64,000 nucleotides of DNA from Octopus vulgaris (taxonomy: Eukaryota), in assembly GCA_951406725.2 (NCBI GenBank), contig OX597830.1:76756001-76820000 (forward strand), written 5' to 3'. The translations under genes were made by a program, and so were the position numbers. Positions 1 through 64,000 of the stretch are shown in pieces. Every line of letters begins with the position of its first letter. The first letter of the stretch is position 1. Under the pieces are notes generated by a model. That model did not search any database and was not told the DNA's origin. It worked only from the letters and a program-made list of their open reading frames with translations.

Positions 1-426
1 AGAATTTGAGTGAGGGAGATCAAAAACAGTAAGAGAACAAGATAAAAAAAACAGATAGGCAAATAGATAGAAACAAAAATAGATACTTAAGCAGATGGCT
101 AGATATATAAATCGATTCCTAAGATATAGAGTGAAAAGGACATAGCGAGAGATAATATATAGGTGTGTCTTAGTACACAACTGAAATCTTATACTTTACC
201 TAAATCAAAACATTGTTTCTATGCAAATTATTGTTGTCTTCCACATTATTTCTTCACATGAATTATTTTGGTTCGCTTCTTTTTGGGATTTGAGTGCAGG
301 ACTTTTTTGATTTATGTATCTATGCATAGCGTCTTTCGTCCAAATAACCGATGAAAAATGCCTCGAAGATTTTATTAGATCCGGCATTTGAGACTCTGAG
401 TTCTGTTATGACAACTTACTGATTGT

Positions 427-495
<69 letters not shown>

Positions 496-541
496 ATATA
501 TATATATATATATATATGTATGAATATATATATATGTAGTG

Positions 542-631
<90 letters not shown>

Positions 632-690
632 TATTTATACATATATATATATATACATATATACATGTATATATATATGTATATATATAG

Positions 691-1412
691 CTGGGCCACT
701 CATATAAACACCAAAGTTGACATGGCCCGCAGAATGTGTTCCTGGATTCTCAGAACTTTCCAGTCGAGAGATATCCACACCATTATCCTTCTCTTCTCCA
801 CTTTTGCCCGACCCCACCTTGAATACTGTTGTCCACTGTGGTCTCCCCACACAATACAAGGTATCATAAAAGTTGAAGCACCTCAAAGGGCAATCACAAA
901 AAAGATAGATGGCATGACAGGCCTCGACTATTGGGGTCGGCTAGAAAAGCTAAAACTCTATTCTCTCCAACGTCGTCGTGAGCGCTACATCATCTGCATG
1001 ATGTGGAAAATATTCCATCAGCATTGCCCAAATGATGTTGGCATCACCTTTAAGGTACATCCAAGGCTTGGGCCCCGTGCCATCCGCCCAAAACAAAAAT
1101 CGCACTCTCATCTCATAACAACAATACGGCACAATTATTTCACCTCAATTGGCCCCGCTCTCTTTAACATTACACCAAAACACATTAAAACAGAAACTGA
1201 CCCTATAGGGTTCAAGAAGTCTTTGGACAGATTCCTTCAAGAAATCCCGGATAAACCCCCTACACCCGGATATGTCTCTGTAAACAATAACTCTCTACTT
1301 GAGTGGGCCATAGTGCCCAAATTCTGACTTGAAAGACTTCACCAGGTGGTGCTATTAAGTTAGACATGGCTCCAATAATGGCCGAAACCTATCAAAGTAT
1401 CAAAGTAAAGTA
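691..1412 (+). mobile_element. 5'-truncated CR1/L2-group LINE 3' end (RT C-terminal region plus 3' UTR)
   Basis: The ORF to 1327 reads [53 protein letters not shown], typical of CR1/L2-type ORF2 C-termini. It ends in a short repeat tail (atcaaagt x2) and is flanked by (TA)n. Confidence 0.85.
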
Positions 1413-1424
1413 TATATATATATG

Positions 1425-1456
<32 letters not shown>

Positions 1457-1572
1457 TATAAATAGATATATACATATATACATAAACGCATACACACATA
1501 TGTGTATATATGTATGCATATATATATATATATATATAAATATACATATAATTATATATATGCATGTATATA

Positions 1573-1629
<57 letters not shown>

Positions 1630-1785
1630 AAATAAATATAAGAGAGTGGTCACTATATTGCTCACTCTAGCACCAGTTAATCCAAAAGGTTTCAACCACG
1701 AAAATACATGCTTACCATGAAAGTCAGTACGATTGTTAGCTCACACGGACAGGGCAAATAAAAAATAACAAAAATACAGATTATT

Positions 1786-1866
1786 TTGGGACAATTGTTT
1801 CGCTATTAATGAATTAAATGTAATTTTACTTACAAAAAAAAAATCCATTTGTAGCTCGTCAGCCAA
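1786..1866 (-). ncRNA. Minimal type I hammerhead ribozyme, copy 1
   Basis: Minus strand: ttgg CTGACGA gcta [~50 nt] tagc GAAA caattg TC ccaa. Canonical core, stems I and II pair, palindromic stem III, GUC cleavage triplet. Confidence 0.85.
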
Positions 1867-2323
1867 GACTATCTGGATGAAATCCACTCAATCACACGCC
1901 AGATATTACCATAACGATAAATACGCGTGTGGTTCAATTGATTACATCCGACGTTATAATTCAAATGCCCCAACCAACAGCGCGCCAAACTTTCACGGAA
2001 AACAAATACAGCATTTAGAAATAAATGCAGCATAATTATAATTAATTAATAAGGGTGAGAGAATTAGATACTAATTTAATAGCATATTTATTCAACACCA
2101 AGTGGCCTAGTGCTTCGAGAAACCTGGATTATTATAATATTTTATAACATATTATAATATTTTTACAAAATAAATATAAGAGAGTGGTCACTATATTGCT
2201 CACTCTAGCACCAGTTAATCCAAAAGGTTTCAACCACGAAAATACATGCTTACCATGAAAGTCAGTACGATTGTTAGCTCACACGGACAGGGCAAATAAA
2301 AAATAACAAAAATACAGATTATT

Positions 2324-2402
2324 TTGGGACAATTGTTTCACTATTAATGAATTAAATGTAATTTTACTTACAAAAAAAATCCATTTGTAGCTCGTCAGCC
2401 AA
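2324..2402 (-). ncRNA. Minimal type I hammerhead ribozyme, copy 2
   Basis: Same motif. The stem II closing pair is G-U (tagt GAAA) instead of G-C. Confidence 0.8.
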
Positions 2403-2859
2403 GACTATCTGGATGAAATCCACTCAATCACACGCCAGATATTACCATAACGATAAATACGCGTGTGGTTCAATTGATTACATCCGACGTTATAATTCAA
2501 ATGCCCCAACCAACAGCGCACCAAACTTTCACGGAAAACAAATACAGCATTTAGAAATAAATGCAGCATAATTATAATTAATTAATAAGGGTGAGAGAAT
2601 TAGATACTAATTTAATAGCATATTTATTCAACACTAAGTGGCCTAGTGCTTCGAGAAACCTGGATTATTATAATATTTTATAACATATTATAATATTTTT
2701 ACAAAATAAATATAAGAGAGTGGTCACTATATTGCTCACTCTAGCACCAGTTAATCCAAAAGGTTTCAACCACGAAAATACATGCTTACCATGAAAGTCA
2801 GTACGATTGTTAGCTCACACGGACAGGGCAAATAAAAAATAACAAAAATACAGATTATT

Positions 2860-2939
2860 TTGGGACAATTGTTTCGCTATTAATGAATTAAATGTAATTT
2901 TACTTACAAAAAAAAATCCATTTGTAGCTCGTCAGCCAA
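2860..2939 (-). ncRNA. Minimal type I hammerhead ribozyme, copy 3
   Basis: Same motif as copy 1. Confidence 0.85.
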
Positions 2940-3491
2940 GACTATCTGGATGAAATCCACTCAATCACACGCCAGATATTACCATAACGATAAATACGCG
3001 TGTGGTTCAATTGATTACATCCGACGTTATAATTCAAATGCCCCAACCAACAGCGCGCCAAACTTTCACGGAAAACAAATACAGCATTTAGAAATAAATG
3101 CAGCATAATTATAATTAATTAATAAGGGTGAGAGAATTAGATACTAATTTAATAGCATATTTATTCAACACCAAGTGGCCTAGTGCTTCGAGAAACCTGG
3201 ATTATTATAATATTTTATAACATATTATAATATTTTTACAAAATAAATATAAGAGAGTGGTCACTATATTGCTCACTCTAGCACCAGTTAATCCAAAAGG
3301 TTTCAACCACGAAAATACATGCTTACCATGAAAGATGTCTATGAGTGCGTATGTGCATGCATGTGTATGCGTGCTTACACATGTATGAAGATAGGTATGC
3401 GTATATGCTAATGTCTGCTTATATGTTTAGTTATAGTAACAATACTTTTACATTAATCTATACTTTTGTAGAGTACAAATTTATTATTCAT

Positions 3492-3912
3492 AGTATCTTT
3501 TCGGTTTGAACGGCAGGTTTTAACATAATTTCTAGGTAACTAAAAAATTTTAAACTTTGTATACTGGTAGAATGTGTTTATAAAACATCTTTTTCTCTTG
3601 GCTTTATTGAGAAAATTCTATAGTTTGTAAGATATTTGTTGTTTTTTTTTCTTCAATTTCTGCAATTTCAACCAATCAGTGACGTCTATTGAGATAAAAA
3701 AACATTCTGTGCCGTATGAATATATCCCCCGTTTAAGAAACAGATTGGGTTTATTTACATTTGTGGAGAAAAAAAGATACCCTTCCCCCCACCCCTAACC
3801 CTAACCCTAAAACAGATTGAAATGCAATAGGTCGATACTAGGGTCATAATTATGGGTGACAATTTCACATGACATTGCTAGTAAAAACTGCCGTTCAAAC
3901 CGAAAAGATTCT
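3492..3912. mobile_element. MITE with ~25-bp TIRs, 6-bp TSD and internal (CCCTAA)n
   Basis: TIRs atcttttcggtttgaacggcag / ctgccgttcaaaccgaaaagat. TSD attcat at 3486-3491 and 3913-3918. A second copy lies at 56697-57131. Confidence 0.88.
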
Positions 3913-3973
3913 ATTCATATTCAAGAATGTTGTTGACAGTGACTTCGAAGTTTCCACGAGTTAAGCTCTCCTC

Positions 3974-4020
3974 AGCATTCTGATGATGGCTTATCTGGCC
4001 GAAACTTAGAAGTCATTGCT
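3974..4020 (+). ncRNA. Hammerhead ribozyme motif, partly decayed, back-to-back with an inverted degenerate copy at ~3935-3980
   Basis: agcatt CTGATGA t ggc ttatctg gcc GAAA cttagaag TC attgct. The minus strand upstream reads CTGAGGA gag..ctc gtg GAAA cttcgaag TC. Confidence 0.65.
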
Positions 4021-4194
4021 AACATCATACGTGTTTAAGAATAATAAACATTAATCTCCCTTATTCACCAAATGATACACGAGGGGAGGTTTTATATAAT
4101 GAAGGTGTAGCACACCCAAGGGTAGTGCACCAGCAAGATCGCAGCTTTAAAGCTGAAACAAGAGTTAAGTATACATATATATTCATATTTGTAC

Positions 4195-4258
<64 letters not shown>

Positions 4259-4331
4259 GTCTGTCTGTCTGTCTATCTATCTGTTTGTCTGTCTGTCTGT
4301 CTGTCTGTTTTTCTATTTGTCTGTATGTCTG

Positions 4332-4394
<63 letters not shown>

Positions 4395-4549
4395 GTCTGT
4401 CTGTCTGTTTATCTATCTATCTAATTATCTATCTAACTATCAATCTATCTATCTATCTATCTCTTTCTCTCTCTATATATATACATGATACCGTTTATAT
4501 ATGTGTCTATATGTATATGCACGTTCGTGTGTATATATATGTTTATAAT

Positions 4550-4593
<44 letters not shown>

Positions 4594-4790
4594 CACACAC
4601 ACATATATGCATATACATTTGTGAATGTATATACATAATTTATATATACATATGTATGTATGTATGTATATGTATATATGTATATATGTATATATATGTT
4701 TATATATATATGCACACACAGATACACATATGTATAGATATACATAAATATAAATGTACACACAGACATACGTATATATATATATATATG

Positions 4791-4899
<109 letters not shown>

Positions 4900-5212
4900 C
4901 TATATAAACGTGTGTACGTATAAGTATGGACACACGTTTTGATGTTTATCACCGTATCCGTCTAATTTGATACATTTATTTTATTCTTTTCTAAATATTT
5001 TACATCGTTTCCTAAATTTATTTAGATATTTCTGTTATTCTTCTAGTAGGTTCATTTATTCAGAATTCGCGATTTGTGACGGGTAGCTTTGTAGTATCTG
5101 CTAGTTGATTTGTGTATCCATTTGTTGGTACCCGTATTATTTCATTTCTAGTATTTGTTACTCGTGTTTTGTTTTGCGTTCGTGATTTACGTCTTGCACC
5201 AAATGCCTTCTT

Positions 5213-5259
<47 letters not shown>

Positions 5260-5492
5260 TCTTTTTGTGTATCTATTTACTTATTTATTCATTTATTTTT
5301 TTTTTCTTTTGTGAGTCTGTTTATTTACTTGCCGTTGGCAGACACCAGATACTTTTTTGTGTAGTGTCAATGGGTACACGATCACGTGACCATGTTGATA
5401 CCTAAACAGATACTCATGCTCGTGTGGATGCATAGGAGAATAACACACAACAGACACACACCACACACACATTAACACGCACCTATACCCTC

Positions 5493-5525
<33 letters not shown>

Positions 5526-5729
5526 GTATACACGCACACGTGGACCCATAAGCACGCACGAAATCCTACGGGCACACACATACTCCCTATCATACGTACA
5601 TTCTCATACACATTTTGGAATCCATCCGGAGTAGCATCAGGGTTAATGCAACAAATATGAAATACACCTACATATATAAATCTATCTGTGTATGAGTGAA
5701 TGTGTTAATATATGTATATGTGCGTGCGA

Positions 5730-5798
<69 letters not shown>

Positions 5799-6395
5799 TG
5801 TGAGAGAGATACGAGAATGTTTATTGATCATTACAATTGTTTCGACCCATCTAGCATCGATTCCTGACACTCGCTGACGATATATCGAAGAGGCCGGGGA
5901 ACAGAAGAAAGAAGAAGAAAGAAGACATGCACCCAACACCAGATCTGAAGGCATCTCCGAAAGAGGGGGCCCCGCCACGTCAAACCGGTAGAGGAGTAGG
6001 GGTCGAAACAGGACGTGGTTCCTCCTGTTGATGTCTTGAGCTAACTGGATCCTATAAAGGAGCTGTAGTGGTAGCAGACCATGAAACACGGTTGCAATTC
6101 CTCCGGGTGGGATACTGATCAATACACATTCGGGTATCTTCCATCTCTCATTAATGAAATACCCAATGAACACTGAGAAAGTGAGCGTGCTTTACCGGTA
6201 ACCTACCAGGTTTATACCATACGATTTATTAACTAATATATATACGTCAGGTGTCGAAGTGTTTCCAGAGCAACATGAGATGGAGTGTTTTGCTTAAAAA
6301 CACAACTCACCACCCCGTCTAGGAATTGAAACCGTAATCGCGTGATCGTGAGTGCAACACCCTAACCACTAGGCCATATATATTAGTATTTGTTC

Positions 6396-6626
6396 AAGGC
6401 GGCGAGTTAGCAGAAATGCTAGCACGCCGGGCGAAATGCTTAGCCGTGTTTCGTATGTCGCTACATTCTGAGTTCAAATTCCGCCGGGGTCGACTTTGCC
6501 TTTTATCCTTTCGGGGTCGATTAAATATGTCCCAGTTACGCACTAGGGTCGATATAATCGACTTAATCCGTGCGTCTGTCCTTGTTTGTCCCCTCTGTGT
6601 TTAGCCCCTTGTGGGTAGTAAAGAAA
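6396..6626 (+). mobile_element. tRNA-derived SINE, family A
   Basis: Head ggcggcgagttagcagaa, B-box gagttcaaattcc, central cctttcggggtcgat domain. TSD atatattagtatttgttc on both sides. Many copies in the window. Confidence 0.85.
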
Positions 6627-8613
6627 TATATATTAGTATTTGTTCTTCTTTAATATCTATAAAAACTAAACTTCGTCAGGAGTTTCGAATTTTTTTCATA
6701 CATTTGATAGGTCAACTACAAATATGGCTTTCTACATAGGAAGGGCGATATTGGGTAGGGTAACAGTTAAAGTTGCAGATGGAAATCATTCCCATTGTGA
6801 CCAAATTCTCAATGTTTTATCCAGTGGCTTATTTCAGTTCTTTTCAATACAGTACGATCTTCCAAACGTAACCAAATGTATCAAAACTCTTTCGAAACGG
6901 CCGATCGAAAATTGCAAAGAAAAGATGATTCAACTGGTTGGACAGTCGGGTGATTTGTGGATTAAACACTTATCCAAACTTTATGATCAATGAGTTTTTA
7001 GTTTCTCAAAACAGTAGTGTGTGATATTTAGCGGAGTGGTTAAATAATTTGACTGCTATTTCTAGCAGATACATCTAACACCCTATCATAGTAGGTTCAT
7101 CTTCACTGACAACGATACGAAGTTCACAAAATACCGCTTGAGTCTTATTTTTCTTCCCGTCACTTTCTGATGCTCCCTCTCTCTCTCTCACGCGTTTTCT
7201 TTTCATGCTCTCTCTCTCTCTCTCTCTTTCACTTTTTCTTTTCATGCTCTCTCTCTCTCTCTCTGTTGATACAATCTCTCTCTCTCTCTTGATACAATCT
7301 CTCTCTCTCGCTGTTGATACAATCTCTCTCTCTCTTTCATTTCACGTGCTCTCTCTGTATCATTTTCCCGTCTCTCTCATTTCTGTCTTTCAATCTGTCT
7401 TTTTAATTCTCTCTCTCTTTCTATTTTTCATTTCGTGATTTCTTCTCTCTCTCTCTCTCACTTCGCTATCTCTATCATTTCGATTTCTCATTCCCTCTCT
7501 CTCTCTCTGATAATGTCTCTTTCCCTCTCTCTGTCTCTCTCATAATGCCTCTTTCTCTCTCTCTCTCCCTCCCTCTCTCCCTCTCATTCTTTTTCCCTCG
7601 CTCTCCCACTCTTGGACAATCCCACTTAGGCCAACCGCCAGCCTTATCACAACAAAAAAACAAGCAAACGAACAAAACGGAGAGAGAAGCAACTAATATT
7701 TTATACGTACCGTTATTCTCACCATGTCTTTGAGGTTAATGTAATCTTTATGTGACTAAAGGGCTGTAATTTGACATTCATTGACTGCACGTCCAAAATG
7801 AACTACCGACAAGACACCCGTTTCTGCTTCTAGCCCTATTAACCTCTGGCATTATAAACACTTATTAAGTAAGTCTGCTAATGATTAAACTATGTTGCAT
7901 GGATCAATCATACTTGCGGCTGTCCCCTTTCCTCTTTTCATTTTTCTATCTGTTACCCTTTCTACCATATATATATACGAAAAAGTTTAGGAGCTCACTT
8001 CGCAATGCCTCGATTTTTTTAGAATTAACAACAAAATATCTCGACCATCACTACAAACACCAGCATCACAATGAACACAGCAATCAAATTCACAGTAACC
8101 GCAACAATAAAAAAACAATCAACGCCACCACCGCTCCAACCATTTCGTTAATTGTTCTTCAAATTGGCGAAAGAAATATATGTTCATACACACACGTGTA
8201 TACTTCAGGGCAAAATGAGCGTAAATGAACTTACACGATGAATGGGGCTCATATACGGAAGAACATACTTTTATATGTACGCGAATGTGTGCGAATGTGT
8301 GCGTGTGTGTATGCATGCATACACATCTATATCTATCTATCTATCTCTTTCTCTTTCTTTCGCGCTCTCTCTTTTCTCTCTCTCTCTCTCTCATATATAC
8401 ATATATATATATATATATAATTATTATTATTTGAGGGAATATAAATCCAAACTTACAGGGAAAAAAATTCAATTTAGAAATACTAAATCAAATTTCACAC
8501 AATATAATATGTATATATATATATATATATATATAATTTAATAAATAAAAAATATATATGCATACATACACACATATATGTGCGTACCTACATCTACATG
8601 TATATATACATGC

Positions 8614-8648
<35 letters not shown>

Positions 8649-8791
8649 TGTGAGTACAGGACACCGCAATTAAACGTAGGACACAACGAGAAACGAAAAC
8701 ATAAAAACAACTAGGAAACGGACTTTTTTAAACAACGGAAAAACAGGGTACAAGACAAACAATACAAGGAATATTCCCCTTCATCAGCTGT

Positions 8792-8847
<56 letters not shown>

Positions 8848-9118
8848 GCATGTTGAAGGATTAAAATTAATCAAAGGGCATACGAAGTATGTCTACCTAC
8901 TGGAAATAAAAGTCAAAACTCTTATTTAAATTGCCAGAATACACTGATGTATTTTTCAGGAATTATTTTTCTCGTGAATTATTTGCTCCGTATTAAGATT
9001 ATATATATCCGTGTATGTATGCATATATGTATCTCTGTGTATGCCTGTACGTTTGTATGTATGTATGTATGTATGTATGTATGTATGTATGTATGTATGT
9101 ATGTATTATGTATGTATG

Positions 9119-9167
<49 letters not shown>

Positions 9168-9923
9168 ATGTAAAGGATAATTATGTTTGAGAAATATCTA
9201 AGATATAATTATCATAAACACATATTATAACGAACTAAAAAAAATTAAATAAAAGAAGTAACGCGAAAAAACTGAGTAGACAGCATATAGAAAATGTGGA
9301 AGGTTTATATATATATATAAACGAAATGAAATAGTATTAAACTTCTTGGCTTTGTTAGTTTTTTTTTTTAATTCTTGTTACCGTTATTGTTATCGCACAA
9401 AAGTATCTAAAAACATTAGATTTATAGCCAAATAATCATCGTTGAAAACGATGCTTGGTCCAGCATATGACAGTCGCATTAGAATAGAGTTAACATTCGT
9501 TCACATAACAGTGGTGACAGGCAATCTAAGGGTAAAGTTTCAATAATGTTACCCCCATCAGCAAGAGATATCAGCCATCACATTCAAATTATAATACACC
9601 ACATTAAGTGCAAGAGGAGAAAGAACATGTTGGATATATATACTTATGAGTAATATTGTTTGAAAAATTAAATCCCTTAGAGGGTTCCTATGGAATTCTT
9701 CTGTTCTGTGTGATGGATGATACTTGCCTGGGGTTAAACGAGAAGAGCTCAGCAACAAAAGCAATCAACGCTACAACCAATGAGCTGATAAGAGGCCCTT
9801 AACGTTTTCGACTAGTCTGCAAGAAATGATACTCATACCTCCTCTCCTTCATACCTCCTCTCCTTCATTTAACCAATTCCCTATCATATTTCTATAAAAT
9901 GCAAGACAATAGGTGTGTATATG

Positions 9924-10011
<88 letters not shown>

Positions 10012-10387
10012 TTTCAAATTTTGGAATAAGGCTAGCCAAGAAATTTGAAAAGGAGCATTGTTAGTTGATTACATCGACACCAGATCTCAATCAGTATTTA
10101 TTTTATGTACCCTGAAAGGCAAAGTCGGTCTCGGCAAAATTTGGACGCAGAGCGTAAAGACGAACGAAAGATCGCTTAGCATTTTGCCCGGAATGCTAAC
10201 GGCTCAGCCAAGACGCCGCCTTATTGTACCTATATGTATTAAATCAGGAATTAAAAGCAGCACTAGCAACATAGACATTATTGGTTACACACTGCACATG
10301 TGTGTGTGTGAATGTGTGTGCGTGCATGCACATATACACATATATGCATACACACGTACATACATACACACACTCATATATATATAA

Positions 10388-10475
<88 letters not shown>

Positions 10476-10576
10476 TCTGCTCGCTTAGCCAGCGGGGTGC
10501 TGTCATTTGAAGGCTAAAACAATGCGAAGCGCATTGTGACCAGCGATGTATAGCAACATCTGATAGCCTGGTCAGT

Positions 10577-10667
<91 letters not shown>

Positions 10668-10879
10668 CAAAAAGAGTGTGTGTGTGTGAGGGAGCGAGAG
10701 AGAGAGAGAGACAGGGATAGACAGACAAACAGACATAGATAGGCATAATTGTGCACTACGAAGCTTCTTTCAAATTTGTGTGTGTGTGTGTATGTGTGTG
10801 TATGTGTGTTTGAATGTGTGTGTATACCTGTGGGTGTATGTGTGTGTCTGTATCACGATGCATGCGTGCATGTATGCGT

Positions 10880-11440
10880 GTGCATATTCTAGTCGTATAA
10901 GTGTCCATATAAATATAACTGTGGAGTTTTGTGTGAAGTCGGGGGGAAGGTGTCTGGTTTCCAGAGTCTCCGTGTGTACACAACAATGTCTCCGGTTCCA
11001 ATTTTTGTCTACAATATATTGATTTATACCATAAACATTCTCGATAGAAATGACAGTCAAAATACACAGGAAGCAAAACAACATATACATACAAAAAGAG
11101 GATATCTATAGACAATTGCTTCGAAACCTCTGGTTTCTATATCCAGACTATGAATTCATATCGATACCAATAATAATTGGAGCATTAGGTTTTGTTAGTA
11201 AATGCTTAAAGGAGAATCTGGATAAACTGAGATTTTCAGGAAGAGAAATCGACCGGCTAATTCGGACATAACAAGTGTAATCTGTGACTGGAACAGTAAA
11301 AAATATGCAAGATTTTTCTCAAGTTTCAAATGTTAATTTGTCTTTGTTAACTACCTCCCAAAGATGGGGGCTTGTTTCTTTGTTGGAAATCCGCTCCCTC
11401 CACAATGGAAGATTTGTAATAATGAAAAAAATAGAAGACG
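10880..11440 (+). mobile_element. Decayed 3' end of an RLE-type (R4/Dong-like) non-LTR retrotransposon
   Basis: KEDIYRQLLRNLWFLYPDYEFISIPIIIGALGFVSKCLKENLDKL resembles the RLE C-terminal P-x-x-x-GALG block. Followed directly by (CATA)n. Confidence 0.6.
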
Positions 11441-11519
11441 CATACATACATACATACATACATACATACATACATACACACATACATACACACATACATA
11501 CATACACACACACACATAC

Positions 11520-11716
11520 ACACTTCTCTCCTTTTTTTTCTCCTTATTTCTTTCCTTGTTTTTCTCTCCTTGTATTTTTTCCTGTGTCCCTTTCTGTAGA
11601 AGAGCGTATGCTCGAAACGTAAAAGACTTTTTCTATTCCTGAGCATTATACTAATACATCTGTTTGTTTTGTACACCACCTGTCTTCGTCTTTTGTGTTT
11701 TTCGTAAACTCTCCCT
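11520..11716 (+). mobile_element. ~200-bp dispersed element with variant hammerhead (CUGUAGA core) at 11590-11625
   Basis: cttt CTGTAGA a gagc gtat gctc GAAA cg TA aaag. Homologous copies at 22640, 28060 and 30557 on the minus strand. Confidence 0.75.
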
Positions 11717-11784
11717 ATACATACATACATACATACATACATACATACATACATACATACATACATACATACATGCATACATAT

Positions 11785-11978
11785 ACGAGAGAAGCTGAAA
11801 AGAAAGCTGTTTGGAAGCCCTAAATTTCGAGTTCTTTTACTGGGCTTAGAAAAACCGAAGTTCCACTGCAATAAGTGTGTTAATCTGAGAGGGAAGCATG
11901 TTGAATAAAACCATAATTAACTGGTTCTCCTGTATTTTCTTAAACTCAAAGCCAGAAGCTTTTCAGCATTCCGTCGTA
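11785..11978. mobile_element. Decayed mariner-derived MITE
   Basis: TA-cgag..ctgaaaag / cttttcagca..tcg-TA termini. Shares aaatttcgagttcttttac.gggcttag with 16838-17048. Confidence 0.55.
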
Positions 11979-12256
11979 TGTATGTGTGTTTGTGTGTGTG
12001 TGTGTGTGGGGGGTGTACTATTTGCAGGCGATGAAAGTCCGAGTTCCGAGCGTAGCCTGTGAATTTTCCTATCCAAAAGACGTTTCAACCCAATATAATT
12101 TTATGGGCTGCGTGATCCAGTTAATAAACAAAAAGAGAAAAAAGACAGGAACAAAATTATTTCACGCTCTCTCGAAAGTTTAAGGATTCGTATGACGTCA
12201 ACAATTTAATGGCGTATACTCGATGTCCAGAATATATATATATATATATGTGTATT

Positions 12257-12298
<42 letters not shown>

Positions 12299-12299
12299 C

Positions 12300-12646
12300 C
12301 ATGGCACTTCGTCGGAACAGCCTGCTCGTGAAATTAACGTGTAAGTGGTTGAGCACTCCACAGACACGTGTACCGTTAACGTAGTTCTCGGGTCGATTCA
12401 GCGTGACACAGAGTGTGACATGACTGGCCCTTTGAAATAATAGGTGCAACAGAAACAGGAAGAAGGAGTGAGAGAAAGTTGTGGTGAAAGAATACAGCAG
12501 GGTTCGCCACCAACCTCTGCCGGATTCTCGTGGAGATTGAAGTGTTTTCGCTCAAAAAAAACTCACGACGCCCGGTCTGGGAATCGAAACCACGATCCTA
12601 TGATAGCGAGTCCGCTGCCCTAACCACTGGGTCATTGCGCCTCCAC
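12300..12646 (-). mobile_element. tRNA-derived SINE, family C (tail type 2)
   Basis: Reverse complement starts ggaggcgcaatgacccagtggttagggcagcggactcg, with B-box gtttcgattccc. Homologous to 61752-62139. Confidence 0.85.
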
Positions 12647-12669
12647 ATATTTATATATATATGAGTGTT

Positions 12670-13032
12670 CGTGTGTAAATTCGTATCTGTAAGATTATAA
12701 GCAATTCTTAGAATATTTGTTCAATGGTTCAAGATATATTCAACATTGGTTACACTTTATAAATTTATCATAAATATACACATATAGGTATATATATACA
12801 TACACACACATATGTATATATGTATATCTATGTAGTTAGATAGATAGATATACATATGTATGTGTGTGTGTATGTGTATATACATGTGTGCACGTGTGTG
12901 TGTTTGTGTTTGTGTGTGTGTAGCTATGTATGTATTATAAATTTATAAAGTTTATCCAATATTCAAGATATCTTAAACATTGAACAAATATTCTTAGATT
13001 TTCTTATAGTCTTATAGATACTATTTTACACA
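12670..13032. repeat. Diverged ~100-bp inverted repeat around a microsatellite core (foldback or MITE-like)
   Basis: gaatatttgttcaatg..actttataaatttat at ~12710-12770 mirrors ataaatttataaagt..cattgaacaaatattc at ~12937-12993. Confidence 0.65.
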
Positions 13033-13961
13033 CGCACATACACACGCGCAAGCAAACGCACGTTACTATCACAACAACCATCACCACCACCACCACCACC
13101 ACCACCACCACCATCATCACCACCACCACAACCAGAACCACCACCAAATCATCATTCTTCCACTGACTTAATATTCAGTAGAGAAAATTATACACTAGTC
13201 TCCTGAATACGATAACAAACCGGAACACATATTGAAAGGAACTTTACGTATGTATAAATACATACATACATGCATACATACATACATACATACATACATA
13301 CATACATACAGATAGATATATGTATGTGTGTATTATTCATATATTTATACACAGACAAACGAAGGCACACATACACACACACACATACATATAACACACA
13401 CAAAGACGCACACATTTATATACAAGTACGTATATAAGTATTCAGTTTGTAGACGTACAGGTATGTAACCGTATATCTATACATACGTGTCTGCATGCGC
13501 GTGTGTATTATGGGTGCATACTTGTAAATATATACGGAAGTATGTGTGTATTTGTGCGTGTGTATACACACGCTCACACACACACATATATACAGGCATA
13601 CACACACATAATTCGCGCAGACGCACACGTATACGCTCACATACAAACGCAGGACATTGACTTTGACTGGTGCTATAAATAATTTCCTTATCTAATTTGT
13701 TAAGTACTACTTGTCCTCTGTTTGTGAAGTGATAGGACATAACAATAAACATATGCCTCTATACCAGCCGACTGCTTACAATCAATATAACACGATGGTC
13801 AGCCATTTTGTGTCAGCCGAAGATAGCACGAAGTTTGTTTAGCCGCCATTTTAGATGGTAACCACACTTAGATATTTTCATAACTCTATCCATCCTAGAC
13901 GCCTCTGGTTAACGTAAATTAACAGTAGTATTTTATGTGGCTGTTTATCCTATCCTCCCCC

Positions 13962-13981
13962 TCCTTCTTCTTCTTCTTCTT

Positions 13982-14064
<83 letters not shown>

Positions 14065-14087
14065 CATTATCATCATCATCATCATCA

Positions 14088-14118
<31 letters not shown>

Positions 14119-14165
14119 CATTATTATCATCATTATTATTATCATTATTATCATCATTATTGTTG

Positions 14166-14223
<58 letters not shown>

Positions 14224-14236
14224 CATTATTATTATC
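13962..14236. repeat. Compound trinucleotide microsatellite (CTT)n(TTA)n(TCA)n
   Basis: Directly visible. Confidence 0.95.
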
Positions 14237-14261
14237 TGTTTTATTGTGTCTTTGCTTTATA

Positions 14262-14767
14262 ACTTGATCATTGCTGCACAAGACCAGGCTCTCGCTACCA
14301 ATTTAGTGAAGTATAACATCTATAAAACTTCTGACACCCAGAAATGCAGACTCTGTGGAAAGAGTGTGGAAAACGTGACCCACTTGGTAAGGGGGTGTGA
14401 GAGCCTTGCACAAAAAGAATGCAAGCGCCGCCACTATAAAGAGAACTGGTATGAGCAGGTACCAAGTAAGGTTATGCAGGGGGATAGAAAAGTAACGATA
14501 CTCGAAGACTATGATTTTCAGACGGATCGTGTATTCGAACACCGTCGGCCGGATATTGTAATATTGAATAAGAGAGACAAATACTGTCAGATCATTGATA
14601 TAGCCATACCAAATGACATGAATGTTGTGAGTAAAGAGGTTGAAAAAATCACTAAGTACTCCGAATTGAAAGTGGAAATAGCAAGAATGTATGGAATGCG
14701 AGAGGGTTATATAAAAGTGCTACCAATGGTGATCGAAGCGTTGGTCTCAATCCCATTGAAGGCCTGA
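14262..14767 (+). mobile_element. R4/Dong-like non-LTR retrotransposon fragment (CCHC knuckle plus restriction-like endonuclease)
   Basis: AAQDQAL..CRLCGKSVENVTHLVRGC (CCHC)..KRRH..RRPDIVIL..IIDIAIPND..EKITKYSEL (PD-(D/E)xK). Adjacent to (TTA)n. Confidence 0.85.
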
Positions 14768-14953
14768 AATTTTGGGGTAGGGAATCAGTCGATTACATCG
14801 ACCCCAGTGTTTCACTGGTATTTATTTTATTGATCCTAAAATGGATGAAACGCAAAGATCTTTCTTATTATAGATGTCTAGCATCTATGCTATATTTTTT
14901 TTATCTTCATGTTCCCCATAAACCTTACCGGTTTCTCTTTCCCTCTAATCCAC

Positions 14954-15038
<85 letters not shown>

Positions 15039-15093
15039 GTGAGATTTGAGAATTCTCAATCGCTTGAAGAAACACTGACAAATTCGTATACAT

Positions 15094-15259
15094 AGGCGCA
15101 GGTGTGGCTGTGTGGTAAGTAGCTTGCTAACCAACCCCATGGTTCCGGGTTCAGTCCCACTGCGCGGCATCTTGGGCATGTGTCTTCTGCTATAGCCCCG
15201 GGCCGACCAATGCCTTGTGAGGGGATTTGGTAGACGGAAACTGAAAGAAGCCTGTCGTA

Positions 15260-15332
<73 letters not shown>

Positions 15333-15554
15333 ATGTTTGTATGTCTGTGTTTGTCCCCCCAACATCGCTTGACAACCGATGCTGGTATGTTTACGTCCCC
15401 GTCACTTAGCGGTTTGGCAAAAGAGACCGATAGAATAAATACTGGGCTTACAAAGAATAAGTCCCGGGGTCGATTTGCTCGACTAAAGGCGGTACTCCAT
15501 CATGGCCGCAGTCAAATGACTGAAACAAGTAAAAGAGTAAAGAGTAAAAGAGTA
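15094..15554 (+). mobile_element. tRNA-derived SINE, family B, with internal (TA)n and (AAGAGTA)n tail
   Basis: A-box tggctgtgtggtaag, B-box-like gggttcagtccc. Homologous copies at 50915, 54166 and 63258. Confidence 0.88.
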
Positions 15555-16061
15555 TAGATGTATACACACACACACGGATATATGCACATATAAGCATATA
15601 AATATCTATCTCTGTCTATGTGTGTATATCTATATACATATATATATATGTATATATATACACACATACACTAATGAATACTTGTACACACATACGAATA
15701 TGCATATACATATATAGATATATAGATACGTGTGTGCGTATGTCTGCGCATGAGCACGCGTGCGTGTATGTACGAATGTATGTATGTTTGTATATGTACA
15801 TATACATACTCAAACGCACGCGCACACATGTTTAAGCTCACACACTTATCAACATCCACCAACAACAGCATTAACACTAGACAACCGTCGTCAACAACCT
15901 TATAAGATGCGATCTGACTGGATGACACACGTGCGGACGTATATACATATATACATGCATGCATACATACAATCAAACATAGGCATAGCTATATGTATGC
16001 ACACACACACACACACACACACATATATGTGCATAAATATATGTATATATATATGTATATC

Positions 16062-16108
<47 letters not shown>

Positions 16109-16457
16109 CCGATTATATAGCATCGCCCGTATCCTTCTGTATTTACTGTTGAATAGCGACGACAGCTTAGAAGATAGGCCGAGAATTCTGTTGAATGTTA
16201 TAAGCCACAGGGACTGACGCAGTTTTATCAACGGCCGTGATGTATGGCGGTGAAACAATGAATGCTATATGCAACGCGGAAGAAAGCTGACTGATGAGAA
16301 ATACGAAGTCAAGTGTTCTCTTGACATCTCTCATGGCTAAGAAGAGAAGATACTGTGAGAATAAACGTGATCAAAACCTGGAGAGGATTTTCTAGACATA
16401 CATGCAAACATACATACTTACATACATGCACACATACATACATATATATGTACATAC

Positions 16458-16497
<40 letters not shown>

Positions 16498-16501
<4 letters not shown>

Positions 16502-16796
16502 AGGCGCAATGGCCTAGTGGTTAGGGCAGCGGACTCGTGGTCGTAGGATCGCTGTTTCGATTCCCAGACCGGGCGTTGTGAGTGTTTATTGAGCGAAAAC
16601 ACCTAAAAGCTCCACGAGGCTCCGGCAGGGGGTGGTGATCCCTGCTGTACTCTTTCACCACTCTTTCTCCCACTCTTTCTTCTGTTGGCCTGCTCGCTTA
16701 GCCAGCGGGGTGGCGTCATTCGAAGGCTAAAACAATGCGAACGCATTGTGACCAGCGATGTGTAAATACATCTGATGGACTGGTCGGTCACGTGAT
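16498..16796 (+). mobile_element. tRNA-derived SINE, family C (tail type 1)
   Basis: ggaggcgcaatggcctagtggttagggcagcggactcg..gtttcgattccc head and ..tggtcggtcacgtgat tail. Copy at 29928; tail-only fragment at 10472-10583. Confidence 0.88.
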
Positions 16797-16802
16797 GGTG
16801 AT

Positions 16803-16837
<35 letters not shown>

Positions 16838-16838
<1 letters not shown>

Positions 16839-17048
16839 GTGGGCGTACTGAAAATTTCCTGACTTTAAGAGTATCGCGAAAGGGATGGTTGGAGGCCCAA
16901 AATTTCGAGTTCTTTTACAGGGCTTAGTAAAATGACTGCTATATTAAGTGTGTGAATGTGAGAGGGGAATATTTTGGATACGATCATATTTAACTGATCC
17001 TTGTGTATTTCTTTCACCTAAAGTCAGGAAGATTTCAGCGCCTCTTCG
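16838..17048. mobile_element. Mariner-derived MITE
   Basis: TIRs cgtgggcgtactgaaaatttcctgacttta / taaagtcaggaagatttcagcgcctcttcg with flanking TA. Confidence 0.65.
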
Positions 17049-17142
17049 TAGTGTAGGTATGGGTGCATGTATGTATGTATGTATGTATGTATGTATGTAT
17101 GTATGTATGTATGTATGTATGTATTTATGTATGTATGTATGT

Positions 17143-17400
17143 GGTGTAACACACCATACTAATCATATCTGTCGGGCATGTGGAAGAGAGTGTAATTCGG
17201 CAGGAGGACTTAAACGACATGCAAAGGTACATGAAGCCCAGTTACAACTACAGCCGGCTATTACCAGTAAAGGTTTTAGTTGCCAATTTTGTACAAGACA
17301 TTGTAGATCTTTGGCTGGGCTAAAAAAGTCACATTCGATCACAGCACCAGTAACAGTTAAGCTTCGTGCAATGGCCATACTCGATAATGAGGGGGCAGCC
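17143..17400 (+). mobile_element. RTE-type LINE 3' tip with two C2H2-like zinc fingers, inside (TATG)n
   Basis: HICRACGRECNSAGGLKRHAKVH and FSCQFCTRHCRSLAGLK(frameshift)SH, then a short UTR ending in a microsatellite tail. Confidence 0.65.
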
Positions 17401-17874
17401 ATGTATGTATGTATGTATGTATGTATGTATGTATGTATGTATGTATGTATGTATGTGTATACCCACATAGTGTATAATTACCTTTGGTTATATTCATATA
17501 TATATATATAAATACCTATAGTTGTACACACATATATATATGAAACAAAATGGGTGGGGAGAGATTACCTCGCTTAGGATGAAGTCAAGTAAACAGTTTC
17601 TTTCTGCTTTGGGTACAAGGACAACAACTTTGATGGGAGGAGCGACGAGGTGATGTCTTCCATCTCAGTATTTCACTAGCACTTTATTCTGTCCTGTTTG
17701 AAAGAATGAAAAGCAAAGTAAATAGCAGCAAGATTTTAAAATCGGATTGAAGTACGCTAGAAAGTGTAAGGCCAGGCATTTTTCATATCTGCCAATCCAC
17801 CATTAATAATGATGAATAATACTAATAATAATCATTTTTACTATAGGCACAAGGCCTAAATAATACTAATAATA

Positions 17875-18420
17875 ATGCCCTGATGCAGTACCAGGCAATG
17901 GCTCTCATGACTTCTGATCCTAATTGATTGTAATTGTTATCAAGTACATGTTTTGTCTTGGTATAAAAAGATTGGCTACAACAAATATTCTGCTCGAGAC
18001 CACAGATTTGCTTGTCAGTTGCTTGACCTTATCCTGTTGAGCATCGCCCTTGGTGGCCGACAGTGTGCAGCTCTGATCACGAGCAGAAACAGTGATGGAG
18101 CATCATAGCCATGTATTGAGGAAGTCTTTGGGGTTTGAACAATTCACCTTTGGAAACATGGCTGTTTTGTTTAACATCCTTAAGCAATCCTTACTGAAGG
18201 GCCTTTTGAGTGGGAAGGGCTACTCGAACTGAAGAAAATTCTAACTGAGCCTCAACTGCAAGGTCATGTGTTGTTTTTGTGATTGCAATGCCGTGTACAT
18301 GTGGTTGCGATGCATGTGCCTGGCCTACAATTATCTGACGGGTAGTCATGATTTGTATATTGGGCTTCGCATATTTGTACCCCAGTGTCAATTTGATAGC
18401 ATGCATTGCTCCCTCACTCA
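17875..18420. mobile_element. Unclassified interspersed repeat fragment embedded in (TAA)n
   Basis: High-complexity block bounded by taataa repeats on both sides. No recognisable protein motif. Confidence 0.35.
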
Positions 18421-18422
18421 AC

Positions 18423-18468
<46 letters not shown>

Positions 18469-18519
18469 TAATAATAATACAATAAAAACAACAACAACAA
18501 CAGCAACAACAACAATAAT

Positions 18520-18590
<71 letters not shown>

Positions 18591-18868
18591 TAATAATAAA
18601 GAAAATAATAATAATAATATTAATGATAACAATAATGGTTTCAAATTTTGGCACGAGGCCAGCAATTTTAAGGTAGGACCTAGTCGATTACTCCGACCGT
18701 AGTGTTCCACTAGTAGTTTTTTTTAAAATCCATTCTGAAAGAATGAAAGGCAATGTCTACCTCGGAGTGATTTTAACTTATAACGTAAATGTGGACTCAA
18801 TGCCCTTAAGCACTTATTCCAGCATGCTAACAATTCTTCCTGCTCGACGCTTTACCACCACCACCACC

Positions 18869-18914
<46 letters not shown>

Positions 18915-18949
18915 ACGATAATATGAATAGTAATACTGTCTACTACAAA

Positions 18950-19147
18950 CACAAGGCCTGAAATTTTTGGAGGAAGGGACTAATCGATTACATTGACCCC
19001 AATGTTTCACTGGTACTTAATCTGTCGAATCCAAGAGGATGAAAGGGAAAGTCGACTTCGGCGGAATTTGAACTCAGAACGTAGACACGATAGATACATC
19101 GCTAAGCATTACTCTTGGCGTTGCTAACGATTCTGCCAGCTCGCCTA
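18950..19147 (-). mobile_element. SINE family A-related copy; similar decayed copies at 10040-10220, 14762-14850, 17620-17790 and 18640-18850
   Basis: gatgaaagggaaagtcgacttcggcggaatttgaactcagaac..ttctgccagctcgcct is the reverse complement of the family A head. Confidence 0.75.
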
Positions 19148-19148
19148 T

Positions 19149-19201
<53 letters not shown>

Positions 19202-19301
19202 CCTTAATATTGGTCACTCGCATGTCAAAAAATAATAGATCATTATAAGTTCGCTCGATCTGAGCTGACACGGCTCTACAAAACTTTCATATGTGTATAT
19301 G

Positions 19302-19351
<50 letters not shown>

Positions 19352-20332
19352 AAGGCATCCATGCATACACGCATTCATGCATTGATATAAACACGAGCAC
19401 GTACATACACAGACACACAAACCTACCAACTAATCGATGCATTAGCATCATCCAGCAGAATACTAACCGATTTCTATTGAAATATCTACGTACATTTCAG
19501 CTTGGTCACATTTACATAGATTTCCTATGCAAGGATGTGTAAATGTAGTTTCAAAATGGCGTCTAAATACAAATATATTTTCTTTCACACTCTTTTGACA
19601 AGAAATATTCTACTAGACACATCTACCATTTCTGATTAATGTTTTCTCGATTTCTTTGGTCTGCTGTGTATTTTATTTATTTATTTATTTTTTTGTCACA
19701 CTTTTATTCTCTATATATTTTATTTATTATTGCAAACACATATGTTATATCTTTCTTATTTCTTTCCACAAGCGTAAATACGCGAAATACGTATAAGACA
19801 TTTAGATGATTTTTCCTGCATATAGATAGACACACGCACTCACACACTCGTGCGCGCATATATACACACGCCAAAGGGCAGATGCGCGCACACACACACA
19901 CACACACTCACACACACACACACACACACACAAACTCTCTATTTTAAAGATCCGACTATTCGCAGAGACAGTGGATTTTCTATATCATGATTCATTCGCA
20001 TGTATGGATATACATACGTACACACACACACACGCATATCTGTATGCATCCAAATATATTAATATATATACATATATACATGTATACATATCTATCTATA
20101 TATATCTGTATATATAAAATCATATAAGCATATATCTATATGTATATACACATATTTATAAATAGATATATATATATTCATATATATGTCCATATGTACA
20201 TAAATATATATATACATATATATATATATACATATAGATATTATATATATATATATATTATATATATGTATATATGTATATATATATATGTGTGTGTGTG
20301 TGTGGAAACATAAACATCTATATATATATATA

Positions 20333-20371
<39 letters not shown>

Positions 20372-20416
20372 TTACATATGTATGTATATATATATATGTA
20401 TATATATATGTATGTA

Positions 20417-20478
<62 letters not shown>

Positions 20479-20579
20479 TGTATGTATGTATGTATGTATG
20501 TATATATGTGTGTATGTATGTATGTTTATACATGGAAACATAAATATCTATATATATATGAATTGAATTGAATTGAAAC

Positions 20580-21095
20580 TGATTTCAGCTCATGAGCTGT
20601 GGCACCGCCATTTCATGTTACTACATACACTTTGCTAATTCATTTCGGAACTTGACATTTGGTCTATAAGGGTGTTTGACGCCGCTGCCCTCATTTGCAC
20701 TTCCTGCTGTGAAGCAGGTTCATCTGGGACTCTTGACAGTAAGGGATCTAGTTTCATTTTCAAGACACCTACACCCACCCCATGCAAGTCTGGTCCTTTA
20801 AAGCCCAGGGTGTTGCAATGTCTTGTCTTATATTTCGATGGCAAATTTGGAAGCTTTGGAATCATGCAGGAGCGCTCTGTTCTGGGGTTAGTGTTACTCC
20901 CAATACCAAAGTTTGGGGCAAATCCCTCTAGGATCTTCCAGATGTATATTATGGCACATCTTTCGCGCCTACGCTCTAGGGAACCGAGTCTCAATCTCCT
21001 GAGTTTTCTCCATTATCTTATATGACACATACAGGGTATATTCCTCGTGTAGCTTCGTTGGATTGCCTCAAGTTCTGAAATTAATTTTACATTAT

Positions 21096-21099
<4 letters not shown>
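20580..21099 (-). mobile_element. Decayed CR1/L2-group LINE 3' end
   Basis: ELEAIQRSYTRNI..LGSLERRRERCAIIYIWKILEG..KLDPLLSRVPDEP, with an in-frame stop. Same type as 691-1412. Confidence 0.8.
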
Positions 21100-21166
<67 letters not shown>

Positions 21167-21454
21167 CATATATATATATATATAGACACACACATGCACT
21201 CACACGCGCGCACATACACACACATATATATTCATATAAATACATATATATGCATGGTTTTAAAACGGTGTTCGAGTTTGTCCGTAGACGTCATCAGTTA
21301 AATAATGATGAGCAGGTTTGGAAATGCATGTTGGTCTTTAGAAATTACCCCCATTTGAAAATATATTTACAAATATATATATATTCTTATGAACATGTAT
21401 GTATATATGCATGGACACCAACATACATGTCTATGTGTGTATGTGTGAGTGTAT

Positions 21455-21504
<50 letters not shown>

Positions 21505-22022
21505 GAACACATATATGAACACGTATATACAAACATATTTGTATGTATATATATTATTCATTTTTTTTTCTTGGGTTCATTTGAATCAAGGTGTCTTGAC
21601 AATCAGCACATCTAAATTCCACCGTCAACTGTACTTCAAACCGGAATTTTAGTGAAATACCTATTTCAGTATTTAGTCCATAAGAGACGGAATAAAACCA
21701 CATTAAGATATTTCAGTCGAAGAAATGGACACCAGGACTTCTTTGTAAGTCCAGTACTTATTCTATCAGACTTCTTTGCCGAACCGTTAAGTTACGAAGA
21801 CGAAAATATACCAACATCGGATATCAAGTGATGGTGGGGTGACTAACACTGACATATGGACACACACTGACTTAAATATATATATAATCAAAATAAGCAA
21901 CTGGATATCAAGTAGTGATGCAGTACGGCCATTACTTGATTATACCTAGTGTGCATTTTCGTTTTAACTTTTTACTTTACCCATATCTATACCACGTCCA
22001 GGCATTTTTCTTTGAAACCTGT

Positions 22023-22079
<57 letters not shown>

Positions 22080-22291
22080 CTCTTGTACTGTCTTATATTC
22101 CTCCCCACCACTACGAAACTCTATAAAATGATTAAAATTCCCCATAAAGGAACTTATTTTGATTTGAAAACCCCACTAGAATGGGAGAAAGCGCTAATGA
22201 TCTAAGTGATATGATATATATATATAAAATTGTAATATATAAATAAATATCTGTAAATATAAACCATCCGATCTTCTGATTACCTCATTTC

Positions 22292-22355
<64 letters not shown>

Positions 22356-22639
22356 TATATATATATAACAAATGAAAGACAGAAGATGGAATATACGAGA
22401 ATATATTATTAATCACAACAATTGTTTCAACACATCTAGCATCGAATCCTCTTGTAGGACACACAAAATCTTGTTCAGGAGTATCCGGTGGTGCAGACAT
22501 ATCTCGTCGGGTGATAAATAAATAAAAAAACACTCGTTAAAATGACTGTTCCATAATTCAACTTCCCGTTTTGTAGAGAAAAAACCCAGTCAGACGGAGG
22601 ATAATTCTTCATGTAAATATGTATATATACGTATGTATG

Positions 22640-22830
22640 TAGGGAGCGTTTACGAAAAAAACAAAAGACGAAGACAGGTGGTGTACAAAACAAACACATG
22701 TATTAGTATAACGCTCAGGAATAGAAAAATGTCTTTTACGTTTCGAGCCTACGCTCTTCTACAGAAAAGGAGAGAGAAAAAAAACAAGGAGAGAAAAAGT
22801 GTGTAGTAGCTAATGATCTATCATGGCGAC
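22640..22830 (-). mobile_element. ~200-bp element with CUGUAGA hammerhead variant (22733-22768)
   Basis: Minus strand: ttt CTGTAGA a gagc gtag gctc GAAA cg TA aaag. Confidence 0.75.
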
Positions 22831-23389
22831 TCATTATGTATGTTTGTATGTATGTATACACGTGAATGTTATTTCCAGTAAATCTACCTGCAGTATAAAT
22901 GTCCCCATTAAGGTCTCACGTAGACATATAGGGATACATATGCATAAAACAATAAGGGAAGTTCGAAGGAGATAATGCTACATTTAAATAAGGAGTGATC
23001 ACATCGATGGATTCTTGTAGAATATTAATTGCAACATCAAGAAGGACAACTATGTTGTGAATATGATAATATTCAATTTCGATAATGAAACGCTTGCTCT
23101 GTCGTAATATTGGTGTCTCGACGCAATATCAGTGGGAGGTGAGGAAATGTCTGCCATAAAGACCGGGTTTTATGTTCACGTAATTGAAGTCCGCCAGTCT
23201 CACAAAGAACGTATACATGATACTATGCATTTATATCGATATATACATACATATATAGATATGTGTGTATATGTATCCAAATGTGTGTGTATTTATATAT
23301 ATATACGTGCATACATACATACGTACATACATATATACATGTGTGTGTGTATATACATACATAGAGAGAGAGAGAGAAAGAGAGAGAGA

Positions 23390-23457
<68 letters not shown>

Positions 23458-24339
23458 CATACATACACACATACGTACATACCCTGAATTTGACTCTCCA
23501 GATATTTAAGATAAACTTGCGGTCGTATATTCGTAGTAAAGGCATCTTTTTAACCTTTTCCTCTAAATCAGACATCGTGATTAGCAATAAAAGTATCGAT
23601 CTGAATATCTTCGATATTTATCAAAGTCTGATCAGAAATATGTTATTCTATTCTGTTCAAAAAGGCAAAATTTGTCTGTCTCTATATCAAATACGAAATC
23701 CAGATCAGTTCTGACAGGTCTGCATAATTTGCATAACTTTGCAAACGTTAGCCACATGAAAGAATTAATTCATCAGAAATTAGAAGCTAGGAGTTTATCT
23801 CAAAATAATACTAATTCCAACATATTGCGTATTTATGGATCCTCTTTCGGATTTGTGATACTCTTTCGGATTTCTGATCCTCTTTCGGATATGTGCTTCC
23901 AAAATAATGTGGTACTTATTACAATAGTAACATTACAGAAAACGTTTGAGTAGCATACGACTGAAAATCATCTACAGGATGTCAACAGAACGGATAGACA
24001 GTCCGAAACTTGGATCTTGTCAATCTCAGTCATATATTTTTGGAACTTCGGATACTGTTTGAATGTGTCACGAAGAACAAGGTTTACACTTAACGTTTCT
24101 TGACAAAATTTTGTATGTTAGAAGCTGCTTCCTGTTAAAGTTGTCGTATTTGGGTAATTTTAAACGATCAGTGACGTGTATTCAGCTGAAGAAAGTTACT
24201 GCTGCTGTTTGCGAACGACAGCTTCCGAGTCCATTGACAAAACGATGAATCTTCGACAACAGAAACATTTAAACTGCCTTAATAAAACCCTTCTGTAATA
24301 ACCAGAGATGTTTTTATAGTAACATATGAGAATGTGTCC

Positions 24340-24421
<82 letters not shown>

Positions 24422-24483
24422 TTATCTTTCTATCTATCTATTTATCTATCTATCTATTTCTCTCTCTCTCTCTCTCTCTCTCG

Positions 24484-24538
<55 letters not shown>

Positions 24539-24667
24539 AATATATATGCAGGCATACATACATACGTATTGATATATATATATATATGTATACCGGAGTA
24601 AACACATAAATGTGAAACAAGGTGGAAAAAAGAGTAACTGGTTATGTTGAATCTTCTGCTGCTTTAA

Positions 24668-24781
<114 letters not shown>

Positions 24782-24816
24782 TTATATATATATATATATT
24801 ATATATATATAAATAT

Positions 24817-24849
<33 letters not shown>

Positions 24850-25339
24850 GTGTGCATATTTATATATACATATACACGTAATAACTTCTAAAATAGAAAA
24901 TTTGGTCAAAAAACGTTAAGTATAAACCTTGTTCAACGTGACACATTCAACCAGTATCCGATGTTCCAAACTGTTTTGTTAAAAAAAAATTAATTTTAAA
25001 AAGTCTGTGACTGAGAGTGACAAAATCCTGAAACTTATCACTTCAAAAATATGATGAATGTGAACGTTACATGGCTGAATTTTAATACAGTTTGGTTATT
25101 TGGGAATGAGCTCAGTTAATGCCCGCCCTCATTTTTTTAAGAGAACCTCAAAATCCTCCGTAGCTCTTCATCTCTCTAATGATTAACCGATGTTACTAGT
25201 GCTGACGTGCATTTGCAATATTCTTTTATATAAAACACACACAGATATTTGTGTGTATTTAGATATATACATATATATATATATATACATACGCACGCAT
25301 ACTCACACACACACAAACATATGTATATATACACATACA

Positions 25340-25387
<48 letters not shown>

Positions 25388-25389
25388 TG

Positions 25390-25446
<57 letters not shown>

Positions 25447-26939
25447 GGAGATAACTAGATAGATGGTTAGATATATATATATATATACATACGCACACAT
25501 GCACACATACATGCACCTACACACACACACATATGCATATATACATGTATGTATATTTGTACAATATATTTGCTATACTTACACACACATACACATACAT
25601 ATGTATACACACACACACGCATGCGTATAAACTCACACATAAATATGCATACACATGCACATGTATTTGTTAGAAACAAGGTCGTGAGAATTGACGAAAC
25701 AGAGTGTGAAAAAGAATAATAGCATTAACTGGAAGGCGCCATGACAGCATTAGACTGTAGACAGCTGCACACTGCAAATACAGATTCATCAACTAACAAT
25801 CTGTTCCTTATACAATTTATATCACTTATCCTAAAGAAGCAAGTCCATTGCCGGCCTCTTACACATATGCCGCTGCTTTAATCACCTAATAACTTATCTT
25901 TCATATGTTTGCCAACTCTTACATAGAATTAAATGGATCGGTATCAAGAAAACGGGGTTCTATCGCCACCGAAGATAACAGCATTCTATATATCAAACGG
26001 AACAAATGTATAAGTGTTCGTTGAAGACATAGAGGCATATCATCGGTTCCTTCGCTTATATATTTGATAGTGGTCGTCGTCGGTTTCATCATCATCATCA
26101 ACAAGCTGGTAAAATCTTAGCGGCATTTCGTCCGTCTGAGTTCAAAATACCACCGAAGTCGACTTTGCATTTCATCCCTTCAGGGTCGATAAAATATGTA
26201 CCATTTGAAGACTGGGGTCAATCAGTCTTAGAAACATATAATCTAACGTTTCTTGGGTACATAATTACAAACTTAACTATCTATAACCTGATTCAATAGT
26301 AACACAAAATCAAAAACCCAAACAAATAAATTCTAAAATTGATAATTACCCAAGTCATCTAACAATAATGAGCACAATAAGTTATAAAGAATAATCTAAA
26401 TTAAACTAATCAATATTAAGCACTAAAACCAAAAATCACGTCTTATACACTGAACATCCAGCGAATAACGAATAACTCTTAACGCTCAGGAACATTCCAA
26501 ATCAGATATATGACTATTGTTTGTATGACGACTAATAGTAAGAAAATACATGGTCAATAACTTAAAAAAAGAAATCGAATTACTAAATCTCAATAAATTC
26601 AAAATTTCTACTCACCGGGAAACCTGTAGAGACTGTCTATCTGTTACACATGTTCTGGCAAAAAAGTCAATATTCAAGCTGAATACAGGAAAAGTAGCAT
26701 TAATTATCCAACGAGATGCGTCGAAACAAAATACGTATTGACCACTCAAGACCATTCTTCCTCATATGCTGTCTCTGTATGCATAACTATTCGACAGTTA
26801 AGAAATTCTTAAGCAAATTCTATAATTCTATATTTTCGCACATATCTAAACATTTACTTCAACATAATTAGTATTTTCAATTTAGCTTCGTGTTGCCAAC
26901 CAAAATCATTTCTAATTCATTAAAAGAATATCATTCTAG

Positions 26940-27258
26940 AAAGACTCCGCCGGTTACGACGACGAGGGTCCCAGCTGATACGATCAACGGAACAGCTTGC
27001 TCGTGAAATTAACGTGCAAATGGCTGAGCATTCCACATACACGTGTACCCTTAACGTTCGGGGATAATCAGCGTGACACAGAGAGTGACAAGGCTGACCC
27101 TTTGAAATACAAGTACAACTCATTTTTGCCAGCTGAGTGGACTGGAGCAACGTGAAATAAAGTGTCTTGCTCAAGGACATAACGCGTCGCCGGGAATCGA
27201 ACTCACAACCTTACGATCATGAGCCGAATGCCCTAACCACTCAGCCACGCGCCCTCAC
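26940..27258 (-). mobile_element. tRNA-derived SINE with a different head joined to the family C type-2 tail
   Basis: Head gagggcgcgtggctgagtggttagggcattcggctcatg..gagttcgattccc. TSD aaaagaatatcatt. Confidence 0.85.
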
Positions 27259-28013
27259 AAAAGAATATCATTATGTCCATCGCGATTACGCTCTATTCAT
27301 CTTTTAGTATAAAAAATATTGGTGTAGTAATCATTTGTTCAATCAAATTTCTAACAGCAAAAATCTTTTATGATTTATATTTTCTTCAGAAAATGCCCCG
27401 TAAAATGTGCCAGTTCTTTAGACAGTGGATTATTATCATTATTCCTTTTAATCCATTTTTTTTTTTGGAATTCCTGGTGTCTTGCATGCGTAGCAGGCTT
27501 GCTACCTGTAGCCTACAATGATATGCTATCTGTTCTTTTCAAACATCTAATACTTTTCCAAATATTCAGGCTGTCCGAAAGAACAATTTAGATGAACAAT
27601 TTTGTAATTTTTGTATTTTTATTTTTTCTCTTTTTTTTCTGTATATTTCTGGAATTTTAATACGTCATGTTTTATGATTTTAAGCGTAAATTCACTGTTT
27701 TGTTTGTAACACTGATTCTTATATATTTATATATATTATATGATGTTTATTTATTTATATATATTATTATATTTTTAAATGTCGGACTTTATATCTGTCC
27801 TGTAGATATAAATGAATATATGAATATATGAATATATGTTTGTACTTGATCTTTCTGTGTGGATTTTAGTAATGTTCCTTAATTACTGCTCGTATTGGCT
27901 CCGCTCAGATTAAGAAGTGGAATATAGCTCATTTGGAGCACTACAACTCCAGTCTGTTTTATATTTTGAGTATTATTATTACTAGCGATCTCAAGATATA
28001 ATTGTATATTTTG

Positions 28014-28055
<42 letters not shown>

Positions 28056-28059
28056 ACAT

Positions 28060-28250
28060 AGGGACAGTTTACGAAAATAAACAAAAGACGAAGACAGGTG
28101 GTGTACAAAACAAACAGATGTATTAATATAGCACTCAGGAATAGAAAAAGTCTTTTACGTTTCGAGCCTACGCTCTTCTACAGAAAGGTACATAGAAAAA
28201 ACAAGGAGAGAAAAACATGTGTGTAGTGGCTAACGATTTATCATGGCGTC
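28060..28250 (-). mobile_element. ~200-bp element with CUGUAGA hammerhead variant (28152-28187)
   Basis: Minus strand: cttt CTGTAGA a gagc gtag gctc GAAA cg TA aaag. Confidence 0.75.
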
Positions 28251-29167
28251 TGACTCGGGCAAATACATATATATATATAAATAGATCCAAACATACTCAC
28301 AAACACATATGTGGTATGTGTGCATAGCATTTATGCAGCTAAATGCTTTACAATTTTGTATGACAGAGAATGGAAATTGCTTATTGCAATCACCGTCGGG
28401 CGAAAGTTTTTCGTTAACTCTAACAGTAATTAGCAAATAAAGAGTCGGGATCTCATTAAATTGATTCCAGTAAATGGTTGATAACACTCTTCGTCATTAT
28501 AAATGGCCACTAATATAATAAACGTCCGTACGTATATTTGTGTGTGTGTGTATATGTGTGCGCATGTTCTTGTAAGTGTGTGTAACTTTTTGACCCCATA
28601 GTTAACACAGATCGTAGTCAGAGTCAGACCTCATATCACAATTGATCAGAGGTTTGTGTCACATTAATTAGGAACAATCACGGTTAACTAACCATACTAA
28701 TTAACTGACAACAGAAATAGACTTTTATATAACTAACCACATTTACTATTATGAAGACAGCATTGCAAAAACAATGATATATTTAGTACATAAGTCATCC
28801 GGAACTCTAAGAGCATGTTACTATATTAAAACTGCATACAAACATGCAATTAAATTTCACTTTCGCATTAATTCATTTCGCATTAAATCGAAAGTGAAAC
28901 TTGTATAACGGACAAGTAAGAGTTACTATCTTTGAAATATGTCTGGGAAAATTTCTATCTAATTAAATGACTCACACCGTGACTTTTACCTGGCATAGAA
29001 ACGTAGAACAAGCGAATGTCATGAGCCAATATGTGGGTGACTAACTTTCTAGTCGTAGTTGCCAAATCACCTGCACAGCACACCTGAGCACATGATGAAA
29101 TTCAAGCGTGAGATAGAAAAGTATAAAGAAAGTTGACGTTTCCACCTTATTGGTCTCGTCTCAACCC

Positions 29168-29358
29168 CTTCTTCTTCTTCTTCTTCTTCTTCTTCTTCTT
29201 CTTCTTCTTCTTCTTCTTCTTCTTCTTCTTCTTTTTCTTCTTCTCCTCCTCCTCCTTCTTCTTCTTCTTTTTCTTCTTCTTCTTCTTCTTCTTCTTCTTC
29301 TTCTTCTTCTTCTTCTTCTTCTTCTTCTTCTTCTTCTTCTTCTTCTTCTTCTTCTTCA
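29168..29358. repeat. (CTT)n microsatellite
   Basis: Directly visible. Confidence 0.95.
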
Positions 29359-29927
29359 TACTCAACCTCTTTTTCTTCAATCTTTTCTCCTGCTTCTCCC
29401 TTCATATTCCTTCTCACCCTCCCCCTCCACTTGTCCTCATTTGTCTTATTATTTCATCCTTTTACGTACATAGCATTCCCAATATTACAGACTGTTTGGG
29501 CCAAAAACTTATTTTCATCCTCGATCTGTTTACATTTTTAAAAAATATAACTCCCATATTTGGTTACCTTTAGTAATTAATACAAAAGCCCAGATTATAA
29601 ATGGATTTTACTATTTTTTGTAATTCACTTTTACATATTCTATCTCCTTTATTTAATATAAAATCCACTTTAAAATGTTGACCTCTATTATGAAGCGACT
29701 AGTGCCTTATCCACACTAATTCTTATGGTGTCCCCTAATCTTTGCTTTACTACAAAATTTTATGTTTGTAACTACTCCTAAATCTCATACATTTGACACT
29801 CTTTGCACTTCAACCCCTCACAAACTTCGATGCGTTTTCCTTCGACTGTGTCCTTACTCTAGGAGGAAACTATCGAATTCGATAGATTAACTGCTTTCGC
29901 GATACGTTCTGCTATATTTAATAACAT

Positions 29928-30170
29928 GTGGAGGCGCAATGGCCTAGTGGTTAGGGCAGCAGACTCGCGGTCGTAGGATCGCGGTTTCGGAGGCTCCGGC
30001 AGGGGGTGGTGATCCCTGCTGTACTCTTTCACCATTTTTTCTCCCACTCTTTCTTCTGTTGGCCTGCTCGCTTAGCCAGCGGGGTGGCGTCACTCGAAGG
30101 CTAAAACAATGCGAACGCATTGTGACCAGCGATGTGTAACTACATCTGATGGACTGGTCGGTCACGTGAT
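29928..30170 (+). mobile_element. SINE family C (tail type 1), internally deleted
   Basis: Matches 16498-16796 with the segment after ggtttcg missing. TSD atatttaataacat. Confidence 0.88.
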
Positions 30171-30446
30171 ATTTAATAACATATTACATTGAAATATATC
30201 GTGCAGTTGAAAACCTAGTTTAGAGTGAAACATTTGGCCACATGAATCAAATTATTTTCCTTCCTATCTCTCTCATATATTCATATCTGAGTGCGCGTGA
30301 CCCGCTACCCAGTGTTCTGAGAGTTTCCGGAGATTCCAGCATAGCTCTGAATCTTTGAATTAATAGATGTTATTCAAATCTATTTGATACCACTGAGATT
30401 TCTAGTCGCATAATTTCCATTCATACCAGTACGAAAACTTACCTTA

Positions 30447-30715
<269 letters not shown>

Positions 30716-30733
30716 ATACATATATATATTTAA

Positions 30734-30800
30734 CCCCCTGATGAATGACTGCGACTCAAAAATTTGAAGAAGTTAGCAGGCATGAAACGATCGTAGTGTG
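30734..30800 (+). ncRNA. Hammerhead ribozyme motif with long stem II and weak stem I
   Basis: cccc CTGATGA atgactgc..gcaggcat GAAA cgatcg TA gtg. Palindromic stem III. Confidence 0.6.
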
Positions 30801-30924
30801 ATATTAATTATATTTTTTTAATAATTTTGTTATATATTTAAATAATATAAATTAAATAATCTTATGTATTGGCTTAAGTTTTTCATTGTTTGATTTGCCT
30901 AATCGTGGTTTTGTCTCTAATTTA

Positions 30925-30963
<39 letters not shown>

Positions 30964-31427
30964 ATGTATATATCTATCCGTCTGTTTGTCTATCTATCTA
31001 TCTATATATATATGTATGCGTGAGTCGAAAGTTTAGATTTAAAGCACCAAAGGAATGGCAGAGTAAAAGACGGTCCATGAACATGTGTAAAAGACAACAT
31101 TCCAGACGTTATGAACTTTTAAGTTTCGTCCACATAAACGCCGCTTTTTCAACGTTTTGCACCTTAAAATTTATGAGTTACACTGAGATTTGAGTGTAGA
31201 GAATTAGTCTATGGGTTTCCTGATTTAAAGTGACGTTTGCTATTTTTCTTTCCTTAGCATTCCTACACATTCCTTAATTCCAGAAAGTGGTACATTTCGA
31301 AACTTTCACTTTCCGATTCTTTCAGTGAGTCTTTACTTTTTCTTCCACTGTTGTTATGTTTTCCACCTCTCTCTCCCTTCCCTCTCCTCTCTCTCTCTTT
31401 CTCTCTTTTTTGCTTTGCCTCTCTGTA

Positions 31428-31474
<47 letters not shown>

Positions 31475-31621
31475 TTTCTATCTACTTGCTTACCGTGAAT
31501 GCCTCTCCGTGCTTGACTCTCTGCTTATATTCATATATTAACATGTGTGATGAGTGAGTTTGTGCGTATGTGTATATATTATATATATACATATATATAT
31601 GCACACACATACACACAGATA

Positions 31622-31652
<31 letters not shown>

Positions 31653-31778
31653 GCGTGTGTGTGTGTGTGTGTGCATGCAATAAAAAAACACTTGTTTCTT
31701 AATAATTGTGTATTCTACCAGCAGTATATTGGATATATATTATCCCTTGGTGGGTTGGATTCACAACCTCTAACTTTA

Positions 31779-31810
<32 letters not shown>

Positions 31811-31908
31811 GATTAAAATATTAAAATTAAAATCTTTTAATCTTCGGATTTCTTTAATATGCTAGGCCACTGGTTTTAATTGAGTAATATCAATTTCTAC
31901 CCTTATTC

Positions 31909-31964
<56 letters not shown>

Positions 31965-32011
31965 TTAGCAATTAAGGACAACTACTTAATAAGGAATATA
32001 TATATATATAT

Positions 32012-32210
32012 ACTTTATTAAAAAGCAGCGAAAATATCGCAAAAACTCCCGTTCGTCGGACAATTTTCTTAACAAAACTGACCGACGAACCGGTACGTGA
32101 AACTCTGAGTAACAGTTTTTATAATATTTTTGCTGCTTTATAATAAAGCCTATTACTCTACCTCTGGCATTCGAGTACTATTTTTCCCACCTTTTCCACA
32201 TTTAGCTGCT
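32012..32210 (+). mobile_element. Decayed hairpin pLTR-like element with U4C hammerhead-like motif (~32074-32120)
   Basis: aaaactg a CCGACGA ac cggtac gt GAAA ctctgag TA acagtttt. Flanks are inverted (aaagcagcgaaaatat / atattttttgctgcttt). Related fragment at 24590-24670. Confidence 0.45.
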
Positions 32211-32272
32211 TACACTAGTACACACACACACATACATACATACATACATACATACATACATACATACATACA

Positions 32273-32384
<112 letters not shown>

Positions 32385-32913
32385 CATATATATATATAGG
32401 AATAAATGTAAGTGCGTGTGTTTGGGAGAACATTTTGGTTATTCTTTTCAAGCATAATCCCCAATGAAAATGATGCGCAATGTATTATAATTTTCACTTT
32501 CATACACACAATATTATACTGAAGAAGAAATAAACACATACAAGCAAATACAAACACAGTTTAAACATTATCAACACTGCTACAACTCTTACCTCCTCTT
32601 ACTGCTCCTGGATAATTAACCACCCCACTTTTTTCACCGAAAAACCCTTAATTAAAGAGACCACTGTTTTCCCGCTTGCAGGGGGAAGGCACTCGACTTC
32701 TCTTTAAACCATCAACATTTATTTGATGTCTTTTTAATGAGCATTTCGCTGTTGTAACCATTTTCACACAACATTGTCATATCAAATTATTTATATGCTT
32801 CTTTATAGTTTATTTATAGTTTTGTGTGTGAATTTTAAATGTACTTCATATACCTCTATGTAGCTCTTTTGAATTATTTGTTATATTCATTCATAAATGC
32901 ATATATACGTATA

Positions 32914-33027
<114 letters not shown>

Positions 33028-33135
33028 GCACACGTACATACATAGAAACATACATACATACATACATGTATGCATACATACGTACATGCATACATACATG
33101 CATATATGCATACATACATACATGCACGTATACAT

Positions 33136-33300
33136 ACTTTGGAGTCCTGGGATATGTGATACACTGCCTAAATACCAATCTTGAGAAATTAGGCTTCTCA
33201 AAACCGGAAAAGAGAAAGCTAATTAGAAGACTACAGAGCCAGTCCATCATGGAACTGTAAAAATCTGTAAAAACTTTCCAGAAGTTTATCATTTAAATAT
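33136..33300 (+). mobile_element. RLE-type LINE 3' tip
   Basis: [36 protein letters not shown] aligns by eye with IGALGFVSKCLKENLDKLRFSGREIDRLIRT at ~11180. Lies within (CATA)n. Confidence 0.55.
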
Positions 33301-33435
33301 ATATGAGCATCTCTAGATATGCAACTATATGCATGAGAATACACATATAAAACAAAACATAAAAATCTGCACATATACATAAATACATACATACATACAT
33401 GCAGGCATACATACACACATACATACAGGCATACA

Positions 33436-33469
<34 letters not shown>

Positions 33470-34237
33470 CATACATACATATATACATACATACATACAT
33501 ACATACATACATACATACATACATACATACATACATACATACATACATACATAAGTACATACATACATAGAAACAGACAAACAAACAAAAATACCCTGTT
33601 GTTGATGCTGAAATTCCAATGAAGGAGTCTTGAATCTAGGTTAGAAACCGGCTCTTTATCTATTGGGAAGAAATTTTGAAACTGAACTGAGCAATAACAT
33701 ACATACATATATACATACACTGAATTTAGGTAAATAATCCTTCGAACAGAAGCGACGCCTGCTTGGTTCGGCTGCTCTACATTGATAAAGGGCAAATACC
33801 CTGAAAATAGTCTCTGGATGCCTGAGCAGCAAGGGGAAGTGGTTGACCTCCCCCTGTTCGAAGGTTATAATAGATGCAGGTTCGTGAATGAAATAAATAA
33901 ATAATAAACGACGAAATTGTCACGGTTTGAAACTCTATGGCCGATCAAGAAGTATATTTTGGGGTAATCTTTTTTGAGAATCTTGTTGTATGAGACAAGT
34001 TTTATTACCAAGCGAACCACGCTACTAAAAAAAAAAATTAAAGTTAATTTTGTTAAGTATGGTCTTCAGAAAGTCTCGCAGGCCACAAGCTGCACATATT
34101 GACTGTTTATGTTCGTTCTTTGCAGCTGATAATTTTTTGTTAAAACGTAAAGCTGATGATGTGATTGATTCTACGCTACTTCTGATCTGATGTATCATAA
34201 ACATGTGTAATGACTGAAACCGGTGCAAACAATAAAA

Positions 34238-34238
34238 T

Positions 34239-34280
<42 letters not shown>

Positions 34281-34286
34281 CAGCAA

Positions 34287-34353
<67 letters not shown>

Positions 34354-34408
34354 GTTGGTGTTGGTGGTGGTGGTGTTGTTGTTGTTGTTGTTGGTTGTGG
34401 TGGTGGTG

Positions 34409-34507
<99 letters not shown>

Positions 34508-35075
34508 TTTGCATTAGCACCAGTAGCAGCAGCAGTAAGGAGAACTATGTTAACTTAGACCGTGCTTTTGTCATCGATGAAGTACGAAATTTCAATTTTT
34601 TTTTTAAAAGTCATTTAAAACGATGTCCATATTTCCAGAAAGTGTTGGCGCTGGTTCTGATGATGACGATGGTGTTGTTGATTATATTGTTGATGGTGAT
34701 GGGCCTCGTACTGGTGTTCATCATTCTTGTTGTCAAGGTGGTGGTGGTGGTGGTGGCGGCGGCGGTGGTGGTGATGATGATGCAGCTGGTGTGCTAGGAT
34801 GCTGGTAGGTTGCTTATTGGCAGCAGTGGTGGTTGCCGGGGGTTGTGGCGGTGTTGGTTGTATGGGTGGGGGTGTAGTATTGAGAGAAGTAGTTGTGATG
34901 GCGTTGGTGGTTGTCTGAGTTATTAGTTTTGATGGCGGCGGCGGCGGTAGCAGCGGTGGTGGTGGCAGCAGAAGTGGTGGTGGTAGTGTTTGTTGTTGTT
35001 GGGGTTGGTGGTGATGGAGGGACATATTATCGGAGTAGTTATGATAGAGGTAGTTGTTGTTGTTGATGTTGTTGC

Positions 35076-35106
<31 letters not shown>

Positions 35107-35279
35107 GGCGGTGGTAGTGGTGGTGGTGGTGGAGGTGGTGGGGGCAGCAGAAGTGGTGGTGGTAGTGTTGTAGTAGTAATGGTGTTTTTATTGTTGTTGT
35201 TGTTGGGGTTGGTGGTGATGGAGGGACATATTATCGGAGTAGTTATGATAGAGGTAGTTGTTGTTGTTGCTGTTGTTGC

Positions 35280-35310
<31 letters not shown>

Positions 35311-35540
35311 GGCGGTGGTAGTGGTGGTGGTGGTGGTGTCGGTGACGTATAATAGTGATGGTGGCGCATCGGTGTTGTTATTCGTGGAGGTGGTGGCGGT
35401 GATGCTGGTGGTGGTGTTAGTTTTATCAGTGTTAGTGACAATAAATAGAGGAGAATCATAATGTAGAGAATGGCTAAAATTATGATGATAACGATGATGA
35501 GAGAGGAGGAGGAGGAGGGTGATGGAGGTGATGGTGATTT
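34238..35540. repeat. Compound triplet low-complexity tract with an internal ~200-bp direct duplication
   Basis: (TAG)n/(GGT)n/(GTT)n/(ATT)n. gatggagggacatattatcggagtagttatgatagagg occurs at ~35013 and ~35217. Confidence 0.9.
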
Positions 35541-35747
35541 CGGTTAGGACAGGGGCCGTTGAATTAGAAAATATTAAGAAATTGATTAATGCGCATTTGG
35601 GTAATTAACACAGTTTTAAAGTTTATTCGCGATATTCATCAACTGATGACACTTAACATCGTCATCACAGAGATATGTAGCCATACATACATACATACAT
35701 ACATACATACATACATACATACATGCATACATACATACATACATACA

Positions 35748-35778
<31 letters not shown>

Positions 35779-35862
35779 TAATGCATATTCATACACATAC
35801 TTATTTGTATATACACATGCATACACCTATTTATTCGTACACGTACACATTCATATACATAC

Positions 35863-35897
<35 letters not shown>

Positions 35898-36037
35898 CAC
35901 ATACGCATTGATACAAACGCACACATACACACATACACCCACAGGCACATACACAGACGCACATATATACACACGCATATATATAGTCATATTTTAATTA
36001 GATGTACAGTTATATACATAATTATTACATACATGTT

Positions 36038-36076
<39 letters not shown>

Positions 36077-36226
36077 AACGTACTTTTCATTACATGTATA
36101 ATTATATGCATACATGCATACATGCCTATATACATATGTTTGTATGCATGTATGTAATGTGTGCATGTATACATGTTTGTAATACATGTATGTACGTATG
36201 CATGTATGCATATATGTATACACACA

Positions 36227-36466
36227 CAGGGTGGACGTGCAAAAGTAGGTATACAGTAGGTATTATGTAATACTTAATTCATTAAATTTCTTAGCTCATT
36301 AAATTAGTCTCATTTTTTAATATTTTCAGTGTTATTAATCATAATAATACATTTATCATAACTATAATAATACTTTTATCGTAACTTTTAATTTTTTTCA
36401 TAAAAGTAAATGAGTATTGTATGTTTTCTTTCTTCATAACTGTATACCTAGTTTCGCACCACCCTA
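36227..36466. mobile_element. Tc1/mariner-type MITE
   Basis: TIRs cagggtggacgtgcaaaagtaggtatacagt / actgtatacctagtttcgcaccaccct, with an AT-rich interior. Confidence 0.65.
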
Positions 36467-36683
36467 TATATACAGTCATATGCACTTGTATATATGTGTA
36501 TACACACACAGATATTTTTCATTATTTATATAATTATATACATACATGTAAACATGCATAAATACATGCATACATACACATAAACACACACATACGCAAG
36601 CACGCATACACCCCAGAAACACATTGATGAACTGCAAACAGGAATATCCCTTCTTACGTACACAGATAGATAGATAGATAGAG

Positions 36684-36746
<63 letters not shown>

Positions 36747-36772
36747 GATGGATGGATAGATAGAGATGGATG

Positions 36773-36846
<74 letters not shown>

Positions 36847-36876
36847 TAGATAGAGTGATAGATAAATAGATAGAGT

Positions 36877-36958
<82 letters not shown>

Positions 36959-37623
36959 GATGGATGGATGCATGGATATATAGATAGATAGAGTTGGATG
37001 AATAGATAGATAGATACATACATACATACATACATAAATACATACATACAAAGGAACTCATATACACACTTAAGCATATGCATATATACTAGCATATATA
37101 TATATATAGTGACACATTCATATACGCACATACACAGGTACATACATCTATTTGCATATAGATACGGGTACATAAGTACACCTACTTATAGAGATACTCA
37201 AGCAGATAGACTACAAATCCTATCGAGCTAAACTGACTTTTGTTCTTACAAGGTCACTGAATAGAGTACCAAGTGCTGGGGTGATCCTCTCTCATCACAT
37301 ATTCACCCATCTTTCTCTTTTTCCCTCTCTCTTTCTGAATCGGCTAACTCGTGCTATGAGAATAGTATTGGGAAAACCCTAATAGCGCCTGATATTAACT
37401 TGTGTTTTGATCAAACTTACACGTTTGAAAATGATGTGGTAAAAATGTGAAAAGTTTCAAGTGTTTGTAAGGAATTTAACAAGATTCCGTTCGGCCAAAT
37501 TACTGGGACGTGAAAAAGCCAGAACCTGTTTCCAAGCGGTCATGGTGGATAAAGTGAAACACATACACATATACATACACATGCTCACATATACATAGAT
37601 ATATACATATATGTAAAAATAAA

Positions 37624-37659
<36 letters not shown>

Positions 37660-37822
37660 TGACGTATATTTGCCATCTCAATATGGCTACCCCTAAGGGT
37701 GGATGCTACTGTAGTTTTTAGCCCCAGGAGGACACACTCCTCCAGCTGGCCATAGACACACTATCTGTGTCCTGTCAGTATTTGCAAAGGGAAGTCATCC
37801 TTCCCGTCTTCAACTTATGATA

Positions 37823-37867
37823 CACACGGACTCGAGTTTCGAGGTATTGACCTCTCGTCAGCGTGTG
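37823..37867 (-). ncRNA. Minimal type I hammerhead ribozyme
   Basis: cacacg CTGACGA gagg tcaata cctc GAAA ctcgag TC cgtgtg. Perfect core and stems. Confidence 0.93.
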
Positions 37868-38174
37868 ACAATCATAGTTGTCGGCGAGAATTAGATTTCC
37901 TTCACAAATACTTATACTTTTTCCAGCGTCCACTGTCGCTGATATTGAAAAAGTGAAATCAAACAATGATAAATATCAAAGTGAGTTATATACAGTAGCG
38001 GTAACACATCGTGACGTATATTTGCCATCTCAATATGGCTACCCCTAAGGGTGGATGCTACTGTAGTTTTTAGCCCCAGGAGGACACACTCCTCCAGCTG
38101 GCCATAGACACACTTTCTGTGTCCTGTCAGTATTTGCAAAGGGAAGTCATCCTTCCCGTCTTCAACTTATGATA

Positions 38175-38219
38175 CACACGGACTCGAGTTTCGAGGTATT
38201 GACCTCTCGTCAGCGTGTG
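38175..38219 (-). ncRNA. Minimal type I hammerhead ribozyme
   Basis: Identical motif, 352 nt from the previous one. Confidence 0.93.
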
Positions 38220-38526
38220 ACAATCATAGTTGTCGGCGAGAATTAGATTTCCTTCACAAATACTTATACTTTTCCAGCGTCCACTGTCGCTGATATTGAA
38301 AAAGTGAAATCAAACAATGATAAATATCAAAGTGAGTTATATACAGTAGCGGTAACACATCGTGACGTATTTTTGCCATCTCAATATGGCTAACCCCTAA
38401 GGGTGGATGCTACTGTAGTTTTTAGCCCCAGGAGGACACACTCCTCCAGCTGGCCATAGACACACTTTCTGTGTCCTGTCAGTATTTGCAAAGGGAAGTC
38501 ATCCTTCCCGTCTTCAACTTATGATA

Positions 38527-38571
38527 CACACGGACTCGAGTTTCGAGGTATTGACCTCTCGTCAGCGTGTG
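38527..38571 (-). ncRNA. Minimal type I hammerhead ribozyme
   Basis: Identical motif, 352 nt from the previous one. Confidence 0.93.
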
Positions 38572-38875
38572 ACAATCATAGTTGTCGGCGAGAATTAGAT
38601 TTCCTTCACAAATACTTATACTTTTTCCAGCGTCCACTGTCGCTGATATTGAAAAAGTGAAATCAAACAATGATAAATACAGTAGCATCCACCCTTAGGA
38701 GTAGCCATATTGAGATGGCAAATATACGTCACGATGTGTTACCGCTACTGTATATAACTCACTTTGATATTTATCATTGTTTGATTTCACTTTTTCAATA
38801 TCAGCGACAGTGGACGCTGGAAAAAGTATAAGTATTTGTGAAGGAAATCTAATTCTCGCCGACAACTATGATTGT

Positions 38876-38920
38876 CACACGCTGACGAGAGGTCAATACC
38901 TCGAAACTCGAGTCCGTGTG
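38876..38920 (+). ncRNA. Minimal type I hammerhead ribozyme in the inverted arm
   Basis: cacacgctgacgagaggtcaatacctcgaaactcgagtccgtgtg read directly on the plus strand. Confidence 0.93.
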
Positions 38921-39126
38921 TATCATAAGTTGAAGACGGGAAGGATGACTTCCCTTTGCAAATACTGACAGGACACAGAAAGTGTGTCTATGGCCAGCTG
39001 GAGGAGTGTGTCCTCCTGGGGCTAAAACTACAGTAGCATCCACCCTTAGGGGTAGCCATATTGAGATGGCAAATATACGTCACGATGTGTTACCGCTACT
39101 GTATATAACTCACTTTGATATTTATC

Positions 39127-39162
<36 letters not shown>

Positions 39163-39321
39163 AGTGTGTGTGTGTGTGTGTGTATATATATAACAAAGTA
39201 AGTTTGGGGCTACCAATAAATATATATAATTGAAATATAGGATAACATTTTTACGAGGATTTATCAAGTAGTTATCGTGAAAAACCTCAGTGGGATAACT
39301 TATTAATTATTCCCTATGAAT

Positions 39322-39677
39322 ATATTTATTTATATTAAGGGCATTACTTATACATAAATGCCTCACGTTAGGAGGGTCTCTTGAAGTCAAAACTACTATA
39401 ATGCCCACATTGTACAAAACGCGAAGGAATGCAACTTTCAAAGCGAGCCTCCAGAAACAGACGTAGGTGAACATATAATTTCGTAATTAGTGCACAAAAT
39501 GCAATTTTCATCAGCGCAACCTTTGTCAAGACATATAAAAATTAACAAAAATGAACGTACCAGACGAACACATATATCCTTGCGTTTGATTCAATGTGGT
39601 TATTATAGTAGTATTGACTTCAAGAGTCCCTCTTAGCGCGGAGCATTTCTATATAGTAATGCCCTTAATATAAATAA

Positions 39678-39680
<3 letters not shown>
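39322..39680. repeat. Diverged ~80-bp inverted repeat element (foldback or MITE-like)
   Basis: tatttatttatattaagggcattact..ctcttgaagtcaaaactactataat mirrors attatagtagtattgacttcaagag..agtaatgcccttaatataaataaata. Confidence 0.7.
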
Positions 39681-39719
<39 letters not shown>

Positions 39720-40615
39720 GTGCGTATGTATATGTGTTTATATGTATATATATACATATTCATATATATATTTTATTTTCTACTTTAGATACAGGTGTTC
39801 ACTATATATAGAAACACTTCGAAGTGCTGAAGAGATTAGAACTTGAGACTTTAGATATGTAAAGAAACGACAAGCAAGCTAGATATTTATTTACATTTAC
39901 ATATGAAGATACATTGAATGGAAATCAAAAAGGTAAACGTGTGTGGATATTAAGAAGACATAGTCCAATTTTCAGAAAAAACAGTATCACAAATAGAATA
40001 GGTAGAGTTTTAAGTATTCTACGGCCATTTCAGGGATATTTGTGGTCCTGATATAGGACAGATATCAGGGACCATTGTTGGATAACATCACCTCACCGGG
40101 TGACGCATTTTATATTAAAAATTTTGCATTTAAAATGTTGACATGACAGAGGTTAAAGACTGATTGATTTTATAGAGGGCTACATTTATTAGGAAGGGGA
40201 GTTAGGGATGTTTAAACAGAGAATAGTTGCAGGATGGAGAAAATAGATTTCAAGATCATAAGACCACTGATGGTATTAAAGGTGAGAGTGGTAGAAAGTG
40301 GATTAGTTTATGTCCAAGTTAAATTAGTGAAAAAAGGATGGACTTAAGCGGTTCGATATCAGATAAGGGTATGAGAGGGAGATTATAACTTCTATTCTAG
40401 GCTTTCCATCCGACTCATTTGCCCCAGAAAATCCGACTTGGGTCGAATTAGTTAATGCATTATTGACCGTATTATACACCGTGTCAGGAATAACGTTGAG
40501 CTCCCGCTATGGAATTGCACTTGAGATGTTATTTTTGGTTTCCCTCTTTCCACCATAAACGCACGAATTTCCTTCAGTTTGACATGTCAAATTATTGCAA
40601 TATTAACAATGGACA

Positions 40616-40822
40616 AGGCGCCGAGTTGGCAGAAACGTTTGCACGCAGGGCAAAATGCTTAGCGTTCTGTTTTTACGTTATGAGTTCAAAATTCCGCCGA
40701 TTTCGACCTTACCTTTCATCCTTTCAGGTTTGAAACATTAAGTACCCGTTGCGTAGTGGGGTCGATCTAATCAACTGGGCCCTACCCCAAAATTTCGGGC
40801 TTTGTGACTAGAGTAGAAAAGA
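40616..40822 (+). mobile_element. SINE family A-related copy
   Basis: aggcgccgagttggcagaaacg..gagttcaaaattccgcc..ctttcatcctttc. Confidence 0.8.
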
Positions 40823-40867
40823 ATATTTTTAATCGACGGACAGGTGTCCTCATCTTGTTAGTTGTTA

Positions 40868-40913
40868 CTACAACGTTTCGGCGGAGGAATTCTCCAGCCT
40901 TCTTCAGATGTCC
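40868..40913 (-). ncRNA. Hammerhead motif with decayed stem I, next to an old PLE
   Basis: Minus strand: acat CTGAAGA a ggc tggagaattcctcc gcc GAAA cg TT gtag. Flanks 40836-40866 and 40918-40946 are inverted. Confidence 0.6.
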
Positions 40914-40989
40914 TGTTAACAATAAAGTGTAGACATCTACCCGTCCAATTCAAATATCATACATAATTCCTCAACTCTAAATTATAAAA

Positions 40990-42760
40990 CAGTATCAAAT
41001 GATTACCCGTCAATATCACAAATACTTTTTGATAAAACCTTAATATTTGCCCGAAATTATGCTACCATCCGCAGATCGGATATGAATATCACTCTGGCAA
41101 TGAAGAAAACTTAATTCAATTTAAGTGTAACTATTGAACGCCCAACGAATCTATGGATTACTTCGATATAAAAATGGACTCATCGGACACCGCCCACGCA
41201 CAGACCTTGTGGGCTTGTTCCTCATCCCCCAGATTAAACAATGCTTCCCCAACATAACCGCCGGACAATAGAGGGATGATGCAAATTCTTGCAGTAACTG
41301 GATTAACTGAACCTTCAGTAGAACACACAAAGACAGCCCTACGCAAACTCTTCAAAATCTTCCTCCTAAGTATTTCATTCGAAATTGATACCAATTTTTT
41401 GGACGTTAATCTTTACTTAAACACTAATTTATACCGTCCTTTCTATAAACCCAACCAATCTTTACAATACTTAAATGTCCACTCTAATCATCCAAAACTT
41501 ATCCCCTTATAGCCTAGTTACATGTCTATCATTATAATCAGGCCCTCAAAATGAATAGAATTTTTTGATCAATAACACGAATCTTAAAACTGAAATAGCA
41601 AATCTCTTCCACTGATTCAAAGGCCATTACTTCAACTCGACACCAATCCAGCAGCTCCACAAAAAAAATCACCTTAACTCCTTAGCATCACTGGCCACCT
41701 CGAGCCTATAACAACTACAAACCTCCATTTTCGAATCAGCGAACTTCATTCACACATTGTAAACAATCAAAGGCTAGGAAACGCGAACTCCTATGGTTTG
41801 TATCACCGTCCTCGCTCCAAGTTAAATCTCTAGCAAAATTATTTTTCAAAATTATAAATTCTAATTTTTTATCCACAACGTAAACAATCTTATCCTATCT
41901 TTAATAAATCATCAGTGAAGATCTCCTACTCTACTGACCCTAACAATAGTTACATATATAACTATATATAACTATATAATAGCCTCCTCGAAAACCCATG
42001 AACTCCAACACCAGTCCTCTAAGTATGTAAACTCTTGCACTGCATCACAAGCTAATCTTGACAATACAATAATACAAACCTTAATAAGCCACTTCAATTG
42101 TGTAATACTAAACTTCAGCCAAAAGACTACAACCCTATCTACGAGACGACAGATATTAGTTCCATTACAAACTCCCAATCCGATACTAATATAAATCCTA
42201 ATTTAGATTCTCCCCACTAACAACAAACCAACCAACATCAACATTACTAATAGTAAACCCCAACCACTTGCAACTGACCGGCTCTGAAATATACGGTATG
42301 CAGGCCCCTGTCTCCTGAAAAGCGTAAGCTATAAGTGCCACGTGATGACCCCAAGCACCCACCAGGCAAAGGTGTATATTTGTGGCACTGAGGATTTTGA
42401 ATGCCGTTGTCGTGCTCATATGTATTCTTTCACTAATCCCAAATCTAAACTATTTCTATCTTTAGTAACACACATATACAACCTCAATTCAAAACAATGT
42501 CCAATACGCTCTATCGTGGTCCATAGTATGTGAAGCTCCCTTCTACAACACAAATATAGGTAAATGTATGTTATGTATAAAAGGGTCATTAACTATTCTT
42601 CGCCTCCACAACTCCTCGCTGTTAAATTCTCTGACGTTATTTATTCATGTAAGCATAAATACTGCCCGGCATTCATGCACTTCACTAATTCTAAATAATC
42701 ATATAGCAAGCCCCGAGGCCCATCAAATCTCTAACGTAAAACAAGAGTCAACCTGACAAT
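40990..42760 (+). pseudogene. Highly decayed Penelope-like element (RT and GIY-YIG remnants)
   Basis: RDD at ~41270, then NFLDVNLYLNTNLYRPFYKPNQSLQYLNVHSNHP (PLE RT/thumb). KVYICGTEDFECRCRAHMYSF at ~42370 is a YIG-like motif. Many stops and frameshifts. Confidence 0.7.
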
Positions 42761-42976
42761 CGACAAGTGAACACATTCCAAATAGCTTATATGTGTGTGT
42801 GTGTGTGCCTATGTACGCATATATCTATATATGTATATATATATTAATAAAAAGAATTCCAACCTTGTCTGATTTTCACGTTTTATTTACAATCTTATAA
42901 TGATATATTATAAGATAATATATTATAATTGAGTAAAATAAAATGAAATAGTAGAATGTTAAATATTCATTCTGAT

Positions 42977-43021
42977 TGAACTAGTACTTTCATGCATTGA
43001 ATTCTGCAATCTTCGGGTTCA
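42977..43021 (-). ncRNA. Hammerhead variant (U4C core)
   Basis: Minus strand: tgaac CCGAAGA t tgca gaattcaa tgca t GAAA gtac TA gttca. 5-bp stem I, palindromic stem III. Confidence 0.7.
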
Positions 43022-43184
43022 TGTAGTAGTGTTGACAGTCATGCTTCACAAGAAAATAGTAAAGTGTGAAAAAACGACAGAAGGCTTAAATGTTAAAAAA
43101 TATATATATTTGTGTCAAAATGTCTGGAGAATATTGGAAAAATTTTTTTCCTTTCCTTAAAATGACATAATTTTAAAATTTTTA

Positions 43185-43224
43185 AAGAAATTACCGGTTT
43201 CGCGTGTAGCTTTTCAAATTTCTT
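43185..43224 (-). ncRNA. Hammerhead variant (C3U/G8A) in the PLE 3' pLTR
   Basis: Minus strand: aagaaat TTGAAAA gc tacac gc GAAA ccgg TA atttctt. 7-bp stem I. Confidence 0.8.
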
Positions 43225-43358
43225 GTGACGTTATGTTTATATTGCATGGAGTTATCGTTGTGTTTATTATCAGGAGATTTCTAAATAAGGGGAGGTAGTG
43301 AGTGATTTCTTCCGGTGTAAGGGAGATAATCGCTTAAAACTTTTTTCCCTTTTCCTTG

Positions 43359-46000
43359 TTAATTTCTCTGTGTCAGTATGTTCGGATGGTTGAGTCTGGG
43401 TTTGTACTTTTCAATGAAGAATGTTTCCTTGTTCAGTCTCATTTGTGTTGATGATCCGAAAGCAAATTGGTAAAATGGGAAGATTAAAAATTGTGGCAGT
43501 AGTTGCTTTGCGCATTTCTCAATGTGCTCACTAAAAGGTATCATTCTATATTCTGGGAATGCAATCTGTTGTCGATGCAGTGTGCATCTACGCCTGAGTG
43601 ATAGTCCCGTGGAACCCACGTAGTCTTGGTAGCAGCCCGAGCATTTAATAACATAAATTATGTTTTCAGAGGCACAAGTAAAGTTAGATTTGATCTTGAA
43701 TTTCTGTCCCTCTTTAAAGAAGAATTCTGATCCTTCCAATAGGTTAGGACATGTTGCACAGTTCGATCTACCACATTTCTTTACTTTTGCATCCGTAATT
43801 TTAGAAGACAATTTTGCCTTTGTGAGAATCTTTTTAAGTGATTTAGGCTGTTTGTAGCTTTTAATGATTTGGTGTATGTTTAGAATTTCCTTTAATTTTG
43901 GGTTTTTATGAAGTATTGGTAAATTCTGGGTGATGATGGTGAAGGCTTCTTTGTTTCTGGGGTTGTATGTAGATATGTAAGGTAGTATTTTCGGGAAGGT
44001 GTGTTGTTGTGTTGAACTTTTCTTAAAGTTTCTATGTTGATTTCTGTTGCACGTCTGATCCCATCCTCTATGAGTTGAGCTGGGTAATGTCTATCAATTA
44101 GGGTGTTTTTGAGTTCTTGCAGTCTAAAGTTCCTGGTATTTTGTTCTGACACTATTGTGCATATCCTTCTTGCAAGGTTGAAGGGGATGTTTGTTTTAGT
44201 GTGTCTTGGGTGGCATGAATTTAAAAGAAGGTATTGTTTGGCGTCTGTGGCTTTGTAAAAAATGTCTGTTTCTATTTTAAGGTTAATTTTTTTAATTAGT
44301 ATATCCAAGCACGGGAGCTCCTTTTGGTTGTATTCGATTGTGAACTGTATATTTGGGTTTATGCTGTTCAATAGGTTTTTAAATTTTAGGAGTTTATCTA
44401 TGTTTTCATTCCAGAGAATGAAACAATCGTCTAGGAATCGTTTCCAATTCTCTTTTATGTATTGAGAGAGGGAGTTTCCAAAGATTGATAGAGATTCCTG
44501 GTAAATGATTATTTCCATGTATCCCATTGTTAAGTTCGCAATGACTGGTGCTGCCCTTGTACCCATAGTAATTCCGGATTTTTGACGGTAAAATGTATTG
44601 TCAAACATGAAGTGGTTATTGTGTAGGATGAATTCAATTGATTTAGTAATGAATTCCTTACTGATCCTTTTTGGTATTTCTTCCGGAAATTGGTCTAACC
44701 AGAACTGTATTGCCTCCAGTCCATAATTATGAGGTATACTGGTATACAAGTTGACTACATCAAATGAAACCAGGATTGTTTCTTCCTTGGTTTTTTTTGG
44801 AAGGTGGTTTAACATATCTAAGTCATCTCTGATATGGCTATCGATATGTTTAAGGAAGGGTTTCAGGAGGATGTCCATAAGTAGACCTAGTCTGTGTGTT
44901 TCACAGGTTGGGCCAGCTACAATGGGTCGTAGTTTTAGGTCCCCCGGATTAGGTGTGTGTATGTATGTCTTTGGTGATTTTTTAATGGTTTCATTTATAA
45001 TTTGACTTTTATGAATTTTTGGCAGACCATAGAAAAGGATAGGTTTGCATTTAAAGTTTGTTAGGAAATCAATCTCTTTGGTTGTCAGTTCCTTTTCATG
45101 GGTTTTAATTAGTGAAGATAGAGTTTTCATTATTTTTTGTGCGGTGTAGTTGGTAATTTTTTCATAATGTAGGTCTTCATCAAGCAAGGAAATTACAAGA
45201 TTTCTGTAGTATGATGTATCCATTATTACAACTGCATTTCCCTTGTCCGCTTCCTTAATGGTTATATCTTCATCATTTTGGAGTTCTATCAGTTCTTTCC
45301 ATTGTGTAGTGTTAAAATTTGGGTTAGCTTTCTGTTTATGTATAGTATGGTAGGGGAAGTTCTCAATGTGGTTACAGAATTCGTCAAGATCTTTATTTCT
45401 TCCTCTGTGTGGGATGTGTTCACTTTTGTTCTTGACTAGTGATTCATCTTCAGTATTGAAACTGTTTGATGCTTCTGCTAGTCTTAATTTTCTGCAAAAT
45501 TCTGTTATATTATCCTTGAGTTCATTTAGGTTTGCTCTGCGTGGAGTTGGTGTAAATTTGAGCCCTTTTGCGAGGATGTCAATTTTTATGTTAGAAAGAG
45601 GTTTGGTTGAAAGATTGATTATCTTCGGTTTTTCCTTATTACTAGGTTCCAGCCTGTGTCCTGGTGTCCCTGGTCCCTGGCTAAAAAATGTTGAGTGTAA
45701 TTTTGTTTGTATGAGTTGTCTGTGAGGTTGTGTGGTATTTGGTCGGGGGAGTGGTGGTATTGTTGCCTCCGATCGTTGTGTGTGTGTGGGAATCTATGGT
45801 TGTTAATGCTTGTGGTGTGTGTAAAATTTCTGTATGGGAAATATTTTTGTTTCGAACTTCTTGTATGTGGGATGTTGCTTGACATAGTGTTTCTTTGCGT
45901 TTGTCTTGTGTTTAGTGGGGACCAGTAGTTTTGGTTCATGGGGTAGTAGTGATTTGTGTGTGGTGTATTTCTTATCCTAGTGTCGTTTCCCCATACAGAA
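43359..46000 (-). pseudogene. PLE polyprotein (N-terminal region, RT, Cys-rich linker, GIY-YIG) with a frameshift at ~43993
   Basis: LAKGLKFTPTP, EADKGNAVV, FYGLPKIHK, LRPIV, SFDVVNLYT, GITMGT, RFLDD, CGRSNCATC, IIYVIKC..YVGST. One C is missing relative to the plus arm (cttcccg vs cttccccg). Confidence 0.92.
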
Positions 46001-46003
46001 ATT

Positions 46004-47467
46004 TTAGATATGTTAAACCACCTTCCAAAAAAAACCAAGGAAGAAACAATCCTGGTTTCATTTGATGTAGTCAACTTGTATACCAGTATACCTCATAATT
46101 ATGGACTGGAGGCAATACAATTCTGGTTAGACCAATTTCCGGAAGAAATACCAAAAAGGATCAGTAAGGAATTCATTACTAAATCAATTGAATTCATCCT
46201 ACACAATAACCACTTCATGTTTGACAATACATTTTACCGTCAAAAATCCGGAATTGCTATGGGTACAAGGGCAGCACCAGTCATTGCGAACTTAACAATG
46301 GGATACATGGAAATAATCATTTACCAGGAATCTCTATCAATCTTTGGAAACTCCCTCTCTCAATACATAAAAGAGAATTGGAAACGATTCCTAGACGATT
46401 GTTTCATTCTCTGGAATGAAAACATAGATAAACTCCTAAAATTTAAAAACCTATTGAACAGCATAAACCCAAATATACAGTTCACAATGGAATACAACCA
46501 AAAGGAGCTCCCGTTCTTGGATATACTAATTAAAAAAATTAACCTTAAAATAGAAACAGACATTTTTTACAAAGCCACAGACGCCAAACAATACCTTCTT
46601 TTTAATTCATGCCACCCAAGACACACTAAAACAAACATCCCCTTCAACCTTGCAAGAAGGATATGCACAATAGTGTCAGAACAAAATACCAGGAACTTTA
46701 GACTGCAAGAACTCAAAAACACCCTAATTGACAGACATTACCCAGCTCAACTCATAGAGGATGGGATCAGACGTGCAACAGAAATCAACATAGAAACTTT
46801 AAGAAAAGTTCAACACAACAACACACCTTCCCCGAAAATACTACCTTACATATCTACATACAACCCCAGAAACAAAGAAGCCTTCACCATCATCACCCAG
46901 AATTTACCAATACTTCATAAAAACCCAAAATTAAAGGAAATTCTAAACATACACCAAATCATTAAAAGCTACAAACAGCCTAAATCACTTAAAAAGATTC
47001 TCACAAAGGCAAAATTGTCTTCTAAAATTACGGATGCAAAAGTAAAAAAATGTGGTAGATCGAACTGTGCAACATGTCCTAACCTATTGGAAGGATCAGA
47101 ATTCTTCTTTAAAGAGGGACAGAAATTTAAGATCAAATCTAACTTTACTTGTGCCTCTGAAAACATAATTTATGTTATTAAATGCTCGGGCTGCCACCAA
47201 GACTACGTGGGTTCCACGGGACTATCACTCAGGCGCAGATGCACACTGCATCGACAACAGATTGCATTCCCAGAATATAGAATGATACCTTTTAGTGAGC
47301 ACATTGAGAAATGCGCAAAGCAACTACTGCCACAATTTTTAATCTTCCCATTTTACCAATGTGCTTTCGGATCATCAACACAAATGAGACTGAACAAGGA
47401 AACATTCTTCATTGAAAAGTACAAACCCAGACTCAACCATCCGAACATACTGACACAGAGAAATTAA
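46004..47467 (+). CDS. 5'-truncated but uninterrupted PLE RT-core/thumb/GIY-YIG reading frame
   Basis: The 503-aa ORF has SFDVVNLYTSI, GIAMGT, RFLDD, LPFLD, SCHP and IIYVIKC..YVGST..R..H. Its first ~16 aa come from the inversion junction. Confidence 0.85.
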   Translation, partial: LDMLNHLPKKTKEETILVSFDVVNLYTSIPHNYGLEAIQFWLDQFPEEIPKRISKEFITKSIEFILHNNHFMFDNTFYRQKSGIAMGTRAAPVIANLTMGYMEIIIYQESLSIFGNSLSQYIKENWKRFLDDCFILWNENIDKLLKFKNLLNSINPNIQFTMEYNQKELPFLDILIKKINLKIETDIFYKATDAKQYLLFNSCHPRHTKTNIPFNLARRICTIVSEQNTRNFRLQELKNTLIDRHYPAQLIEDGIRRATEINIETLRKVQHNNTPSPKILPYISTYNPRNKEAFTIITQNLPILHKNPKLKEILNIHQIIKSYKQPKSLKKILTKAKLSSKITDAKVKKCGRSNCATCPNLLEGSEFFFKEGQKFKIKSNFTCASENIIYVIKCSGCHQDYVGSTGLSLRRRCTLHRQQIAFPEYRMIPFSEHIEKCAKQLLPQFLIFPFYQCAFGSSTQMRLNKETFFIEKYKPRLNHPNILTQRN

Positions 47468-47604
47468 CAAGGAAATGGGAAAAAAAATTTTTTAAGCGAT
47501 TATCTCCCCTACACCGGAAAAAATCACTCACTACCTCCCCTTATTTAGAAATCTCCTGGAAATAAAAACAACGATAATTCCATGCAATATAAACATAACG
47601 TCAC

Positions 47605-47644
47605 AAGAAATTTGAAAAGCTACACGCGAAACCGGTAATTTCTT
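47605..47644 (+). ncRNA. Hammerhead variant (C3U/G8A) in the PLE 3' pLTR
   Basis: aagaaat TTGAAAA gc tacac gc GAAA ccgg TA atttctt, ~140 nt after the stop codon. Confidence 0.8.
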
Positions 47645-47819
47645 TAAAAAGTTTTAAATTATGTCATTTTAAGGAAAGGAAAAAAAATTTTTCCAATATT
47701 CTCCAGACATTTTGACACAAATATATATATTTTTTAACATTTAAGCCTTCTGTCGTTTTTTTCCACTTTACTATTTTCTTATATATTCACCCACGTGCTT
47801 TACCAAACAAACTTTCTTA

Positions 47820-47920
<101 letters not shown>

Positions 47921-47949
47921 TTATATTATCAGGAGTGGCTGTGTGGGAA

Positions 47950-48163
47950 GTAGAAAGTAGAAAATGCTAAAATGATTGTATCATAAAATACATTTTGTAA
48001 TGGTTAGTACCGGTTTCTGACATTTCGACTCTTTCAGCTAAGAGTAAAACAAAGGTGGATATTAATTAAGAAGAAAAACAATTGAATCGAAGAAAAAATT
48101 AAAGGAAATGTTTTGTAAATATTTCAATCGTCTTCAAATAGGTAGGATATTTTCCTTCTTTTC

Positions 48164-48198
<35 letters not shown>

Positions 48199-48840
48199 TC
48201 CTCTCTCTCTCTCTCTCTCTCTCTTGTTTCGTTTGTGAAGTTTTGTTAGAAAGGTAGTGGCAGATCTGAAAAATTGTATTTATGGATGCAAAGATATATT
48301 TGGTTCTGAAGTATGATAGTTTAAACAGCAACAACCGAAGAAAGAGAAAGGGAAGAAGAGGGAAGGGAAGAAGAAGAAGAAGGAAAAAGAAAAGAAAGAA
48401 TATCACTCCCGTCTTTTTCCTTTTCTTCTTCCTCTTCTTTCCCTTCTTTTTCCTCTTCTTCTCCTTCCTATTCTTCTTCCCCTCCCTCTTCTTCGCCTTC
48501 TCTTTCTCCTGCTGCTGCTGCTGCTGCTGCTGCTTAAACCATCACACTTCAGAACCAAATATATCTTTGCATCCATAAAGCCATTTTTTTCAGATCTGCC
48601 ACTACCTACCTTACGAACCTTCACAAAGGAAGAGAGAAAGAGAGGAAGACCGAAAATGTTCTGCCTATTTGAAGACTCTCGAAATATTTACAAAACATTT
48701 TTTTTCAGTTTAATTGCTTTTCTTCTTAATTACTATCCACCTTTGTTTTACTCTTAGTTGAAAAAGTCGAAGAAACAGAAACCGGTACTAACCATTACAA
48801 AATATATTTCGCGATAAAATTATTTTAGCATTTTCTACCT
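47950..48840. repeat. Older ~0.9-kb imperfect palindrome with a decayed hammerhead in each arm
   Basis: Arms mirror around ~48405. Plus strand ~48754-48792: ttag TTGAAAA ..GAAA ccgg TA ctaa. Minus strand ~48005-48041: ttag CTGAAAG ..GAAA ccgg TA ctaa. Stem II is lost. Confidence 0.8.
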
Positions 48841-48901
48841 TATCTTATTTTCCTAATACATATCAACGCGTGTGTCACTTTTCAACACTCTATACACACA
48901 A

Positions 48902-48953
<52 letters not shown>

Positions 48954-49041
48954 AGGAAAAATTTTTTTAAAAATGCAGAATGCTCAAATGAAAGAAAATT
49001 TTAATAAAATGAGAAAATGATAAAATATATAAATATATATT

Positions 49042-49082
49042 TATTCAACCGGTTTTCGTCATTGTATGACTTGTCAAGAATA
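49042..49082 (-). ncRNA. Hammerhead variant (C3U/G8A, extra A in the GAAA strand)
   Basis: Reverse complement of 49571-49611. Confidence 0.68.
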
Positions 49083-49570
49083 TTTATGTTTTAAGAAGTT
49101 TTTTTTAAAAATTAGAAAGGGGAAAAAAAGAAAATTGCATTGTTTTTTGTAAAAGAATAATGATAAAAATGTACAAAAATTGAAAAATAAGTTCTCCGAT
49201 ACATTGTGAGTTCGTTGTGTATCTTGAGTTTTATGGTTGTTTACCAAAAAATTACCTTGAGGTGTTAAGATCCAAAGGGATTAAGAGCATGTGATGTGTT
49301 GTGTTGTTAAATTCAGCATGTTGCAGTCCTGCAACATGCTGAATTTAACAACACAACACATCACATGCTCTTAATCCCTTTGGATCTTAACACCTCAAGG
49401 TAATTTTTTGGTAAACAACCATAAAACTCAAGATACAACGAACTCACAATGTATCGGAGAACTTATTTTTCAATTTTTGTACATTTTTATCATTATTCTT
49501 TTACAAAAAACAATGCAATTTTCTTTTTTTCCCCTTTCTAATTTTTAAAAAAAACTTCTTAAAACATAAA

Positions 49571-49611
49571 TATTCTTGACAAGTCATACAATGACGAAAA
49601 CCGGTTGAATA
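49571..49611 (+). ncRNA. Hammerhead variant (C3U/G8A, extra A in the GAAA strand)
   Basis: tattc TTGACAA gtcat aca atgac GAAAA ccgg TT gaata. 5-bp stems I and II. Confidence 0.68.
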
Positions 49612-49748
49612 AATATATATTTATATATTTTATCATTTTCTCATTTTATTAAAATTTTCTTTCATTTGAGCATTCTGCATTTTTAAAAAAATTTTTCCTT
49701 ACTTATCATTTCTCCACGTGCGGTCAACACAACCCCACCATTTATTGA

Positions 49749-49802
<54 letters not shown>

Positions 49803-49809
49803 CATGTAT

Positions 49810-49973
49810 ACGACGGGATTCTTTCAGTTTCCGTCTACCAAATCCACTCACAAAGCTTTGGTCGGCCCGAGGCTATAGTAGAAGATACTTGCCCAAGGTA
49901 CCACGCAGGGGGACTGAACCCGGAACCATTTGGTTGGTAAGGAAGCTACTTACCACACACCCACTCCTGAGCC
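49810..49973 (-). mobile_element. SINE family B 5' half
   Basis: ctttcagtttccgtctacc..ggactgaacccggaacc..ccactcctgagcct. Confidence 0.82.
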
Positions 49974-50011
49974 TATATATATACATACATACATATACAT
50001 ATACACACACA

Positions 50012-50052
<41 letters not shown>

Positions 50053-50914
50053 TCCGTAGTATAAAGTAGCAGCTAAACATAAAACTGTTAATGCACTATC
50101 TATTTATTCATTGAACTTGGTCCAAATCAGTCTTATTCATAGAGTGTTAATATCAGCAATGCGTTTTCAAATAGTTAAAAGCATGTTCAGTTGCATCTGA
50201 AGTCCCAACACAAGATCCAACTTAATCCCACGATCACTTTTACTCCTGAACACAAACATATTGTTGCTACTATACAAAAGTATTGCAGATCCAAAACGTT
50301 GCTTTTTTCAGAAAACGAAAAAATAGTTTCCCCATTCCATTTCTTTTTACATTAGCAACAGTTTCAGCTTCACAATAATACTTTGTTGGGTGCATAAAAT
50401 CATAACTCCATGCATGCATGATATTTTCAGTCAGAAATATTTTTGCAAAACTGTCGTATGTGGGACGTACTCCACTTTTGAAAAATGTTAAACCATTGTC
50501 CAACACTTTGACAATTTTCACATTTTGACATCTGAAGTAGCTGGAGATACGATAGTTTGACCAAAAGAACCGGCTATTGCAAACAAAATTAAATATTGAA
50601 AAATACGCATTTGGCCAAATTTGGACATACGGCAGTTTAACATAATAGCAACGATATATAAAACCAGGTGTTTATATATGCAAATTCAAGACGTCTTTAG
50701 TATAAGCTGCAGGTATATTTTTTGGTACACAAAAGAATTGCTTACATTTAATCTTTAATATCTATTTTACCGTTGAATTTGATCATTCGGAGGGATGTCG
50801 ATAATTCATATGAAGATTCAAAAATTTCAATTTTTCAGTCAATTCTACTTTTCGATCAATTCCTTGCTCATGATTTGGGCTTATAATATTTCAGAATCTT
50901 AAATTTTCCCCAAT

Positions 50915-51033
50915 GGGTCCGGGTTCAGTCCCACTGCGTGACACCTTGGGCAAGTGTATTCTACTATAGCCTCGGGCCGACCAAAACCTTGTGAGTGAAT
51001 TTGGTAGACAAAAACTGAAAGAAGCCTGTTATA

Positions 51034-51110
<77 letters not shown>

Positions 51111-51335
51111 ATATATTTGTGCGTCTGTGTTTCTCCCCCCACCCAACATCGCTTGACAACCGATGCTGGTGTGTTTACGTCCCCGTAACTTAGCGGTTCG
51201 GCAAAAGAGACCGATAGAATAAGTACTAGGCTTCTAAAGAAAAAGTCTTGAGGTCAATTTGCTCGACTAAAGGCAGTGCTCCAGCATGCCGCATTCAAAT
51301 GACTGAAACAAATAAGAGAGTAAAGAGTAAAGAGT
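50915..51335 (+). mobile_element. SINE family B, 5'-clipped
   Basis: Homologous to 15094-15554, with an (AAGAGTA)n-like tail. Confidence 0.85.
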
Positions 51336-51727
51336 ATTCGCGTTTGTTCTTACATTTATTTGAGGTGTACTGGTTGTTATTTCTTGGTCGATTTTTCTTT
51401 TTCTACATGTCATTTCTTCCCTCAACGTTAAATATCTTCTTTAAAGCATGACATACTGCACTAAAGCCTCGTTCACATATCTGTGAAATGAAAACACCTT
51501 TGAAAACAAATATCCCTAGCTTACCTTTACCTTCAGATATTTCCAGAGATACAACACAGCATCCATTTCCAGATATGATTGAAATCTGAATGATAGCAGT
51601 ATTAACAATTTAGAAAAATATAGCAACTATTAATAGCACTCACAATACTCACACATACACACTTACGCACGCACTCACGCACGCACTCACACACACACAC
51701 ACATATGTATATATATAAACAAACATA

Positions 51728-51789
<62 letters not shown>

Positions 51790-51834
51790 TACACCCACAG
51801 ATACACACGTGCGCGAGCCATATGTAAAACCATA

Positions 51835-53088
51835 TATCAGGTTGAGTAAAAAGTAAGCAACAGATTGAACTATGAAAAGTTTGTACCGGATTTTAGCAGA
51901 TTTTTGAATTTTTAAATCATATTTTGGAAATTGTTTGATAATACAGACATAGACTTACCCAAATGCATGAATTTATTAACATTGATATTCTTTTCACCGT
52001 TGTTACAATCATCTGAAATGGAACTATCAAAGTGCTATATTCGAGCAATTTTGCTACTCAACTTCGAAAAAGGACTTAAAGCAGCTAAAACTGCTCGCAT
52101 TATCAACGAAACGTCCGGTGAGGAAATGACCAGTGAGTGGTCAACTCGAAAATGGTTTAAATGACTTCGCAATTGAGACCTAAGCCTTGAAGATCGTGAG
52201 CGTAGTGGACGCTCTTCTGTCATCGATGACGGTCAATTAAAGATCGTCATTGAGAAAGATCCACGCAAAACCACCCCAGAACTGACAAAAATACTTCACG
52301 TTCACCATAAAGCTGCCTGCAACCATTTGCGTGCGAACGGAAAATCAAAAATGCTCGACAAATGGGTACCACATGATTGGAGTGAAAATCAGAAAATGAG
52401 CAGATATGAAACTTGGTCGTCGCTTCTTCTCATAACCAGACCGATCCATTTCTCGACAGAATTGTAACTTACGATGAAAAGTGGATTCCAAACAATAACA
52501 GAAAAATATTCTTCGCAGTGGTTGGACCAAAATGAAGCACTGAAAACCTTCCCTAGGCCCGAGCTCTTCAAAAAGACGGTTATGGTGGCAGTTTGGTGCT
52601 GTACTGCTGGACTTATCCACTATAACTTCTTAAAGCCCGGAAAAACGATTATTGCTTTCCGAAAATGTACGAAAAACTGCTACTCCTCCGTCCCAGACTG
52701 GCCAATCATTCTTCATGACAATGCGTGGCAACACGTTTTACTAATGATGCTCCAGAAGTTGAGGGAACTCGGCTATGAAGTTCTTCCTCACCTAACTTAT
52801 TCCCCAGACATTTTCCTACCGACTACCACTTTTTCAAGCACCTTGATGGTTTCCTGCGAGAGAAGGAGTTCAAAAATTAAACAGATGCTGAATGCGCATT
52901 CAAAGAGTTCATCAGCTCCAGAACTCCAGATATTTATGTCACCAGAATAAACAAACTTGTAACACGTCGGCAAAAATGTGTCGACTGTAATGGCACTTAC
53001 TTTGATGAATAAAATTTCCGCATTGTTGAAATTTATTGTGATGAATTCCACATTTCAAAACGTTGCTTACTTTTTGCTCAGCCTGATA
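51835..53088 (+). mobile_element. Full-length decayed mariner transposon; transposase pseudogene ~52018-53013
   Basis: TIRs tcaggttgagtaaaaagtaagcaac / gttgcttactttttgctcagcctga. Motifs RSGR, KWVPHD, DEKW, LHDNA, YSPD, with stops and frameshifts. Confidence 0.92.
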
Positions 53089-54165
53089 TTTATATAGTTT
53101 TACGTATGACTCGCACTTTTCATATTGATATATTATTATACTAATCTAACCATTTACTATATCAATTCAATATCAACGTTAAGTTCATTTTACTCACATC
53201 AAAGAAAACATTTCTAAGAAAATTTAAATATCCAATAGCGTAAAGTTGACAGAACAAACGAATGGAAATCAAAAGACTAAAAGAACATTTATTTTATTTT
53301 ATTCATCATTTTTATATCATATTCATTTTCCTCTTTAACTTCATTATTTGAATTTTAGATTAAAAAAAAGAACAGAGTATTTCCATTAATACGATTCTTA
53401 ATCGTATTCATTTTGATTTTTTAAGCCTTAATTTCATGTTCTATATTTTCATTTAGTTTTGCAAGTGGGTTTCTGGTTCTGACCTGCCGCACGGCACGTT
53501 GGCCAAATATTTTCTACTTTTGCCCTGGACAGACCACTGTCTGTAACTGAATTTGGTAGACAGCAAGTATTGCATAGCACAGCGCATGAATACATACTTG
53601 CACACATACATGCATACATACATACATACATACATACACACACATACATACATATATACATACATACATACATACATACATACATACATACATACATACA
53701 TACATACATACATACGTACATACGCACGTACATACATACATACATACGCACGTATGTACACACATACATACATACGTATGTACACACATACATACATACG
53801 CACGTACATATAAGTAGTAGATAAACACGGTCAGTCGGTTAAGTATTTAACCAATAGACTGAAAAAGAAGTGAAATTGCATCTGTGCGTGTGTTATCATT
53901 AATGGCGTCATGACGCTCCCGAGACACTAATATATATATATATATATATATAAATGCTAAACGGCATTTCGTCTGTTTTCACGTTGTGAGTTCAAATTCC
54001 GCCAATGTCGACTTTGCCTTTCATCCTTTCTGGGTTGATAAAATAAGTAAAGGTTGAGTGCTGGGGTCGATGGGATCGACTTACCCCGTTCCCCGAAATA
54101 GCTGGCCCTGCGCAAAAAATTTGAAATCAGTATCCTTTACTTACGTGTATATTTCAATAATTTAT

Positions 54166-54588
54166 AGGCGCAGGCGCGGCTGTGTGGTAAGAAGCCTGCT
54201 TCACAACCTCATGGTTCCGTGTTCCGTCTCTTTGCGTGGCACATTGGGCAAGTGTCATCTACTATAGCTTTGGACCGATCAAAATCTCGTGAGTGGATCT
54301 GGTAGACGGAAACTAAAAGAAGCCCGGTGTATATATATGTGTGTGTGTGTGCGCGCGCGGTGTGTGTACGTGTGTGTCTCTGTGCCTGTGTTTGTCCACC
54401 CCCATCACCACTTGACAACCACTGTTGGTTTGTTTACGTTCCCCTTCAACAAAAGAAACTGATAGAATAAGTACTGGGCTTAAAATATTAAGTCCTGGGT
54501 TTGATTTGTTCGACTAAAACGCCTCAAGACGCTGCTCCAGTATGGCTGCAGTCAAATGACTGAAACAAGTGAAAGAGTGAAAGTGAGT
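54166..54588 (+). mobile_element. SINE family B
   Basis: aggcgcaggcgcggctgtgtggtaag..cagtcaaatgactgaaacaagt. Confidence 0.85.
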
Positions 54589-54731
54589 TCTATGTGACCA
54601 TACCTGTATTACACGGACGTACATTACGTTGTCCTATGCAGCCTTGCGTCTATGTCAGAGATCATTAGATGATCATGTCCTATCGGGCCGTATACCTACG
54701 TTAGTCACCAGTATATTATAAGATTATTATA

Positions 54732-55290
54732 AAGGCGGTGAGCTGGCAGAAACGTTAGCACGCTAGGCGAAATTCGTAGCCGAATTTCGTCTGCTGTTAC
54801 GTTCTGAGTTCAAATTCCGCCGAGGCCGACTTTGCCTTTCATCCTTTCGGGGTCGATAAATTAAGTACCAGTTGCGCACTGGGGTCGATGTAATCGACTT
54901 AATACTTATATCTGTCCTTGCTTGTCCGCTCTGAGTTTAGCCCTTGTGAGTAATAAAGAAATAGGTATTTCGTCTGCCGCTACGTTCTGAGTTCAAATTC
55001 CGCCGAGGCCGACTTTGCCTTTCATCATTTCGGGGTCGATAAATTAAGTTCCAGTTACGCACTGGGGTCGATGTAATCGACCTAATCCGTTTGTCTGTCC
55101 TTGTTTGTCCCCTCAGTGTTTAGCCCCTTCTGGGCAGTAAAGAAATAGGTATTTCGTCTGCCGTTACGTTCTGAGTTCAAATTCCGCCGAGGTCGACTTT
55201 GCCTTTCATCCTTTCGGGGTCGATAAATTAAGTATTTGTCTGTCCTTGTTTGTCCCCTCTGTGTTTAGCCCCTTGTGGGTAGTAAAGAAA
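54732..55290 (+). mobile_element. SINE family A with its 3' ~185 bp repeated three times in tandem
   Basis: atttcgtctg..gagttcaaattccgccgagg..taaagaaata recurs at ~54784, 54967 and 55151. TSD-like tatattat..agattatta flanks. Confidence 0.88.
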
Positions 55291-56270
55291 TATATATTAT
55301 TAGATTATTACGATCCTATGCGGCCTTATGTTTCAGTTAGAAGTCAATAGATCTTCATGTCCGATACAGCCTTATGCCACTGTTACATGTTCAATAGATT
55401 ATAATGTCTTATGGTCTGACAGTTAATTTTACTTCCTGTTTAAAGAGGCTCCACATTGTGCCAAAGCACCGCTAAATATATATTAATCATTGAAACGGGT
55501 TGATAGCTGGATAGATAGACGTTCAAAATGGCTGGGAGCGAGCGAGTGACGGAGAGGAGAAGGAAGAGAGAAAGAGACATGAGAGAGAGAGAGAGGGAGG
55601 GAGAGAACGTTGGGGGGTGGGGTGATGATGGTCTCGTTCAAAAGGGATAACTGGATATATAGACGGACAGACTGATAGGGAGAGATCGAGCGAGCGAGCG
55701 AGCGAGAAAGGAGAGAACAAGAGAGGAGGAGAGAGGAACAAAGAAGAAGAGAGGGAGAGAGAGAAAGTAAGAATGAGACAGCGCAGTAGAGAGAAAGAAG
55801 AGCATGTGTGTGAATCTACGTGTGTGTGTGTGTGTGTGTATGTGTGTGTGTGTGTGTGTTTGTATGTGTGTGTGTTTGCGTGTGACATGGTCGGTTTATC
55901 CGCTAAAAGCATTTATAAATTTTCATTAAGACCATTTCGCCAGAGAAAAGAAAAAGTTTTTTATTTTATTTGTATTTTTTCATTTTACTATATTTGTTGT
56001 TTATATCTTTTTTTATAAATTTTTAATTATATTTATTTCAATTGTTTTGCTTTGTTTCTAGATTCATTGTATTTGTAGATTTTTTTTGTTCTATATATAT
56101 ATATATATATGTGTGTGTGTATGTATGTGTGTGTAGTTGTCTTTTAGCATTTAGTAAAGGAATAATTAATGCGTTGTATCAACTACTACTACTACTACTA
56201 CTACTACCACTACTACTTCTACCACCATTACTACTACCATTACTACTATTACCATTACTACTACTACCAT

Positions 56271-56326
<56 letters not shown>

Positions 56327-56696
56327 ATGCTACTGCTGCTGCTACTGCTGGTACGTTCTTTGATAGAACAAAGAAACCAGGTTTGACTAGAATAAAGTTT
56401 ACAACGTATGCGATAAACTTTTTATAACACAATGCAAAAACACAAACACAAAACATGAAAAAAAAATTACTGAAATTTATTTAAAACCACAAGAAAAAAA
56501 ATTAAAATCAAATAGATAAACAAAAATATTTGAAAAAGTTATTTTTGTTAATTTATGTTATTTGACTACGGCCATGAGACTACGGCTGAGACCTCAATTT
56601 TGTGGGGTTTTTTTTTAATCATATGGATATATGATATAAAGCTGAATTAAAGAATACTGTGAACTTGCTCTGTGGAGTGGAAAATTCAACATTTCG

Positions 56697-57131
56697 GGGA
56701 TCTTTTCGGTTTGAACGGCAGTTTTTAACATATTTCTAGGTAACTAAAAAATTTTAAACTTCGTATACTGATAGAATGTGTTTATAAAACATCTTTTTCT
56801 CTTGGCTTTATTGAGAAAATTCTATAGTTTGTAAGATATTTGTTGTTTTTTTTTCTTCAATTTCTGCAATTTCAACCAATCACTGACGTCCATTGAGGTT
56901 AAAAACATTCTGTGCCGTATGAATATAACCCTCGTTTAAGAAACAGATTGGGTTTATTTACATTTGTGAAGAAAAAAAACATACCCTTCCCCCACCCCTA
57001 ACCCTAAGCCTAACCCTAACTAACCCTAAAACAGATTGAAATGCAATAGATCGATACTAGGGTCATAATTATGGGTGACAATTTCGTATGATAACGCTAG
57101 AAAAATCTGCCGTTCAAGCCGAAAAGATCCC
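56697..57131. mobile_element. MITE, second copy of 3492-3912
   Basis: gggatcttttcggtttgaacggcag / ctgccgttcaagccgaaaagatccc. TSD atttcg. Internal ccctaa repeats. Confidence 0.9.
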
Positions 57132-57626
57132 ATTTCGGATTCTGTTTTTCAGGAGTAAAGTTGAAAAAGAAGAAATTAATGAGAGACAGTAGAATTTGCA
57201 GCCTCTTTGAATCACAGCTTACTGTCTACAAAATAAAGGGTTAACCTGTGGTTAAACAACAACAATAACATAAAAAATAACCCACCGCCACCACCACTGT
57301 AACAACAACGAAAGCCTTGTGGACGCTCATTGCCCTAAACAATGGCTCAGATTCTGTTGGCCGTATCAACCAAGCATTGAGTCCCCTTATACGAAATTTT
57401 CATGAACCTCTCATAATATATACAACCGCCTCACATTCTTTTGTTTCATTGTCCCACATACCTGTAATGGTCTCTTTTCTTCTTTTTTTTTGAGGGGACA
57501 AACAAGGACATACAAAGAGATTAAGTAGATTGCATCGAAATATATGCTGTGTTTATTAGGTAATATTTACCTCTCAAGAGATGTAGTACTTCCTTTTGTT
57601 GATCTTACCTTCATAGAACAACATAC

Positions 57627-57669
<43 letters not shown>

Positions 57670-58114
57670 TCTTTGTGTGTGTGTGTGTGTACGCATGTAT
57701 ATCTTGAATTACAAGTATGAGCACACGAACATGCTTTAAAAATTCATCTAACGTAATTTGAGGCGTACTACGATAATGCAGAAATATAACTACGAAACAT
57801 AGTTGTATCTCTTTCTTTTATATCTTTCAACCCAAAGGCTGTGGCCATGCTGGAGAGCCACCAGCGTGTGAATGTATCATGTTTGCATAAACATTTGGGA
57901 GTACACGAACACACATATGCATGCATATGTGCGTACATACTACTTATAAAGATGTATTTTTGAAGCCAACAAGTTTTGCTTCGTAATCAAAGGAGTTTGG
58001 AATTCAATCATAATACGCAACATATCGGGTTTATTGTTTACGACAAAAACGCAATGTTTACTTCGTATATGAACAGGAATCAGATGCGACGTGTGTGTAT
58101 ATATGTACACACAC

Positions 58115-58217
<103 letters not shown>

Positions 58218-58265
58218 AATCATAGACATGTGTTTGTATGTAGATATCTCTCTCTTTCTCTATTG

Positions 58266-58307
<42 letters not shown>

Positions 58308-58308
58308 G

Positions 58309-58396
<88 letters not shown>

Positions 58397-58553
58397 TATA
58401 TGTACACACACACATGTAACATCTCTTTCTCTATATGTATATAGGTAACTAGAGTTATTCGCGTACATATATGCATGTATCATATATGTGTGTGAGTATA
58501 CACATACGCAAATACACACGCATGTCTACACTGTCACAAACAGACACACTAAA

Positions 58554-58594
<41 letters not shown>

Positions 58595-58974
58595 CGCATT
58601 CACATAGACACATATATACACGCACATATGTACACACGCACATATATACACGCATACACATACATAAATCTACATGTACGTATATACATATGCACACACT
58701 TACACTCTCTCTCTCTCTCTCACACACACATATATACCTATATATATCCATATCTACACACACACATTGCCTCGCGAAAAATTCACGAAGCATCTACTAA
58801 CATCTGCTTTTACAGATCTGACTGTCTCGCACATGGAGACTGTTGGATCAAACTACATAGTCTCTATGTCGTTTAGTATATCACTTAAGGTAGCAAGCAG
58901 ACCATGTAAAGAAACTCAGTACAGCTCCACATAATCAACACCCGATACTATAACATACCATTATTCACATCACA

Positions 58975-60690
58975 AGGCGGCGAGTTGGCAGAACCGTTAG
59001 AACGCCGGGCGAAATGCTTAGCGGTACGAGGGGCGTTCAATAAGTAATGCCCCTGACCCACTTCCCATAGCAGTAGAGCAACGAAACTTGGCACAGTTAT
59101 TAGTCTTTTTCTACATAGGAACCACCTAGAGTTACGCATTTCTCCCATCGTTTGATGCAGCGCTGGAGACTATTTTTGTAGAAGACCCCAGCTTGGTCCT
59201 CCCACCACGACGTGACTTTAGAAATCAAGGCTGCATCATCTGTGAAATGCTTTCCTTTCAAAAAAAACTTCATGGCTGGGAAGAGGTGAAAATCAGAGGG
59301 TGTAAGGTCAGGAGCGTAGGGGAGATGGAGGAGGAGTTCATAGCAGCACGCCTGTGCTTCTGATCTGGCGACACGCGAGTTGTGAACCGGAGCGTTGTCC
59401 TGCAGGAGGAGGATGCCTTTGCTGATCTTGCCCCACCTCTTGATTTTGATAGCTTCTCTTAATTTCCTCAAAAGTGAAGCATAATAGGCTCCTGTAATTG
59501 TGGTACCCTTTGCCAGGAAATCTGTCATCACTACTCCGTCCTGGTCCCAGAAGACTGTGAGCATGACCTTGCCAACGGAGGGCTGCACCCTTGCCTTCTT
59601 TGGAGGAGGTGAGTCACGGTGCTTCCACTGCATTGACTGGGCTTTGGTCTCTGAATCATAGTGATGGACTCAGGTTTCATCCTGTGTAATCAGTCTTTTG
59701 AACAATTTTGACTCATCTTCTTGGCACATCTCCAAATTCATCCTCGAGCACTCGACTCGTTCTTGCTTCTGGAAAGGTGTGAGCAACCTGGGAATCCATC
59801 TGGCAGACACCTTTTGCATATGCAAATGGTCATGAATTATAGTTTCCACAGACCCAGTACTAATCTTGACCTCATGGGCTATTTGGCGAATAGTTATGCA
59901 TCGATCTTCCAAAATGGCAGCCTCAACTTGACGGACAGATGCCTCATCAATGGCAGAAGGGGTGACCAGATCTGGGAGCTGTTTCCACAGAGTTCCGACC
60001 ATGTTTGAATTCACGATGCCAGCGTTTTACAAGGTCATATGATGAGGCATCATCACCATAAGTTACTTTCATTTCATCAAAAGTCTCCTGTGGTGTGCGT
60101 CCTTTCAAATACAAAAACCGGATCACTGCTCGACACTCAACAGGCTCCATTTCACACTTGACTCAGTTCAAACACCTGTAAATCAGAAACCACAATAATC
60201 TCAGAGCTGTAATTTGCCACTTACTCTATAGAGATATCAATAATTGCACATGCAAATTTTCAGCTAGATCAAACAACTGTAAGTGCGTCAGAGACATTAC
60301 TTATTGAACGTCCCTCGTATTTCGTCTGCCGCTACGTTCTGAGTTCAAATTCCGCCGAGGTTGACTTTGCCTTTCATCACTTCGGGGTCGATTAAATAAG
60401 TACCAGTTACGAACTGGGGTCGATATAATTGACTTAATCTGTTTGTCCGTCCTTGTTTGTCCTCTCTGTGTTTAGCCACTTGTGGTGGGTAGTAAAGAAA
60501 TAGGTATTTCGTCTGTCGTTATGTTCCGAGTTCAAATTCCGCCGAGGTCGAATTTGCCTTTCATCACTTCGGGGTCGATTAAATAAGTACCATTAACGCA
60601 CTGGGGTCAATATAATCGACTTAATCCATTTGTCTGTCCTTGTTTGTCCCCTCTATTTTTAGCCCATTGTGGGCAATAAAGAAATAAGAA
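58975..60690 (+). mobile_element. SINE family A (with duplicated 3' part) split by a mariner insertion
   Basis: aggcggcgagttggcagaa..gcttagcggTA, then the mariner, then TAtttcgtctgccgctacgttctgagttcaaattcc continues the SINE. Confidence 0.88.
59027..60317 (-). mobile_element. Full-length mariner (irritans/Himar1-like); transposase pseudogene 60150-59100
   Basis: TIRs cgaggggcgttcaataagtaatg / cattacttattgaacgtccctcg with TA TSD. MEPVECRAVIRFL, RSG, ARWIPRLL, QDET*, QDNA, PYAPDLTPSDF. One frameshift and one stop. Confidence 0.95.
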
Positions 60691-61101
60691 ATAACAGCCA
60701 AATTACTACTCCACAAGCCATACCTGGCTGCAAGAAAGACTTCCAGAAAAATACTTCCAACCGACGAGAGAGGTTCGAAGTGGTCGGTCGATTTGTTAGA
60801 AAAAGCAGCTAATTCCATTTATAAACTACACTACAAAGTTCCAAAAAGTTACGGTCAGGCTACAAATATTAACCAAATCTCTTCTCAACATTCCGTTGTC
60901 TTAGAAATGACCACGTTGGATAATGTAGAGCTACGTTATTTTTTCAACAAAGTAATAAAATGGGATGATCACGGCTGGAATGGTCTTCATCATAGGTCTG
61001 TCGTCAGAGTTGACTTAGAATTAAACAGAAACAATTACAACAACAGAAACAACAACGAGCCAAATCTATCCTCGTTCCACCCATCACCATTTTAAAAAGT
61101 A

Positions 61102-61667
61102 TTGGGTTGTCCGGAAAGTTCGTGCCGATTTTTAATGGAAAGAAAACGTTCAATTAATACTTGCCATTACATTTTTAATCAACCAAATATGAACCATTTT
61201 GTTGCACAATGCGTCTCCATCTTTTCTGTAACTTGAAAATACCCTCTTCCCAGAATTAAGGTGGTTTCATGGCAAAGAATTCATCAAGGTATCTTTTTAC
61301 GTCATCCAAGGAATTGAAATTTTTACCATTAAGACTATCCTGCAGAGACCTCAATAAGTGGAAATCCGAAGGAGCAATATCTGGTGAATATGGAGGGTGG
61401 GGTAACACATCCCAGCCGAGCTGCAGCAATTATTGTCTGGTTCCCAAAGCATCAAATGCCGAAAATGAACTTTCTTATCTTTCATTTTAAAGGGTTACAG
61501 AATTAATACCGGTTATAGGAACATAAACCTTCTTCCAAGAAAAGATAGCTTAAACTGTGCTCTAAATGGAGGTGTAGTCAAATCATATTTTATGGACTCA
61601 ACCAATTTCTAAAATAAATCGAAAGGTAAGCTGCTATAAATCGGCACGAACTTTCCCGGCAACCCAA
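61102..61667 (-). mobile_element. Internally deleted mariner (mellifera-like)
   Basis: TIRs ttgggttgtccggaaagttcgtgccgattt / aaatcggcacgaactttcccggcaacccaa with TA TSD. Minus frame LGWDVLPHPPYSPDIAPSDFHL. Confidence 0.92.
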
Positions 61668-61751
61668 TACAATAGCAGCAAAATTTCTCTAAAATCATAC
61701 ACACAATAGTCATAAAAGGACACATTAAATAGTGTAGTCCAAGGTCACTAT

Positions 61752-62139
61752 GGATGGAAGCACTCCGTCGGTTACGACGACGAGGGTTCCGGTTGATCCG
61801 AATCAATGGAACAGCCTGCTCGTGAAATTAACGTGTAAGTGGCTGAGCACTCCACAGACACGTGTACCCTTAATGTAGTTCTCGGGGATATTCAGCGTGA
61901 CACAGAGAGTGACAAGGCCGGCCCTTTGAAATACAAGGTACAACAGAAACAGGCAGTAAGAGTGAGAGAAAGTTGTGGTGAAAGAGTACAGCAGGGATCA
62001 CCACCATCCCTGCCGGAGCCTCGTGGAGCTTTAGGTGTTTTCGCTCAATAAACACTCACAACGCCCGGTCTGGGAATCGAAACCGCGATCCTATGACCGC
62101 GAGACCGCTGCCCTAACCACTGGGCCATTGCGCCTCCAC
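61752..62139 (-). mobile_element. SINE family C (tail type 2), full length
   Basis: tRNA-like head at the right end. TSD tccaaggtcactat. Confidence 0.9.
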
Positions 62140-62706
62140 TCCAAGGTCACTATACCCAAATGACGAGAAATATAATAGAAGACGGTTGGACAAGGCTGTA
62201 ATACTTTTGATCATAGGTCTAATGAAGTAGGTTTGACCAGGTGTTAATTAGCAGCAACAGAAAATGAACCAGCAGCAGTGTTAGATGATATCCGCTATGA
62301 GGTCGCTCCACCTGCAAGACATAGCAGCTAAATCACTTCTTAATTTATATATATATATATTACAGTCGTAAGAAATGTTTATCAAGGACTGACTGTTTGG
62401 TCAAAGGTGGACCGGCACCAGCTAGAAATAATAGCCAAATCTATTTAATCACATACTACTTTCTTTAAAAATAGAATGGCTGCATAAGATAACGCCGTCC
62501 TAGATAGCTGTTCACTTAAGAAATAGAAAAAAAAGAAAGAAATGTCACGGACACGAGAGGTTTGGAGCTTATTTGCTGTAAATCAAAAAGAACAACAAGA
62601 ACGAGCAAGCAAAGGGACTTCTATGCGGTCTATAGTCTTCATAAAATAGCAGCCAAATTCCTAAAAATCACACCCAACTGTCTTAAAAGAAGACAGACAC
62701 ATTGAC

Positions 62707-62769
<63 letters not shown>

Positions 62770-62770
<1 letters not shown>

Positions 62771-63130
62771 TAGTAGAACAAATCGACCCCAGAATTGTTT
62801 TAAGCCTGGTACTTATTCTGTCGGTCTTTTGCTAAACCACTAGGTTACGGGGACATAAATACACCAACACCAGTTGTCACACACACACACACACGCACGC
62901 ATATCCCCGCCCATGTGTGTGTGTTTGTGTACGTGTATGCGTGTGTGTGTGTGCGTGTGTGTGTTTGTGTGTATGTATGTATGTATATATACGCCGTGCT
63001 TCTTTCAGTTCCTATCTACTAAATCCAGTCACAAGGCTTTGGTCGGCCCGAAGCTATAGTAGAAAACATTTCCCCAAGGTGCCATACAGTAGAACTTGAA
63101 CCCAGAAAACCGTGACTGAAAAGTTTCTTT
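62770..63130 (-). mobile_element. Decayed SINE family B
   Basis: aaatcgacccc..acttattct.tcggtc..aggctttggtcggcccgaagctatagtagaa. Confidence 0.75.
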
Positions 63131-63257
63131 ATTTCATAAATTGGCTCTGGAAGCCGTTCATAGATGGGACAAACAAACACAGACAAACATAGAGGGTGAA
63201 AAAGTTGCGTATTACGAATTGAAAAGTTTCGAATGATAAAATATAAATGCCATTATT

Positions 63258-63665
63258 CTTTTACTCTTTTAGTTGTTTCAGCCATTTGACTGTGGCCATG
63301 CTGGAGCACCGCCTTTAGTCGAGCAAATCGACCCCGGGACTTATTCTTTGTAAGCCCAGTACTTATTCTATCGGTCTCTTTTGCCGAACCGCTAAGTGAC
63401 GGGGACATAAACACACCAGCATCAGTTGTCAAGCAATGCTAGGGGAACAAACACAGACACACAAACATACACGCACACATATATACATATATATACATAT
63501 ATACGACGGGCTTCTTCCAGTTTCCGTCTACCAAATCCACTCACAAGGCTTTGGTCGGCCCGAGGCTATAGTAGAAAAAACTTGCCCAAGCTGCCACGCA
63601 GTGGGACTGAACCCGGACCATGAGGTTGGTAAGCAAGCTACTTACCACACAGCCACTCCTGTGCC
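63258..63665 (-). mobile_element. SINE family B, full length
   Basis: Reverse complement of the 15094-15554 family. Confidence 0.9.
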
Positions 63666-64000
63666 ATGCTGTTAAAAATTATATATATATTTTTTCTTTT
63701 AAAAGTTTCAATATAAATTTGATGATCAATGCAAATTTTGCAATGTGTGACTGAAGGAAAGGCATCCAACCGCCAAGTTCGAGCCTTTACTTTCCTTCTG
63801 GCCCCACTTACCTGGTTCCAGTCACTCTCAGCTTGTTCACTACTTGCTTCCATCTTTTTGCGAACATATCCTGTGACAGGTATCTCTTCTCCAGTCTGAC
63901 CTTGCTATCAGGGGGTAACTAAAGAAGTTAACAAAACCCTGGCCGGAGACGAAGGTACCTGTCACTATTCCTCCTACACGCGTCTTCCATACTGTTTCTT

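Follow-up and report, generated by a model that had tools for sequence, protein, structure and literature searches.

An array of tandem units of about 537 bp in the genome of Octopus vulgaris (GenBank assembly GCA_951406725.2) represents, judged by sequence features, a non-coding, dispersed non-LTR retrozyme that forms a family of its own. The unit carries a predicted self-cleaving type I hammerhead with an unusually long stem II, and the whole is probably best explained as a retrozyme that is pasted into (TA)n tracts by an RT-endonuclease of the Hydra clade of Penelope-like elements. The retrozyme class is already known and the unit length is ordinary; the points of interest are the long-stem hammerhead, a two-end insertion rule, and the link to the Hydra clade. 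Here, we report the analysis of a 64,000-nt stretch (contig OX597830.1, positions 76,756,001 to 76,820,000; hereafter the window) and of related loci across the genome. Published work is compared through the available parts of the cited sources.

Array and hammerhead motif

The array (1629..3334, minus strand) consists of 3.2 near-identical units of 536-538 bp that are about 99% alike, as a preliminary description of this DNA had reported. Identity between copies is 99.1-99.3%, unit anchors stand at 1640, 2178, 2714, and 3251 (spacing of 538, 536, and 537 bp), and the last copy is partial (84 bp). The unit has a GC content of 32%, and its longest sense stop-to-stop frame is 58 codons. The window holds one arm only, 5'-truncated at unit position 67, with its 3' end at a site termed end site A (1629..1668, minus strand; ~160 nt past the cleavage site). 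A hairpin (1643-1668) stands before site A, and sister subfamilies have its stem as well. The 3' end of the arm abuts a (TA)n microsatellite (1411..1628, no strand), the insertion target. Internal copies have their site A at 2167, 2703, and 3240. End site B (2037..2061, minus strand; ~290 nt past the cleavage site) is internal in the window array, which holds further copies of it at 2573-2597 and 3110-3134, and is the 3' end of the opposite arm at other loci; the 130 nt separating sites A and B are referred to as the tail. Tandem Repeats Finder, with a period limit of 500, did not detect the array. Just left of it, between two TA tracts, a fragment at ~690-1410 resembles a LINE 3' end in its reading frame.

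Predicted type I hammerheads lie on the minus strand at 1783..1869 (copy 1), 2321..2405 (copy 2), and 2857..2942 (copy 3). Their stem II regions span 1802-1855 (54 nt), 2340-2391 (52 nt), and 2876-2928 (53 nt), and cleavage is predicted between 1790 and 1789, 2328 and 2327, and 2864 and 2863, respectively. The core (CUGANGA...GAAA...NUH) is complete in 3/3 full copies, all with CUGACGA, GAAA, a CAAUUG palindromic stem III, and a UC cleavage site; the earlier claim of a minus-strand core and caattg stem III in each unit therefore holds for the three full units and does not extend to a fourth core. Stem I is ~7 bp in all three copies, and the base of stem II (GCUA/UAGC, 4 bp) encloses 46, 44, and 45 nt in copies 1, 2, and 3, respectively. 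Additional stem II pairings that had been proposed (AAUG/CAUU and UGUAA/UUACA) are present in the predicted fold, and the substitution in copy 2 does leave a G-U, as the first stem II pair. The array copies also vary in a U-run within the stem II insert, and N7 and position 17 vary across subfamilies, as in hammerheads.

Stem III (ACAAUUGU) is predicted to form a self-duplex of 8 bp between two copies (-6.4 kcal/mol), and its pairing probability in the predicted monomer fold is <0.01; a short palindromic stem III and a dimer mode have been described for metazoan hammerheads (PMC4209133). An Rfam scan gave 0 matches at the gathering score for the whole window, and no hammerhead family at E<=10. 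This miss has little weight because the short-stem hammerheads of a 352-bp array in the window were missed too, and of the expectation that a long insert would defeat standard searches, the silence of Rfam is borne out, but cannot be blamed on the insert alone. The two units are unalike, as first described (local scores of 19 and 22 versus null means of 19.5 and 19.7). A guessed GT-AG intron after the cleavage site was discarded (donor not conserved across copies; no such joint among the contigs examined).

Genomic family, fold, and insertion anatomy

A genome search with one unit gave 1448 first-pass candidates, the best 40 of which hold 208 matches; full-length matches among these 40 are 98-100% identical and spread over many contigs. 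Older subfamilies stand at ~94%, 79%, 62%, and 50% identity to the window unit, and sister subfamilies (50-80% identical) repeat at 523-535 bp where tandem copies were observed. A descriptor search allowing a long stem II, as the preliminary description had suggested, returned 2145 exact motif matches in the genome versus 0 for a reversed control. Three consecutive full-hammerhead units stand in the window array, and two or more units in a row, each with a full type I hammerhead, define a non-LTR retrozyme (10.64898/2026.07.22.740005).

The whole unit and its head-to-tail joint were covered by contigs of 4/4 public runs (4 studies, 3 organism codes; 3 runs guessed to be RNA), contigs which cannot separate circle, tandem transcript, and DNA, nor show start or end sites. 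The unit was present in 19/21 listed public runs (three organism codes), none recorded as RNA. In one public run, contigs from related but different families aligned with parts of the unit and had greater depth than it did.

A diverged inverted fragment that had been placed at ~31845-31915 is real, and belongs to a sister family: it is a tail/end-B fragment (31828..31912, plus strand) followed by (TA)n, not a copy of the window subfamily. Its match to the 537-bp unit is marginal (5/1000 shuffles score as high), and its source, the most distant of the subfamilies, has ~535-bp units (751 first-pass candidates, best 40 at 91-100%).

No ORF joined in cis to the unit was found among 115 lineage loci screened, of thousands. 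An ORF fragment lay in the flank of 12 of the 115 (in one flank screen, a SINE-like repeat in a reference swamped the signal, and ORF-level matches alone were pursued), and seven ORF-bearing loci (L034, L041, L089, L119, L175, L176/L156, and L191) were judged by eye to be separate insertions or a head-to-head chimera. Hydra fragments near L119 and L175, tried as joined partners, proved to be separate insertions.

Covariation was assessed with 13 lineage subfamily representatives (L124, divergent and of another family, was left out). Because the aligned rows were chosen by a pattern that holds the core, invariance of the core is no independent evidence; the stems played no part in the choice. 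Across the 13 representatives, 92% of cells were paired versus 80% when shuffled (0/500 shuffles reach this value), and slid controls of the same set paired at 30-43%. The covariation looked for across genomic copies was present, with 45 two-sided changes versus 16 in shuffles (0/500). Two-sided change occurred in 6/7 stem I pairs and in 5/8 stem II pairs, of which four are basal and one belongs to the extension. Changes in the insert's terminal hairpin were one-sided only, and in 8/13 sequences the first pair of stem II was unpaired. Among 56 motif types found by core and palindrome alone, which are non-independent, stem I pairs at 4/5 positions in 43 (shuffled partners, 11.9; maximum, 20).

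Folded as a circle, the monomer had an MFE of -140.8 versus -105.5 +/- 5.3 kcal/mol (40 shuffles), with stems I and II formed in the predicted fold; the isolated hammerhead folded weakly better than shuffles (z -1.8, 8 of 200). Core and stems are retained through ~40-50% divergence between units, and the covariation indicates that the predicted ribozyme fold is under selection. The stem II extension varies in length, from 23 nt (one copy with a deletion) through 31-46 nt (sister families) to 52-54 nt (window), and therefore looks tolerated, not required; most likely, it is a tolerated structural module that was inherited from a Hydra pLTR and not a catalytic need.

Insertion ends were surveyed at 57 loci (the 40 with the best scores and 17 taken from the first pattern matches; subfamily D loci L071-L073, distant copies of 72-78% identity, were omitted). 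Head-to-head double arrays made up 35/57 loci, and 22/57 were counted as single. Thirty of the 35 double arrays were A+B and 5 were A plus another or unrecognised end, with no A+A or B+B pair among the 35; the single arrays had their 3' end at A (13) or at B (9). (TA)n adjoins 90/92 ends, the 5' ends of the 57 loci are variable and scattered, and the arms overlap by 0-10 nt at the junction in 31/35 double arrays. Arms are up to 12 units long, and after site B tandem copies run directly into the next unit, up to 12 times. The retrozyme loci thus carry 5' truncation, an inverted 5' arm, and a tail at one end, the signature described for Penelope-like elements (PMC8557442).

Candidate partner elements

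A looser pattern returned 3604 further long-stem motifs versus 4 controls, and short-stem motifs with the same stem III numbered 1921 versus 10 controls. For this one stem III type, long-stem-II pattern matches exceed short-stem ones (2145 + 3604 versus 1921); long-stem-II forms outnumber short ones, and therefore censuses with short-helix descriptors would undercount hammerheads. Between the arms of five head-to-head pairs picked by pattern lay broken pieces of ORFs with GLYRDD, CxCX5C, or similar sequence, and protein searches led to young families with open frames of ~840, 980-1090, and 778 aa (intact ORF range, 775-1091 aa). DKT is present in 4/4 of the partner ORFs, CxCX5C in 3/4, RW in 4/4, and exact RWK in 1/4, and the elements end at TA repeats. 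The Hydra clade is defined by DKT, RWK, a CxCX5C linker, and a (TA)n target (PMC8557442 section 11); by these motifs, on which the label rests, the partner ORFs fit that clade. Two named homologues of a Hydra-type ORF are from Argonauta hians (43-44%). Young Hydra-type families that combine intact ORFs with long-stem-II hammerheads number at least three (L111-L115, L131-L150, and L243-L250); their stem III palindromes are CAAUUG, CAUAUG, and CGAUCG, and the 778-aa family has the core variant CCGAAGA.

A hammerhead with a 51-60-nt stem II region was found in 20/28 protein-picked Hydra loci; the remaining 8/28 were without a hammerhead, and 0/28 had the short-stem form only. Several Hydra loci have a hammerhead both before the ORF and at the 3' end, and some other hammerheads at these loci may be nested insertions. 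Short and long ends occurred at 13 two-armed Hydra-type hammerhead loci, plus two nested pairs in L149; one two-armed locus (L141) had the same end on both arms, and 2 loci were not measurable. Hydra-type tails are ~85-150 nt, bracketing the 130 nt of the retrozyme. A long stem II, as predicted here, is common to many families of the genome, including autonomous Hydra-clade elements.

A direct junction was found at locus L251, where a 1.4-unit sister-retrozyme arm, ending at site A, stands head-to-head with a 5'-truncated Hydra arm, without TA between them; the end of the Hydra arm is that element's long site, which lies 139 nt beyond the cleavage site of the same element. This chimera is a single case, and its retrozyme subfamily is ~62% identical to the window unit. 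The chimera (L251:4214-7470) sits within the 3' region of another Hydra-type copy. The unit had no blastn match at E<0.05 to 20 Hydra loci, and a profile of 8 subfamily copies matched Hydra and Neptune-type pLTR hammerheads at E>=0.1 only, its strong matches being separate retrozyme insertions in flanks. No autonomous element sharing the unit sequence was found in 20 Neptune-type, 20 pattern-picked, and 20 + 8 Hydra loci or by the profile search.

Another young RT-GIY-YIG family (intact, 753 aa; 14168 first-pass RT candidates) also sits in (TA)n and has two ends; its DKG and CX4CxxC linker suggest that it is Neptune/Nematis-type. Elements of this family have a hammerhead-like motif that is degenerate and short in stem II; their tail measures ~48 nt (21 readings, 7 of them informative). 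The degenerate motif (core starting UUGA) occurs with a palindromic stem III (L089:2220-2260, the L041 pLTR, and L091-L094) and persists in copies that are young and intact. At L034, L041, L089, and L176, Neptune-type fragments neighbouring retrozyme arms were rejected as partners, being separate insertions with (TA)n or other sequence intervening.

Mechanism, alternatives, and known systems

In the mechanism that we favour, the arrays would be transcribed, and neighbouring hammerheads would pair via their palindromic stem III to release 537-nt monomers that are ligated into circles. The Hydra protein would cut both strands of a (TA)n tract; one 3' end would prime reverse transcription at A and the other at B, with copying that goes around a circle or follows a multimer over as many as ~12 units, and the truncated 5' ends of the two cDNAs would be joined via a few bases of microhomology. 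More specifically, we are evenly divided on a bipartite Penelope-like integration in which two (TA)n strands are primed at two fixed RNA sites on independent templates (possibly different RNA species, including ribozyme-made circles copied a dozen rounds), coupled with a long-stem-II hammerhead variant that Hydra-clade elements and their retrozyme passengers bear in thousands of copies in this genome and that is missed by standard models.

The nearest biochemical parallel is Poseidon PAc of the green anole (PMC11167929), whose purified protein cuts and extends both strands of AT-rich DNA and whose tail is likewise defined by two internal RT start sites, the tail being longer here. In vitro, the start sites of PAc did not differ between strands and ribozyme cleavage was not needed, whereas the retrozyme arm pairs in this genome (30 A+B, none with one end used twice) imply one site per strand or per protomer. 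With the near-strict rule of one arm per site, the long-noted Penelope 'tail at one end' becomes a model of strand-specific priming that can be tested and that departs from the only in vitro result. Cleavage assays on predicted frog retrozyme dimers showed no cleavage in 8/9 (10.64898/2026.07.22.740005).

Mobilisation by another Penelope-like clade (Neptune/Nematis-type or unsampled), with the long stem II inherited or convergent, would accommodate both the young intact 753-aa family in (TA)n with its two ends and the absence, among the sampled Hydra pLTRs, of any that matches the unit in sequence. We consider it unlikely, given the degenerate motif, short stem II, and ~48- versus 130-nt tail of the Neptune/Nematis-type elements, the separation of their fragments from the retrozyme arms at all four loci named above, and the fact that the sole direct junction observed is with Hydra (L251). 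The template could instead be an uncleaved multimeric transcript, with a hammerhead that is weak or inactive alone and no circle. Contigs cannot distinguish circle from tandem, stem III is predicted not to form in the monomer, unprocessed RNA served for transposition by PAc in vitro and the PAc ribozyme depended on the protein (PMC11167929), and hammerheads of metazoan Penelope-like elements cleave poorly in vitro (PMC4209133); yet core and stems were kept despite ~40-50% unit divergence, the monomer is predicted to fold as a well-paired circle, arms reach 12 units, and related mollusc retrozymes yield abundant circles (PMC7229834), which together make this template improbable.

The initial description had left open an independent retrozyme or a pLTR family. 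The former is upheld by dispersal and covarying stems, and the latter is disfavoured, no ORF-joined copy of this subfamily having been observed among the 115 lineage loci screened. We regard it as very improbable that the unit is the pLTR of an autonomous element with unsampled ORF-bearing copies, even though autonomous Hydra elements have the same ribozyme design in their pLTRs and the screen for Penelope-like ORFs covered 115 lineage loci of thousands, 12 with a flank ORF fragment: tandem copies continue past site B into the next unit up to 12 times, the seven ORF-bearing loci are separate insertions or a head-to-head chimera, and the sister subfamilies (50-80% identical) repeat too, at 523-535 bp. 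Local expansion of a satellite through unequal crossing-over, or an artefact of the assembly, would fit the ~99% identity within the array, and DNA-level expansion of some arrays is possible; as an account of the family it is hardly credible beside the 40 best loci on many contigs, with their fixed 3' ends, variable 5' ends, and inverted arms, and the recovery of unit and head-to-tail joint in contigs of all four public runs (4 studies, 3 organism codes).

The Hydra-mobilised retrozyme that we prefer resembles animal non-LTR retrozymes in its low-GC tandem units, type I hammerhead, absence of an ORF, and dispersal, and in its circular RNA intermediate and Penelope-like mobilisation, both of which are proposed (PMC7229834; 10.64898/2026.07.22.740005). 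Its length, previously taken to be special, falls inside the range of consensus lengths published for that class (51-972 bp; 2026 preprint, 10.64898/2026.07.22.740005); experimentally shown invertebrate retrozyme circles are ~170-400 nt (PMC7229834). It differs in its 52-54-nt stem II region (4-bp stem II and small loop in the published retrozymes; PMC7229834; 10.64898/2026.07.22.740005), in its strict two-end, two-arm (TA)n insertions, and in a partner that points to the Hydra clade. The words 'inverted' and 'microsatellite' are absent from the available main text of PMC7229834. Earlier papers argue for the retrozyme partner from co-occurrence and pLTR similarity (PMC7229834; 10.64898/2026.07.22.740005); the chimera and the shared ribozyme design provide genomic evidence that names a partner clade for an animal retrozyme, and a bench test is practical, given that one genome holds both young intact Hydra ORFs and a passenger family that is itself young.

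(TA)n targets, a canonical CUGANGA core, 5' truncation, an inverted arm, and a one-end tail are shared with the Hydra clade (PMC8557442), from whose elements the retrozyme differs in having no ORF. Published Hydra hammerheads, including Hydra-1_oBim, have a stem II of 3-7 bp and loops of 3-10 nt (PMC8557442 file S2), and published Hydra tails are 30-40 bp (PMC8557442), compared with stem II regions of 51-60 nt and tails of 85-150 nt in the Hydra-type elements here. Core halves 35-50 nt apart are listed for PLE-X1 of Selaginella and Naiad 'HHR_half_core', where they are flagged as deviating from canonical (PMC8557442), and long spacers occur in two spike-moss PLE-X motifs and several Naiad half-cores (PMC8557442 supplement). 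PLE-X1 and Naiad are single listed cases in that source, whereas the octopus forms comprise thousands of copies in many families, with covariation.

The terms 'ribozyme' and 'retrozyme' are absent from the main text, as available, of a recent octopus repeat annotation (PMC13282606). In the literature searched, with most subscription papers outside it, we found no report of the strict one-site-per-arm rule or of the 537-bp family, and no paper that deals with retrozymes of cephalopods or with 'long stem II' hammerheads. An existing catalogue may already list the family as a repeat without a name (Repbase, Dfam, and preprint supplements lay outside the comparison).

Other hammerhead-bearing or Penelope-like sequences were observed in the window and elsewhere. 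In the 352-bp array (window 37656-39128), the hammerhead has a short stem II (14 nt), an inverted arm runs from ~38680, and (TA)n adjoins both outer ends, between which the difference is a 43-nt tail; another partner may serve this array, because its tail is close in length to the ~48-nt Neptune/Nematis-type tail. An abundant short-stem-II hammerhead family (L239-L242; 16-nt stem II) has two ends ~87 nt apart and follows the same short/long arm pattern. At window ~44400-46400, two opposite-strand Neptune-type RT motifs (WKRFLDD) probably mark a two-armed Penelope-like insertion, and at ~26740 (plus strand) a hammerhead-like motif has a 39-nt stem II region, a CGAUCG stem III, and a weak stem I.
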